Below are positions 1 through 40,410 of a stretch of DNA of 40,410 nt, one piece after another. The notes beneath the pieces were generated by a model. That model saw only the letters and a program-made list of their open reading frames with translations. It ran no database searches and had not been told where the DNA came from. The position numbers were made by a program, and so were the translations under genes. Source of the DNA: Candidatus Saccharimonadota bacterium (GTDB taxonomy: Bacteria; Patescibacteriota; Saccharimonadia; Saccharimonadales; JAGQMS01); the NCBI GenBank assembly GCA_043719125.1, contig JAYSUL010000024.1:1-40410 (forward strand). Direction: 5' to 3'. How positions within the stretch are numbered: position 1 is the first letter of the stretch; each line of letters begins with the position of its first letter.

Positions 1-210
1 CTCATCGTGTTGGCATTGTACGGCCAGAACCTGACGTCGTCGATGCTGAACAGCATCGTCGGCGGAACGCTGATTGCAGCGTTCATAGGTTTTGTAGCGG
101 TGATCTGCCTACACCTGCACGCCAGGAAGGCAGTCCAATTTCTGGCCTATTTGGCAGGTATTGGGAGCATCATCTTCATCGCTTGGCAGACGCTGAGCGC
201 AGTCCTGTAG
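1..210 (+). CDS. C-terminal fragment of a hydrophobic membrane protein (enters from upstream of the window)
   Basis: The frame is open from base 1 to TAG at 208-210. The translation is almost entirely hydrophobic. Hairpins follow the stop. No family recognised. Confidence 0.4.
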   Translation, partial: LIVLALYGQNLTSSMLNSIVGGTLIAAFIGFVAVICLHLHARKAVQFLAYLAGIGSIIFIAWQTLSAVL

Positions 211-290
211 GAATACGACGAGCAAGTAGAAGAGCTCACAAATACTCTTCCTGCTCGTCGAGTTGGTTGTTCTATTTGCTCGTCAATACG

Positions 291-335
291 CCCCGTACTT
301 CCCACAAGGAGTACGGGGCTGTTCCTTTTTATTCC
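291..335 (+). terminator. Intrinsic terminator after the partial membrane-protein gene
   Basis: Perfect 10-bp stem gccccgtact (291-300) / agtacggggc (311-320), followed by tgttccttttt. Confidence 0.6.
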
Positions 336-586
336 GATAAAAATAAAATAGCTCGCATAGGCGAGCACTATATTTTGGGGTTTGGGGGTGTAAAAGAAAA
401 CCTTTCCGATCTAGGTGTTGTTCTAAATTACAATGCTGCGATTACCGAGGACTTAGCGTAGCGATCCCGCAGGTGCATTGTAATTATCGACAACGGATAG
501 GTAGCGAAATATTTCCCTACCCCCAGTTTTGGACACTTTTTAAAAAGTGTCTGACTTTGGTTCTTTTCGAAAGAATAGATATACTT

Positions 587-1186
587 ATGCTTATGGATCA
601 ACAGCCTAATTATGACTTCATCATGAACTCCGGTAAACCAAAGGGTGGCGGACTGGCAATGGCATCAAAAAAACAGCGAATTCTCGTTGTCGTTGGGGGG
701 GCTATAGGATTATTGGTAGCGACACTGATCATTGGCGGGCTACTTGGCGGCTCGGCTAATAAGTCAAACAACCAACTTCTTGACCTCGTTGCCTACCAGT
801 CTGAGCTTAAGCGGGTTATTGCACTCGGCACAACGAGGGCTCGAAGCGCAGACACACAGAACAAGGCAATTACTGCCTCATACACCCTAGACTCAGACTA
901 CCAACGTAGCGTTTCGATGGTCAAGGCCAGGGGTATTACTGCACCTAAAGACTTAACGGTTAGGTACGCAGGTAAAACATCAGATACAGCGCTAGATGCT
1001 GCCGAAAAAGCAAACGCCTTCGACCAAAAATATGAAGAACTATATAAAGAGAAACTAACAAACTATAAGGCAAAACTAGCAGAAGTATATCAGTCCCTAA
1101 GTCCTAGCGAACAAGTCATCGTCAAAAGCCAGAGTGATAATGCCAAAATATTACTTGGCGAGCCGACAGCTGTTCCAGAAAAATAA
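587..1186 (+). CDS. Hypothetical single-pass membrane-anchored protein
   Basis: ATG at 587 or 593 within ORF 473-1186. N-terminal KKQRILVVVGGAIGLLVATLIIGGLLGG looks like a TM anchor and the remainder is hydrophilic. No family recognised. Confidence 0.6.
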   Translation: MLMDQQPNYDFIMNSGKPKGGGLAMASKKQRILVVVGGAIGLLVATLIIGGLLGGSANKSNNQLLDLVAYQSELKRVIALGTTRARSADTQNKAITASYTLDSDYQRSVSMVKARGITAPKDLTVRYAGKTSDTALDAAEKANAFDQKYEELYKEKLTNYKAKLAEVYQSLSPSEQVIVKSQSDNAKILLGEPTAVPEK

Positions 1187-1525
1187 CTAAACTTCTATGC
1201 CAGCAACTAAGTTGTAGCTGAGAACTATCAGCCCTTGAACTTCCTCCCATGGCAATTGCCCGGTGAGCAGTATGGTATTCCAGTGCTTTTTGTTGAGGTG
1301 ATAGCCAGGTAAAACCGTCTCATATTTTTCCCTAAGCAGCTCAGCGAGACCCGGATCGCACTTGAGGCTGAGTTGTAACGGTGCCTTGCCCTCAGGCATG
1401 ATAGCAAAAAGTTTTTCTTCATCCCCTACCGGTACCTTATAAACTGCTACTCCTTCACCAAAAGGATAGTCTAGCCGAGAGTTCGGCATACTGAGCAGGT
1501 ATTCTTCAATTGTTTTACGATCCAT
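1187..1525 (-). CDS. MmcQ/YjbR family DNA-binding protein
   Basis: 112 aa. The layout DYPFGEGVAVYKV...LSLKCDP...LPGYHLNKKHWNT is typical of the YjbR/MmcQ family. It overlaps the upstream gene by 11 nt, consistent with an operon. Confidence 0.8.
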   Translation of the reverse strand: MDRKTIEEYLLSMPNSRLDYPFGEGVAVYKVPVGDEEKLFAIMPEGKAPLQLSLKCDPGLAELLREKYETVLPGYHLNKKHWNTILLTGQLPWEEVQGLIVLSYNLVAGIEV

Positions 1526-1982
1526 TGCTAGTAATTATGCCATATACCGCAGCAACATCCTCATGTAGAAACTGTCTAGGAAAGTCTTTGGTCTCGCCCT
1601 CAGCAACGCAATCCACCAGAACGTTCGAGTCGACCATACCGATTAAATACTGAGCACTCTTCGCATTAACTTCTAAAATCCAGCTATTTCTTCCCTCAAC
1701 TAGCGTAGTAGTGATGTTCCCCTGCCTGTCTACGATGGATCGAAGCACATGATTTGCATATAGTCCGTCGAAAGCAGGTAGGGGTGAGATACAGCCCAGT
1801 AAAACTCCTCGCGCATGTCGGACCCTATATCTTAAACCGGGCTCGCCCACTAAGACCTCCTCTGAGCCGACTTCTACGACAGCATGAATGCTACGAAGAC
1901 AACGCTTGCTTTCTTCGATAGCTAAATTCCTAAAGCCAGTGGCTACTTCTATACTAAGTATACTCATCGCACGATAGTACAC
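1515..1982 (-). CDS. Hypothetical protein
   Basis: ORF of 155 aa from GTG at 1982; an alternative ATG at 1967 gives MSILSIE. Soluble composition. No motif recognised. Confidence 0.5.
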   Translation of the reverse strand: MYYRAMSILSIEVATGFRNLAIEESKRCLRSIHAVVEVGSEEVLVGEPGLRYRVRHARGVLLGCISPLPAFDGLYANHVLRSIVDRQGNITTTLVEGRNSWILEVNAKSAQYLIGMVDSNVLVDCVAEGETKDFPRQFLHEDVAAVYGIITSNGS

Positions 1983-2043
1983 TAGTCGGCAGATCTAACC
2001 AAAAGCACTACTTCATGGTTTAAAAGGATTGCCCCGATTGGAT

Positions 2044-3165
2044 TTACAGAGGGATCCAGTTAAGCTTTTGGATTGTATTGGCCTGTAGTGTGTCGTCAGC
2101 AGACTTTGGCTGATATGGATTTGCCGTATCAACTGGAATAATTGAGTACTTATAGGTATAGTCAGGTTTCTGGAGATTTTTGCTTCGAGCAGCTTCAACG
2201 CATAGATCATCATACCCACTGCATGTTTTAGCAATCTCAGCCCAGTCCTGTATGTTTTGGGTGCTTGCTTGTCGTATCTCTATGCCAAGACCAATCGCAG
2301 ATGATTGTGGGTTTGAGTTCACTGCTACACCCATAAATCTACCGAGAGAGTAAACAATAAGTCCGTCGGCGTATTTCTCAACAGGTTCGAGGCTGGAATC
2401 ACCAATACCCATTACTATATCCGCTCCAGCGTCTACATAACTTTGGTATAGAGATCTGCTCGAGCTACCGAGTGTATCAAGTATGCTTGTTTGATTATAG
2501 ATATACACCCACACCGGTAGATCTACCGTATATTTCTGCACTTCTGATACAGCAGCCGGCTTTACCGCATCTGCTATAGAAACCGCGCAAAGAACAATAG
2601 GCAATGATGCTGACTGATAAGCCCGATCCTTTGACTCTAGTCTTGCACTTAAGCTCACCACCTCACACATATCTTTGGCGGACACATCGCCCATCCCCCC
2701 AAAGAATTGAATCCCTTCCTTTGACAAAAATGAAGTGGTCATCATCTTAGTCTTTGCATCCCCCGTATTAGCGACGATACTTGCAACTCCAAAATACTTC
2801 GAGAAATCACTTACCTGATCAGCATCACAGAACTCTTTCGTATCAATATTATCCAACGGGCAATCTAGACCTATGATCCATTCATCATAGTTACTCCGTC
2901 CTATGGTGGTCATCTGCGCAAAGACGGCCGTCTCCTGTGCCGGCGCAATACCAGCCCATGATGCCGAGCCAAAGCTCACCGTACGAGAACTTATCTCTTG
3001 AAAGTTATTAATACTTACAACTTCAGCTGTGTCTTCTGCATCACTCGTAATTACACCCGAGTTATTAATTACATACGCCGTCAGAAAGAATACTGCCCCA
3101 AGAGTCAAAACCACGACTACCAGCTTTAGTAACCGGTGAGAGTTTCTACGTGAACGATACTCCAT
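2044..3165 (-). CDS. Membrane-anchored CapA/PGA_cap-like protein, possibly catalytically degenerate
   Basis: 373 aa with an N-terminal TM (LLKLVVVVLTLGAVFFLTAYV). The C-terminal GADIVMGIGDSSLEPVEKYADGLIVYSLGRFMG resembles the CapA motif GADxVxGHHPHVxQ...YSLGNF, but the His cluster is replaced. Confidence 0.45.
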   Translation of the reverse strand: MEYRSRRNSHRLLKLVVVVLTLGAVFFLTAYVINNSGVITSDAEDTAEVVSINNFQEISSRTVSFGSASWAGIAPAQETAVFAQMTTIGRSNYDEWIIGLDCPLDNIDTKEFCDADQVSDFSKYFGVASIVANTGDAKTKMMTTSFLSKEGIQFFGGMGDVSAKDMCEVVSLSARLESKDRAYQSASLPIVLCAVSIADAVKPAAVSEVQKYTVDLPVWVYIYNQTSILDTLGSSSRSLYQSYVDAGADIVMGIGDSSLEPVEKYADGLIVYSLGRFMGVAVNSNPQSSAIGLGIEIRQASTQNIQDWAEIAKTCSGYDDLCVEAARSKNLQKPDYTYKYSIIPVDTANPYQPKSADDTLQANTIQKLNWIPL

Positions 3166-3169
3166 GTCT

Positions 3170-3544
3170 CTATCTCCTATTCATCCAAGTTAAAACTTTT
3201 GATGCTTCTGCATGCTCAAGGGAGAGGATAATACGGCGGTACTTGCGCATATCTGTCTCTATAACAAGTACCTGTTTTACAACAGGATTTGCGAGGCCTT
3301 TTGGATGAGATATGTACATAAAGTCCCACCCCTCCTCAGTCCAGAAGGATCCTGCTGCGAGCAGACCTGGCGCATATGTGCCGGGCAGTCTTAGCTCATA
3401 CTTTTTCCAATCATCGAAATACTCACACCACTCAACAAACATAATACGATCTTTGGGTATATCAATCTTAGTTTTGAGCGCCCAAATCTGCTCTTGACCT
3501 TCAAGTTCGATCCTCAGTAAGTTCTTGCCTCGTAGAACTTTCAT
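3170..3544 (-). CDS. Hypothetical protein
   Basis: 124-aa ORF tightly packed between neighbouring genes. No family recognised. Confidence 0.55.
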   Translation of the reverse strand: MKVLRGKNLLRIELEGQEQIWALKTKIDIPKDRIMFVEWCEYFDDWKKYELRLPGTYAPGLLAAGSFWTEEGWDFMYISHPKGLANPVVKQVLVIETDMRKYRRIILSLEHAEASKVLTWMNRR

Positions 3545-3564
3545 ATAGTTATAGGGTAGATTGC

Positions 3565-3969
3565 TTAGGCGTTAGCGTCAAGCTTTACTTCTTTGGCCCG
3601 GAAGTCTAGTGATACAGAATTGATACAATACCTCTGACCAGTTGGTTGATCAGGCGCGTCATCAAAGAGATGCCCGAGGTGTCCTTTACAGTTTTTGCAG
3701 ACTACCTCTACCCGAGACATGCCAAATGATGTATCCGTATGCTGTTCTACCGCATCAGAACTGGCGATGTCATAAAAAGCCGGCCAGCCACAATGGCTCT
3801 CAAACTTATTGTCACTCGTAAATAGTACAGCGCCACAAGCAGCACAGGTATATGTACCCTTATCTTCTCGGTATAGATGCTCTCCACTGTAGGGCGCTTC
3901 AGTACCTTTGCCTTTCAGTACCCGTAGCTGATCACCAGATAATTGCTTTGTAATCTTTGATTCATCCAT
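3565..3969 (-). CDS. msrB: Peptide-methionine (R)-S-oxide reductase
   Basis: 134 aa with the two CxxC zinc pairs (CAACG, CKNC), GWPAF, and the catalytic RYCINS motif. Confidence 0.93.
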   Translation of the reverse strand: MDESKITKQLSGDQLRVLKGKGTEAPYSGEHLYREDKGTYTCAACGAVLFTSDNKFESHCGWPAFYDIASSDAVEQHTDTSFGMSRVEVVCKNCKGHLGHLFDDAPDQPTGQRYCINSVSLDFRAKEVKLDANA

Positions 3970-3988
3970 ACATACAGTTTACTACATC

Positions 3989-4021
3989 AAAAAACATCCC
4001 CTACAACGGGGATGTTTTTTT
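3989..4021. terminator. Bidirectional intrinsic terminator; serves mscL on the minus strand
   Basis: aaaaacatcccc-tacaa-cggggatgttttttt: a GC-cored stem flanked by A and T runs on both sides. Confidence 0.75.
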
Positions 4022-4047
4022 ATGGTAACTCTTGACGTAAGTAGCTG

Positions 4048-4362
4048 TTACTTCTTGTCAGCTTTTGTTAGGCCGGCTTTATCAACGATAAAGTAGACAA
4101 CAAAGGCAGTCGCGAGAAGCGTGATTATGGCGTTAGCAATTGCACCCCAGCCAAATACAAGCTCTTCACCACCACGTACTAGACCCGTATTCCATTCTAG
4201 GGCCGAGAGATCAGTACCACCTAAGATGTAACCTACGAGCGGGCTAATAAAGTTATCGACAAGCACGCCGACTGCATCACCAGCCTTTAGACCAATAGCA
4301 AGTCCGACTGCAAGTCCAACAATTCCTTGTGCACGGACAAAATCTACAAAACCTTTTACCAT
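4048..4362 (-). CDS. mscL: Large-conductance mechanosensitive channel
   Basis: 104 aa. The N-terminus FVDFVRAQGIVGLAVGLAIGLKAGDAV..., the PLVGYILGG loop and a second TM match MscL architecture. Confidence 0.88.
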   Translation of the reverse strand: MVKGFVDFVRAQGIVGLAVGLAIGLKAGDAVGVLVDNFISPLVGYILGGTDLSALEWNTGLVRGGEELVFGWGAIANAIITLLATAFVVYFIVDKAGLTKADKK

Positions 4363-4434
4363 AACATCACTCCTTTTTTCCTTAAGTTACTCTATGGCAG
4401 AAGTATAGAAGTTTACGCAGTAGCTTGCAATAGC

Positions 4435-5961
4435 CTAGTTATCTGGGTTAGCTGTCATGAGGTCGAGGAAATCTTGGCCTCTATAGCCAATGATCCGTTT
4501 CCTGCTCGCATCCATTTTGTCGTATCGGCTAAGCAGTAGACTACCGAGACGGGGGACCTTTTTGACCATCAGCCGATGACCGTCGACAAATCGCCAAAAC
4601 AGTCCATCCCAAATATCACACCATGGGCCCTTATCGTAACGGCTCATCGCAAGTATAGTATTGCTGGAGCACAGGCTTTGTCGGCCAGATAATTTACCTT
4701 GTTGTATAGACTGACCTAGTGAATACACACTCGGGAGCGTCACCCATTCATACGAATCAACGAAAGAGCACATAAACCACTGATATACATCGTCTGGATG
4801 TATATCACACATCATCATAAAGTTACCGACGACTGTCAGTCTCTCGCTGTGGTGTGCGTAGCCAAAATCATTTACTTTTTTTATAACTGCGTCTACTGGT
4901 GGCATACCGGTTGTACCAGCGTACCAGTCATCAGTCAGCCGTCGATTATTACCGAGTACATTTTGCGAACGAAGCTTGTCTCCACTCGTTACATATAGCG
5001 CACGCGCATACTCACGCTGACCGAGGATATTACGTATAAAGCCCTCAAGGCTAGCTATAGGTATTTCCTTTTTTGTAGATGCGCAGAAGTCCATCGCCGC
5101 CTCGACAACTTCCTGGGGTGATACAAGTCCGATATTGAGCATCGGTGAGATAGCACTATGAAACAGCCAGACACCGCGCTCATCAACAATATCCTGGTAC
5201 TCTCCATAGCTAGATAGTCGGTTTGCAAAAAAGTCCTTTAGCCACGCCAGTGACTCGACCCTATTTGTTGGCCAGAGAAAGGTATCAGTTCGCCCTGGGT
5301 TAGAAGGAAACTTCAGCTCGACGTGTGTAATAGCTTCACGGACAAAGTCATTATCGCCAAAGCTTGATATACCTGGAAGCGGCGTATCCTTGTCTAGCCT
5401 TGTTTCCTCTTCTGACCCAAAGCTCCATTTTCCACCGACAGGATGATAGTTTTTGTCGATCAATACATCAAAGCGCTCTCTCTGATACTGGTAAAAATCT
5501 GTAAAACTCGGTGTGTCTTTGCCAGTAAAGTACGCATCTATATCTTTTTGTCTTAGATAGAACCCCGGGTTTTCTAGCTTTCGCAGTGGGACGTGCACCT
5601 CGAGCGCCTGCGATGCAGATTCAAGTCTGCGCCAAAGCCTAGAATCAATCGGGTCGAATACAACGATCTCACTTGCTCCCTCGAATGCAGCTCGTACAAG
5701 TGCAGTATCAGTAACTACGTCTGTTCCAGATTCAACATACTCCACTTCGTAGCCATTGGGCCAAAGCACTTCCTCGGCGTAACGACGCATGCTTGCCCTT
5801 AGCAGCACTAGTCGCTGTTTATGGAAGCTCATTGGAAATTCTTTATCATTGCCGAATAGCAACGGTTCTTCAACAAGGTAAACTCGTTGTACCTTCGGTA
5901 GAAGAGACACTTCAAAAAGCTGATTTGGATACAAAAGTAGTGCGGTGCCCATATATAGCAC
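4435..5961 (-). CDS. Cryptochrome/photolyase-related protein (COG3046, FeS-BCP / (6-4) photolyase-like)
   Basis: 508 aa. The LLLYPNQLF start, the overall COG3046 layout and four C-terminal Cys (MMCD, FMCS, SLCSS, PWCD) fit the Fe-S cluster ligands of this class. Start is GTG at 5961 or ATG at 5952. Confidence 0.8.
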   Translation of the reverse strand: MLYMGTALLLYPNQLFEVSLLPKVQRVYLVEEPLLFGNDKEFPMSFHKQRLVLLRASMRRYAEEVLWPNGYEVEYVESGTDVVTDTALVRAAFEGASEIVVFDPIDSRLWRRLESASQALEVHVPLRKLENPGFYLRQKDIDAYFTGKDTPSFTDFYQYQRERFDVLIDKNYHPVGGKWSFGSEEETRLDKDTPLPGISSFGDNDFVREAITHVELKFPSNPGRTDTFLWPTNRVESLAWLKDFFANRLSSYGEYQDIVDERGVWLFHSAISPMLNIGLVSPQEVVEAAMDFCASTKKEIPIASLEGFIRNILGQREYARALYVTSGDKLRSQNVLGNNRRLTDDWYAGTTGMPPVDAVIKKVNDFGYAHHSERLTVVGNFMMMCDIHPDDVYQWFMCSFVDSYEWVTLPSVYSLGQSIQQGKLSGRQSLCSSNTILAMSRYDKGPWCDIWDGLFWRFVDGHRLMVKKVPRLGSLLLSRYDKMDASRKRIIGYRGQDFLDLMTANPDN

Positions 5962-5988
5962 TAGTATAAACCGCTTACGGTAAGTTTC

Positions 5989-7656
5989 CTACATTTTTTC
6001 GGGAGCTTGTATGCCCAGGATAGAAAGTCCATCCCCAAGTGTCTTTGCGTATTCACTCACCAAAGTAAGCCGGACCGCCTCTCTCGGATCGCCCACTACA
6101 AGATTGTTCTCATAGAATTTATTAAACTCCTGCGCCAGTTCATAGAGGTAGGTACATATAGTGTGCGCGGCGTACTCGGTCGTTGCCTGAAATAGTATTA
6201 CCTGGTACTCGGCGAGCTTCCTTACAAGCTGTCTCTCGCCAAGTTCGAGCTGCACCACCTGTGCAGGCTCTACGGCTGATTTGCCCAAGATACTTTTTGC
6301 CCTAACGAGTGCGTATTGCAGGTATGGGCCACTATTACCATGGAGGCTAACGGATCCCTCCGGATCAAATGCAATATCACCACCCAGTCTATGCTTGAGG
6401 AATTCGTACTTCACCGCTCCAAGATAAATCTGCTCATCCCGCTCGGGATCGCCTGAGTCACCCACCGCTTCCCTCACGGCGCATAGCACATCCATGGCAG
6501 TCGTTACATTGCCTGTTCGTGAAGACATTTTAGTCCCATCACCAAATCGAATTAGTCCGTTCGTCAGATGCGTCATCTTTGTGCGAATTCCCGGAAGTAT
6601 ATGGTCGGCTGCCTGCCACACAACTTTCATATATTCTGTCTGTTCTTTTCCGGTGATCAAAATTCGATGATCAAAGGGAAATTCTTCCATTTCTATCATG
6701 ATGAGGCCCAGATCTTTAGCCTCATAGGTAGGGAGTCCTTCCCTAGTTATGAAAACTCTCGTATGCAGGCCATCCTTTTCGCCCTCGTATACGACAGCAT
6801 CTTGAGATTTTGCGAACACAGAGCCGACATGAGCTTCAACTTCATGTCTACCACGAGCTTCGGTTGAGCTTTCCGGATAATACTTTTCGAACCCAGTTAC
6901 CTTTAGTTCACGGTATAGCCGTTCAAAATAGTCTCGACACCAGTCTCGACACGTAAAATATATCTGGGCAAACGGTGAAGTCGTATCTCCCGTTGCGTGC
7001 ATTGCATATATACGTTTGTTAACTTCTAGAATCTCAGCGCTAACTGCGTCGTCATCATTCGTATCTGCCTTTGCGCCATCAACGTAACGTTCGGCAATAA
7101 ATTTTGTACGCTCATCAGTAAGTATATCGTTGAGTTTTTCCGGAAACTCACCACCAATATTTTTAATTATTCCCCATAGGGCACGCGCCGCGCTCAAGCC
7201 TACATCAGCGCCAAAGTTGGTTCTGTGCACTATCGCCCCGCTTCTCTCGACCATTCTAGCAACCACGTCACCATAGATCGTTTGGTATAAGTGCCCAGCG
7301 TGCAGTTCTTTGAAATAATTTGGGCAAGAATACTCAATAACGTATCTCTTTCCCGCAAAAACATCGACGTCTCGCCTCGATGCAGCGTCCCAAAGGTCAC
7401 CATCCGAAGCCCAAAGATTGATAAACCCAGGTCCAGCAACCTCTGCTTTTACACCACCTGTATTAAGTCTATCGACCAAAGTCTGAGCAATTTCTCTCGG
7501 ATTTTTCTGTAGCTTTCCAGCGATTTGCATCGCGACATTCGTTGAGTAGTCGCCGAACTTTGTCTCGGGGATAGTCAGCTCAATATCTGCCTCAATCTCA
7601 AAAAGCTCTCTGACGAGAGACTTAATTTGATCAATAGTTTTTTGCTTTAACTCCAT
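5989..7656 (-). CDS. argS: Arginine--tRNA ligase
   Basis: 555 aa with a class I HIGH-type motif (HAGHL), a KMSKS-like KMSSR, and the typical ArgRS C-terminal anticodon-binding domain ending in M. Confidence 0.95.
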   Translation of the reverse strand: MELKQKTIDQIKSLVRELFEIEADIELTIPETKFGDYSTNVAMQIAGKLQKNPREIAQTLVDRLNTGGVKAEVAGPGFINLWASDGDLWDAASRRDVDVFAGKRYVIEYSCPNYFKELHAGHLYQTIYGDVVARMVERSGAIVHRTNFGADVGLSAARALWGIIKNIGGEFPEKLNDILTDERTKFIAERYVDGAKADTNDDDAVSAEILEVNKRIYAMHATGDTTSPFAQIYFTCRDWCRDYFERLYRELKVTGFEKYYPESSTEARGRHEVEAHVGSVFAKSQDAVVYEGEKDGLHTRVFITREGLPTYEAKDLGLIMIEMEEFPFDHRILITGKEQTEYMKVVWQAADHILPGIRTKMTHLTNGLIRFGDGTKMSSRTGNVTTAMDVLCAVREAVGDSGDPERDEQIYLGAVKYEFLKHRLGGDIAFDPEGSVSLHGNSGPYLQYALVRAKSILGKSAVEPAQVVQLELGERQLVRKLAEYQVILFQATTEYAAHTICTYLYELAQEFNKFYENNLVVGDPREAVRLTLVSEYAKTLGDGLSILGIQAPEKM

Positions 7657-7844
7657 TTGTAATCAGTATACCCGACTTACGTATAACCTCGAAGAAGTCA
7701 GGGTTATCTAGAGAGGATGATATGCACCCATTATCTAACTGAGGTGATGCTATGGCATCATTGATGGAAGAAACGGGTGTAGATCGCCTATCTGATAAGT
7801 ATGGCTCTACAGGGATTTGCGTAAGTCGGGTAAACAGAGGTAAC
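7657..7844 (-). promoter_or_regulatory. Structured 188-nt spacer/leader upstream of argS, closed by a 13-bp helix
   Basis: Perfect inverted repeat tacccgacttacg (7669-7681) / cgtaagtcgggta (7820-7832) encloses about 138 nt containing further hairpins. No SD is visible before the argS ATG. Confidence 0.4.
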
Positions 7845-8513
7845 TTAATACTTCGATAGGTATCTTGGTCGAGCAACGGCTTGCTCTATAACTAACTTGT
7901 GCCGCTCGAGCAGACTCGCGTACTCATCCTTGGTTTTGTTCATACTGCTATACACCAGGAATGGCTCGAGTACATCAAAGCCGCAGAACGCTAACGTTCC
8001 ATGGTGAAGCGGATGCAAAACTTGCTTGAGGGTAGCCTTATGCTTACCGAGAGGTTGATAGTACTCTTCAGGGCCACCAGCTACAGCGACAACCATTGCC
8101 TTTTTGCCACGGAACATCCCGTTTTCATAAATTTTTCCGGCGTCCCATGCTATCCCCATAGCCAGGACCCTATCAAACCAGCCTTTGAGAATTGCTGGCT
8201 CAGAAAACCACCACACCGGGAAGTAAAACATCACCAAATCAGCTGCCTGCAGGCGCTGTATCTCACTGACTACATCTGGCGCGAAACCCCAGTTATTATC
8301 AGTCGCGTGCTTTTGCTCAAGCATGTAGTTAAAGTGTTTCCCTGTAAGCGTCGAGAAGTCATACTTGTTCGCAGTCGGAGTGAATCCATTTGCGTAAAGA
8401 TCAGTTTCGATTACTTCATGCTCTAACGCCACAAGCGTGCTGATTGCCACATTCTTTAGAGATGCGACGAGAGATGCGGGCTCGTGATGAGCATATACCA
8501 CCAATATATTCAT
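7845..8513 (-). CDS. NAD(P)H dehydrogenase (quinone), flavodoxin-like fold
   Basis: 222 aa. MNILVVYAHHEP...DLY...FYFPVWWFS...LKGWFDRV matches the Flavodoxin_2 / NQO1-like pattern. Confidence 0.85.
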   Translation of the reverse strand: MNILVVYAHHEPASLVASLKNVAISTLVALEHEVIETDLYANGFTPTANKYDFSTLTGKHFNYMLEQKHATDNNWGFAPDVVSEIQRLQAADLVMFYFPVWWFSEPAILKGWFDRVLAMGIAWDAGKIYENGMFRGKKAMVVAVAGGPEEYYQPLGKHKATLKQVLHPLHHGTLAFCGFDVLEPFLVYSSMNKTKDEYASLLERHKLVIEQAVARPRYLSKY

Positions 8514-8557
8514 TATTTACTAGTATAGTGTATCTAGATTTAAGTATAAAGGAGCTT

Positions 8558-9013
8558 ATGGTTAGCGTTATATGTGTAGGCAAAAAGCATGAGGCAATGT
8601 ATGAGGCAGCGATTGCTCATTTTGAAGGGCGCATAAAACCATATACAAAGCTAACTTTCATAGTACTGCCCCACTCACCATTAGATAATCTAAAGGCACG
8701 TACAGAGGAGAGCACTCGAATCCTGAGCCGTATAAATAGCGAGGATTATGTCGTACTCCTCGACGAAACTGGAGATAATTTGCCCACCGCGGAGCTAGCT
8801 CAAAAGATTGAGCTAGCCCAAAACTCCTCAAGGAATATTACGTTTATTATAGGTGGCGCCTATGGAGTAGATGACACGGTCAAAAAGCGCGCAAACTCGA
8901 TAGTTGCATTTGGTAAAGCAGTGTTTCCCCATCAACTTATGCGCGTCATGCTACTCGAGCAGATATACAGAGCCTACTCCATCCTCGCAGGATCAAAGTA
9001 CCACCATCTATAG
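8558..9013 (+). CDS. rlmH: 23S rRNA (pseudouridine1915-N3)-methyltransferase
   Basis: ATG at 8558 preceded by aaaggag. About 151 aa, with SPOUT-type FIIGGAYG and PHQLMRVMLLEQIYRA motifs. Confidence 0.9.
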   Translation: MVSVICVGKKHEAMYEAAIAHFEGRIKPYTKLTFIVLPHSPLDNLKARTEESTRILSRINSEDYVVLLDETGDNLPTAELAQKIELAQNSSRNITFIIGGAYGVDDTVKKRANSIVAFGKAVFPHQLMRVMLLEQIYRAYSILAGSKYHHL

Positions 9014-9131
9014 GTAAAAATATTTCTGGATTTAGTCCGGGGATATTTTACAAAACAGGAAAAGAGAAGCCGGAGCATGCCGCTTTTTACGGATGCCCCG
9101 AGCGATGAGAAAAGGACTAGTCCTTGTCTTA

Positions 9132-9587
9132 TTACAGTCCGATCTCTTTGAGCTCCTGTCGCTTCAGTATAAACTTTAATGTGCCAATCTTCCATTTACC
9201 GGCTTTTTTTACCAAACTATATTCATAGGTACCGTCAACATTTAATACATAACGTACTCCACGATCGTTGATGAAATACTGACCCTTTACGACACTTGAA
9301 GCGCTCGCCTCTTTAGCTCCGAGCATCTTGACTCTCATCGACTGGATACGGTGTCTGGTAGCGTAGAAATAGCTTCTCAGCTCATGTCGCCAGTTGGAAA
9401 TTAGCTCTTTAATGCTCTTAATACCGGGTGCCTCTTGGGTTAGCTCGATATCATCGACGTATGGTTTATCTACAAAATAGTCTGAAATTTTGTCCCACAT
9501 AGCGTGGTCTCGGTATCGGTGTACACTCTCAAGTGCGTCTTTAATATCTTGACGATCGTTTCTGATTTCTTCTAATTGTGCGTTCAT
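9132..9587 (-). CDS. NTF2/SnoaL-like family protein
   Basis: 151 aa with an N-terminal helix followed by a beta-rich C-terminus (YEYSLVKKAGKWKI), typical of the SnoaL_4/NTF2-like fold. Confidence 0.6.
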   Translation of the reverse strand: MNAQLEEIRNDRQDIKDALESVHRYRDHAMWDKISDYFVDKPYVDDIELTQEAPGIKSIKELISNWRHELRSYFYATRHRIQSMRVKMLGAKEASASSVVKGQYFINDRGVRYVLNVDGTYEYSLVKKAGKWKIGTLKFILKRQELKEIGL

Positions 9588-9728
9588 TGATAGTTTCCTT
9601 TCTCTGAACTTTTTATGTTCCTTCAGAGCTATTGCTCTACATCAATACTATGTCAGCTTCCTGAAATGAAACTGAACGATCAAATAATACCCTTTACCCG
9701 TGCGCCCTTTCCATCTACCCTATAGGTA

Positions 9729-10541
9729 ATGGACATTATAAAAGCTCTACTTCTTGGGATCATCGAGGGAATTACTGAATTTCTACCTGTCTCGTCAACG
9801 GCGCACTTAGTAGTCTCCGAAAAAGTCCTGGGATATAAAGATACTGCAGCGATATTTACTGTTGTAATCCAGCTAGGAGCCATCCTTGCCGCTGCCTGGT
9901 ATTTCCGTAAAGATTTGACATATATCATTCGTAGTTTGATAGCACGTGACAAGGAGATGACCAGTTTTGCCGGTAGTGTCATAGTCGGCGTGCTACCAGC
10001 GGCGCTAGTGGGTCTCGTAGTTGAAAAAACAATTGGGCTACCCGACTCTCTATGGCTGATATCGGCCATGCTCATCTTGGGAGGAATTGCATTTATCTTG
10101 ATTGAAAATATGAGCCACAAACCTCCCAGTAAGTTAGGTGATGTACGCTACGAAGACATCACCGCCAAAAAGTCATTACTGATCGGGCTAGGACAATGCC
10201 TCAGCATTATCCCCGGTGTATCACGATCTGGAGCTACGATCATGACCGGGCTAATTGTGGGGTTAGACCGCAAGACTGCTACAGTTTTCTCGTTCTATCT
10301 CAGTATCCCTATCATGCTGGCCGCCAGCGCACTGAAGCTAGCAAGTGATCATTCGGCTATTAGCTCTATTAGCGGTGGCTCATCAGCTCTCATCGTCGGA
10401 CTGCTCAGTTCATTTATCACTGCCTGCATCGTCATAACGTGGCTTCTGAAATATGTTACAAAAAACGACTTCAAGCCGTTTGCCTACTACCGTATCGGGC
10501 TGGGTCTGATCATCCTCATTGCACTAGCTGTGCAAAACTAA
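9729..10541 (+). CDS. uppP: Undecaprenyl-diphosphate phosphatase
   Basis: 270 aa with the hallmark GIIEGITEFLPVSSTAHL and PGVSRSGATI motifs and multiple TM segments. Confidence 0.95.
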   Translation: MDIIKALLLGIIEGITEFLPVSSTAHLVVSEKVLGYKDTAAIFTVVIQLGAILAAAWYFRKDLTYIIRSLIARDKEMTSFAGSVIVGVLPAALVGLVVEKTIGLPDSLWLISAMLILGGIAFILIENMSHKPPSKLGDVRYEDITAKKSLLIGLGQCLSIIPGVSRSGATIMTGLIVGLDRKTATVFSFYLSIPIMLAASALKLASDHSAISSISGGSSALIVGLLSSFITACIVITWLLKYVTKNDFKPFAYYRIGLGLIILIALAVQN

Positions 10542-10839
10542 GTACCAAATTTGTTGTAATCACTACTCAGTGAGAGTACATTGACTATTAACGTACTTTT
10601 CATGAGTGGAGTAGCAGTCGCTTATCGCACACCGTGATAGGCAATGACTGTGAAAACAAAGAATTGGTACCGTTATTTAACAGCCATGAACGTTAATTTA
10701 GTAAAGGAGAAGTGGCGCTAATTGTGTATATATTAGTACATGGCTAGCGTCACTCCTCCTGCTAGTGATGCCACAGAACACCGCAGGAATCGAAGTAAAC
10801 CGGGGGCAACCCCTCAACCGAACCCTGGAGGTTCACATC

Positions 10840-11274
10840 ATGAAGCAACCACCCATCCATCGACGGACCTGGGCAGCTGTGATGCTGCTCGCGTTCGTCA
10901 TCGCTGCTGTCGTCGCCGGGCTGTTCGCTCTCGCGTCGCCGGATCAGACCACTGCTGCACCTCTGACAATCGTCGCCGCCGTGGCAATGATCGCCGCTGT
11001 CGTCATCGTCGCCGCCACCAAGAAGCGAGACGAGACGTTCACTGAGACCGCCCTCACCATGCTCAGCACGGCCGCATCGGCCATCATGCTGGCTCTGGGC
11101 ATCGCTCCGAACTTCCGCACGGCCATGGCGGGACCGGACATCGACGTCGGCAGTTTCCGGCACCAACGACACCCGACGAACCTCCGCACCCGACGCGTCG
11201 ATCGACGGCATGGGCACGGCAACTTCGGCACCGATCCGGACCGTTCGGCGACCTCCGCCGTGCACCAGACCTGA
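10840..11274 (+). CDS. Small membrane protein encoded in the high-GC island (best gene model)
   Basis: ATG at 10840 lies 8 nt after GGAGG (10827-10831). G/C-rich third codon positions. Three hydrophobic spans (AAVMLLAFVIAAVVAGLFALA, LTIVAAVAMIAAVVIVAA, LSTAASAIMLALGIA). The R/H-rich C-terminal tail looks degenerate. Confidence 0.45.
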   Translation: MKQPPIHRRTWAAVMLLAFVIAAVVAGLFALASPDQTTAAPLTIVAAVAMIAAVVIVAATKKRDETFTETALTMLSTAASAIMLALGIAPNFRTAMAGPDIDVGSFRHQRHPTNLRTRRVDRRHGHGNFGTDPDRSATSAVHQT

Positions 11275-11302
11275 CCGACAAGCAGGAGAAGTCCTCCAGA
11301 AA

Positions 11303-11332
11303 GGGAGGTCCGGGGTTCGCCCCGGGCCTCTC
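11303..11332 (+). terminator. GC-rich TTCG-capped hairpin at the 3' edge of the high-GC island
   Basis: Core stem ccgggg / ccccgg with loop ttcg, extendable to about 13 bp with wobbles. No U tail. Confidence 0.4.
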
Positions 11333-11378
11333 CCTTGGAGAAAATTAACGGACGTGGCTGTAAAGCCAAGCTTATTCC

Positions 11379-11411
11379 ACCATCCGATTTACATCGGATG
11401 GTTTTGTTTTT
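11379..11411 (+). terminator. Intrinsic terminator (native composition) after the island
   Basis: accatccgat-ttac-atcggatggt followed by tttgttttt. Confidence 0.7.
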
Positions 11412-11519
11412 ATCTAATAGATCCGCTGGTATTTGACATGAGCCAAACAAAAAGTCCGAGCTCAATCACAAACAACACAATGAGGATAATCGTGCGCTTT
11501 GTCTCGAAGTTTAACTTTT

Positions 11520-12122
11520 TCATTGCCCTTGCTCCATCTCAACTGGCTTTGCGATCACAACAAGCCTGTTTTCTGCCGTTATAATAGGTGTGCAGGTATA
11601 AAGCGTCAATGTACGGCCATAAGTATTACCCTCTATCTCTACAGCGCTCTCAGGCACGGTTTTTGTTTCGGTCACTATATAGATTAGTTCCTCACCTTCC
11701 CAGTAAATAGCCAACTTATCACCTACTTTAACTTTATCGAGGTTATAAAACCCGCTATCTGGCTTTTGGTAGGTAAATCTATGAGCCACAATTACCGTAT
11801 TTCCTACCTCTTTTGGCGATATAACATGTAAATCTTTACGCCAAGCACCGCCTTTATCAATAACCCAAAGACCATTCCCCTCCAGTACGGGCTGATCGAT
11901 CAGCGCAGTAGGTATGACTATTCTGTTTTCTTTGGGAGTTGGCTTAACGACACCAGTCTTTACTGTATCGCCCCTTAGTGTACCGGCGTATGGAGCAGAA
12001 GCAGACTTGTCCTTGAATATAAAGATGATCTTAGGCCAATATGGAGCTACAAGTATATATAGCGCAAATAGCACCACAACGGATGTCAGTAGCTGGTTAA
12101 TCTTTTTATGTGTCAGCTTCAT
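11520..12122 (-). CDS. Sortase family transpeptidase
   Basis: 200 aa with an N-terminal TM anchor, the catalytic His context VIVAHRF and the TLxTC motif (LTLYTCTP). Stop is TGA. Confidence 0.9.
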   Translation of the reverse strand: MKLTHKKINQLLTSVVVLFALYILVAPYWPKIIFIFKDKSASAPYAGTLRGDTVKTGVVKPTPKENRIVIPTALIDQPVLEGNGLWVIDKGGAWRKDLHVISPKEVGNTVIVAHRFTYQKPDSGFYNLDKVKVGDKLAIYWEGEELIYIVTETKTVPESAVEIEGNTYGRTLTLYTCTPIITAENRLVVIAKPVEMEQGQ

Positions 12123-12274
12123 TAATAGTATTATCTCAGAAATTGAAAAGACCCTCGGACTTTTCTCTGAAACTCGCCGAAGCGAGGAGAATTTCCAAGG
12201 GCCATACGACCAAAAAGGGACGAGCGATTGTAGCGCTCTCTACACCCACTTTCTGGTCAAGGGCTGCAATCCGT

Positions 12275-12580
12275 CTACCCGTAGAGGTTGAAGAACGCGT
12301 TCGGGATGAACATGAACGGTGATGCCACCGCCATGACCAGGGCCCCCTTGTAGTACTTTTTGATGAAATCGAATGGTCCAGCAGGTTTGGTGCTGAGAAA
12401 CTTCGATCCCACGTAAGTCACGATTAGCCAAAAGATGGCCGCCCAGATGAACAAGATCGTAAACGCAATTACTGGCGTTATAATCATGTCCCCCAGACCA
12501 GACCACCATTCGGTGCTCTTGAGCACCGCGGCATCCGCGATATCATCAGTTGGCGTTGAGGCCGCGATGAAATCATACAT
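12275..12580 (-). CDS. Small membrane protein (2-3 TM), compositionally atypical
   Basis: 101 aa with SD gaggaggg before the ATG. Elevated GC (36/60 at 12481-12540, 33/60 at 12301-12360) and G/C-rich third codon positions. Vaguely resembles a VirB2/TrbC-type pilin or a holin; not established. Confidence 0.6.
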   Translation of the reverse strand: MYDFIAASTPTDDIADAAVLKSTEWWSGLGDMIITPVIAFTILFIWAAIFWLIVTYVGSKFLSTKPAGPFDFIKKYYKGALVMAVASPFMFIPNAFFNLYG

Positions 12581-12639
12581 TGTTCCCTCCTCAGGGACGA
12601 GAGGCGCAGCCTCTGAGACCCACTCTGGGTCTTGTGTCT

Positions 12640-12668
12640 ATTATAGCATATAATATATATATGCACAA
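12640..12668 (-). promoter_or_regulatory. Sigma70-type promoter for the 101-aa membrane protein
   Basis: On the minus strand: TTGTGC, 17 nt, TATAAT. The roughly 53-nt leader forms three consecutive short hairpins (12616-12632, 12600-12614, 12584-12597); the last overlaps the SD. Confidence 0.5.
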
Positions 12669-12728
12669 TAGACCAATCGTGAACTACAGGTATTTGAGCT
12701 GTCGGATAAAAGCTGTATAGTCGTATGC

Positions 12729-13382
12729 ATGCACGGTTTCACAGAGGCATCAGAACAGCTAATACAATATGCTCTAGAATCCATTGAGCAACGGTTTGGG
12801 CTAGCTAGTAAATCCCCAAAACCTTACCATAATATTGAACATACGAGTTTTGCGATTGATAGTGCTAAATCGCTCGCCAAATGCTCTCATTTGCCACAAA
12901 GAGACAGTCTACTGCTAACCGTTGCGGCAGCATTTCATGACTTTGTACATAACGGAGATTCTGACCCCGCTAATGAGCAACTCAGCGCCGAAGAGGCTGA
13001 AAAGAAGATGAGAGAACACCCAGTTTTCACTAGTACCGACATAAATCGTGTACGACGGATGATACTTGCGACCAACTGCACGGCAAAGTATCCAAAAATC
13101 ATACAATCACCTACCGAGGATGATGTTTGCGCTAAGATACTTTGTGACGCCGACCTATCATCATTTGGTAAACCATATGAGGAATTTATGGCAAGTGCCA
13201 GCTACTACTTCGACGAGCTATATCCGGGCGTCGAAAAGGACTCTGATCAGTACAAAAGATACCTCGAGGCCGAAATTGTAATACTTAGTAATCATGAGTT
13301 CTGGACAACCGAAGCATCAGACATGTTTCCGCATACAGCGGAGAACATCCAAAGGCTTAAAGGGGCGGTAAGGTCGTTTTAG
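12729..13382 (+). CDS. HD-domain phosphohydrolase
   Basis: 217 aa with the H...HD...D signature (HNIEHT, AAAFHDFVH, CDADL). Confidence 0.85.
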   Translation: MHGFTEASEQLIQYALESIEQRFGLASKSPKPYHNIEHTSFAIDSAKSLAKCSHLPQRDSLLLTVAAAFHDFVHNGDSDPANEQLSAEEAEKKMREHPVFTSTDINRVRRMILATNCTAKYPKIIQSPTEDDVCAKILCDADLSSFGKPYEEFMASASYYFDELYPGVEKDSDQYKRYLEAEIVILSNHEFWTTEASDMFPHTAENIQRLKGAVRSF

Positions 13383-13413
13383 AATACTTTCTAAAGGAGT
13401 ATACTTCTCGATA

Positions 13414-13983
13414 ATGCTCAAGTTAATCAATATCATCATGAAGTTACTGCTTGCAGGGCTCGTCGTTCATGCGATGCTTTTTAACGAACTGACGCAGTAC
13501 CGAGCCAAGGCATTTGGCATCAGAATGGCCCTCTATCCACTTGTCGCATGCGCTACTTATGTCTTTTATGTGACCCGACTAAAGAAGCGGAAGCCCAGCT
13601 ACCCCATCATCGCAGACTTGTGTCTGACTACTGTTGTATTCGCTGACTTTGCCGGAAATACGCTAAATCTCTACGACTCAATTGCATGGTGGGACGACGC
13701 GATGCACTTTTTGATATCGATACCCTGGGTTATTGCCGGCGGATTGTTGCTCCAACGCTACAGCAAAGGTAAGCTAACAACTTTCATGCTTGTAGCTGGC
13801 TACGGGGCAATTACCCATATCATCTGGGAGATATTTGAGTACTTTTCCTTTGTACGTAGCAACTCGAGTGAGTTCGCAACCGCCTACGAAGATACCATCT
13901 ATGACCTAATACTATCTCTTTCTGGGGCTATTGTTGGTGCGCTGATTTGTGTGTATATGCTGAAGCCGGCAAAAAAGAAGTAG
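13414..13983 (+). CDS. Hypothetical polytopic membrane protein
   Basis: 189 aa with 4-5 hydrophobic spans. No family recognised. Confidence 0.6.
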   Translation: MLKLINIIMKLLLAGLVVHAMLFNELTQYRAKAFGIRMALYPLVACATYVFYVTRLKKRKPSYPIIADLCLTTVVFADFAGNTLNLYDSIAWWDDAMHFLISIPWVIAGGLLLQRYSKGKLTTFMLVAGYGAITHIIWEIFEYFSFVRSNSSEFATAYEDTIYDLILSLSGAIVGALICVYMLKPAKKK

Positions 13984-14242
13984 TCCGTAGATACTGGACG
14001 CATTCAGTATCTACCAAAGAAAAACCCGCCATTTAAATTGCGGAGCTTTCATTTATTTAAGGGCAAGATTCGGTCACCTTTGGCGACCCCGAAACTGCAC
14101 TATCGAAAACAAGTTTTCGTCGGAAGGTTTCCTTGAAATTCGCCACTGGCGAATTTCACCTCCGATCTCTTTTCGGTCGACAGTGTTCAATATTATCGAT
14201 ATAAACCAATATAAAAGCCGGTCTACTGACCGACTTATATAT

Positions 14243-14319
14243 TGGTGCACCCGGCAAGATTCGAACCTACGACCTCCTGTACCGCAAACAGACGCTCTAT
14301 CCAGCTGAGCTACGGGTGC
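14243..14319 (-). tRNA. tRNA-Arg (anticodon GCG)
   Basis: The reverse complement folds as a 77-nt cloverleaf: GCACCCG acceptor, GCTC/GAGC D stem, anticodon loop TTGCGGT, T loop TTCGAAT and encoded CCA. Confidence 0.85.
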
Positions 14320-14377
14320 ATAACTCACTAACAGGGGTGATTATAGCAGGTTTATCTGTTAAAATAAAGACTCAGAT

Positions 14378-14467
14378 GGAGAGGTCGCATAGTCCGGTCT
14401 AGTGCGCTAGTTTCGAAAACTAGTGTGGGGCAACCCACCGCGAGTTCGAATCTCGCCCTCTCCGCCA
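14378..14467 (+). tRNA. tRNA-Ser (anticodon CGA)
   Basis: 90 nt with GGAGAGG acceptor, anticodon arm CTAGT-TTCGAAA-ACTAG, a long variable arm (TGTGGGGCAACCCACC), T loop TTCGAAT and encoded CCA. Confidence 0.9.
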
Positions 14468-14472
14468 GGAGA

Positions 14473-14510
14473 AAACCGCCCAGCCCTTCATGGCTGGGCG
14501 GTTTCTTCTT
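14473..14510 (+). terminator. Intrinsic terminator after tRNA-Ser(CGA)
   Basis: 13-bp stem aaaccgcccagcc / ggctgggcggttt followed by cttctt. Confidence 0.8.
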
Positions 14511-14591
14511 GTATAGAAGGAGATTTGAGCTAAAGAGTTCAATTTTCAGTCTGTTGCCCGAGCAGACTCGGCGCACAGATTGAAATAATGT

Positions 14592-14614
14592 ATCTCGCCC
14601 TCTCCACCAGGAGA
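14592..14614 (+). repeat. Direct repeat of the tRNA-Ser(CGA) 3' end plus flank (att-like scar)
   Basis: atctcgccctctccAccaggaga matches 14450-14472 (atctcgccctctccGccaggaga) at 22 of 23 positions. The repeat includes 5 nt beyond the CCA. Confidence 0.75.
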
Positions 14615-14657
14615 GTTTGTAGTAAATAGTATAGGCTTCATCTTACTACAAAGTCTT

Positions 14658-15335
14658 TTAGCCCGATGCTTCTTCCAATTTGTCTAGCTTACGTATTGTA
14701 AATAAATGGTCTACTTGCTTAACGAGGCCTTCCTCAAAGAGCTCACCGAGCGCCCGACTGGCTGTTTCCCTGGTCATATTTATTGAGTCAGCTATATCTT
14801 GATGAGTTATGGGCGCATCGATTAAGACTTCATTCCCTTGAGTCTTGCCAAACATTTCTGTTAGATTTAGTAGTTCAGCGATTAGTCTTTCACGTGCAGT
14901 CCTAAACTCAAGGGTTTGTATTCTCTGTCCGTACGCCGTAATGATATTTACCGACTGTTTCAATATCTCTTGGCTCAGTGTGTTGTTTTTTTCCATTTCA
15001 GACCGCAATTTTTCTTTAGTTGTTTTTAGTACTACTACATCAGACATTGCCTGGTAGCACAAACCTTCTGTATGAACGCCATCTAATGCCCAGATTAGTG
15101 GAATGAATTCGCCCTTATCATGTATAAGTAGAAGATTTTCTTGTCCAGCCTTGGTAATCGTAAAAGCTTTTACAAATCCTCTTTTGATGAGATATACACC
15201 CTGAGGTCCATCGATACCATTGATGATTGCTTCTCCTTTAGAAAACCGTGCGATTACACCGTCACTAAAACTAGCATCTATGTTATTGCCTTTGATTTCT
15301 TCGATAGGTTTGATAGCTAAAGGTTTATTAGTCAT
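14658..15335 (-). CDS. Crp/Fnr family transcriptional regulator
   Basis: 225 aa with an N-terminal cNMP-binding beta-roll (GEAIINGIDGPQGVYLIKRGFVK) and a C-terminal HTH (THQDIADSINMTRETASRALGELFEEGLV). Confidence 0.9.
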   Translation of the reverse strand: MTNKPLAIKPIEEIKGNNIDASFSDGVIARFSKGEAIINGIDGPQGVYLIKRGFVKAFTITKAGQENLLLIHDKGEFIPLIWALDGVHTEGLCYQAMSDVVVLKTTKEKLRSEMEKNNTLSQEILKQSVNIITAYGQRIQTLEFRTARERLIAELLNLTEMFGKTQGNEVLIDAPITHQDIADSINMTRETASRALGELFEEGLVKQVDHLFTIRKLDKLEEASG

Positions 15336-15425
15336 TAAGGGCAGTATATCAGGTAGCTAGTTATGCTGTTTTGCAAAAACACACTAAACCGAGCCCCAAC
15401 AATACCGAATTATAGTCTTCTGCTT

Positions 15426-15441
15426 TGTGCTATAAGTCACA
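15426..15441. promoter_or_regulatory. CRP/FNR-type palindromic box
   Basis: TGTGC-tataag-TCACA, against the consensus TGTGA-N6-TCACA. It lies in the divergent region between the Crp-family gene and the Lmo0937-family gene. Confidence 0.45.
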
Positions 15442-15553
15442 TACGTCACAAGTGTATAGGTCTATGATAGAAACACTGAACCATCTTTTGTTTTTGTAAT
15501 CAAAAGTGGCAATAAGACGAGAATTTAAAGAGTAAGTAAAAGGAGGTTTTTAG

Positions 15554-15703
15554 ATGTTGACGACCATAGCAATAGTACTAGCAGTACTCTGGGCACTGGG
15601 TTATTTTGTGGTGGATATAGGTGGAGGTCTTATTCATGTACTTTTAGTAATCGCACTGGTTGTATTTATTTACAACATGGTTGTAGGCAGACGATCCGTT
15701 TAG
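15554..15703 (+). CDS. Lmo0937 family small membrane protein
   Basis: 49 aa, below the ORF-track cut-off: MLTTIAIVLAVLWALGYFVVDIGGGLIHVLLVIALVVFIYNMVVGRRSV. Strong SD aaaaggagg. GGLIH and the terminal GRR are typical of the family. Confidence 0.8.
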   Translation: MLTTIAIVLAVLWALGYFVVDIGGGLIHVLLVIALVVFIYNMVVGRRSV

Positions 15704-15740
15704 CTGTGATAATCTAGAAGTAAATTGTCTCGAACTTTCT

Positions 15741-15788
15741 ACGTAATAGTAAAAGACCTCCGTATCAGGAGGTCTTTTACTATTACGT
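15741..15788. terminator. Bidirectional terminator between convergent genes
   Basis: Perfect 21-bp stem acgtaatagtaaaagacctcc / ggaggtcttttactattacgt with loop gtatca. Confidence 0.8.
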
Positions 15789-15801
15789 AAGTCATTTACT
15801 A

Positions 15802-16011
15802 CTAAGCATTCCTGTTTCTCATTTGCTGAGCCATTCGCCTAAACTCTTGTCTCATGGGACCAGCGTCTTCAATTAACTCGTGCTCAATATCAGAAGTCAT
15901 ATGGGTATTCCTTCGGTCGCGTGGTTCATTGGGGTTTTTGGAATATACTAGGAAATTTTTATTTGATTGCTTTTGATATCTGTCTTTTGTTGCTGAATAT
16001 GTTCGTGACAT
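15802..16011 (-). CDS. Small hydrophilic hypothetical protein
   Basis: 69 aa with SD ggagg 6 nt before the ATG. Highly charged. No family recognised. Confidence 0.6.
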   Translation of the reverse strand: MSRTYSATKDRYQKQSNKNFLVYSKNPNEPRDRRNTHMTSDIEHELIEDAGPMRQEFRRMAQQMRNRNA

Positions 16012-16196
16012 ACTTGCTCCTCCGATTATTAGCTTTCAAAAACGAAGCCTAGCATTTTACTGGGCACCTAACTTTCTTAGAGATGTGCGTAAAATAATAG
16101 CTTATAACAATAGGATAGTCCTATTTTCGACTGAAGTATGTGTGCTTCATCACGATACACCCTGTATTTAGGAGTATGTTCAGGACTTCTTGATCA

Positions 16197-17459
16197 CTAG
16201 CCCTGGATCATTGGAGGTCGGCGGGTGTATGTACGCGATGGTGGTGGTGCCGGCTGAGTGGTTGGAGTGCTTGCTGTCGCCGAGGTAGCTTGTTCTGGTG
16301 ACTCAAGCGTCACATTGGGTACGGTCACCTCCCCTACTGGCTCTGTTGATACCTCCCGCTGTACCGCTCCATGCGCTTCAGTAAGCGGAGTAGGTTCTAG
16401 AGACGATTCATGCACCACTTCATCCTCATGCTCATCCTTTTTGTGCCTCGTAATGAGAAGCAGACCATACGTAATAAGCGCAGGGATAGTATAGGCAATC
16501 CCAAAAATAAGGCTGTACCGAGAATAGGAAATATTGATCTGCTTAAAAATTGGATCGATTAAATTTTGAGTGAAGCTCGCCTGTGTACCGAGTGTATTAG
16601 TACTCCAACCGTTGAGTCTTTCAAATGCGGGACGAAGAAATAGCCCAGAAACTATCAGCACAATTCCCGTAAATAATAGCCCACCAGCAAATCTGCGCAC
16701 ACCCTTACGGCGCGAGGTGCTCATAAATATCATAACGAGAGCCGAGATTACCGTCAGTCCAACGATTACCCATGGTCCATATATAAGTGCCTTATAGGCT
16801 CTCGGCACCCATGGAAGTGCTGATGCAATGCGCTTTGGTTCAGCAACATCACCACTATGGAGCTTCACGTCATCACCCGTGTATTTCACCTGAGGCAAAA
16901 TGTCTTTACTTTCTGATAATTCCTGCTCAAATGAAGCTAGCTCCTGTGTCAAATCGATACCCTTTGGCCGACAATCTGCCTTAAAAGGATCAAAAGCCTG
17001 CACCGTAAACCTGCCAGTGTTCGCGCATTCAGGCAAGGTATCAATCTTTTGCTCAAGCTTTACAGTCATAGCTGTCGCAAATAATGATTGCCTGCTAGCA
17101 AAATCTACACTAAATTCCGGCCCTGTTGTGTCGCCCCTAAACCAGCCGTAGAATCCGTCAATAACCCCCTCCATGTCCGACTGCAGGCCTTCTGGGGTAA
17201 ATGTAGCCTTAGCAGCCGATTGAATATCCTCACTAGTGATTTGGACAAGGGAGTTTTCTTGCTTCTGTTGAATTGTGGCGAGCTTGCTAACTTCGTCGAC
17301 AACATTGGAATACACACCACTCTGATCAAGCCACAGCTTGACAGTCGTTGAATCCCGCAGCATAAAGAAAGAAGAAACTGCCGTAGCTGACAAAAATAAC
17401 AGCCAAGCATACATCGAAGACGCCATAAAAAGTGTAAATGCTCGTACCACCCGTTTCAT
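16197..17459 (-). CDS. Hypothetical polytopic membrane protein with a Pro/Thr-rich C-terminus
   Basis: ATG at 17459; the ORF extends to a TTG at 17501. N-terminal TM, a large extracytoplasmic segment, four C-terminal TMs and a low-complexity tail (TSATASTPTTQPAPPPS). Confidence 0.65.
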   Translation of the reverse strand: MKRVVRAFTLFMASSMYAWLLFLSATAVSSFFMLRDSTTVKLWLDQSGVYSNVVDEVSKLATIQQKQENSLVQITSEDIQSAAKATFTPEGLQSDMEGVIDGFYGWFRGDTTGPEFSVDFASRQSLFATAMTVKLEQKIDTLPECANTGRFTVQAFDPFKADCRPKGIDLTQELASFEQELSESKDILPQVKYTGDDVKLHSGDVAEPKRIASALPWVPRAYKALIYGPWVIVGLTVISALVMIFMSTSRRKGVRRFAGGLLFTGIVLIVSGLFLRPAFERLNGWSTNTLGTQASFTQNLIDPIFKQINISYSRYSLIFGIAYTIPALITYGLLLITRHKKDEHEDEVVHESSLEPTPLTEAHGAVQREVSTEPVGEVTVPNVTLESPEQATSATASTPTTQPAPPPSRTYTRRPPMIQG

Positions 17460-17542
17460 ATTGCTTAAGTATACATACGGTACGGGTCTGGCGCTAGACA
17501 AAAACTGAGCTATTGACCCATCGCCCCCTACCGCTATACCCT

Positions 17543-17941
17543 ATGGACATGACAGACAGTGTTTTTACAAAAATTATTAATGGTGAATTGCCTGCACACC
17601 GCATATATGAGGACAAGGAATGTGTCGTGATCTTGGACATTCACCCCGTCCAGCCAGGCCATGCGCTTGTCATCCCAAAAAAGCAGATTGAATTTATCTG
17701 GGACCTGGATGATGACCTGTACCATCACCTCTGGGATGTCGCAAAAAAAATAGCAAAGAAGCAAGTTGAAGCTATAGGCACTGACCGTACAAGTATTATC
17801 GTAGACGGCGAACAGGTTCCTCACGCCCATATTCAGCTCATACCCACAAACCACGCCGAAGATCTTCATGCACAGCCACCGACTGATGTAGACCACGATG
17901 CTCTGAGAGATATGGCCACAAAGTTACGCTATGAGAAATAA
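17543..17941 (+). CDS. HIT family (histidine triad) protein
   Basis: FTKIINGELPAHRIYEDKECVVILDIHPVQPGHALVIPK and the triad VPHAHIQLIP. The stop overlaps the start of the next gene. Confidence 0.9.
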   Translation: MDMTDSVFTKIINGELPAHRIYEDKECVVILDIHPVQPGHALVIPKKQIEFIWDLDDDLYHHLWDVAKKIAKKQVEAIGTDRTSIIVDGEQVPHAHIQLIPTNHAEDLHAQPPTDVDHDALRDMATKLRYEK

Positions 17942-18788
17942 AGCATCTGAGTTTAGGCGCACCCTAGTTGCCCTAAAGCGCTTTCTGGTTATTGTGCCGG
18001 GAATTGTTTTGTTTGTGTTTTCTTTTTTCTTTTTCTTTCCTTCGCTCAATAGACGACTACCCGCAAGCCTGGCGGTATTTATTGTCTATATTGGCACGGC
18101 CTACATTATTATCCCGTTATTTTTTAGAGTGTATAACATTTTCAGACCACCAGTACATATCCCTAGATACTGCGTGACACCAGATGGACTGGCGTGCGAT
18201 CCAGTCAATATAGCAATTAGCGGAACACGGCAGGAGCTGATGGAAGCAATGAGTGTTGCTGGGTGGCATAAAGCTGACAGCAGGTCTCTTCGTTCGATAG
18301 TCAAAATGGGGCTGAGTATTTTACTCAACCACGCCTATCCGAACGCCCCGTTCTCGACACTATACCTCTTCGGAAGAGGCCAGGATATTGGCTTTCAGAA
18401 ACCACTCGGAACTAGCAAGTCTAGCTCCAGAAGGCACCATGTGCGATTTTGGGCGTGTATCCCTGCGATGATGGAAGGTAAACACCTTGAAGATGCCGGC
18501 TTCTGGGAAAAACTCTATCCCGAAACAGATAAAGGCGAAGTACTTTGGGTCGGATGCGCATCGAGGGACGTCGGTATCGTACCGATCAAACACAACTTCC
18601 AGCTCACTCACCGGGTTAGTAAAGATACAGACGACGAGCGAGAAATTATCGTCAAGGATCTCAAGAAAACCAGCCTAGTAGAGGAGGTGCGCTATATCAA
18701 ATCCGGTGAACCCTTAGTGCTCAAAAATCGAGCGCTAAGTAGTAGCCTATCCACCGACGGCACGCTTGCTGTCGTCGACCTAAAGTAA
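17931..18788 (+). CDS. LssY C-terminal domain membrane protein
   Basis: 285 aa with two N-terminal TMs, then DPVNIAISGTRQELMEAMSVAGWHKAD ... LYLFGRGQDIGFQ ... RHHVRFW, as in the LssY_C domain. Confidence 0.6.
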   Translation: MRNKASEFRRTLVALKRFLVIVPGIVLFVFSFFFFFPSLNRRLPASLAVFIVYIGTAYIIIPLFFRVYNIFRPPVHIPRYCVTPDGLACDPVNIAISGTRQELMEAMSVAGWHKADSRSLRSIVKMGLSILLNHAYPNAPFSTLYLFGRGQDIGFQKPLGTSKSSSRRHHVRFWACIPAMMEGKHLEDAGFWEKLYPETDKGEVLWVGCASRDVGIVPIKHNFQLTHRVSKDTDDEREIIVKDLKKTSLVEEVRYIKSGEPLVLKNRALSSSLSTDGTLAVVDLK

Positions 18789-18792
18789 ACAC

Positions 18793-18818
18793 AATTCTAG
18801 CACTATTGTGCTAGAATT
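18793..18818. promoter_or_regulatory. Perfect 11-bp inverted repeat (operator or terminator) at the start of the XRE-HAD gene
   Basis: aattctagcac-tatt-gtgctagaatt. It begins 5 nt after the LssY_C stop and overlaps the upstream GTG of the XRE-HAD ORF. Confidence 0.5.
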
Positions 18819-18825
18819 TAGACAT

Positions 18826-19719
18826 ATGAACGATGGTGGGGACACTATATCTTCGGTGTTTGATGAAAGAGCTCTTGGTAGCGCTATTCAATTGGCACGA
18901 AAAAACGCAGGTCTGACCCAACAGCAACTCTGCGAACATCTTGATATCTCCTATTCTGCCCTAACAAAGATCGAGCGCGGAGCAATAAAAGCTCCCAGTG
19001 TTTTCACCGTTGCGCAGATAGCAAAGGTCTGTGGGACATCGATCGAAGCCCTACTCGGATTAGCCGAAGCTCCGAGTAATATTCGACAAGCGACCTCTTT
19101 GAAGGCTTTCTCCAAAGCCAAAAATGGTATCGAATTTATCTACTTTGATATAAACGGCTGTATGGTGCGTTTCTTCCAGCGTGCATTTTCAGAGTTATCA
19201 CACGCAACTGGTGCAAGCTCAGAACTAATAGAGGATGCCTTCTGGCACTATAATGACGCCGTTTGTCGTGGCGAGATGTCGATGGACGAATTCAACGCAG
19301 CACTCGCAAGCAGAATCGGCCTATCAGCCATTGACTGGAAGACATACTATCTCCGTAACGTTGACCCGATCATGGAAATGCACGAGTGTGCGGTGTGGGC
19401 GAGCGAGCACTTTAAGGTAGGTTTACTGAGCAACATCATGCCAGGCTTCATCGACAGCATGATAAGCGACGGACTACTACCAAACCTACCCTACCAGTGT
19501 GTGATCGACAGCTCCGTCGTGGGAGCAATCAAGCCCGAGCCTCGTATCTACGAAATTGCTACCGAGCGTGCCGGTGTAGACAAAAGAGATATCCTACTAG
19601 TCGACGATTCCAGAACCAATCTGATGGCAGCTGAAAAAATGGGTTGGCACGTCCTATGGTTTGATGACTTCCGACCAACTGACTCCGTGGCACGCATTCA
19701 TTCAGCACTAGAACTTTAA
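18826..19719 (+). CDS. Fusion protein: XRE-family HTH domain plus HAD-IA hydrolase domain
   Basis: N-terminal LGSAIQLARKNAGLTQQQLCEHLDISYSALTKIERG (the region from QQLCEHLD to KIERG forms the HTH_3 motif). C-terminal FIYFDINGCMV (DxD-type motif I), GLLSN, KPEPRIYE and LLVDDS. Start is ATG at 18826 or GTG at 18808. Confidence 0.8.
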   Translation: MNDGGDTISSVFDERALGSAIQLARKNAGLTQQQLCEHLDISYSALTKIERGAIKAPSVFTVAQIAKVCGTSIEALLGLAEAPSNIRQATSLKAFSKAKNGIEFIYFDINGCMVRFFQRAFSELSHATGASSELIEDAFWHYNDAVCRGEMSMDEFNAALASRIGLSAIDWKTYYLRNVDPIMEMHECAVWASEHFKVGLLSNIMPGFIDSMISDGLLPNLPYQCVIDSSVVGAIKPEPRIYEIATERAGVDKRDILLVDDSRTNLMAAEKMGWHVLWFDDFRPTDSVARIHSALEL

Positions 19720-19756
19720 ACAGTGCTTTCTGGGAGAGATGGTACGCCCCTGATCT

Positions 19757-22396
19757 CTACGAAAAGGTGCGTATTTCTTGCTCAAGCTTTGCCAACAATG
19801 TTTTTTCTTCGACTAGCTGTTCACGGGTTTGCTCGACGACAGACTTGGGGGCTTTTTTTACATACTCTTTGGAGCTCAGACGAGCCTCTAGACGCATAAT
19901 TGACGCTGATTTGGTCTCTATATCAGCTTTTAGCTTATCGGTATATTGACGAGCTGTGTGCGTATCGATATCAAGCCAACAGTCATAGGTTGTACTCGTG
20001 AGGTGCATCCCCTGCCCTGATTCTACTTGCTTGACACCTGCAAGCCTCGCGAGCTTAGTAATAAGCGGAGCATTTTTACCGAGGAATTCAGCATCACGAT
20101 AATAGAGCGAGCACTTCTGTACACCGAGTCTAGATGTGATGAATCTGACCTCAGTCACCACAGTTTTAATAGACTCAAATTCCTCATAAAGCTTCTTATC
20201 AGTTTTGTATGTATCGGGGGTAGGCCATGGCTGAGCTATAAGCATTTCGGTTCCCGTAACATCGAGTGTCTGCCAGATCGTCTCTGTAACAAATGGTGCA
20301 AATGGGTGAAGTAGACGCAGAACACTATCCAGCACATACGCTAGTACCGTTGGGTTTTGCTCGCTCTTTGATGCCTCGATATACCAGTCGGCAACATCGT
20401 CCCATACAAAGTGATAGAGTCCATCGAATGCCTCAGAGAATCTCAAAGCTTCAAGATGTTCGGCCGTCTCTTTTGTGATCGTTTGTAGCTTAGTAATCAC
20501 CCAATGATCTACCGATGTCTGACACTTGAGCGTCGTGTAATCAACTCGCAGGTCTCCGAGAACTAATTCGGTATAGCGGGCAATGTTCCAAAGCTTGTTT
20601 GCAAAGTTGCGCGTCGCTTCGATCTTTGGTGTTGACCAGCTCATATCGTTACCAGGAGCAGTCCCCCAGATGATCGCCATACGTAGTGCGTCGGTACCGT
20701 ACTTTTTGATCATGTCGAGTGGATCGATGATGCTTTCCGGGCGACTCTTACTCATTTTTTTGCCGTCTTCGGCCTTCATCATACCGTGGAGGTATACTCG
20801 TTTGAATGGTATTTGCCCAGTCATAAATGTTGTCGCGAGAATCATACGAGCAATCCAGAAAAAGATAATGTCTCTTCCCGACTCCATTACTTGAGTTGGA
20901 TGATACGTCTGAAAATCAGGTGATTGCTTGAGTAGGTCTTGCATAGAAAGTGAAAAGTCAGCGGCTTTCTCTTGGTCGATCAGCGTGCTCCACGTCCAAA
21001 GTGCGCTCGAAAACCACGTATCAAGCGTGTCGGGATCTTGCGCCCATTCATTCCAGCCGTCAGAGTCATCGACAGGGGTTTGCGTACCAACGAACGTTTC
21101 ATCTCGCCCATCTGTATGACTTCGGTACCATACTGGCACCCTATGACCCCACCAGATTTGACGAGTAATACACCAGTCGCGGAGGTTATCGATCCACTGA
21201 TAGTATGTTTTTTCAAACCTCTCTGGCACAATTGTCGTATCGCCGGAGGAGACAACATCTTTCATAACCTGTTTGAGGCTGAGTTTTTTGCCTTTCCAGT
21301 CGACCACTTCTTTATTAACATCAACAAACCACTGTAAACGGATCTGAGGCTCAATCTTTCCCCTACCCCGCTCATTGATCGCGACGTTATGTATGTAGTT
21401 AGTTTCTTCCTTCACAACAAGGCCTTTTTCTCGGAGTTTTTTGACTATTCGCTCTCTCGCAACATCAATATGGATTCCCTCAAACTCGCCAGCTATCGGT
21501 AGCAAAACTCCGTGAAAATCAATGATCTGTTCTTTGTCTAGATTGTGCCGTTCAGCAATCTCAAAGTCAGTATGATCGTGCCATGGAGTTATAGTCATCA
21601 CACCGGTACCAAAGGCCATGTCTATAGCATCGTCTTTGATCACCGTCGCTTCAACCGAGCCATTAATCCATTCGGCTATGAACGTATCTCCATGTTTGTA
21701 GTCCTTGTAACGCTCATCATCTGGATGCATAACGACATATTTGTCACCAAACTTAGTCTCAGGGCGAGCTGTCGCTATCTGAAAAGGACCATACTGAAAC
21801 GTATAAAATGTTGTCGTTTCCTCAACATGTTGCATCTCATCGTCCGATACATTGGTTTCGAGATTTGGATCCCAATTTACGATACGATGACCTCTGTAAA
21901 TTAGCCCAGCATCATACATCGCAGTAAACGTTTCATTAACACAGCGATTAAGCGCATCGTCGAGCGTGTAGCGTAGTCTTGACCAGTCGGCGCTAAAGCC
22001 CATCTGACGCATTTGTCCGAGCATATTTTCGCGGCTACTACCGACAAACTCTCTGGTCCTTCGCAGGAACTCTTCCCTACCGATTTCGTGTTTGTTAGTT
22101 CCCTCTTTAGCGAGTGTTTGTTCGATCACAGCATTCACAGCAAGTGCGGCATGGTCAGTCCCTGGTAGCCATAGCACATCCCTTCCCTGTTGTCGTGCGT
22201 GCCGAGCCATAATATCCTGCAGTGTATATAGCGCATGGCCAAGGCTCAGTACCCCCGTTTCATTAGGTGGTGGCATAGATATAGTAAATCGTTCCTTTTT
22301 GGAGTTTGGATCAGCAAAAAACGCTCCGCTCTTTTCCCACATGGCGTAAATATCGTTTTCGTATTGTTCTGGCTCGTAAGCCTTTGATAGTTTCAT
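19757..22396 (-). CDS. valS: Valine--tRNA ligase
   Basis: 879 aa with PPPNETGVLSLGHAL (HIGH region), an editing domain, KMSKS and a C-terminal coiled coil. Confidence 0.96.
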   Translation of the reverse strand: MKLSKAYEPEQYENDIYAMWEKSGAFFADPNSKKERFTISMPPPNETGVLSLGHALYTLQDIMARHARQQGRDVLWLPGTDHAALAVNAVIEQTLAKEGTNKHEIGREEFLRRTREFVGSSRENMLGQMRQMGFSADWSRLRYTLDDALNRCVNETFTAMYDAGLIYRGHRIVNWDPNLETNVSDDEMQHVEETTTFYTFQYGPFQIATARPETKFGDKYVVMHPDDERYKDYKHGDTFIAEWINGSVEATVIKDDAIDMAFGTGVMTITPWHDHTDFEIAERHNLDKEQIIDFHGVLLPIAGEFEGIHIDVARERIVKKLREKGLVVKEETNYIHNVAINERGRGKIEPQIRLQWFVDVNKEVVDWKGKKLSLKQVMKDVVSSGDTTIVPERFEKTYYQWIDNLRDWCITRQIWWGHRVPVWYRSHTDGRDETFVGTQTPVDDSDGWNEWAQDPDTLDTWFSSALWTWSTLIDQEKAADFSLSMQDLLKQSPDFQTYHPTQVMESGRDIIFFWIARMILATTFMTGQIPFKRVYLHGMMKAEDGKKMSKSRPESIIDPLDMIKKYGTDALRMAIIWGTAPGNDMSWSTPKIEATRNFANKLWNIARYTELVLGDLRVDYTTLKCQTSVDHWVITKLQTITKETAEHLEALRFSEAFDGLYHFVWDDVADWYIEASKSEQNPTVLAYVLDSVLRLLHPFAPFVTETIWQTLDVTGTEMLIAQPWPTPDTYKTDKKLYEEFESIKTVVTEVRFITSRLGVQKCSLYYRDAEFLGKNAPLITKLARLAGVKQVESGQGMHLTSTTYDCWLDIDTHTARQYTDKLKADIETKSASIMRLEARLSSKEYVKKAPKSVVEQTREQLVEEKTLLAKLEQEIRTFS

Positions 22397-22440
22397 CAGT
22401 AATTCCTTATACGTTCATTGGTAGATAAAAAGTGGTGATT

Positions 22441-22462
22441 AAAAAATATGTCCCTCAGGGAC
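22441..22462 (-). terminator. Short hairpin plus U-run 45 nt upstream of the valS ATG (attenuator or tsaD terminator)
   Basis: On the minus strand: gtccc-tga-gggac followed by atatttttt. Confidence 0.4.
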
Positions 22463-22590
22463 CTGCCTCGACACGCTACCTCTACCAATGTAAATCATAT
22501 GGTTATTCTACCACTGTTATGCCAACAATACTAGGTCGTATGCTTGCTCGTCCTATTTACAGAGCCAATTTTTCAGGTAAGTTACCAAAC

Positions 22591-22602
22591 TTTCACGTGA
22601 AA
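22591..22602. promoter_or_regulatory. Palindromic box TTTCACGTGAAA (copy 1)
   Basis: Perfect 12-nt palindrome in the tsaD-valS spacer. Confidence 0.45.
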
Positions 22603-22621
22603 CATAAGCAAACAACATCAA

Positions 22622-22641
22622 GAGTTTTCACGTGAAAACTC
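22622..22641. promoter_or_regulatory. Palindromic box GAGTTTTCACGTGAAAACTC (copy 2)
   Basis: Perfect 20-nt palindrome sharing the TTTCACGTGAAA core. Its centre lies 35 bp from copy 1. Confidence 0.5.
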
Positions 22642-22779
22642 CCCATTTCATGTGCCCAGATTTTCTCTTTTGTTTGCAATGATCCGCTCGGTTGGCTGGT
22701 CGAGCAATACCCACATTTTTGTTTTCACCGCTTATTATACTAAGCGCAACCACTGTTATCAAGTCTTTTATTTAGATAG

Positions 22780-23871
22780 CTACATCTGTAGGGAAGGGGC
22801 TATCTCTAGGGATAGCGGATCTGATGGAACTGCACCAAGTGACATTTTGAAACACCCCAAAGATGCGATCATAGCGCCGTTGTCAGTACATAGTTTCGGA
22901 TCAGTGTATATGGGCGCTATCGGCAGTGCCTCGCTCAACTGCTTGCGAAGCTCTTGGCTAGACGCGACTCCGCCTGCAATAATGACATCTTTTGGCTTAT
23001 ATTGCTCATAAGCAAGTACGGCTTTGCTGACGATAGACGCTACAGCAACTCGCTGAAAGACTGCTGCGATATCATTTACCTGACTCTCGGTGAGTAGGGA
23101 AGGAAGCTCCTTGGAATTTGTCGTGTGATCTCGCCCACAGAGCATTTGCGCCTTACGCAGAACAGCTGTTTTTAGACCCGAAAAGCTCGTATCGTAGACG
23201 CTTTCCATCTTTGGTGTTGGCAACTCAAAGGCAAAAGGATCACCGAGACTCGCGGCATGTGCCACAGCGGGCCCGCCAGGAGGGCAGGGTAGCCCGGTCA
23301 TCTTTGCGACTTTGTCAAATGCCTCACCGATGGCATCATCATGAGTTTTGCCTAAGATCGTATAGGTAAAGTGGTCGGTAAATAGTGCTATGTGACAATG
23401 CTTTCCGGATACTACAAGTGCAAGTAGCGGAAATTCAGGTTGTCTCGCTGGCAACGTATAGCCATCAAGTGTTGTCGCCGTAATCATATTGGCATACACA
23501 TGTCCGAGGACGTGGCTTACCCCATATAACGGCTTTTGCTTCACGACAGCCAGAGTATTTGCGGTCAACGTGCCGATGAGCAGTGCGCCTCCGAGTCCAG
23601 CACCATACGTAACAGCAATACCGTCTATTTCGTCCCAGGCTTTATCAATCTTGTCCGTACCAAAAGCTGTGGAGAGGGAATCTTCAAGGGTAGGGAGTAT
23701 CGCTTCGATATGACTCCGTGCCGCTATCTCTGGCACCACACCACCGTAAGCTTTATGTATGTCAACCTGGCTAATAATAGTATTGCTTAACATGTTAACT
23801 ACACCATCATTGAGTTCACATACACTCACCGCTGTTTCGTCACAGCTAGTTTCTATCCCTAAAATTCGCAT
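22780..23871 (-). CDS. tsaD: tRNA N6-adenosine threonylcarbamoyltransferase
   Basis: MRILGIETSCDETAVSV start at 23871; the ORF extends to 23913. HxxxH context (VSHVLGHVY) and a C-terminal DNGAMIA motif. Confidence 0.93.
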   Translation of the reverse strand: MRILGIETSCDETAVSVCELNDGVVNMLSNTIISQVDIHKAYGGVVPEIAARSHIEAILPTLEDSLSTAFGTDKIDKAWDEIDGIAVTYGAGLGGALLIGTLTANTLAVVKQKPLYGVSHVLGHVYANMITATTLDGYTLPARQPEFPLLALVVSGKHCHIALFTDHFTYTILGKTHDDAIGEAFDKVAKMTGLPCPPGGPAVAHAASLGDPFAFELPTPKMESVYDTSFSGLKTAVLRKAQMLCGRDHTTNSKELPSLLTESQVNDIAAVFQRVAVASIVSKAVLAYEQYKPKDVIIAGGVASSQELRKQLSEALPIAPIYTDPKLCTDNGAMIASLGCFKMSLGAVPSDPLSLEIAPSLQM

Positions 23872-23984
23872 ACCAACAGTGTACCAGATCAACAGGGGAG
23901 TGACCCTTGACAAACCACAAGCTTTTTGTTACTCTCATCTCAAGATCCAACAATAAAAAAACGTTAAAAACAAAAGAGGTATAT

Positions 23985-25634
23985 ATGGGCCAAGAACGAG
24001 TCAATGACCGACAGGCAGTTATAGATGCAGCTATCGATAAGTATTTAACATACGTTGCGCCTGCAGACAGGGCTAGGACAGAAGAATTTCTTCGAGGTAA
24101 ATTTCTAGATAGCAATAACGAAACCGTAACTGCAGATACGGCACTAGCAGAAATTCAACAATGGAGTGGCACACAACTTCCTGGTACCATGACTAATGAA
24201 CAAAAAGCAGATGCGGTTAAAGCGATATCAAATGCCGCAAGCAATGCTCATAGCGTAGCAGCCTCTTTTGACACTGAAGCATATGGTGAATACATTGCTG
24301 GGAGGAGTGCACAAATCGAAGCGGACAAGGCAGCGCAAGAAGACCAAGAACGAGTCAATGACCGACAGGTAGTTATTGATGCAGCTATCGATAAGTATTT
24401 AACATACGTTGCGCCCGCAGACAAGGCAGAGGCAGAGGAATCTCTTCGAGCACAATTTGCAGATAGCAGTAACGAAACCAGAACTGCAGGTACGGCACTG
24501 GCAGAAATTCAGTCATGGAGTGGCACACAACTTCCTGATACCATGACCAGTGAACAAAAAACAGATGCGATTAAAGCGATATCAAATGCCGCAAGCAATG
24601 CTCATAGCGTAGCCACTTTTGACACCGCAGCATATGGTGAATACGCTGCCGGGATGAGCACTAGAATCGCAGCGGACAAGGCAGCGCAGATACTAGAGGA
24701 TAAAAACACTACTAAAATGATGATTTCTAACGAGCAATCACAAGGTAAAGATTTAGACGGTGATGGCAAAGTCGGATACGTCAAACTTGCCGACTTCGAG
24801 AAAAAAGACGTAAAGGGTGCATTTGACAAAAAACAGGCCGAACTACAAGCAGCAATCCAACAGGACGGTCCCGACTCAGGTGCACTTGCGCAATATAACC
24901 AGTCAGTCAAAGATGAGTCTAACGTCAAAAAAGCTGTCGTTGCAGTCGAAACAAAGATAGAGGACAACAAAGCTCCCGGTGCGTGGGCAGGAGTTCCAAA
25001 ATCAATCGCTCAGGCTGAGCAGAGAGATACTAACTCTCAGCTTCAGCAGGAAAAAGCAAAGGTTCAGGAATTCGGGGTAGCGGTCGCAGGCATGACTCCG
25101 GCCGAGCGCGAAGACCTGAATAAGTTCTTTACTATGGCAAAAGATGACCCAGAAGGCACAAAAAAATTCGTACAGTCCGCTCAGGCTAAGGAGAAGCAAG
25201 TTGCATTAGTTGACGAACAGATCAAAGCAAACACAGTCGCTTCCTTTGGAAATGCAGTACCTAAGGGTGTTGCTCAAGCAGAGCAGAGAGACGCAAATGC
25301 CCAGCTACAACAGGAGAAAGCGGCAATTGTAGCAGCGCCACTTAACCCAGATGTAAATCCTGCGTACGTATCGTCGATGAATCCCACCGGTAGCATACAA
25401 AAGGACAAGGAGCTAAAAGCATTCTTTGCGGGCGTTAAGAAAGAAGAAGATGCAAAGAAAGCGGCTGCTCAGGTGCAGGCACAGGCCGATAAGGAAGAAC
25501 AGCAGTGGCTCGCCAGTAAAAAAGCGGCACCTCCCAAGAAACCAAGTGGCGGAACAACTGCGATTACAAACAACGACCCGATGCCATATCCACCAGCAAA
25601 GCCTGCTTCTACGATCAAAATGAAATATATGTAG
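23985..25634 (+). CDS. Large repeat-containing hypothetical protein
   Basis: ATG at 23985 after agagg, 549 aa. No signal peptide or TM. Two 118-aa tandem repeats, a DGDGKV Ca-binding-like motif, two shorter AQAEQRD(T/A)N(S/A)QLQQEKA repeats and a Pro-rich C-terminus. Confidence 0.75.
   Translation: MGQERVNDRQAVIDAAIDKYLTYVAPADRARTEEFLRGKFLDSNNETVTADTALAEIQQWSGTQLPGTMTNEQKADAVKAISNAASNAHSVAASFDTEAYGEYIAGRSAQIEADKAAQEDQERVNDRQVVIDAAIDKYLTYVAPADKAEAEESLRAQFADSSNETRTAGTALAEIQSWSGTQLPDTMTSEQKTDAIKAISNAASNAHSVATFDTAAYGEYAAGMSTRIAADKAAQILEDKNTTKMMISNEQSQGKDLDGDGKVGYVKLADFEKKDVKGAFDKKQAELQAAIQQDGPDSGALAQYNQSVKDESNVKKAVVAVETKIEDNKAPGAWAGVPKSIAQAEQRDTNSQLQQEKAKVQEFGVAVAGMTPAEREDLNKFFTMAKDDPEGTKKFVQSAQAKEKQVALVDEQIKANTVASFGNAVPKGVAQAEQRDANAQLQQEKAAIVAAPLNPDVNPAYVSSMNPTGSIQKDKELKAFFAGVKKEEDAKKAAAQVQAQADKEEQQWLASKKAAPPKKPSGGTTAITNNDPMPYPPAKPASTIKMKYM
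23988..24692 (+). repeat. In-frame tandem duplication, period 354 bp, two copies
   Basis: caagaacgagtcaatgaccgacagg occurs at 23991 and 24345. The copies (23988-24341 and 24342-24692) are near-identical by eye, with scattered substitutions of all types and one codon deleted. Confidence 0.9.
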
Positions 25635-25636
25635 GA

Positions 25637-27748
25637 TTAGTGAAGCTTAATCTCGACTTCGCCATTGTCATTGACGGCGGGCACATCAGCTACTACCGGC
25701 TGGCTATTAATAGGGACTGGCTGAGGCACGGCTTCAGGACTGAGAGCTTGAGATTGCTCTGAAAGTGACATAAATTTCAGATACGCATCGACCATATCCG
25801 GAGTAACGAATTGTTGCTCTTCTGCTATTTCTTTATCAGCCGCCTGCTGGTCTATGCCCTCAAGTAAACTGAGGTAATAATCTAGGCCTCCGAGCTCATT
25901 TACATTTGTGAGTGTACCCTTGTCGAGTACGTAGATTGTGTCCATAAGTGCTAGAAGCGACTTGCGGTGGGTGACCATTAGAACTGTTTTGCCGTTTATC
26001 ATCTGCATAAGTGAGTCACGGATGTAGTTCTCGCTTTTTGTATCGAGTGCTGCAGTTGGCTCGTCCAGACATAGAATGGGCGCGTTTTTGAGGAGTGCTC
26101 GGGCTATTGATACACGCTGACGCTGACCACCACTCAATGATGAACCATTTTCACCAGCAGGCGACTGAACACCGAGAGGCAATCTAACCGCAAACTCAGC
26201 CACGTTTGATACCACAACAGCATTTTTGACCTCTTCGTTATCAATTTGCCTATAGGCGTCACCGTCGTATAAGTTATCGAGTATTGAGCCACTAAATAGC
26301 TGTGGGGACTGGCTTACCCATGCAATCTTGCGACGCAGATCATGGAGCGAAACCGACTGAACATCTATGTTATCGATCATTATTCGTCCTTGTACCGGCT
26401 CAACAAATAAAGGCAGTAGCTTCATAATTGTACTTTTTCCGCCACCGCTCGGACCTATGATCGCCACCTTCTCTCCTTGCTCGATATGAAGATTGAGGCC
26501 TTGGAAGACAATTTGGTCGTTATACGAATATGATACATTCTGAAAATCTATAACTCCTCTGATAACCGGAGGCATATGGTTATCTCTGCGGAGATCTTCC
26601 ACCCCTTCGTGATCAGTTAACACCTCATAAACTCTGCCTACATCAATGATCTTCTGATTTCTGGTAGTAACTTGTCGTACGAGCCCCTCTATCGGACCTA
26701 GTAGGTAGCCCATATATGTCATAAATATTAGTAGCTCACCAAAAGACATCTTTCCCATCATTGCTGCAGTTCCACCAAAGTACATTACTGTTGAAGTCGC
26801 AAGGATAATGAGCAGGGAGTTACTATTACTAAGAAAGTTGCCCCAAAACATAGATTTTTTTGTAAGCCAGTAGCCCTGCAACCATAGCTGATCGACTCTA
26901 TGAAGCTGTTTGTCCTCCAGCGTATACGCCTGAATTGTCTCTGCATTATCTACCGACTCAACGATAGCCGACGACGTATCAGAAGCCACCTGATTAAGCT
27001 GCTGATTGTACTTACCCATCTTGGGGCCAAATATGCGCATAGTTAGGTAGAGTAGGGGCATCAACACAACTGAAACTATCGTCAGCTTAGCATTAAATGA
27101 CACCATAATCCCAAGTACGCCGATAATCATGATTACAGATCCAATGATCGAGGAAGTTGTCCCCAATACAAGCTCAGAGAGACTATTTGTGACGACATTT
27201 TGACGATATACATAATCGCCCTTCGCAAGTCGTTCTTGGTGGAAAAGAGGGAGGTGCAGTATATGCCTAAGTGACTCAGACTTGATGCTACGATTCAGAG
27301 AAAAGCCGATCTTGAGGAGTATATAATCACTTATCCAATCGAACCCAGCACCGATTAGGAAAAGTACAATACTTATAACAGCAGTAATCGCAATCAATGA
27401 TGGCTTGCCAGTATACGGTTCCAGTGGGCCCCACGCGGGTATGTCACCAAATGCCGAGTCTGCCATAATTTTAGTTGGCCAGGGCTTTAAAAGCGATACT
27501 CCGGCTTGAACAATACCTAGAAGAACAACGACTATTACTGATGGGATTGCCTTGGTATAGTACTTTTTTAGCCATTGCTTGAAGCCCGTCACTTCCGTCT
27601 TACGGCCATGTGCTTTGAGCCATGCATCAACAGCTTGGTTCACTAGCTCAGGTGGCCAACCCGCAGTGATAAGCACGTCGCCAAGCATATTTGTTGAGAC
27701 GCCACTAGCTACAGCCATCTCAATTGCTTCATATAGTTTAGGCATCAT
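25637..27748 (-). CDS. ABC exporter, fused permease/ATPase (type 1, MsbA-like) with an N-terminal extension
   Basis: 703 aa with six TMs, Walker A GPSGGGKST, signature LSGGQRQRVSIARAL and Walker B ILCLDEPT. It has an extra ~60-aa soluble N-terminal segment. Confidence 0.9.
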   Translation of the reverse strand: MMPKLYEAIEMAVASGVSTNMLGDVLITAGWPPELVNQAVDAWLKAHGRKTEVTGFKQWLKKYYTKAIPSVIVVVLLGIVQAGVSLLKPWPTKIMADSAFGDIPAWGPLEPYTGKPSLIAITAVISIVLFLIGAGFDWISDYILLKIGFSLNRSIKSESLRHILHLPLFHQERLAKGDYVYRQNVVTNSLSELVLGTTSSIIGSVIMIIGVLGIMVSFNAKLTIVSVVLMPLLYLTMRIFGPKMGKYNQQLNQVASDTSSAIVESVDNAETIQAYTLEDKQLHRVDQLWLQGYWLTKKSMFWGNFLSNSNSLLIILATSTVMYFGGTAAMMGKMSFGELLIFMTYMGYLLGPIEGLVRQVTTRNQKIIDVGRVYEVLTDHEGVEDLRRDNHMPPVIRGVIDFQNVSYSYNDQIVFQGLNLHIEQGEKVAIIGPSGGGKSTIMKLLPLFVEPVQGRIMIDNIDVQSVSLHDLRRKIAWVSQSPQLFSGSILDNLYDGDAYRQIDNEEVKNAVVVSNVAEFAVRLPLGVQSPAGENGSSLSGGQRQRVSIARALLKNAPILCLDEPTAALDTKSENYIRDSLMQMINGKTVLMVTHRKSLLALMDTIYVLDKGTLTNVNELGGLDYYLSLLEGIDQQAADKEIAEEQQFVTPDMVDAYLKFMSLSEQSQALSPEAVPQPVPINSQPVVADVPAVNDNGEVEIKLH

Positions 27749-27863
27749 AACGTTATCTACACCTCATCGCTTATGGTTAAGTATATAGAGGTCTGGCGGT
27801 CGGCGCTATAGTAAAAATAGACAAACCCTTTACCGCGAGCGGATTACCCGATACGCTATACGC

Positions 27864-29156
27864 ATGAACCCTAAGAAACTAGTCCGTAAAGTTGCTCCAA
27901 AGAAGGCTATCTCTCTTGCCGAGGAAACATACCGCAAAAGTAGACTAGGAGTTGTGCACCTCAGCTACCGCCTACCTGCACGCAAGCTACGCATTATCGC
28001 TATTACTGGCACTAACGGCAAAACAAGCACCTGCAACTTCCTCAACGATACGCTGATATCAGCCGGCTACCGTACGGCTATGTTTACCACTGCAGTTATC
28101 GAGATGGACGGTGAGAGAGTGCTCAACACCAATCACACAACTGTGCCAAAAACAAAGGATCTCTTTAGATTCCTCAAACTTGCAAAGATCAAAAAAGTAG
28201 ACTTCGTAATCCTCGAGGTTACATCTCACGCACTACACCAGCACAAAATGTGGGGCATACCAATCGAGATATCCGTCATGACTAACATCAGCCAGGATCA
28301 CCTAGACTATCATGGCACTATGCAGAAGTATGCTGACGCAAAAGGGCGACTATTTAGTAAGTATATGAAGCCAACTTGGTGCGTCCTCAACACAGATGAT
28401 GAATGGTATGATTTCTTTCGCTCAAAGTCATCAGGACGACTATTTACCTATGGCAAAAAAGAGGGCGCAAACCTCCGTATCAGTTCACTCAAGACATCTG
28501 CAGAGGGTGTGGCGCTCAGACTAGATCACGCAGATCACTCTATAATCGCCACATCAGGAGTTATAGGCGAGTTTAACGGCTACAATTTGTCTGCAGTGGC
28601 ATCTGTCTGCGAAATACTCGGTATCAGTCCAGACAACATCAGGAAAGGACTCGAAACAGTCCGGTCTGTACCGGGTAGGATGGAAATGATCAGGAGCAGT
28701 CACGGCTTTACTGCTGTTGTTGACTACGCACATGCTCCTGATGCACTTGAAAAAGCACTCCTTGCACTACGCTCTACTACAGACAAAAAAGTATCAGTGG
28801 TATTTGGGGCAACAGGCGATAGAGACAAGACAAAGCGACCGATAATGGGGCAGGTAGCAGCAAAGTTTGCAGACAAAATATACCTTACCGACGACGAGAC
28901 ATACACCGAAGACGGCGACATGATCCGAAAGGCAGTATTTGAGGGTATCGTCAAAGCCAAAGGTAGAAGCAAAACGATTGAGATAGCAGACCGTAGAGAT
29001 GCTATCAAAAAGGCACTGGAGGAGGCGGGCAAAGGGGACATGATACTCGTAGCTGGCATTGGGCACCAGAATTACCGCGCCATGAACAATGGAAATATTC
29101 CATGGCAAGAGTCTGAAATTACAAAAGAACTTTTAAAAGAGCTCGGATTACAGTAA
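27864..29156 (+). CDS. murE: Mur ligase, MurE-like (UDP-MurNAc-tripeptide synthetase), short form
   Basis: 430 aa with ITGTNGKTST P-loop, DYAHAPDALEK and GATGDRDKTKRP. It lacks the usual N-terminal domain, and the DNPR motif is replaced by DDETYTED. Confidence 0.8.
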   Translation: MNPKKLVRKVAPKKAISLAEETYRKSRLGVVHLSYRLPARKLRIIAITGTNGKTSTCNFLNDTLISAGYRTAMFTTAVIEMDGERVLNTNHTTVPKTKDLFRFLKLAKIKKVDFVILEVTSHALHQHKMWGIPIEISVMTNISQDHLDYHGTMQKYADAKGRLFSKYMKPTWCVLNTDDEWYDFFRSKSSGRLFTYGKKEGANLRISSLKTSAEGVALRLDHADHSIIATSGVIGEFNGYNLSAVASVCEILGISPDNIRKGLETVRSVPGRMEMIRSSHGFTAVVDYAHAPDALEKALLALRSTTDKKVSVVFGATGDRDKTKRPIMGQVAAKFADKIYLTDDETYTEDGDMIRKAVFEGIVKAKGRSKTIEIADRRDAIKKALEEAGKGDMILVAGIGHQNYRAMNNGNIPWQESEITKELLKELGLQ

Positions 29157-29207
29157 ACGCTATTGATAGCGTTTAAAGATAGGAGACTTGCGCTATATAT
29201 AAAATTG

Positions 29208-29237
29208 TTGACAAGTATGTTTTACGAAGAGTATAGT
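29208..29237 (+). promoter_or_regulatory. Near-consensus sigma70-type promoter with no downstream protein gene
   Basis: TTGACA (29208-29213), 18 nt, TATAGT (29232-29237). Confidence 0.65.
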
Positions 29238-29296
29238 TTGTCTCAATCTCTTTTGTGAGAGATAGTGGTTGATCATATTGATCCCACGAACCTTAA

Positions 29297-29909
29297 CAGC
29301 ACGAACAAATGATACGTTTAGTCAGCATCCAGCCCACAACAGAAGCTTCTGGGTTGAATGCTGACTAAACAGATGAAGTAACTACAGCTTTGTAAAGACC
29401 CGCTCAAGGTCGTAGCGCTTAGCCCAGACCCAATAGGGAAAAGGTAGCAACGCAACTAAACGAAGAAAGACTTCATCTATGGTAGCCGACGGCAGTCGAT
29501 AAGTGCATTCGGAGAATCCCAAGCAAGCATCTCCCCCTGTGGGGGAGGGAGAGGAATTCTGAAATGACCCATCCAACGCTGACCGACCGTGCGCAGGTTG
29601 CGCATCTGGTCGACACCGTCCATCACCCGAGTGTCGAAGACATCACCGGCATCGACGGGACCTGACCGAGGCACCCGCACCAAACTACCGTTGTGTCTGA
29701 AGGGGCGCTGACGGAAAGTACGATTCCCTTCGAGAACTACCCAGGTACAGGGTCGGACTTCGTGTCCGACCCTGTACCCCCAAAAGATCTACGTCCCCGG
29801 ACGACTCTGAGAAAGACCTCCTCCTTAGAATTGCCTGAGTGGGCGAGGCATGCCGGGTGTGGAGCCGATTGCTCCACACCCGGCAGCGGGATTTCATTTG
29901 TTCGTGCTG
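29297..29909. repeat. 16-bp perfect inverted repeat flanking a 581-nt high-GC core
   Basis: cagcacgaacaaatga (29297-29312) is the exact reverse complement of tcatttgttcgtgctg (29894-29909). Confidence 0.9.
29564..29665 (+). CDS. Possible 33-aa sORF inside the candidate RNA (weak)
   Basis: ATG lies 9 nt after gggagggagagg. Translation MTHPTLTDRAQVAHLVDTVHHPSVEDITGIDGT, with G/C-rich third codon positions. The SD can pair with the upstream ctccccc (29531-29537). Confidence 0.2.
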   Translation: MTHPTLTDRAQVAHLVDTVHHPSVEDITGIDGT

Positions 29910-29926
29910 AACAACCAGCATTATTT

Positions 29927-29956
29927 AAAAACCACCAGTAGCTCGGTGGTTTTTTC
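29927..29956. terminator. Bidirectional intrinsic terminator
   Basis: aaaaaccacc-agtagctc-ggtggtttttt, with an A run and a T run on the two sides. Confidence 0.7.
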
Positions 29957-29972
29957 GTATTCTTAGATGTTA

Positions 29973-30047
29973 CCTGCCAGAGATTTTAGGCTCTGGCAGG
30001 GAGGGGGAGGAAAGCCGACAACGCTGGCGGCTTTCCTCACTCCCTCC
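29973..30047 (-). terminator. Two GC-rich hairpins downstream of the 154-aa gene
   Basis: cctgccagag-attttagg-ctctggcagg (perfect 10 bp, 29973-30000), and gaggaaagccg / cggctttcctc (11 bp, 30007-30038) with outer G/C-rich extensions. Confidence 0.55.
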
Positions 30048-30059
30048 TGTCCGCCCGTG

Positions 30060-30524
30060 TTAGGCGATCTGCTTGCCCATTGGCCGTCTCTTGATGAGAG
30101 ACTCGCGACGCATCCTCCTTTGACGATTGAAGTCACTGGTCGGGTCGCTGAGCTCAGACATGACACCGTTACAGGCACTACTTGCGCTCTGTGGCTTGAA
30201 TGAGCTCTTGATCTCAGCCAATACACGTCCCGCAGCGTGCGAAACATGACTCAGGTCATACCTGGAGGAGCTCGGACCCTGGACGACAAGTCTTTGATGC
30301 TTGCTGTCGAACACCAACTTGACGTTGGGGTTGGCTCTCTTGGCCGCCTGGACCAAGAGAATAAACGATGACTCCCATTCTACGTAATTACTCACGGAAA
30401 TCGGGATACACCATCTCATTCCTTGCTTGAACGCTTCACTGAACCGAATCTCAGCCTTACCCAGCTGACACTGTATCGCGCCAACCATGACTGGCTGAGT
30501 TTCGAGCGGTGGCTTACGTTTCAT
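30060..30524 (-). CDS. Orphan hypothetical protein with a basic C-terminal tail
   Basis: ATG at 30524 (GTG at 30530 also possible), preceded by taggtg. 154 aa, MKRKPPLETQPVMVGAIQ...RRMRRESLIKRRPMGKQIA. No family recognised. Confidence 0.55.
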   Translation of the reverse strand: MKRKPPLETQPVMVGAIQCQLGKAEIRFSEAFKQGMRWCIPISVSNYVEWESSFILLVQAAKRANPNVKLVFDSKHQRLVVQGPSSSRYDLSHVSHAAGRVLAEIKSSFKPQSASSACNGVMSELSDPTSDFNRQRRMRRESLIKRRPMGKQIA

Positions 30525-30539
30525 CGACACCTACTTCAC

Positions 30540-30575
30540 TATAGTTGGACAGGAATATTATAATAACATAATTTG
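30540..30575 (-). promoter_or_regulatory. AT-rich candidate promoter for the 154-aa gene
   Basis: On the minus strand: TATAAT (plus-strand 30557-30562) with only a weak -35 (TTATTT at 17 nt). A second TATAGT lies closer to the start. Confidence 0.35.
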
Positions 30576-30576
30576 C

Positions 30577-30605
30577 AATAAATAAAACCCCTCAAGCTTG
30601 GGGTT
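30577..30605 (-). terminator. Intrinsic terminator after the 93-aa gene
   Basis: On the minus strand: aacccc-aagcttga-ggggtt followed by ttatttatt. Confidence 0.65.
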
Positions 30606-30756
30606 CTGTGTGTGATAAATAATCTTAGTCGTTGCCGGAGGCTCTGTCGATGTTTCCATCAACGAGCTTCTCCGGCGTATTGTGACCCCCTTGGGGGAGG
30701 TTGGTGCGGCCTCACGGGACCTGCTTAACCTCCTCCCCCTTAGCGATCTCCGCCCG

Positions 30757-31038
30757 CTACCGAGCGATCGGCTTCAGGCCGAAGCCGAACGTAGCCAGTA
30801 CCTCCCGCAGGAAGCTCTCGATCATCCCAATGGACGCGCGCTTGTAATCGATCACGATGTTCGTTCCCCTTCGAGTGACGGCGTAGACCCACGACTGGGC
30901 CCCGATCGTCTCCCGGAAAGCCTCGATATCTGCAATCTTGCTTCCTGCCCCCAACAGGGTAGCCGTGAAGTAGTTCTCGCTTCGCGCGAGCTTCACGGCA
31001 ACTTCGGGTGTGGCATTCGGTACGGATTTCTTCCCCAC
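30757..31038 (-). CDS. Orphan 93-aa protein, high-GC coding sequence
   Basis: GTG at 31038 lies 5 nt after AAGGAGG (31044-31050); an upstream ATG at 31059 has no SD. 37/60 G+C at 30781-30840, with strong G/C preference at third codon positions in this frame only. No family recognised. Confidence 0.6.
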   Translation of the reverse strand: MGKKSVPNATPEVAVKLARSENYFTATLLGAGSKIADIEAFRETIGAQSWVYAVTRRGTNIVIDYKRASIGMIESFLREVLATFGFGLKPIAR

Positions 31039-31095
31039 TGGAACCTCCTTGTTATGCATGATCAGCGGGTGCTGACCAAGTTTCCAGTAAAATTG

Positions 31096-31123
31096 ATTAT
31101 ACAACCTTTTTATATATAGTCAA
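31096..31123 (-). promoter_or_regulatory. Consensus sigma70-type promoter for the 93-aa gene
   Basis: On the minus strand: TTGACT (31118-31123), 16 nt, TATAAT (31096-31101). It sits back-to-back with the groES promoter. Confidence 0.65.
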
Positions 31124-31127
31124 TATA

Positions 31128-31157
31128 TTGACCATGGGGGCATTTGTATCTTATGAT
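31128..31157 (+). promoter_or_regulatory. groES-groEL promoter
   Basis: TTGACC (31128-31133), 18 nt, TATGAT (31152-31157), immediately upstream of the CIRCE element. Confidence 0.7.
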
Positions 31158-31167
31158 AAGTCCACAA

Positions 31168-31194
31168 TTAGCACTCTAGGCATCAAAGTGCTAA
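31168..31194 (+). promoter_or_regulatory. CIRCE operator (HrcA binding site)
   Basis: TTAGCACTC-N9-AAGTGCTAA, one mismatch from the consensus TTAGCACTC-N9-GAGTGCTAA. Confidence 0.9.
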
Positions 31195-31232
31195 ACTTTA
31201 TAGAGAACATAATTCAGGAGGTGTAAACGAAC

Positions 31233-31499
31233 ATGAGTTCACCAATCAGCCCTCTCGGGGACAATATCGTAGCCCAAAATGAAGAGGCAAGTAGCAAGAC
31301 CGCAAGCGGGCTATACCTACCAAGCGGTGCAACCGAAAAGCCAAAGACAGCAAAGGTTGTAGCAGTAGGCAAGCTTGTTAAAGAGCTCAAAGTAGGCGAC
31401 CGCATCGTCTATAAGAGCTACTCTACGACTGACGTAAAAGTCGGCAAAGAAGAATTTATCATAGTAAAAGAAGAAGACGTCCTCGCGACAGTCAAATAA
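31233..31499 (+). CDS. groES: Co-chaperonin GroES
   Basis: 88 aa: PLGDNIVAQNEEASSKTASGLYLP...KVVAVG...GDRIVYKSY. Confidence 0.95.
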   Translation: MSSPISPLGDNIVAQNEEASSKTASGLYLPSGATEKPKTAKVVAVGKLVKELKVGDRIVYKSYSTTDVKVGKEEFIIVKEEDVLATVK

Positions 31500-31679
31500 T
31501 TAATCAATATCTATAGAGCACTAACCAACCACGGTTAAGCACCTTACCAACTCGAGTAAAGAACAAGGCGACGTATGCGTCGGCAGACCGAGCCGTACAA
31601 ATGTACGGTGAGAGATGACGATGAATACGGCAACGATGTTATTTGCCGAGGAGTAAGATGCGCTCATGAAAGGAAAAAA

Positions 31680-33317
31680 ATGGCTAAGAAAGTATTTTAT
31701 GATGAAGACGCCCGCAGACGCGTATTAGGCGGTGCAAAGATCCTCTACGACGCAGTCAAAACAACGATGGGCCCAAAGGGTCGTAATGTTGTTATATCAA
31801 AAGCCTATGGCGCACCAACAGTTACACACGACGGCGTAACGGTCGCAAAGGGCGTAGATATCGCTGATGTCGATGACGAAACGCTGGGCTATAAAGTCGG
31901 TGCAGAACTTATCAAGCAAGCTGCAAATAAAATGAATGACGTGGCTGGCGACGGCACCACATCTGTCACCGTACTAACCTATAACATTCTTAGTGAGGCA
32001 AATAAACTCATCGCAGCAGGCCATAACCCGATGCTCCTTAGAAAAGGGCTCGAAACAGCAGCCACTGACGTAATCGCGAAGCTCGAAGGCATGAAAGAAG
32101 ATATCGCCGGCAAGAAAACCCGCGTCGCAGAAGTAGCCACTATTTCGGCAGGTGATGCTGAAATCGGGCAACTAATTGCTGACGTCATGGACAAAGTTGG
32201 CAAAGACGGCATCGTGACCGTTGAAGCGGGCCAAGGGCTTCATCTCGAACAAGAAGTAGTCGAAGGCTTTACCTTTGACCGCGGATTCGTCAGCCCGTAC
32301 ATGGTGACTGACGCTACCCGCATGGAAGCCGTATACAGCAAGCCAGCAGTCGTCGTAACCGACAAGAAAATTACGTCCATACAGGAATTCCTACCACTTC
32401 TCGAAAAACTAGCAGCAGCCGGCAAAAAGGACCTCGTCCTTATCTGTGAAGATGTCGAAGGCGAAGCACTAGGCACACTCGTACTCAACAAACTCAAAGG
32501 TGTATTTAACTGCGTAGCAGTCAAAGCTCCAGCATTTGGCGACAGACGCAAAGATGTACTACAAGACATCGCGATCCTCACCGGGGCAGAAGTTATATCA
32601 GAGGACAAAGGCCACACATTTGAAAATGTAGAGCTCGATGTCGTAGGCTCTGCGCGCAAAGTCATAGTCACAAAAGACGAGACAACGATCATCGAAGGAT
32701 CAGGCAACAGCGTGGAGCTTAACGCTCGCATCAAGCAAATAGTTTCACAGGGCAAAGAGGCAAAAAGCGAGTACGAAAGAGAAAACTTTGGTAAAAGAGC
32801 CGCTGCACTTAACGGCAAAGTAGCCGTCATCAAAGTCGGTGGTGCAACTGAGCCAGAAATAGAAGAAAAGAAATTCCGCGTCGATGATGCCGTACACGCA
32901 GTCAAAGCAGCACTTGATGAGGGAGTTGTAGCTGGTGGTGGCGTAACGTTCGTCAACCTCGCGCAGACAATCACCTCAGCAGACGATAATGCCACCATTG
33001 TAGCTGGTAGTACTATCCTTCGGAATGCCCTCGAACAACCATTCCGTATCCTCATGGAAAACGCCGGCATCAATGCCGACGAATGGTTGCCAAAGGTCAA
33101 AGCAGGCAAACCAGGGCAGGGCGTGAACGTCAACGACCCGACAAAGATCGTCGACATGAAGTCAACTGGTGTTGTTGACCCAGCTCGCGTAACTCGTGAA
33201 GCTATCCAAAATGCCGTCTCAATCGCCGGCACAGGCATGACAATGGGCGCATTGGTCGTAGATGTACCAGAAAAGTCAGCACCGATGCCACAAGGTGGCG
33301 GGGGAATGGACTTCTAG
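31680..33317 (+). CDS. groEL: Chaperonin GroEL
   Basis: Starts at ATG 31680 (MAKKVFYDEDARRRVLGG...); the ORF track extends upstream to 31575. GDGTTSVTVL motif and GGGGMDF terminus. Confidence 0.96.
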   Translation: MAKKVFYDEDARRRVLGGAKILYDAVKTTMGPKGRNVVISKAYGAPTVTHDGVTVAKGVDIADVDDETLGYKVGAELIKQAANKMNDVAGDGTTSVTVLTYNILSEANKLIAAGHNPMLLRKGLETAATDVIAKLEGMKEDIAGKKTRVAEVATISAGDAEIGQLIADVMDKVGKDGIVTVEAGQGLHLEQEVVEGFTFDRGFVSPYMVTDATRMEAVYSKPAVVVTDKKITSIQEFLPLLEKLAAAGKKDLVLICEDVEGEALGTLVLNKLKGVFNCVAVKAPAFGDRRKDVLQDIAILTGAEVISEDKGHTFENVELDVVGSARKVIVTKDETTIIEGSGNSVELNARIKQIVSQGKEAKSEYERENFGKRAAALNGKVAVIKVGGATEPEIEEKKFRVDDAVHAVKAALDEGVVAGGGVTFVNLAQTITSADDNATIVAGSTILRNALEQPFRILMENAGINADEWLPKVKAGKPGQGVNVNDPTKIVDMKSTGVVDPARVTREAIQNAVSIAGTGMTMGALVVDVPEKSAPMPQGGGGMDF

Positions 33318-33339
33318 CAAGTTCTCAGCGAAAGCATTT

Positions 33340-33372
33340 AACAGGGATGGCATAATGCTATCCCTGTTTTAA
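33340..33372 (+). terminator. groEL terminator
   Basis: aacagggat-ggcataatgct-atccctgtt followed by ttaa. Confidence 0.7.
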
Positions 33373-33433
33373 TATTGCTTATTTGACATTATTATAGTAT
33401 AATAGACTTATTAAACCGTAGGGAGTTTTATAT

Positions 33434-33904
33434 ATGGCACAGAGCTTTTGGAGTAAACGAAAAAACGATATGTCTACTGCAGGTGGTTACGTAAAATCCA
33501 CCAGCGCTGTTTCACGCCCTACAGCCCTCGTCATGACCGTACTCGGGATAGTCGTCGTTGGTGGTCTGCTATTCGGTATATTCTCTGCTGCTAGATGGTC
33601 ATTTGGCCGACTTACGGACAATGACACTACACCTAAGCCTGCAAATGTTGCAACATCAAATACAACTACTAGCCCATCAGACAATAGCACCTCCAATACG
33701 AACACCGCTCCAAGCGTTACCGCCACGTCGTCAACCTCTACGACAACTCCTTCAGCAGCGCCTAAGCCAGCAACAACTACTCCAGCAGTCGTAGCCACAG
33801 CAAACTTGCCACACACTGGCCCTGTTAGTAATACAGCACTATTTGTCGGCCTATTAGTAGTAAGCTACCTGGTCTACCGCAAAAAACTCCTCAAGAACCA
33901 GTAA
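33434..33904 (+). CDS. LPXTG-anchored surface protein (sortase substrate)
   Basis: 156 aa with an N-terminal TM/signal, a Thr/Ser/Asn-rich spacer and a C-terminal LPHTG motif plus hydrophobic span plus YRKKLLKNQ. Confidence 0.85.
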   Translation: MAQSFWSKRKNDMSTAGGYVKSTSAVSRPTALVMTVLGIVVVGGLLFGIFSAARWSFGRLTDNDTTPKPANVATSNTTTSPSDNSTSNTNTAPSVTATSSTSTTTPSAAPKPATTTPAVVATANLPHTGPVSNTALFVGLLVVSYLVYRKKLLKNQ

Positions 33905-34408
33905 CTACGCTGTATGAGATGTAAAGTAGTTGATCTCGTTCACTACGTCGAGTAGTGCCTGAGCCTTGACCTTTTCGTCTGTGATCGCCTGGGCTGCTTC
34001 ATAAGCTGCACGTACTAGTGTCTTGTCGTCTGACGCCTGAATAAGCATCATTGTTGTACGAAACTTCTCTTCTGGGCTCTGGTCAAGACTGCCGACGAGA
34101 GGGGATAGTGCACCTAGAGCATCTTGTTTGATAGCAAGCAAATCATCGTCAGACGATGATGGAGTTGTCGAAATAGGATTTGGGGCAGAAACAGCGGCAG
34201 GGCTGGCAGCGACAGCGTCTTGATGCATCTGCATAACAGGATTATCCATCTGTACGGCACTATCATCAGGGTAGGCTGGTGTCATTTGATGATCTTCTGT
34301 GGGCTGGTCGGTCTGCGTTGCCATCCCAGGATCTGCAACTAACGATGGATCCATAGGCTGCATAGCGCCCTGGTCTTGTACTTGATTTGTGCTGTCGTCT
34401 CCAAACAT
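33905..34408 (-). CDS. Hypothetical protein with a disordered Q/M/D/P-rich N-terminus
   Basis: ATG at 34408 preceded by gggggtggg; the ORF track extends to 34540. 167 aa with a helical C-terminal domain. No family recognised. Confidence 0.6.
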   Translation of the reverse strand: MFGDDSTNQVQDQGAMQPMDPSLVADPGMATQTDQPTEDHQMTPAYPDDSAVQMDNPVMQMHQDAVAASPAAVSAPNPISTTPSSSDDDLLAIKQDALGALSPLVGSLDQSPEEKFRTTMMLIQASDDKTLVRAAYEAAQAITDEKVKAQALLDVVNEINYFTSHTA

Positions 34409-34485
34409 ACCCACCCCCGTTTGTAATAATTTTATACCGCTTGTACTTAATTGTACCAGAAAGCATTTCTCTGTACTATTAGTGC

Positions 34486-35523
34486 ATGAGCCAAATCGAC
34501 GACCTAAAGTACATTCACGCAAAAGACACATCAGACGCACTCGGTATTGCGGAAAAGCAATGGCAACAACTCGAACACGAGTTTGCTATACCAAAGCTAG
34601 ACTACAAAGTAGAAAATATCGTTTTTACCGGCATGGGTGGTTCGGCACTTGCAGCGTTACTATCAAAAACTTGGCCTGGCTACACTGTCCCGTTTGAAGT
34701 AACCCGTGGATACCACCTACCGGCGTACGTGTCAGCTAAAACGCTCGTCATAGCATCGAGCTACTCAGGCAATACCGAAGAAACAATCTCCGCACTCCAT
34801 GAGGCAGAAAACGCCGGAGCCCACATCATCTGCATTTCATCGGGTGGCAAACTCGCCGATCTCGCCAAAGAAAAAGGTCACTTATGGGTTGAGTTACCCC
34901 AGGCAGCACAACCGCGGTTCGCGACGCTGTATAGCTTTAAAGCATTTGTGACAGTACTCGAGCGGGCAGGGCTGGTTAACCACGACAGTGCAGAAAAAGA
35001 GATCCACCAAACAGCGGAGTTCCTCAGAAATCATCTCAATAACTTTGCCCCGACAGTCCCTGCAGACCAAAACCCCGCCAAAAAACTAGCCCTAGACCTC
35101 ATCGGCCTATCGCCAGTTATTTACGGCGGACCACTGATGGCACCTGCTGCCTACAAATGGAAAATCAGCTTCAACGAAAACGCCAAAAATGTCGCTTGGT
35201 GGAACGAATTTCCGGAGTTTAATCACAACGAATTTCTTGGTTGGTCGAGCCATCCAATAGACAAACCATACGCTGTTATTGACCTGAGAAGTACTTTCGA
35301 GCATGAGCGTATCCAGAAACGCTTCGACCTGACCGCAAAACTCCTCAGTGGGCGCAGACCTGCACCCCACACCATACAGGCAGAAGGGGATACGCTCCTT
35401 GAGCAGTTGCTCTACACGATGGCACTTGGTGATTTCGTGACGCTCTACATGGCTCTCTTAAACGGAATCAACCCCACACCAGTGGAGTTGATAGAGAAGT
35501 TCAAAGTCGAACTCAGTAGATAG
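34486..35523 (+). CDS. Bifunctional phosphoglucose/phosphomannose isomerase (SIS domain)
   Basis: 345 aa with FTGMGGSALAA and SYSGNTEETISA SIS motifs and the PGI/PMI-type C-terminal half. Confidence 0.85.
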   Translation: MSQIDDLKYIHAKDTSDALGIAEKQWQQLEHEFAIPKLDYKVENIVFTGMGGSALAALLSKTWPGYTVPFEVTRGYHLPAYVSAKTLVIASSYSGNTEETISALHEAENAGAHIICISSGGKLADLAKEKGHLWVELPQAAQPRFATLYSFKAFVTVLERAGLVNHDSAEKEIHQTAEFLRNHLNNFAPTVPADQNPAKKLALDLIGLSPVIYGGPLMAPAAYKWKISFNENAKNVAWWNEFPEFNHNEFLGWSSHPIDKPYAVIDLRSTFEHERIQKRFDLTAKLLSGRRPAPHTIQAEGDTLLEQLLYTMALGDFVTLYMALLNGINPTPVELIEKFKVELSR

Positions 35524-35529
35524 TTCTAG

Positions 35530-36903
35530 CTATCGTAGCTTCATGCCTTTAGCAGATAGCTTATCGGCGCGACCCTTGGTTCGGCTTCCTATTGCACGAG
35601 TTTTTGTGTGTGCTAGTCTACGATTTTTCAGTTTTTCCTCTGCCCTTGCGATCATAGTTTTGCGATCTTCTTCTGTACTACCATATGTGCCGTCTGCTAG
35701 TGACCGTGTGTCACCAATTGACATTGACCTCGCGAGTATCCTATTTTCATGCGTTGAATAAGCGCGACCACCCGAGTAACGGAACCGTGAGTTGTTTCTC
35801 TTTGCATTTCGTGCGTTTTGATATTCTGCACGCTTTGTTGCTACTGCCGAGTCGATTGTGCGTAGCTTCATCGCTGCTTCCGAGTTTACAGCCTTCCGAG
35901 CGTTTCTACGAACGTCCTTCAGACGCCCTTTTTCCATCTTTGCAGATACTATGAAGCCGTTAGCGCGAGCGGTTTCAACATCCTTTTTAATTTGGGCGCG
36001 CATTAGCTCGCGCATCTCTCGACGTTTTCCTATACGCCCAAGCTTGTTGTACTCTGAGCGAGTATTTGCGCGTTCGATTTTGAGGTTACTTAGCTGCATT
36101 TGTGCGTCAAATTTCTTTTTTTCAAGAATTGGTTTTTGGGCTTCACGTTGAACAATACGAATTTTTTCGAGTTCGGCTGCTGCATCCTTGATCCGTGCTT
36201 TTGCGGCATGTCTACCTTCCGTTAAAGGATCAACCAATCTTTCCATTGCTATTCGTCCTGCTTCTTTAGCTGCAGCATCCACTCGAGCTGTTTTTTCTCC
36301 TGCTGTTTCAATGCGCGGTATGTTAAGTTCGGTCTTTGTGTCTCCTAGAGTTGTAACAGTAGTGTTGTCGCCCGCATGCTCGACTTTTAGTTGGCTGGGG
36401 TCAAGACTATCTGCTTTATCAAATCGCTTCGAAAAGTGCGACTCCGAGCCGTCGGTCTCTTTTGAGCCTATTGTACTTTCTCCGTCACATAAGCCGAAAC
36501 CAACGATAACATTTGGATCATCAGGACTGGACTTTTTCTCTACACCAGTTATGATCAGTTTCGAGTCAGCTGGTACGGTATGTTCCAGTGCACCAATCAT
36601 AACTTTGACAGAGCCAGGATCACCATCAACCGGCTGAGTAGAAAGTTTAGAAATATCATGAAACTCAAAGGCAGAAGCAGCATCACCCTCACCCAAAACC
36701 ACTGCACAGAGTAGGGAGGTTGCTGGAGGCAAGTCACCGGTATTGATAGCTCTCGTATCAGATTTACCTAATTCTACTGTTTCTATAACAATTTTTAGAG
36801 GGGTCAGGATTTCGGCTTTACTCGCAAGTTCGGCAGAATATACAGGACCAAAGGTGAGTTTCTCGCTACTGATTGCTTCTTTTGATGATGAACGTAGGTA
36901 CAT
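35530..36903 (-). CDS. Large orphan protein: acidic beta-rich N-terminal half, very basic coiled-coil C-terminal half
   Basis: 457 aa with no TM or signal peptide. The C-terminal ~250 aa are rich in K/R/A/E. No family recognised. Confidence 0.65.
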   Translation of the reverse strand: MYLRSSSKEAISSEKLTFGPVYSAELASKAEILTPLKIVIETVELGKSDTRAINTGDLPPATSLLCAVVLGEGDAASAFEFHDISKLSTQPVDGDPGSVKVMIGALEHTVPADSKLIITGVEKKSSPDDPNVIVGFGLCDGESTIGSKETDGSESHFSKRFDKADSLDPSQLKVEHAGDNTTVTTLGDTKTELNIPRIETAGEKTARVDAAAKEAGRIAMERLVDPLTEGRHAAKARIKDAAAELEKIRIVQREAQKPILEKKKFDAQMQLSNLKIERANTRSEYNKLGRIGKRREMRELMRAQIKKDVETARANGFIVSAKMEKGRLKDVRRNARKAVNSEAAMKLRTIDSAVATKRAEYQNARNAKRNNSRFRYSGGRAYSTHENRILARSMSIGDTRSLADGTYGSTEEDRKTMIARAEEKLKNRRLAHTKTRAIGSRTKGRADKLSAKGMKLR

Positions 36904-36952
36904 TTTGGTTTTTCTTTGTTTTTAGTTTGTTTGTTTTTATTGTACTGAGATC

Positions 36953-36981
36953 ATAATAACACAGCTTACGCTTTATGTCAA
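36953..36981 (-). promoter_or_regulatory. Consensus promoter for the 457-aa gene
   Basis: On the minus strand: TTGACA (36976-36981), 17 nt, TATTAT (36953-36958). It is followed by a ~43-nt A/C-rich leader without an SD. Confidence 0.6.
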
Positions 36982-37164
36982 GTATCGTACTTAGTATGTT
37001 CTCTGGTTCGCATTCAATTAAGCACTGTTAAGTACGAATATATTTGGATGTAGAGCAAGGCGGGTGGCGCGTCATGCGACCAAGGTGTACATTTAGTACT
37101 CCGCGGGAGAATGATGAGTCAGCCAACGCAGCTATGCGCCAAAGATATTCGTACGCCCATGAAA

Positions 37165-38391
37165 CTAACGCAAGGATTCGATAGGGTCTTTGCGGGCGGC
37201 TTTAAGTGCAGGGACGATGCCAGAAGTAATGCCTACGGCCAAAGTTACGCCAACCGCGATCAATACAACTCTCGGCTCAACAAATGGGTGGATATCCGTA
37301 TATAGACGTAGTGCACCGCTAACTACTAGGGAGATCGCGATGCCGATCAAGCCACCAATCATGGTCAGGATAATTGCCTCTACCAGGAACTGGCCAAGGA
37401 TCTGCTGGTTGGTCGCACCGATACTCTTTCTGATACCAATTTCCCTGGTTCGCTCGCTCACACTGACAAGCATTATATTCATGATGCCAATGCCACCGAC
37501 AAGAAGGGATATGCCCGCGACAGCACCAACAAAGGTCGTCAGCACGCTAAATACTTGGTCTACTACACCAACAAAATCCTTTGCCTCCAGCACGCTGAAA
37601 TCCTGTGCGCCGTGTAGCTCGAGAATCTTTTGATTTATTGCTGTGACCGTTTCCGCGGATACGTCTGTTTCTGCTAATTTAACGTCTATTTCACGGATAC
37701 CGAGTGATCCACCACTCAACGCTTTAGCTGAGCCAAGTGGTATATAAACGGCTCTGTTGAAATCGGTATTCACAAGATCCAGTGGGCTTGGATCTGTGCG
37801 CTCCATAACTCCACGGATAATGTAGTCCGTGTTCTTTATCTTTATGATTCTACCAACTGCGGGGTCTTCGCCGTATAGCTCCAAGGCGACATCAGGGCCG
37901 AGTATAACCAGATTCTTTGCAAGCTCTGGGGTTGTAAAGAATTCTCCTGTCTCAACATTGCGGTTTAAAACATCGCGTATCTGGGGGGTAGTGGCAATAA
38001 TTGCCGTGTCACCCGAGAGCTTCTTGCCGTCCTCAGTCACGATTGGGGCAGATAGAAATGCTATAGGGGCGGCATACGACACACCCGGGATAGCTTTGAC
38101 GGCATCGAGGTCTTTTTCCGTGAGAATACTTTGAGTAAATACATCGCTAATGTTTACCTTTGTAACCTTGCCGGCTTGGTCGCGCTCGACAATATTGCCT
38201 GACCTTATTACCACGAGATCAGATCCGAGGTCTTTGAGCTCACCAGCAACCTGACGCTTGAGTCCTTCACCAAGTGCAAATATCATCACAACACTCGTGA
38301 TGCCGATGATTACTCCGAGCATCGTCAGAAGACTGCGCATTTTTGCACGACCGATACTATTCATAGCCATTTGTGTATAAAGCTTTATCAT
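37165..38391 (-). CDS. ABC transporter permease, MacB/FtsX-like
   Basis: 408 aa with an N-terminal TM (LLTMLGVIIGITSVV), a large periplasmic-type domain and a C-terminal FtsX 3-TM bundle. It overlaps the ATPase gene by 4 nt (ATGA). Confidence 0.9.
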   Translation of the reverse strand: MIKLYTQMAMNSIGRAKMRSLLTMLGVIIGITSVVMIFALGEGLKRQVAGELKDLGSDLVVIRSGNIVERDQAGKVTKVNISDVFTQSILTEKDLDAVKAIPGVSYAAPIAFLSAPIVTEDGKKLSGDTAIIATTPQIRDVLNRNVETGEFFTTPELAKNLVILGPDVALELYGEDPAVGRIIKIKNTDYIIRGVMERTDPSPLDLVNTDFNRAVYIPLGSAKALSGGSLGIREIDVKLAETDVSAETVTAINQKILELHGAQDFSVLEAKDFVGVVDQVFSVLTTFVGAVAGISLLVGGIGIMNIMLVSVSERTREIGIRKSIGATNQQILGQFLVEAIILTMIGGLIGIAISLVVSGALRLYTDIHPFVEPRVVLIAVGVTLAVGITSGIVPALKAARKDPIESLR

Positions 38392-39182
38392 CGCCTCTTG
38401 CCTCCACGCTTTTTACGTTTTGGAACGCGCTTACCGAGAAGTTCTTGCTCATACTCAACCGCCGCCGGCACATCAGCGAGATCGATTGCTTCGTCACCTT
38501 TAAGCTCTTCGTCGTACTGAATCTGACCGTCTTTCATATAAATAACCCGGGTTGCATAGCGAGTTAGCTCTGAATTATGCGTCACCATCAATATTGTGTT
38601 GCCACCTTCGTGAATACTGCGGAGTAGCTCCATAGTCTGCAGGGAAGTGGCGCTGTCCAGATTGCCCGTGGGCTCATCAGCTAGGACGATACTCGGCCAG
38701 TTTACGAGAGCCCTAGCTATTGCTGTGCGCTGAGCCTGGCCACCACTAAGTTGACGCGGGAAATAATACTCTCGGTCTGATAAACCAACTTTAGCAAGGG
38801 TCTCTGAGGCTTTCTTGAGTCTTTTCACGAGGCTCATCCCTTTATAGGCAAGGGGCAAAGCGACATTCTCTAGCACTGTGAGGTTAGATATCAAGTTAGA
38901 CGACTGGAATATGAACCCAACATGATCACGCCGTACCCGAGAACGACGTCCCGGACGGAGCTTGGAGACGTCTTTATTGTCGAGCTTATATACACCGTGG
39001 CTGGCTCGGTCGAGAAGGCCGATTAGGTTCATGAGCGTAGACTTACCAGACCCCGACGGACCCATGATGGCTACAAATTCGCCTTTTTCAACAATCAGAT
39101 CAACCGCATCAAGGGCAACAACACTGGATTCGCCGAATCCATAAATCTTTGATAACCCTGCTAAATTGATGACTGTCGACAT
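38388..39182 (-). CDS. ABC transporter ATP-binding protein (MacB/LolD-type)
   Basis: 264 aa with Walker A GPSGSGKST, signature LSGGQAQRTAIARAL and Walker B VLADEPT, plus a basic C-terminal extension (KRKKRGGKRR). Stop is TGA. Confidence 0.93.
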   Translation of the reverse strand: MSTVINLAGLSKIYGFGESSVVALDAVDLIVEKGEFVAIMGPSGSGKSTLMNLIGLLDRASHGVYKLDNKDVSKLRPGRRSRVRRDHVGFIFQSSNLISNLTVLENVALPLAYKGMSLVKRLKKASETLAKVGLSDREYYFPRQLSGGQAQRTAIARALVNWPSIVLADEPTGNLDSATSLQTMELLRSIHEGGNTILMVTHNSELTRYATRVIYMKDGQIQYDEELKGDEAIDLADVPAAVEYEQELLGKRVPKRKKRGGKRR

Positions 39183-39340
39183 TGCTTTTTGCTTACCTTT
39201 ATTTACCTTTTACTAATATAACGCCGGGTAAGCCCCGACGTTATCTCTATGAATTCATTGTAACCAATCTGGGCTTCATCTACAACCTCAAAAATATTTT
39301 CTTGACTGAAACCAGAATAGCAACTACTCTTTTATTCGTT

Positions 39341-39357
39341 GGAGAGGTCGCCCAGTG
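39341..39357 (+). pseudogene. Orphan copy of the tRNA-Ser(GGA) 5' end
   Basis: ggagaggtcgccCagtg matches 39449-39465 (ggagaggtcgccTagtg) at 16 of 17 positions. No matching 3' acceptor strand follows. A TTGACT-17-TACTCT promoter-like element (39302-39330) sits just upstream. Confidence 0.55.
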
Positions 39358-39448
39358 ATCGCACACAAGACACCTTCGAGTAGGTATCTCATCGCGCCGG
39401 TTGCGAAATGAATTCGCAAATCGGGCTGCACTTCCCAGCAAAAAATAT

Positions 39449-39538
39449 GGAGAGGTCGCCTAGTGGCCTATGGCGCCGCCTTGGAAAGGCGGTTTGGGGG
39501 CAACCCCATCGAGGGTTCAAATCCCTCTCTCTCCGCCA
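39449..39538 (+). tRNA. tRNA-Ser (anticodon GGA)
   Basis: 90 nt with anticodon arm CCGCC-TTGGAAA-GGCGG, a long variable arm, T loop TTCAAAT and encoded CCA. Confidence 0.9.
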
Positions 39539-39575
39539 ATTTAAAAAGCCAGGGTTAACCCTGGCTTTTTAAATT
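39539..39575. terminator. Bidirectional terminator after tRNA-Ser(GGA)
   Basis: Perfect palindrome atttaaaaagccaggg-ttaa-ccctggctttttaaat. Confidence 0.8.
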
Positions 39576-39637
39576 GGTAAATAGCATTGTTTATACTAAT
39601 TGACGAGTGGGGTGGACGTAGGCACGATTAGTCGTGT

Positions 39638-39817
39638 CTACTTCTGTCCTATTCTTGGCACTAGTTGGTCAATTTTTTTACCAGTGTCATTCATTGTGCT
39701 CTTAATCTTAGCTTTAGTTTCTTTAGCTTTACCTTTGAATTGAAGTTTTTTATTACCAGTCATTTTACCGACTTGTTGTTGTGTTTTGCCACTAATTTTA
39801 TCTAGTGTAGTACTCAT
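39638..39817 (-). CDS. CsbD family stress-response protein
   Basis: ATG at 39817 lies 8 nt after aaggag; the track starts at GTG 39826. 59 aa, with the typical KISGKTQQQVGKMTGNKKLQFKGKAKETKAKI pattern. Confidence 0.8.
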   Translation of the reverse strand: MSTTLDKISGKTQQQVGKMTGNKKLQFKGKAKETKAKIKSTMNDTGKKIDQLVPRIGQK

Positions 39818-40039
39818 GGTATTCACTCCTTGTCATAGTTATATGTGCATATCCAGTATGTGTGTAAAAACGTTGATTTGCTGTGCGTAGCATCACATAA
39901 GATCAATAAATTTTGTACTATCAGAATGATATCCATTTCTATATAATTCTGCACCCATTAAACGTGTGTCCTTGCTCACAGACTTTGGTTATAGCTTGGA
40001 GTGTAATTAGTTAGTCTAGTTGTAGAGGAGGTATGGTAC

Positions 40040-40410
40040 ATGAAAAAGTTAACCGTTCTATTATTTGGGATATTGATATTAGGTTTTAGTTTCTATGGTT
40101 TATCTAGCAATTCGTACTATGTACAGATGCTTATGAATACCAGCGCACCCTTTATGTATGCTCGCATCGTATTAGTCGCGGTGTTAGTGACATATGTTTT
40201 TATTCCTAGCTTACGGATTCATGCGACAAGAGCTCTGGTAGGTGCGAGCGGTATTTTACTGTTGTTATTTGGGTTTATAAGCATAGGTTCACCGTACCTA
40301 CTCGGCCATATTACTACTTATATGCTACTTGGTGACTCAGCTACACTCATCGAGGCGGGCGTACTGGCAATTACTATGAGCGTAGAACTTCCCGCAAAAA
40401 GAACCAGATT
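40040..40410 (+). CDS. Membrane protein, N-terminal part (runs off the window end)
   Basis: ATG at 40040 after agaggagg. The frame is open to the end of the window. MKKLTVLLFGILILGFSFYG... with several hydrophobic spans. It is absent from the ORF track because no stop is reached. Confidence 0.6.
   Translation, partial: MKKLTVLLFGILILGFSFYGLSSNSYYVQMLMNTSAPFMYARIVLVAVLVTYVFIPSLRIHATRALVGASGILLLLFGFISIGSPYLLGHITTYMLLGDSATLIEAGVLAITMSVELPAKRTR

Follow-up and report, generated by a model that had tools for sequence, protein, structure and literature searches.

What kind of element occupies the spacer between murE and groES in a saccharibacterial genome, where a promoter and a terminator bracket some 0.7 kb of DNA? 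We analyzed this locus within a 40,410-nt stretch (hereafter, the window) and conclude, with a probability of roughly 0.7, that it is a free-standing gene for a heavily folded non-coding RNA of about 0.7 kb, representing an undescribed family that is so far limited to one clade of Saccharibacteria. The unit spans positions 29244–29956 of the plus strand, with a predicted transcript of 712 nt here and 663–981 nt in relatives. Its features and the adjacent genes are as follows.

29208–29237, plus strand: sigma-70-type promoter TTGACA-18-TATAGT, matching 11 of 12 consensus positions
29246–29263, plus strand: leader hairpin H1 (AUCUCUU/GAGAGAU), near-invariant in relatives
29265–29287, plus strand: leader hairpin H2 (base GUGG/CCAC; inner stem variable)
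29284–29302, plus strand: conserved linker CCACGAACCUUAACAGCAC, candidate boxA-like element, single-stranded as far as P1, which begins at 29297 and contains its last 6 nt
29297–29312, plus strand: 5' arm (leader strand) of the closing helix P1, complementary to the 3' arm at 16 of 16 positions
29313–29893, plus strand: core domain of type A, 581 nt, with many hairpins enclosed by P1
29316–29370, plus strand: long hairpin P2 directly inside P1 (arms 29316–29339/29347–29370, outer 13 bp perfect)
29564–29665, plus strand: candidate 33-codon small open reading frame (sORF) MTHPTLTDRAQVAHLVDTVHHPSVEDITGIDGT, preceded by the Shine-Dalgarno (SD)-like GGAGAGGAA, in type A only
29584–29612, plus strand: nested hairpin within the candidate sORF, CGACC/GGUCG, changed to CGAUC/GAUCG in locus L045
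29744–29778, plus strand: perfect 15-bp GC-rich hairpin (arms 29744–29758/29764–29778), stem identical in locus L022
29851–29885, plus strand: perfect 15-bp GC-rich hairpin (arms 29851–29865/29871–29885), the last before the 3' arm of P1
29894–29909, plus strand: 3' arm (trailer strand) of P1, forming a perfect 16-bp long-range helix with the 5' arm
29910–29926, plus strand: conserved 3' tail AACAACCAGCAUUAUUU (family consensus AACCAGCAUAAUUCAAAA)
29927–29956, plus strand: intrinsic terminator (the match itself at 29927–29954), formed by a 10-bp stem and a T run
30060–30530, minus strand: small gene X, between the unit and groES
30757–31104, minus strand: small gene Y, between the unit and groES

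The near-consensus promoter and the clean intrinsic terminator noted in the preliminary description, both called here as consensus matches, lie exactly where they had been placed. The promoter is the best of just six TTGACA-N16-18-TANNNT sites in the 40-kb window (1.5 expected), and transcription is predicted to start at about position 29244. The -10 element and TTGACA are kept in 13 of 13 related loci, with a spacer of varying sequence between them, and the terminator is found in all relatives, changes in its stem being compensated. An A-tract upstream of the terminator gives it a bidirectional look, and a conserved element is located 3' of it. The description of the unit as inserted between two core genes is not supported, in that it overlooked X and Y, which share the spacer. 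The proteins X and Y have no meaningful matches in Pfam, PADLOC, PHROG, or NCBIfam; a search of 5.8 billion proteins recovered close relatives only, and an exhaustive search added 9 weak matches, with no functional clue.

The predicted transcript is far more stably folded than its composition would dictate. The minimum free energy (MFE) of 29244–29956 is −294.7 kcal/mol, compared with −213 ± 7 kcal/mol for dinucleotide shuffles (z = −11.9); a repeat shuffle run gave z = −9.0 for the unit, against +0.3 for a murE segment and −1.5 for a groEL segment of the same length. Each of the exact helices that had been noted by eye was recovered in place. The GC-rich character of the core was likewise confirmed (54–60% G+C vs ~46% for the window). 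The 11 complete units that we folded have z values of −6.7 to −15.6 and a single MFE architecture in common.

A comparison of homologous loci, proposed along with the initial observation, identified the unit 3' of murE in 13 distinct related Saccharibacteria loci, with MurE 62–88% identical and with compensatory changes in the proposed helices. It follows murE in L022, L023, L025, L029, L030, L031-35, L036-37, L039-40, L045-46, L052, L053, and L054-55. Hence, the unit is conserved at this locus across the clade, contrary to its implied uniqueness. All these loci contain the same fixed frame, which consists of the promoter, H1 and H2, the single-stranded linker, P1, P2, a GC-rich terminal hairpin, the tail, and the terminator. 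P1 is present in every unit and encloses the core; P2, with the base GUUU..CAG/CUG..AAAC, is a 17–25-bp hairpin in every variant, and a GC hairpin of 11–22 bp occupies the position equivalent to 29851–29885 in each. The unit occurs once per locus (233 kb scanned with the covariance model R1), and the linker pattern has a single match in the window. The unit was not found in one syntenic relative (the L042 group) or in GTDB Saccharibacteria with ~50% MurE identity. In a relative, L047, a different, AT-rich foldback of 700 nt is located at the same place.

Within this frame, the interiors fall into at least eight sequence-unrelated, mutually unalignable types (A–H), each represented by 1–3 distinct sequences. 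Type A, comprising the window, L022, and L045, has a core unrelated to those of types B–H, and no k-mers shared by unrelated cores above the level in shuffles, nor any common motif, were detected across types. Such a lack of any common motif would not usually be expected if the RNA had one conserved function. Within types, conservation far exceeds that at synonymous sites of murE: the window and L022 are 90% identical in the unit and 41% identical at murE 4-fold sites, and the respective values for L052 and L053 are 74% and 34%. The first ~370–440 nt of the unit are 63–64% identical between the window and L045, the differences including compensatory changes. This within-type identity could come from recent horizontal transfer instead of purifying selection. 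Substitutions at paired positions are about half as frequent as at unpaired ones.

Covariation well above the controls supports P1, P2, H2, and one interior module, most of the tested structures having been derived from the same alignments. In P1, 11 of 15 pairs changed on both sides, with 26 cells against 2–4 in slid controls, and none of 500 shuffles reached the observed covariation score or paired-cell measures. H2 and P2 together yielded 70 covarying cells, compared with 9–21 in slid controls and matched by 0 of 500 shuffles; P2 shows compensatory changes in 18 of its 20 pairs, and the inner stem of H2 covaries among GAUC/GAUC, AGAAA/UUUCU, GAGC/GCUC, and GAGCA/UGCUC. In the interior, the 3' module of types C/D has 16 covarying pairs (0–2 in slid controls), with 95% of cells paired. 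Because H1 is near-invariant, covariation speaks neither for nor against this hairpin. The strand under selection was assessed from G·U and A·C counts on fixed structures and from tetraloop counts, re-folding of the reverse complement being uninformative. On the plus strand, G·U cells number 69 and A·C cells 27, and 25 of 74 tetraloops are GNRA or UNCG; the reverse complement has 5 such loops among 66, and shuffles have 1–5. This one-sided enrichment indicates that selection acts on RNA, and the selected molecule is the plus-strand RNA.

We then considered known RNAs and genetic elements. At the gathering threshold, the Rfam cmscan that had been suggested for the locus detected only tRNAs in the window, with no confident family match and no known class; across 4227 families, the window copy yielded nothing meaningful at E ≤ 10, and neither did seven further variants at E ≤ 1. 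The best Rfam matches are microRNA-precursor or RNAI hairpins, scoring 15–31 bits against thresholds of 47–97. This search agrees with the initial visual inspection, in which no conserved blocks of RNase P RNA, tmRNA, 6S, SRP RNA, or group II intron domain V were seen. ARAGORN found just three tRNAs in the window, and tmRNA was rejected. A CRISPR array or ToxI-like repeat RNA was dismissed given that there are no tandem repeats and the direct repeats are short and at chance level. We also rejected a retron or another reverse transcriptase-associated ncRNA, as no murE–groES ORF has a Pfam, PADLOC, PHROG, or NCBIfam match below E = 0.06 or near a curated cut-off, and a CsrB-like sponge, no GGA-loop arrangement being seen by eye. 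In blastn searches of phage and plasmid collections, the whole spacer and seven variant units had no match. Three matches to the leader pattern in IMG/VR are all chance occurrences in AT-rich coding sequence without other similarity, and the core pattern had no match in that database.

In size, and in having a helix that closes the 5' and 3' ends, the unit recalls RNase P RNA, tmRNA, introns, and ornate RNAs, so that it might belong, in highly divergent form, to one of the known families (RNase P RNA, tmRNA, SRP, 6S, group I/II intron, OLE, GOLLD, ROOL, or HEARO). We regard this as extremely improbable: the eight variants gave only chance, hairpin-level Rfam matches and ARAGORN no tmRNA, and closely related strains carry unrelated cores, which is incompatible with a housekeeping RNA. 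Coding potential deserves more consideration. The original claim that the unit contains no protein gene is not supported in a strict sense: no ORF is common to all types, but type A carries the candidate 33-aa sORF, and the unit might accordingly be an mRNA or a dual-function RNA expressing this protein, with the structure belonging to the UTRs. The SD-like GGAGAGGAA lies 9–10 nt 5' of the ATG; all three type A sequences (from the window, L022, and L045) retain the ATG, the SD, and an open frame, differing by some third-position changes and, relative to L045, by an indel of 9 nt that is in frame; and the L045 version was called as a 40-aa gene by a gene caller. Nevertheless, we consider a messenger role unlikely, given that types B–H contain no comparable SD-led ORF, that the 5 synonymous and 5 non-synonymous changes between the window and L022 are not a significant signal, that the stop position and the C-terminus are not conserved, and that the conserved sORF nucleotides also form a covarying hairpin. 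Moreover, reading the unit as an mRNA leaves ~85% of the transcript as UTR, although this part is conserved and covarying.

The discrete, unrelated core types, G+C-richer than the genome, also raise the question of whether mobile or foreign DNA of a foldback or MITE-like kind repeatedly landed in a hotspot 3' of murE, forming the cores, and is transcribed incidentally. The P1 arms, with common termini CAGCAC...GUGCUG, would then be terminal inverted repeats, which they resemble; the AT-rich 700-nt foldback at the same place in L047 and the variability of the neighbors X and Y (Y is missing in L023) fit such a scenario. However, the covariance model detected a single copy per locus in 233 kb, the site is constant and the empty frame is never seen, visual inspection of the P1 boundaries revealed neither a target-site duplication nor a flanking direct repeat, and homology fades gradually from P1 into P2 with no sharp edge. 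Conservation extends to the promoter, leader, tail, and terminator dedicated to the unit, and the one-strand enrichment of GNRA/UNCG loops and G·U pairs is not expected of a DNA element, so that mobile DNA appears to be a decidedly poor candidate. Because the unit and the X/Y pair point toward each other, with a bidirectional-looking terminator common to both and the conserved element 3' of it, a role in cis or at the DNA level was also weighed, whereby a hairpin array with a strong convergent promoter insulates murE and groESL or represses X/Y by transcriptional interference or antisense, or else the DNA structure itself is functional (as an origin or recombination site). Such a role seems very improbable to us: 600–900 nt of type-specific, covarying structure containing stable tetraloops would be superfluous for interference, the conserved terminator is a strong one, L042 has Y but lacks the unit, and, between the window and L022, Y is just 27% identical whereas the unit is 90% identical. 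The G·U and tetraloop asymmetry speaks against action at the level of DNA.

The preferred reading, a free-standing gene for a structured RNA, is in line with the interpretation first proposed, which the Rfam and homology checks suggested along with it support. The leader suggests how such a transcript could be made. The linker is kept in all variants, and its GAAC(C/A/U)UUA segment, flanked by CAC and ACA, matches 5–6 of 8 boxA core positions of the E. coli rrn consensus, with which it was compared. In E. coli rrn operons, the boxA context is CAC-UGCUCUUUA-ACAA (PMC2724277), and rrn leaders are arranged in the order boxB, boxA, and boxC/leader-trailer helix (PMC10250234). At the position of boxB, 5' of the linker, the unit has the covarying stem-loop H2, with a GNRA tetraloop in four relatives (GUAA or GAAA in L045, L030, L053, and L039), and the covarying P1, present in all units, corresponds to a leader-trailer helix. 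No rRNA model matches inside the unit. The assignment of the linker as boxA is only a lead. The unit would thus copy the design of an rRNA operon, with a promoter, a stem-loop, a boxA-like motif CAC-GAACNUUA-ACA, and the leader strand of a helix that closes a large folded RNA. From this rRNA-operon-like order of elements, we propose a role for the leader in recruiting the Nus antitermination machinery, with which RNA polymerase could complete a long, hairpin-rich RNA that is not translated, avoiding termination by Rho. P1 would join the ends co-transcriptionally and might serve as an RNase III processing stalk, and the resulting stable RNA would build up and act in trans. Cores that are type-specific yet well conserved suggest that each type could recognize a strain-variable partner.

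A more speculative extension, which we consider possible but doubtful, is that the cores are horizontally exchanged 'idiomorphs' in an rRNA-operon-like expression frame, with purifying selection on each type and diversifying or balancing selection on the locus. The RNA would then be a determinant of strain specificity in these ultra-small CPR bacteria, for example, in epibiont–host recognition, conflict with phages or competitors, or self/non-self discrimination. Regardless of its partner, an apparently strongly promoted non-coding gene of 0.7–1 kb has been retained in a genome of ~1 Mb, at the same locus throughout the clade, and this retention implies that the unit is probably important for the epibiotic lifestyle. 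We found no large structured RNA class of this kind from Saccharibacteria or CPR in the searchable literature and, to our knowledge, new large structured bacterial RNA classes are rare. If confirmed, two aspects would be new biology, namely, an rRNA-style leader (hairpin, boxA-like motif, and leader-trailer helix) making a non-ribosomal RNA, and a conserved frame with interchangeable, unrelated, individually conserved cores. The promoter–leader–terminator frame may serve as a natural cassette site and expression module, and genetic tools for Saccharibacteria are now emerging (PMC10633639).

Several known systems resemble the unit in part. OLE, GOLLD, and ROOL are large ornate bacterial ncRNAs of unknown function (PMC12286853). 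Like these, the unit would be a heavily structured, non-coding transcript of its own, in the range of 600–1000 nt, with a narrow or patchy distribution. OLE, GOLLD, and ROOL have conserved cores, many short helices, and conserved junction nucleotides, whereas the unit is conserved at its ends only, with unrelated interiors; its helices are long, many of them perfect, and in this respect exceed those of classical ornate RNAs, it has no sequence or structure match to the three families, which have Rfam entries, and no phage or tRNA association was seen. Terminal inverted repeats around a non-coding interior that can fold are also a feature of MITEs and foldback elements, in which the same termini may enclose unrelated interiors, but the unit is single-copy at a fixed locus, with no target duplication, its own transcription signals, and strand-specific RNA signatures. 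The intervening sequences (IVS) of rRNA genes are excised by RNase III at a closing stem, and some carry small ORFs. These IVS and spacers are, like the unit, strain-variable, helix-closed, and structured, with conserved flanks; unlike them, the unit lies outside rRNA genes, is bracketed by a promoter and a terminator of its own, and shows strong conservation within types. The rRNA operon parallels the unit in the order of elements: a strong promoter, the stem-loop(s), a conserved single-stranded motif with a CAC...YUUAACA core (in the unit, the candidate boxA), and then one strand of a long-range helix, whose partner strand lies 3' of a large, highly folded RNA that is not translated. Both are rich in stable GNRA/UUCG tetraloops. 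The unit differs in that it encloses no rRNA and matches boxA partially (5–6 of 8), Nus binding being a proposal drawn from the analogy, and its P1 helix measures 11–18 bp, whereas the 16S helix of E. coli requires >17 bp. Unlike an rRNA operon, the unit ends in its own intrinsic terminator, and the RNA that it encloses is hypervariable between strains.

In the spacer between murE and groES, the predicted promoter-to-terminator unit is well supported as a real feature and, judging from sequence comparisons, as a member of a new family of predicted large structured non-coding RNAs in one Saccharibacteria clade, with a conserved frame resembling that of an rRNA operon and a hypervariable core that falls into types. 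The preliminary description had reported a promoter, an intrinsic terminator, a long-range helix, a 13-bp stem and two 15-bp stems, and all of these were recovered in the window copy. The unit does lie in the murE-groES spacer, as described, but shares it with two small minus-strand genes, X and Y, which we consider real because homologs are present in related loci.

29208-29956, plus strand: predicted RNA unit, including the promoter TTGACA-18-TATAGT (11 of 12 consensus positions)
29297-29312/29894-29909, plus strand: P1, a 16-bp long-range helix, perfect inverted repeat
29316-29370, plus strand: P2 hairpin, 13-bp perfect outer stem
29744-29758/29764-29778, plus strand: 15-bp hairpin stem, perfect inverted repeat
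29851-29865/29871-29885, plus strand: 15-bp hairpin stem, perfect inverted repeat
29927-29954, plus strand: intrinsic terminator, 10-bp stem followed by a T run
30060-30530, minus strand: gene X, 156 aa; homologs in loci L029 and L045
30757-31104, minus strand: gene Y, 93-115 aa; homologs in eight loci, among them the RNA-less L042

By our own arithmetic, about 2e-4 perfect inverted repeats of at least 15 nt would be expected in 713 random bases, and three are present. Sites matching TTGACA-N16-18-TANNNT number six in the 40-kb window, against 1.5 expected, and the promoter of the unit is the best of them. The minimum free energy (MFE) of the predicted transcript is -294.7 kcal/mol, compared with -213 +/- 7 for dinucleotide shuffles (z = -11.9; z = -9.0 in a separate folding run), whereas control pieces of equal length from murE and groEL gave z = +0.3 and -1.5, respectively. 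The G+C content of the window peaks at 29400-31100 (54-62% in most 200-nt windows, about 46% overall), with a dip to 44% at 30400-30700; this stretch spans the RNA core and genes X and Y and, as a whole, may have a history or constraints different from those of the remaining genome.

The source is a Saccharibacterium. The four best GTDB matches to the window MurE, all from distant Saccharibacteria MAGs (47-51% identity), lack the unit. Closer relatives were found by exact-protein look-ups (GroES and MurE homologs) and one metagenome pattern scan. The unit, with the same promoter and terminator, directly follows murE in 13 distinct loci, with MurE 62-88% identical to that of the window; related Saccharibacteria carry it at the same locus, with compensatory changes in its helices. 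It is absent from the syntenic L041-44 group and from L047 (MurE 69% identical), where murE is followed by another foldback, AT-rich and roughly 700 nt long (5330-6040; closing helix of about 60 bp, z = -12.7); this foldback has no promoter match, and no groES comes after it.

Core types and unit lengths in the window and related loci
Window: type A, 712 nt
L022: type A, 714 nt
L045/46: type A (distant), 750 nt
L023: type B, 728 nt
L025: type B, 731 nt
L029: type C, 663 nt
L031-35: type D, 930 nt
L036-37: type D, 981 nt
L030: type E, 771 nt
L039/40: type F, 872 nt
L052: type G, partial
L053: type G, 849 nt
L054/55: type H, 929 nt

In every unit, the order is promoter, leader hairpins H1 and H2, linker, P1, P2, interior, GC-rich hairpin, tail and terminator. 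H1 is close to invariant, whereas H2 combines a GUGG/CCAC base with a variable inner stem and is followed in all variants by the conserved linker CCACGAAC-N-UUAACAGCAC. P1 spans 11-18 bp; P2, immediately inside it, is a 17-25-bp hairpin with a base resembling GUUUC..CAG/CUG..GAAAC in all types, B included. The interior comprises 500-860 nt with 10-20 hairpins and is followed, just ahead of the P1 3' arm, by a GC-rich hairpin of 11-22 bp; in every unit, the tail AACCAGCAUAAUUCAAAA lies between that arm and the terminator. The 11 complete units folded gave z-scores from -6.7 to -15.6. The 3' arm of P1, AUCUAUGCUC, has a second potential partner in types C and D: an internal segment, GGGUAAGAU, that can substitute for the 5' arm (L029 2414-2422 with 2692-2701; same alignment columns in L031 and L036). 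This may represent an alternative pairing or a switch.

Covariation supports this architecture, within tests that involve few sequences per type and, in several cases, structures predicted from the same alignments. P1 was aligned without gaps, with the invariant AGCAC and GUGCU as the sole anchors. Both sides differ in 11 of its 15 pairs, amounting to 26 cells compared with 2-4 for slid controls; a covariation score or paired-cell measures as high as those observed did not occur in any of 500 shuffles. For H2 and P2, a sequence-only MAFFT alignment of 12 sequences yielded 70 both-side-changed cells, against 9-21 in slid controls, with 0 of 500 shuffles as high. The 3' module common to types C and D contains 16 compensated pairs (0-2 in slid controls; 95% of cells paired). 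Within type A, P2, H2 and the hairpin at 29584-29612 contain compensatory changes between the window and L045. When the MFE structure of one sequence alone was scored on a second, paired positions changed about half as often as unpaired ones (six comparisons, p = 0.04 to 1e-5).

Between P2 and the last hairpin, no mutual similarity was detected among core types A, B, C/D, E, F and G, nor any common k-mer in excess of shuffle expectation; type H looked different by inspection, the similarity and k-mer comparisons having covered A-G. The units of the window and L022 are 90% identical, with murE 4-fold-degenerate sites 41% identical (near saturation), and those of L052 and L053 are 74% identical, against 34% at such sites. 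Each core type thus appears to be maintained by purifying selection or to have spread by recent transfer. The interior falls into discrete types: for the window and L023, murE is as distant as for the window and L022, but the cores cannot be aligned. In the carriers of type A, MurE is 100%, 88% and 66% identical to that of the window, and other types are found in lineages at 89%, 76% and 75%; therefore, core-type distribution does not follow the MurE tree. Core types appear to replace one another between lineages. Homologous replacement would be possible through the conserved flanks, and natural transformation occurs in Saccharibacteria (PMC10633639).

That the unit is an mRNA for a small protein is unlikely. 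An ORF of 33-40 codons led by a Shine-Dalgarno sequence (SD) is found in type A only, with no comparable SD-led ORF in any other core type. Three sequences, which differ by a 9-nt in-frame indel, retain its SD, start codon and frame, and it may encode a peptide; however, its C-terminus is not conserved, the window and L022 differ by five synonymous and five non-synonymous substitutions, and the same nucleotides form a covarying hairpin. Such a peptide cannot be the function that all family members share. The earlier claim that the unit contains no protein gene holds in that no ORF is common to all types, but is not supported in the strict sense for type A, with its candidate ORF.

The most serious rival, itself quite improbable, is a MITE or foldback remnant: P1 resembles a pair of terminal inverted repeats, G+C-rich cores are exchanged from lineage to lineage, and the corresponding site in L047 is occupied by another foldback. 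However, a covariance model found the unit to be single-copy and fixed in position across 233 kb of loci, there is no visible target duplication, homology decays gradually into P2, the dedicated transcription signals are conserved, and the RNA-level signatures are confined to one strand. A cis-acting or DNA-level role is very unlikely, given strand-specific signals that point to selection on RNA, not DNA: the sense orientation contains 69 G·U cells but 27 A·C cells, and GNRA or UNCG loops make up 25 of 74 predicted tetraloops on the plus strand, compared with 5 of 66 for the reverse complement and 1-5 for shuffled sequences. Least plausible is a divergent member of a known RNA family. A cmscan search matched no Rfam family to the window copy or to the other variants tested; no tmRNA was detected, and the unit has no tandem repeat. 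Nothing similar was found in phage and plasmid collections, and no account of an RNA of this kind turned up in the searchable literature. Fold, covariation and the Rfam result thus agree with the original interpretation of a putative promoted, terminated structured RNA of no known class.

No known protein family is encoded near the unit; X and Y have no meaningful family match, only near-identical relatives in a search of 5.8 billion proteins. Y is 27% identical between the window and L022, while the adjoining RNA is 90% identical, and the conserved element of the locus is the RNA, not its neighbors. A 33-nt imperfect inverted repeat (29193-29225 and 31087-31119; 73% complementary) sets two inward-facing near-consensus promoters at the spacer ends, one for the RNA and the other for Y; the repeat probably stems from similar promoter and UP-element sequences and not from the ends of a transposon. 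Directly past the stop codon of Y lies a conserved element (30633-30757; L022 5402-5529, L023 3252-3426, L025 1407-1558, L030 6242-6307, L053 6252-6372, L054 about 6330-6440), which in relatives without X immediately follows the terminator of the unit. Its parts are UGCCGGAGGCUC-hairpin-GAGC..CUCCGGCA, a hairpin of the form CCCC-loop-GGGG, and GAUCUCCGCCCGC, which is nearly invariant; compensatory changes affect six pairs. The element may belong to Y as its 3' UTR or be independent of it, on the plus strand. The groES-groEL spacer is 180 nt in the window (31500-31679), against 8-10 nt in L022, L023, L024, L027 and L045; counterparts occur in L030 (7105-7261), L039 (6180-6388) and L042 (7219-7423). 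Its conserved, structured core of about 110 nt, CAAGGCGAC..GCGUCG.CAGACCGAGCCGUAC-loop-GUACGGUGAGAGAUGGCGAUGA, folds with an MFE z of -5.7, contains hairpins that covary and has no Rfam match; it may be a second unannotated RNA element, in the groESL operon of only some relatives.

We place the family among the large structured bacterial non-coding RNAs rather than in a categorically new class; its closest functional analogy is the rRNA operon. In the Escherichia coli rrn operons, the boxB stem-loop comes first after the promoter, then boxA and then boxC, and the rRNA is enclosed by a leader-trailer helix bearing an RNase III site (PMC10250234). Likewise, the unit has a covarying stem-loop, often with a GNRA loop, then CAC-GAAC(C/A/U)UUA-ACAG, and the P1 leader strand directly follows this boxA-like motif. 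Compared with E. coli rrn CAC-UGCUCUUUA-ACAA (PMC2724277), the linker matches 5-6 of 8 boxA positions and both flanks, although this consensus may not be that of the clade. Because boxA-dependent Nus complexes shield long untranslated transcripts from Rho, also outside rRNA (PMC5725501), and the motif stands in an rrn-like order, we propose that a stable RNA could be synthesized from the unit with Nus assistance, closed end to end and possibly processed by RNase III.

What the first reader, a model, noticed from the sequence alone, without database searches (positions are those of the whole stretch)
29297..29909. 16-bp perfect inverted repeat brackets the high-GC core: closing helix, MITE-like ends, or insertion into a pre-existing hairpin
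cagcacgaacaaatga (29297-29312) and tcatttgttcgtgctg (29894-29909) are exact reverse complements 581 nt apart. By a rough estimate, a 16-mer inverted pair within a 0.7-kb span would arise by chance on the order of 1e-4 times. The arms have native-like composition while much of the enclosed DNA is GC-rich. Three readings fit. It could be a P1-type helix closing a large RNA domain. It could be the terminal inverted repeats of a non-autonomous mobile element. Or it could be an ancestral long hairpin into whose loop foreign DNA was inserted. I see no convincing target-site duplication; the flanks read ...ccttaa and aacaacc....
Basis: seen in the sequence. Interest (0 to 1): 0.65.

Follow-up and report, generated by a model that had tools for sequence, protein, structure and literature searches.

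The report
Closing stem of novel large RNA
The 16-bp inverted repeat is the stem that ties together the two ends of a previously undescribed, roughly 0.7-kb, highly folded non-coding RNA gene that a sub-group of Saccharibacteria keep between murE and groES; it is not a transposon.

Summary
In detail: 29297-29312 and 29894-29909 are exact reverse complements, about 0.015 such pairs being expected per 40-kb window. The window is a Candidatus Saccharibacteria contig. The repeat lies inside a unit with a sigma-70-type promoter (29208-29237) and an intrinsic terminator (29927-29954), with no ORF that looks coding. At least eight distinct relatives carry a homologous unit after murE or beside groES; five distinct full-length versions besides the window's give the helix evidence. 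All keep the promoter, two leader hairpins, an invariant CACGAAC(C/A)TTAA-CAGCAC and a closing helix. Ten of its 16 pairs change on both sides and stay paired. The next hairpin (P2) has 16 of 23 pairs compensated. The interior (557-877 nt, GC 0.54-0.60) turns over fast but folds far better than shuffles (z -10 to -14). GNRA/UNCG tetraloops are enriched on the + strand only. No Rfam family matches. There is one copy, no target-site duplication and no hairpin-only site, so the MITE and insertion-into-hairpin readings fail. Best reading: closing helix (P1) of a new large structured ncRNA of unknown function, inside a GC-rich, mosaic island that also encodes small proteins.

The parts
29208..29237 (+). 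Sigma-70-type promoter, TTGACA - 18 nt - TATAGT. The transcription start is inferred at about 29244-29246.
   Evidence: The consensus scan gives 11 of 12 matches. The -35 TTGACA is invariant. A -10-like hexamer (TATAGT, TATATT, TACAAT or TATTGT) is kept at the same place in L024-L027, L030, L034 and L036.
29246..29263 (+). Leader hairpin H1 (AUCUCUU / AGAGAU)
   Evidence: RNAalifold on window plus L024 predicts it. The same hairpin sequence is present in L025-L027, L030 and L034.
29265..29287 (+). Leader hairpin H2. The outer GUGG/CCAC is almost invariant; the inner 4-5 bp co-vary (GAUCA/UGAUC, GAGCA/UGCUC, GAGCA/UGUUC, GAGC/GCUC).
   Evidence: Consensus fold of 8 sequences; one inner pair is GC:4, UA:2, GU:1.
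29285..29296 (+). Invariant, mostly single-stranded motif CACGAAC(C/A)TTAA directly 5' of the helix
   Evidence: Exact, or one C/A change, in window, L024-L027, L030-L035. L036 has a diverged form, CGCGCCTTAAAAGCAC.
29297..29312 (+).
29316..29370 (+). P2, a long hairpin (24 bp, 88% complementary) 3 nt after the 5' strand of P1
   Evidence: (I2). It is present in all members. Of 23 predicted pairs, 16 have changes on both sides that keep the pair; 9 of them differ between L030 and L034 alone.
29371..29850 (+). GC-rich multi-hairpin interior. It is the fast-evolving part: 557-877 nt arm-to-arm in relatives. It includes the perfect 15-bp hairpin 29744-29778.
29851..29885 (+). Last hairpin (15 bp, perfect), 8 nt before the 3' strand of P1
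   Evidence: I6. L023 has two compensatory pair swaps here, A-U to G-C and G-C to A-U. A 15-18 bp G+C-rich hairpin sits at the same place in L025-L027, L030, L034 and L037.
29894..29909 (+).
29910..29926 (+). Conserved 3' tail (AACAACCAGCAUUAUUU; the core ACCAG(C/A)AUUAU is kept in relatives)
   Evidence: Sequences read
29927..29959 (+). Intrinsic terminator (AAAAACCACC...GGTGGTTTTTT). An A-run upstream and a T-run downstream make it usable from both strands, including by the convergent minus-strand genes.
   Evidence: The CCACC/GGTGG stem is conserved in all members.

Best explanation
The two 16-mers are the two strands of the closing helix (P1) of an independently transcribed, highly structured non-coding RNA. 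In the window it is about 710 nt, from a start near 29245 to the terminator at 29955. It is carried on the + strand between murE and groES in a sub-clade of Candidatus Saccharibacteria.

Shown:
- The unit has its own conserved promoter and terminator.
- It has two leader hairpins and an invariant single-stranded motif.
- P1 is maintained by compensatory change.
- A long hairpin sits directly inside each strand of P1.
- The G+C-rich interior is built of many hairpins capped by GNRA/UNCG loops.

Inferred:
- P1 brings the 5' and 3' parts together. It clamps the multi-hairpin domain, protects the ends, and may serve as a processing stem.
- The invariant CACGAACMUUAA-CAGCAC junction and the 3' tail are the likely recognition or processing sites.
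- The RNA acts as a stable scaffold or protein-binding RNA rather than as a regulator of a neighbouring gene.
- Its middle part is under selection for stable structure but not for sequence. It changes by compensatory substitution, gain and loss of hairpins, and probably exchange between lineages.

The RNA belongs to no described RNA family.
For: Organism: the closest MurE matches in named genomes are all Candidatus Saccharibacteria MAGs.

Transcription unit: promoter TTGACA-18-TATAGT and a terminator on the + strand. Both are conserved in L024-L027, L030, L034 and L036.

Not coding: the ORFs inside show no codon-position GC signal, whereas the neighbouring orf93 has GC3 0.75. No small ORF is shared between divergent members.

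P1: on 6 distinct sequences, 89.6% of cells pair, against 22-40% when partners are slid. Ten of 16 pairs change on both sides, and 0 of 500 shuffles reach the covariation score. P1 length and register vary, from 11 to 17 bp, around an invariant CAGCAC/GTGCUG core.

P2: 16 of 23 pairs are compensated.

L030 versus L034: 27 of 207 predicted pairs are compensated.

Folding: z-scores are -11.8 (window), -13.5, -10.0 and -14.1 for relatives.

Strand: 12 of 39 tetraloops are GNRA/UNCG on the + strand, against 3 of 33 on the - strand. In long hairpins there are 33 G.U against 16 A.C. The z-score is better on the + strand.

Selection: window versus L024, the RNA is 90.1% identical, while murE is 78.9%, valS 83.6% and groEL 82.3%.

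Single copy.

No known family.
Against: There is no expression evidence, because no RNA run holds the sequence. Promoter, terminator and ends are predictions.

Between sub-clades the interior is not alignable; no 9-mer is shared by three of the four divergent members. Most described large RNAs keep a conserved core, so part of the interior could be tolerated filler.

Many hairpins are long and perfect, which also suits DNA-level structures.

Covariation rests on about six independent lineages, and helices were partly derived from these same sequences.

The minus strand has the lower absolute folding energy (-287.8 against -265.4 kcal/mol), although its z-score is weaker.

The neighbouring genes are also GC-rich. 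RNA structure alone therefore does not explain the composition of the region.
Confidence: 0.8

Rival explanations
1. The arms are the terminal inverted repeats of a non-autonomous transposon (MITE), which a transposase acting in trans recognises.
For: A perfect 16-bp inverted repeat brackets about 0.6 kb of DNA whose composition differs from the genome. The surrounding island shows signs of lateral exchange.
Against: There is one copy in the window. In the source metagenome runs a single contig set covers it at the depth of the flanks, about 6-8x.

There is no target-site duplication. The unit lies at the same genomic position in all relatives.

The outer 6 bp are invariant, but the other 10 pairs co-vary. 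That is the signature of a helix, not of a protein-binding terminal repeat.

Conservation extends outside the arms into a promoter, a leader and a terminator. No transposase lies nearby.
Confidence: 0.02
2. A conserved frame (promoter, leader, hairpin arms, terminator) receives unrelated foreign GC-rich DNA in its loop. The interior is then cargo, and the arms are the remains of an older hairpin or recombination site.
For: The ends are conserved while interiors of different sub-clades are not alignable and differ in length, 557-877 nt.

The whole murE-groES spacer is a GC-rich mosaic. Window versus L023, the island is 92-96% identical and groES/groEL 76-78%. L024 combines a window-like RNA with an L025-like small protein. 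L029 has a different GC-rich insert at this spot.
Against: No relative has a hairpin-only site.

The hairpins just inside both arms are positionally homologous and co-vary.

Within sub-clades divergence is graded: 80% at the 5' end and 65-68% at the 3' end between L025 and L030/L034, and 70% between L025 and L026 over the first 200 nt. The length differences are confined to the middle. This fits expansion and contraction of one RNA rather than replacement.

Every interior has the same unusual properties: z from -10 to -14 and tetraloop-capped hairpins on one strand. Random cargo would not share these.
Confidence: 0.08
3. The structure acts at the DNA level, as a cruciform or single-strand hairpin array serving as a recombination, replication or uptake site, and not as RNA.
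For: Several hairpins are long and perfect: 15-bp stems at 29744-29778 and 29851-29885. Both strands fold well.
Against: A conserved promoter and terminator flank it on one strand. GNRA/UNCG tetraloops are enriched on the + strand only. G.U outnumbers A.C two to one. The P1 of L025 and the last hairpin of L037 are kept through G.U pairs, which would be C.A mismatches on the other strand.
Confidence: 0.04
4. The transcript is an mRNA or dual-function RNA for a small peptide: the 33-codon ORF 29564-29665, MTHPTLTDRAQVAHLVDTVHHPSVEDITGIDGT, which lies behind a GGAGG-rich stretch.
For: The ORF and its purine-rich upstream stretch are intact in L024. By my own codon-by-codon reading of the alignment, about half of the roughly ten substitutions inside it are synonymous.
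Against: No equivalent ORF exists in L025, L026, L027, L030 or L034. Some of the same substitutions also keep predicted pairs through one-sided, G.U-type changes. The ORF covers under 15% of the transcript.
Confidence: 0.04

Closest known systems
Large 'ornate' bacterial ncRNAs of unknown or poorly known function (OLE, ROOL, GOLLD; Rfam families; cryo-EM structures in PMC12286853)
   Same: It is a stand-alone non-coding gene of 0.6-1 kb with many helices. It is richer in G+C than its genome, narrow in distribution and supported by covariation. It lies near small genes that could encode partners, as OLE does with its Oap proteins.
   Different: No covariance-model match even at E up to 10. The interior shows almost no conserved sequence between sub-clades. 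The predicted fold is largely a string of local hairpins inside one closing helix. The host is a CPR bacterium. No link to prophages or tRNAs, as known for ROOL and GOLLD, was seen.
Processing stems that flank rRNAs in bacterial rRNA operons (RNase III substrates)
   Same: A long-range helix forms between sequences 5' and 3' of a stable, G+C-rich structured RNA. Conserved single-stranded sequences lie next to the helix.
   Different: The enclosed RNA is not rRNA; there is no SSU or LSU match. P1 is only 11-17 bp. Cleavage is untested.
6S RNA / Ms1 and Csr/Rsm-type sponge RNAs
   Same: These are independently transcribed RNAs with their own promoter and terminator. Structure rather than sequence is conserved, and the ends are paired in a closing stem. 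They act by binding protein.
   Different: This RNA is three to five times longer. It shows no central bubble (6S) and no repeated loop motif such as GGA (Csr/Rsm) in the loops listed. Rfam models of these families do not match.
MITEs
   Same: Perfect terminal-looking inverted repeat around a short non-coding stretch.
   Different: Single copy, no target-site duplication, fixed locus, co-varying arms, own promoter and terminator.
Retron msr-msd RNA (a1/a2 inverted repeats)
   Same: Inverted repeats at the two ends of a structured non-coding transcript that contains long hairpins.
   Different: No reverse transcriptase gene adjoins it. The two neighbouring ORFs have no Pfam, NCBIfam, PHROG or PADLOC match. 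The RNA is also several times longer than retron RNAs.

Membership tests
MITE / non-autonomous transposon | Terminal inverted repeats | tested here: met
   16/16 inverted repeat. However, 10 of 16 positions co-vary between relatives, which is not expected of a transposase binding site.
MITE / non-autonomous transposon | Target-site duplication flanking the repeats | tested here: not met
   The flanks are ...CCTTAA and AACAACC.... These flanks are conserved parts of the unit in relatives.
MITE / non-autonomous transposon | Multiple dispersed copies in the genome | tested here: not met
   No second copy in the 40-kb window. In the two source runs only one contig set matches, at flank-like depth. 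The rest of the genome was not available as an assembly.
MITE / non-autonomous transposon | Presence/absence polymorphism with clean empty sites | tested here: not met
   All nine loci of the sub-clade have the unit at the same place. L028 and L029 lack it but hold other DNA there, not a clean empty site.
Any Rfam 15 family (OLE, ROOL, GOLLD, HEARO, raiA, RNase P, tmRNA, 6S, SRP, group I/II introns, rRNA) | Covariance-model score at or above the family's gathering threshold | tested here: not met
   At gathering threshold the window gives only three tRNAs. At E up to 10 on 29100-31300 there are only hairpin-like microRNA and sRNA noise matches far below threshold. Nothing relevant appears in L024-L027 at E up to 1. 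ARAGORN finds no tmRNA.
Retron ncRNA | Adjacent reverse transcriptase gene | tested here: not met
   The neighbours are murE, two small ORFs without any family match, and groES/groEL.
Stand-alone structured ncRNA gene (generic) | Own promoter and terminator, conserved in relatives | tested here: met
   These are consensus-based predictions, not expression data.
Stand-alone structured ncRNA gene (generic) | Helices maintained by compensatory substitutions | tested here: met
   P1 has 10 of 16 pairs compensated. P2 has 16 of 23. L030 versus L034 has 27 of 207.
Stand-alone structured ncRNA gene (generic) | Transcript detected in cells | not testable with these tools
   No RNA run holds the sequence.
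rRNA-type RNase III processing stem | Cleavage within the long-range helix that releases the enclosed RNA | not testable with these tools
   Only the geometry, a helix flanking a stable RNA, is seen.
Csr/Rsm-type protein sponge | A short motif repeated in many hairpin loops | tested here: inconclusive
   The tetraloops listed are mostly generic stabilising loops (GNRA, UNCG) without a recurrent specific motif. Loops of other sizes were not analysed for motifs.

The most novel reading that the evidence does not exclude
This is the first member of a new class of large structured RNAs specific to a lineage of CPR (Saccharibacteria) bacteria. A conserved frame (leader, P1, P2, last hairpin, tail) carries a hypervariable, hyper-stable hairpin domain. 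The RNA travels in a laterally exchanged, GC-rich island together with small beta-beta-alpha-beta-beta-alpha proteins that have a weak eIF1/SUI1/YciH-like fold. RNA and proteins might form a ribonucleoprotein, for example one that binds the ribosome or acts on the actinobacterial host or on phages. The variable domain would then be under diversifying selection.
Probability: 0.25. Interest if true: 0.8.

Novelty: new variant of a known kind. Interest (0 to 1): 0.64.

Why it matters
Large structured non-coding RNAs of 500 nt or more outside the rRNA, RNase P and intron classes are rare in bacteria, and each new class has opened a line of work. None, to my knowledge, has been described as specific to the ultra-small, host-dependent CPR bacteria; two literature searches found none.

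This candidate is unusually well delimited, with a promoter, terminator, closing helix and co-varying hairpins. It sits at a fixed locus and is more conserved between close relatives than the protein genes around it. Yet its middle part is replaced or remodelled between sub-clades. That combination of a conserved frame and a fast-evolving, hyper-stable interior is not typical of known ornate RNAs. It is directly testable by transcriptomics, probing and cryo-EM.

For the scan itself, the result shows that a long-range perfect inverted repeat around GC-rich DNA in a mid-GC genome can flag an RNA gene rather than a mobile element.

Tried and rejected
- Rfam at gathering and at permissive thresholds, on the window and on four relatives: nothing.
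- tmRNA/tRNA scan: nothing in the region.
- Pfam, NCBIfam, PHROGs and PADLOC on the ORFs inside and beside the element: nothing.
- blastn of the element against phage and plasmid collections: no match.
- Viral contig scans with both neighbouring proteins and with a 3'-arm pattern: nothing.
- A scan with the invariant 18-mer gave 5 viral contigs. They score only 12-17 bits with the 5'-module model and share nothing else, so they are chance matches.
- Metagenome (JGI) scans with a 3'-arm DNA pattern and with orf93 peptides: nothing.
- The genome-contig scan with MurE gave only distant Saccharibacteria, at most 51% identity, which lack the element.
- A conserved small ORF was sought and rejected as a family feature.
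- A shared interior motif, AAGATCT after a strong hairpin, is present in six members but absent from L036 and L037. By my estimate about three 6-mers would be shared by four independent lineages by chance, so it is not used as evidence.
- A possible kissing contact between the leader CACGAA and UUCGUG-type loops was considered. UUCG-like loops are common here anyway, so it remains untested.
- The first AlphaFold run of orf93, with two sequences, was unreliable at pLDDT 57 and was replaced by an 11-sequence run.
The 5' half of the RNA in the L023 lineage could therefore not be recovered.

Full report
**1. The observation**

They are exact reverse complements separated by 581 nt (pair I4). The 16-mer has no other match with 2 or fewer mismatches in the window. 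In 200 Markov simulations of the window, the mean number of 16-mer inverted pairs within 1 kb was 0.015. Chance is therefore excluded.

The enclosed DNA has GC 0.55-0.60 against 0.464 for the window. The GC-rich stretch does not stop at the right arm. It runs on to about 31100 across two minus-strand genes.

**2. Context**

The window is a Candidatus Saccharibacteria contig. The closest MurE matches in named genomes are all Saccharibacteria MAGs, and the DNA is found in sediment metagenome runs.

The repeat lies in the 2.1-kb spacer between murE (27864-29156) and groES (31233-31499). On the + strand a near-consensus promoter (TTGACA-18-TATAGT, 29208-29237) precedes the left arm by about 60 nt. 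An intrinsic terminator (29927-29954) follows the right arm by 18 nt.

The ORFs inside the bracketed DNA show no codon-position GC signal. The minus-strand ORFs to the right do: orf93 at 30757-31038 has GC3 0.75, and orf156 at 30060-30530 has GC3 0.63. None of these ORFs matches Pfam, NCBIfam, PHROGs or PADLOC.

The 613-nt arm-to-arm stretch folds with P1 as the closing helix. Its z-score is -11.8 on the + strand and -8.2 on the - strand. No Rfam family matches, even at E up to 10. ARAGORN finds no tmRNA.

**3. Relatives**

MurE homologues from the protein collection led to syntenic contigs:
- L024 (MurE 88% identical), L025 (76%), L026 (75%), L027 (70%)
- L030-L033 (76%), L034/L035 (75%), L036 (68%; the contig ends inside the unit)
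- L028 (69%) and L029 (67%)

L023 and L037, reached through the orf93-like protein, add two 3' ends.

L024 carries the whole unit at 90% identity. The others share only about the first 100-200 nt and the last 55-330 nt at the sequence level. Every one of them has the following features:
- the promoter
- leader hairpins H1 and H2
- the invariant CACGAAC(C/A)TTAA-CAGCAC
- a closing helix
- a long hairpin directly inside each strand of that helix
- a conserved tail and a CCACC/GGTGG terminator

Arm-to-arm lengths are 557-877 nt and GC is 0.54-0.60. L028 and L029, and the distant Saccharibacteria L001-L004, lack the unit.

**4. The helix is real**

P1 reads as follows:
- window and L024: CAGCACGAACAAATGA
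- L025: CAGCACGAGTATAGAT, with one G.U
- L030 and L034: the same, with one A.C
- L026: CAGCACTGAGC
- L027: CCTTAACAGCACTGAGT, where the helix extends outward

On a gap-free alignment of six distinct sequences, 89.6% of cells pair, against 22-40% when partners are slid. Ten of 16 pairs change on both sides, and no shuffle reaches the observed covariation score.

P2 has 16 of 23 pairs with double changes across eight sequences. Between L030 and L034, 27 of 207 predicted pairs are compensated, 9 of them in P2. In L023 the last hairpin shows two pair swaps relative to the window. Other members fold as strongly as the window, with z of -13.5, -10.0 and -14.1.

**5. RNA, and which strand**

Promoter and terminator are on the + strand. 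Of 39 predicted tetraloops on the + strand, 12 are GNRA or UNCG (about 5% expected), against 3 of 33 on the - strand. In long hairpins G.U outnumbers A.C by 33 to 16. The last hairpin of L037 is kept through three G.U pairs.

Between the window and L024 the unit is 90.1% identical. The flanking genes are 78.9% (murE), 83.6% (valS) and 82.3% (groEL). This indicates purifying selection on a non-coding sequence. A 33-codon ORF (29564-29665) is intact in L024 but has no counterpart elsewhere.

**6. Not a mobile element, not an insertion into a hairpin**

The unit is single-copy in the window and in the source runs, where its depth equals that of the flanks. It has no target-site duplication. It occupies the same locus in all relatives, and its arms co-vary. 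No hairpin-only site was found. Phage, plasmid, viral-contig and JGI-metagenome searches gave nothing related.

**7. What remains odd**

The interior is not alignable between sub-clades. Within the L025/L030/L034 group, the length differences are concentrated in the middle: about 180 nt in L025 against about 437 nt in L030.

The whole spacer is a GC-rich mosaic:
- Window versus L023, the orf156-orf93 part is 92-96% identical, while groES and groEL are 76-78%.
- L024 pairs a window-like RNA with an L025-like small protein, 57% identical to L025's against 27% to the window's.
- L029 has orf93-like genes but no RNA.

The RNA and the small-protein genes are thus neighbours in one exchangeable island, but they are not strictly linked.

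The orf93 family is tiny: 11 proteins in the profile search of 5.8 billion sequences, and 9 matches at E up to 0.001 among the 1.84 billion cluster representatives. It gives a confident model at pLDDT 87. Its best fold matches are aIF1, eIF1 and YciH (SUI1 fold) at TM 0.5-0.58 and E 1.4e-3. This is a weak lead towards RNA or ribosome binding, not a result.

**8. Verdict**

The repeat is the closing helix of a new, large, independently transcribed structured RNA with narrow distribution. Its function is unknown. The most likely mode of action is as a stable scaffold or protein-binding RNA. P1 would clamp the domain and possibly direct processing, and the conserved junction and tail would serve as recognition sites. 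Expression and function are inferred, not shown.

Noticed in passing
window 30060-31123 (minus strand): Two GC-rich minus-strand genes lie to the right of the RNA. orf93 (30757-31038) has a GTG start after GGAGG and GC3 0.75. orf156 (30060-30530) has GC3 0.63. A TTGACT-16-TATAAT promoter lies at 31123-31096. Neither gene matches any family library. The orf93 family has only 11 members in 5.8 billion proteins. It is found next to groES in all RNA-bearing relatives and in L029, which has no RNA. Its AlphaFold model (pLDDT 87) weakly resembles aIF1/eIF1/YciH.
   Followed up: partly
window 29857-31232 versus L023: The island is 92-96% identical between the window and L023, while the adjacent groES and groEL are only 76-78% identical. 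L024 combines a window-like RNA with an L025-like small protein. The murE-groES spacer behaves as a laterally exchanged, mosaic island.
   Followed up: partly
window 30584-30756 (minus strand, downstream of the orf93 stop): A structured stretch behind orf93 is more conserved than the ORFs: 95.6% identical to L023, and alignable to L024 and L026. It has a long GGGGGAGGAGGTT...AACCTCCCCC stem, a second hairpin and a terminator at 30607-30584. It could be a 3'-UTR element or a second small RNA.
   Followed up: no
window 29973-30057: Two G+C-rich hairpins lie between the shared terminator and the orf156 stop. In L025 the inner stem GAGGAAAGCCG/CGGCTTTCCTC is replaced by GAGAGATGGCC/GGCCATCTCTC, which is compensatory. 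In L023 the pairing is partly lost.
   Followed up: no
window 31168-31194: A CIRCE-type operator (TTAGCACTC-N9-AAGTGCTAA) lies upstream of groES. It is the expected HrcA site and is conserved in L023.
   Followed up: no
window 29564-29665: A 33-codon ORF inside the RNA follows a GGAGGGAGAGG stretch. It is intact in L024, and about half of the substitutions there are synonymous. It is absent from more distant members.
   Followed up: yes
window 29660-29798 and 29121-29253: Run X3 holds a 151-nt contig that differs from 29660-29798 at 8 positions (about 94% alike), so a further variant of the interior exists. Run X5 holds a 466-nt contig that matches 29121-29253 and then continues with unrelated sequence (AATGAGGCCAGGATCGCTTAAC...). 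This is an unresolved variant of the leader region in the L023-type population.
   Followed up: no
window 29737-29748: The public unitig assemblies of the source runs break exactly at the perfect 15-bp hairpin 29744-29778, with contigs ending at 29737 and starting at 29748. The L023 contig ends inside the last hairpin. Such hairpins fragment assemblies, which may be why this RNA has escaped notice.
   Followed up: no
L029 6294-7950: In a relative without the RNA, the same spacer holds other GC-rich DNA (GC 0.52-0.64). It has a 126-aa and a 93-aa minus-strand ORF, and the latter resembles the orf93 family. The 337-aa gene called there looks like a wrong-strand artefact.
   Followed up: no
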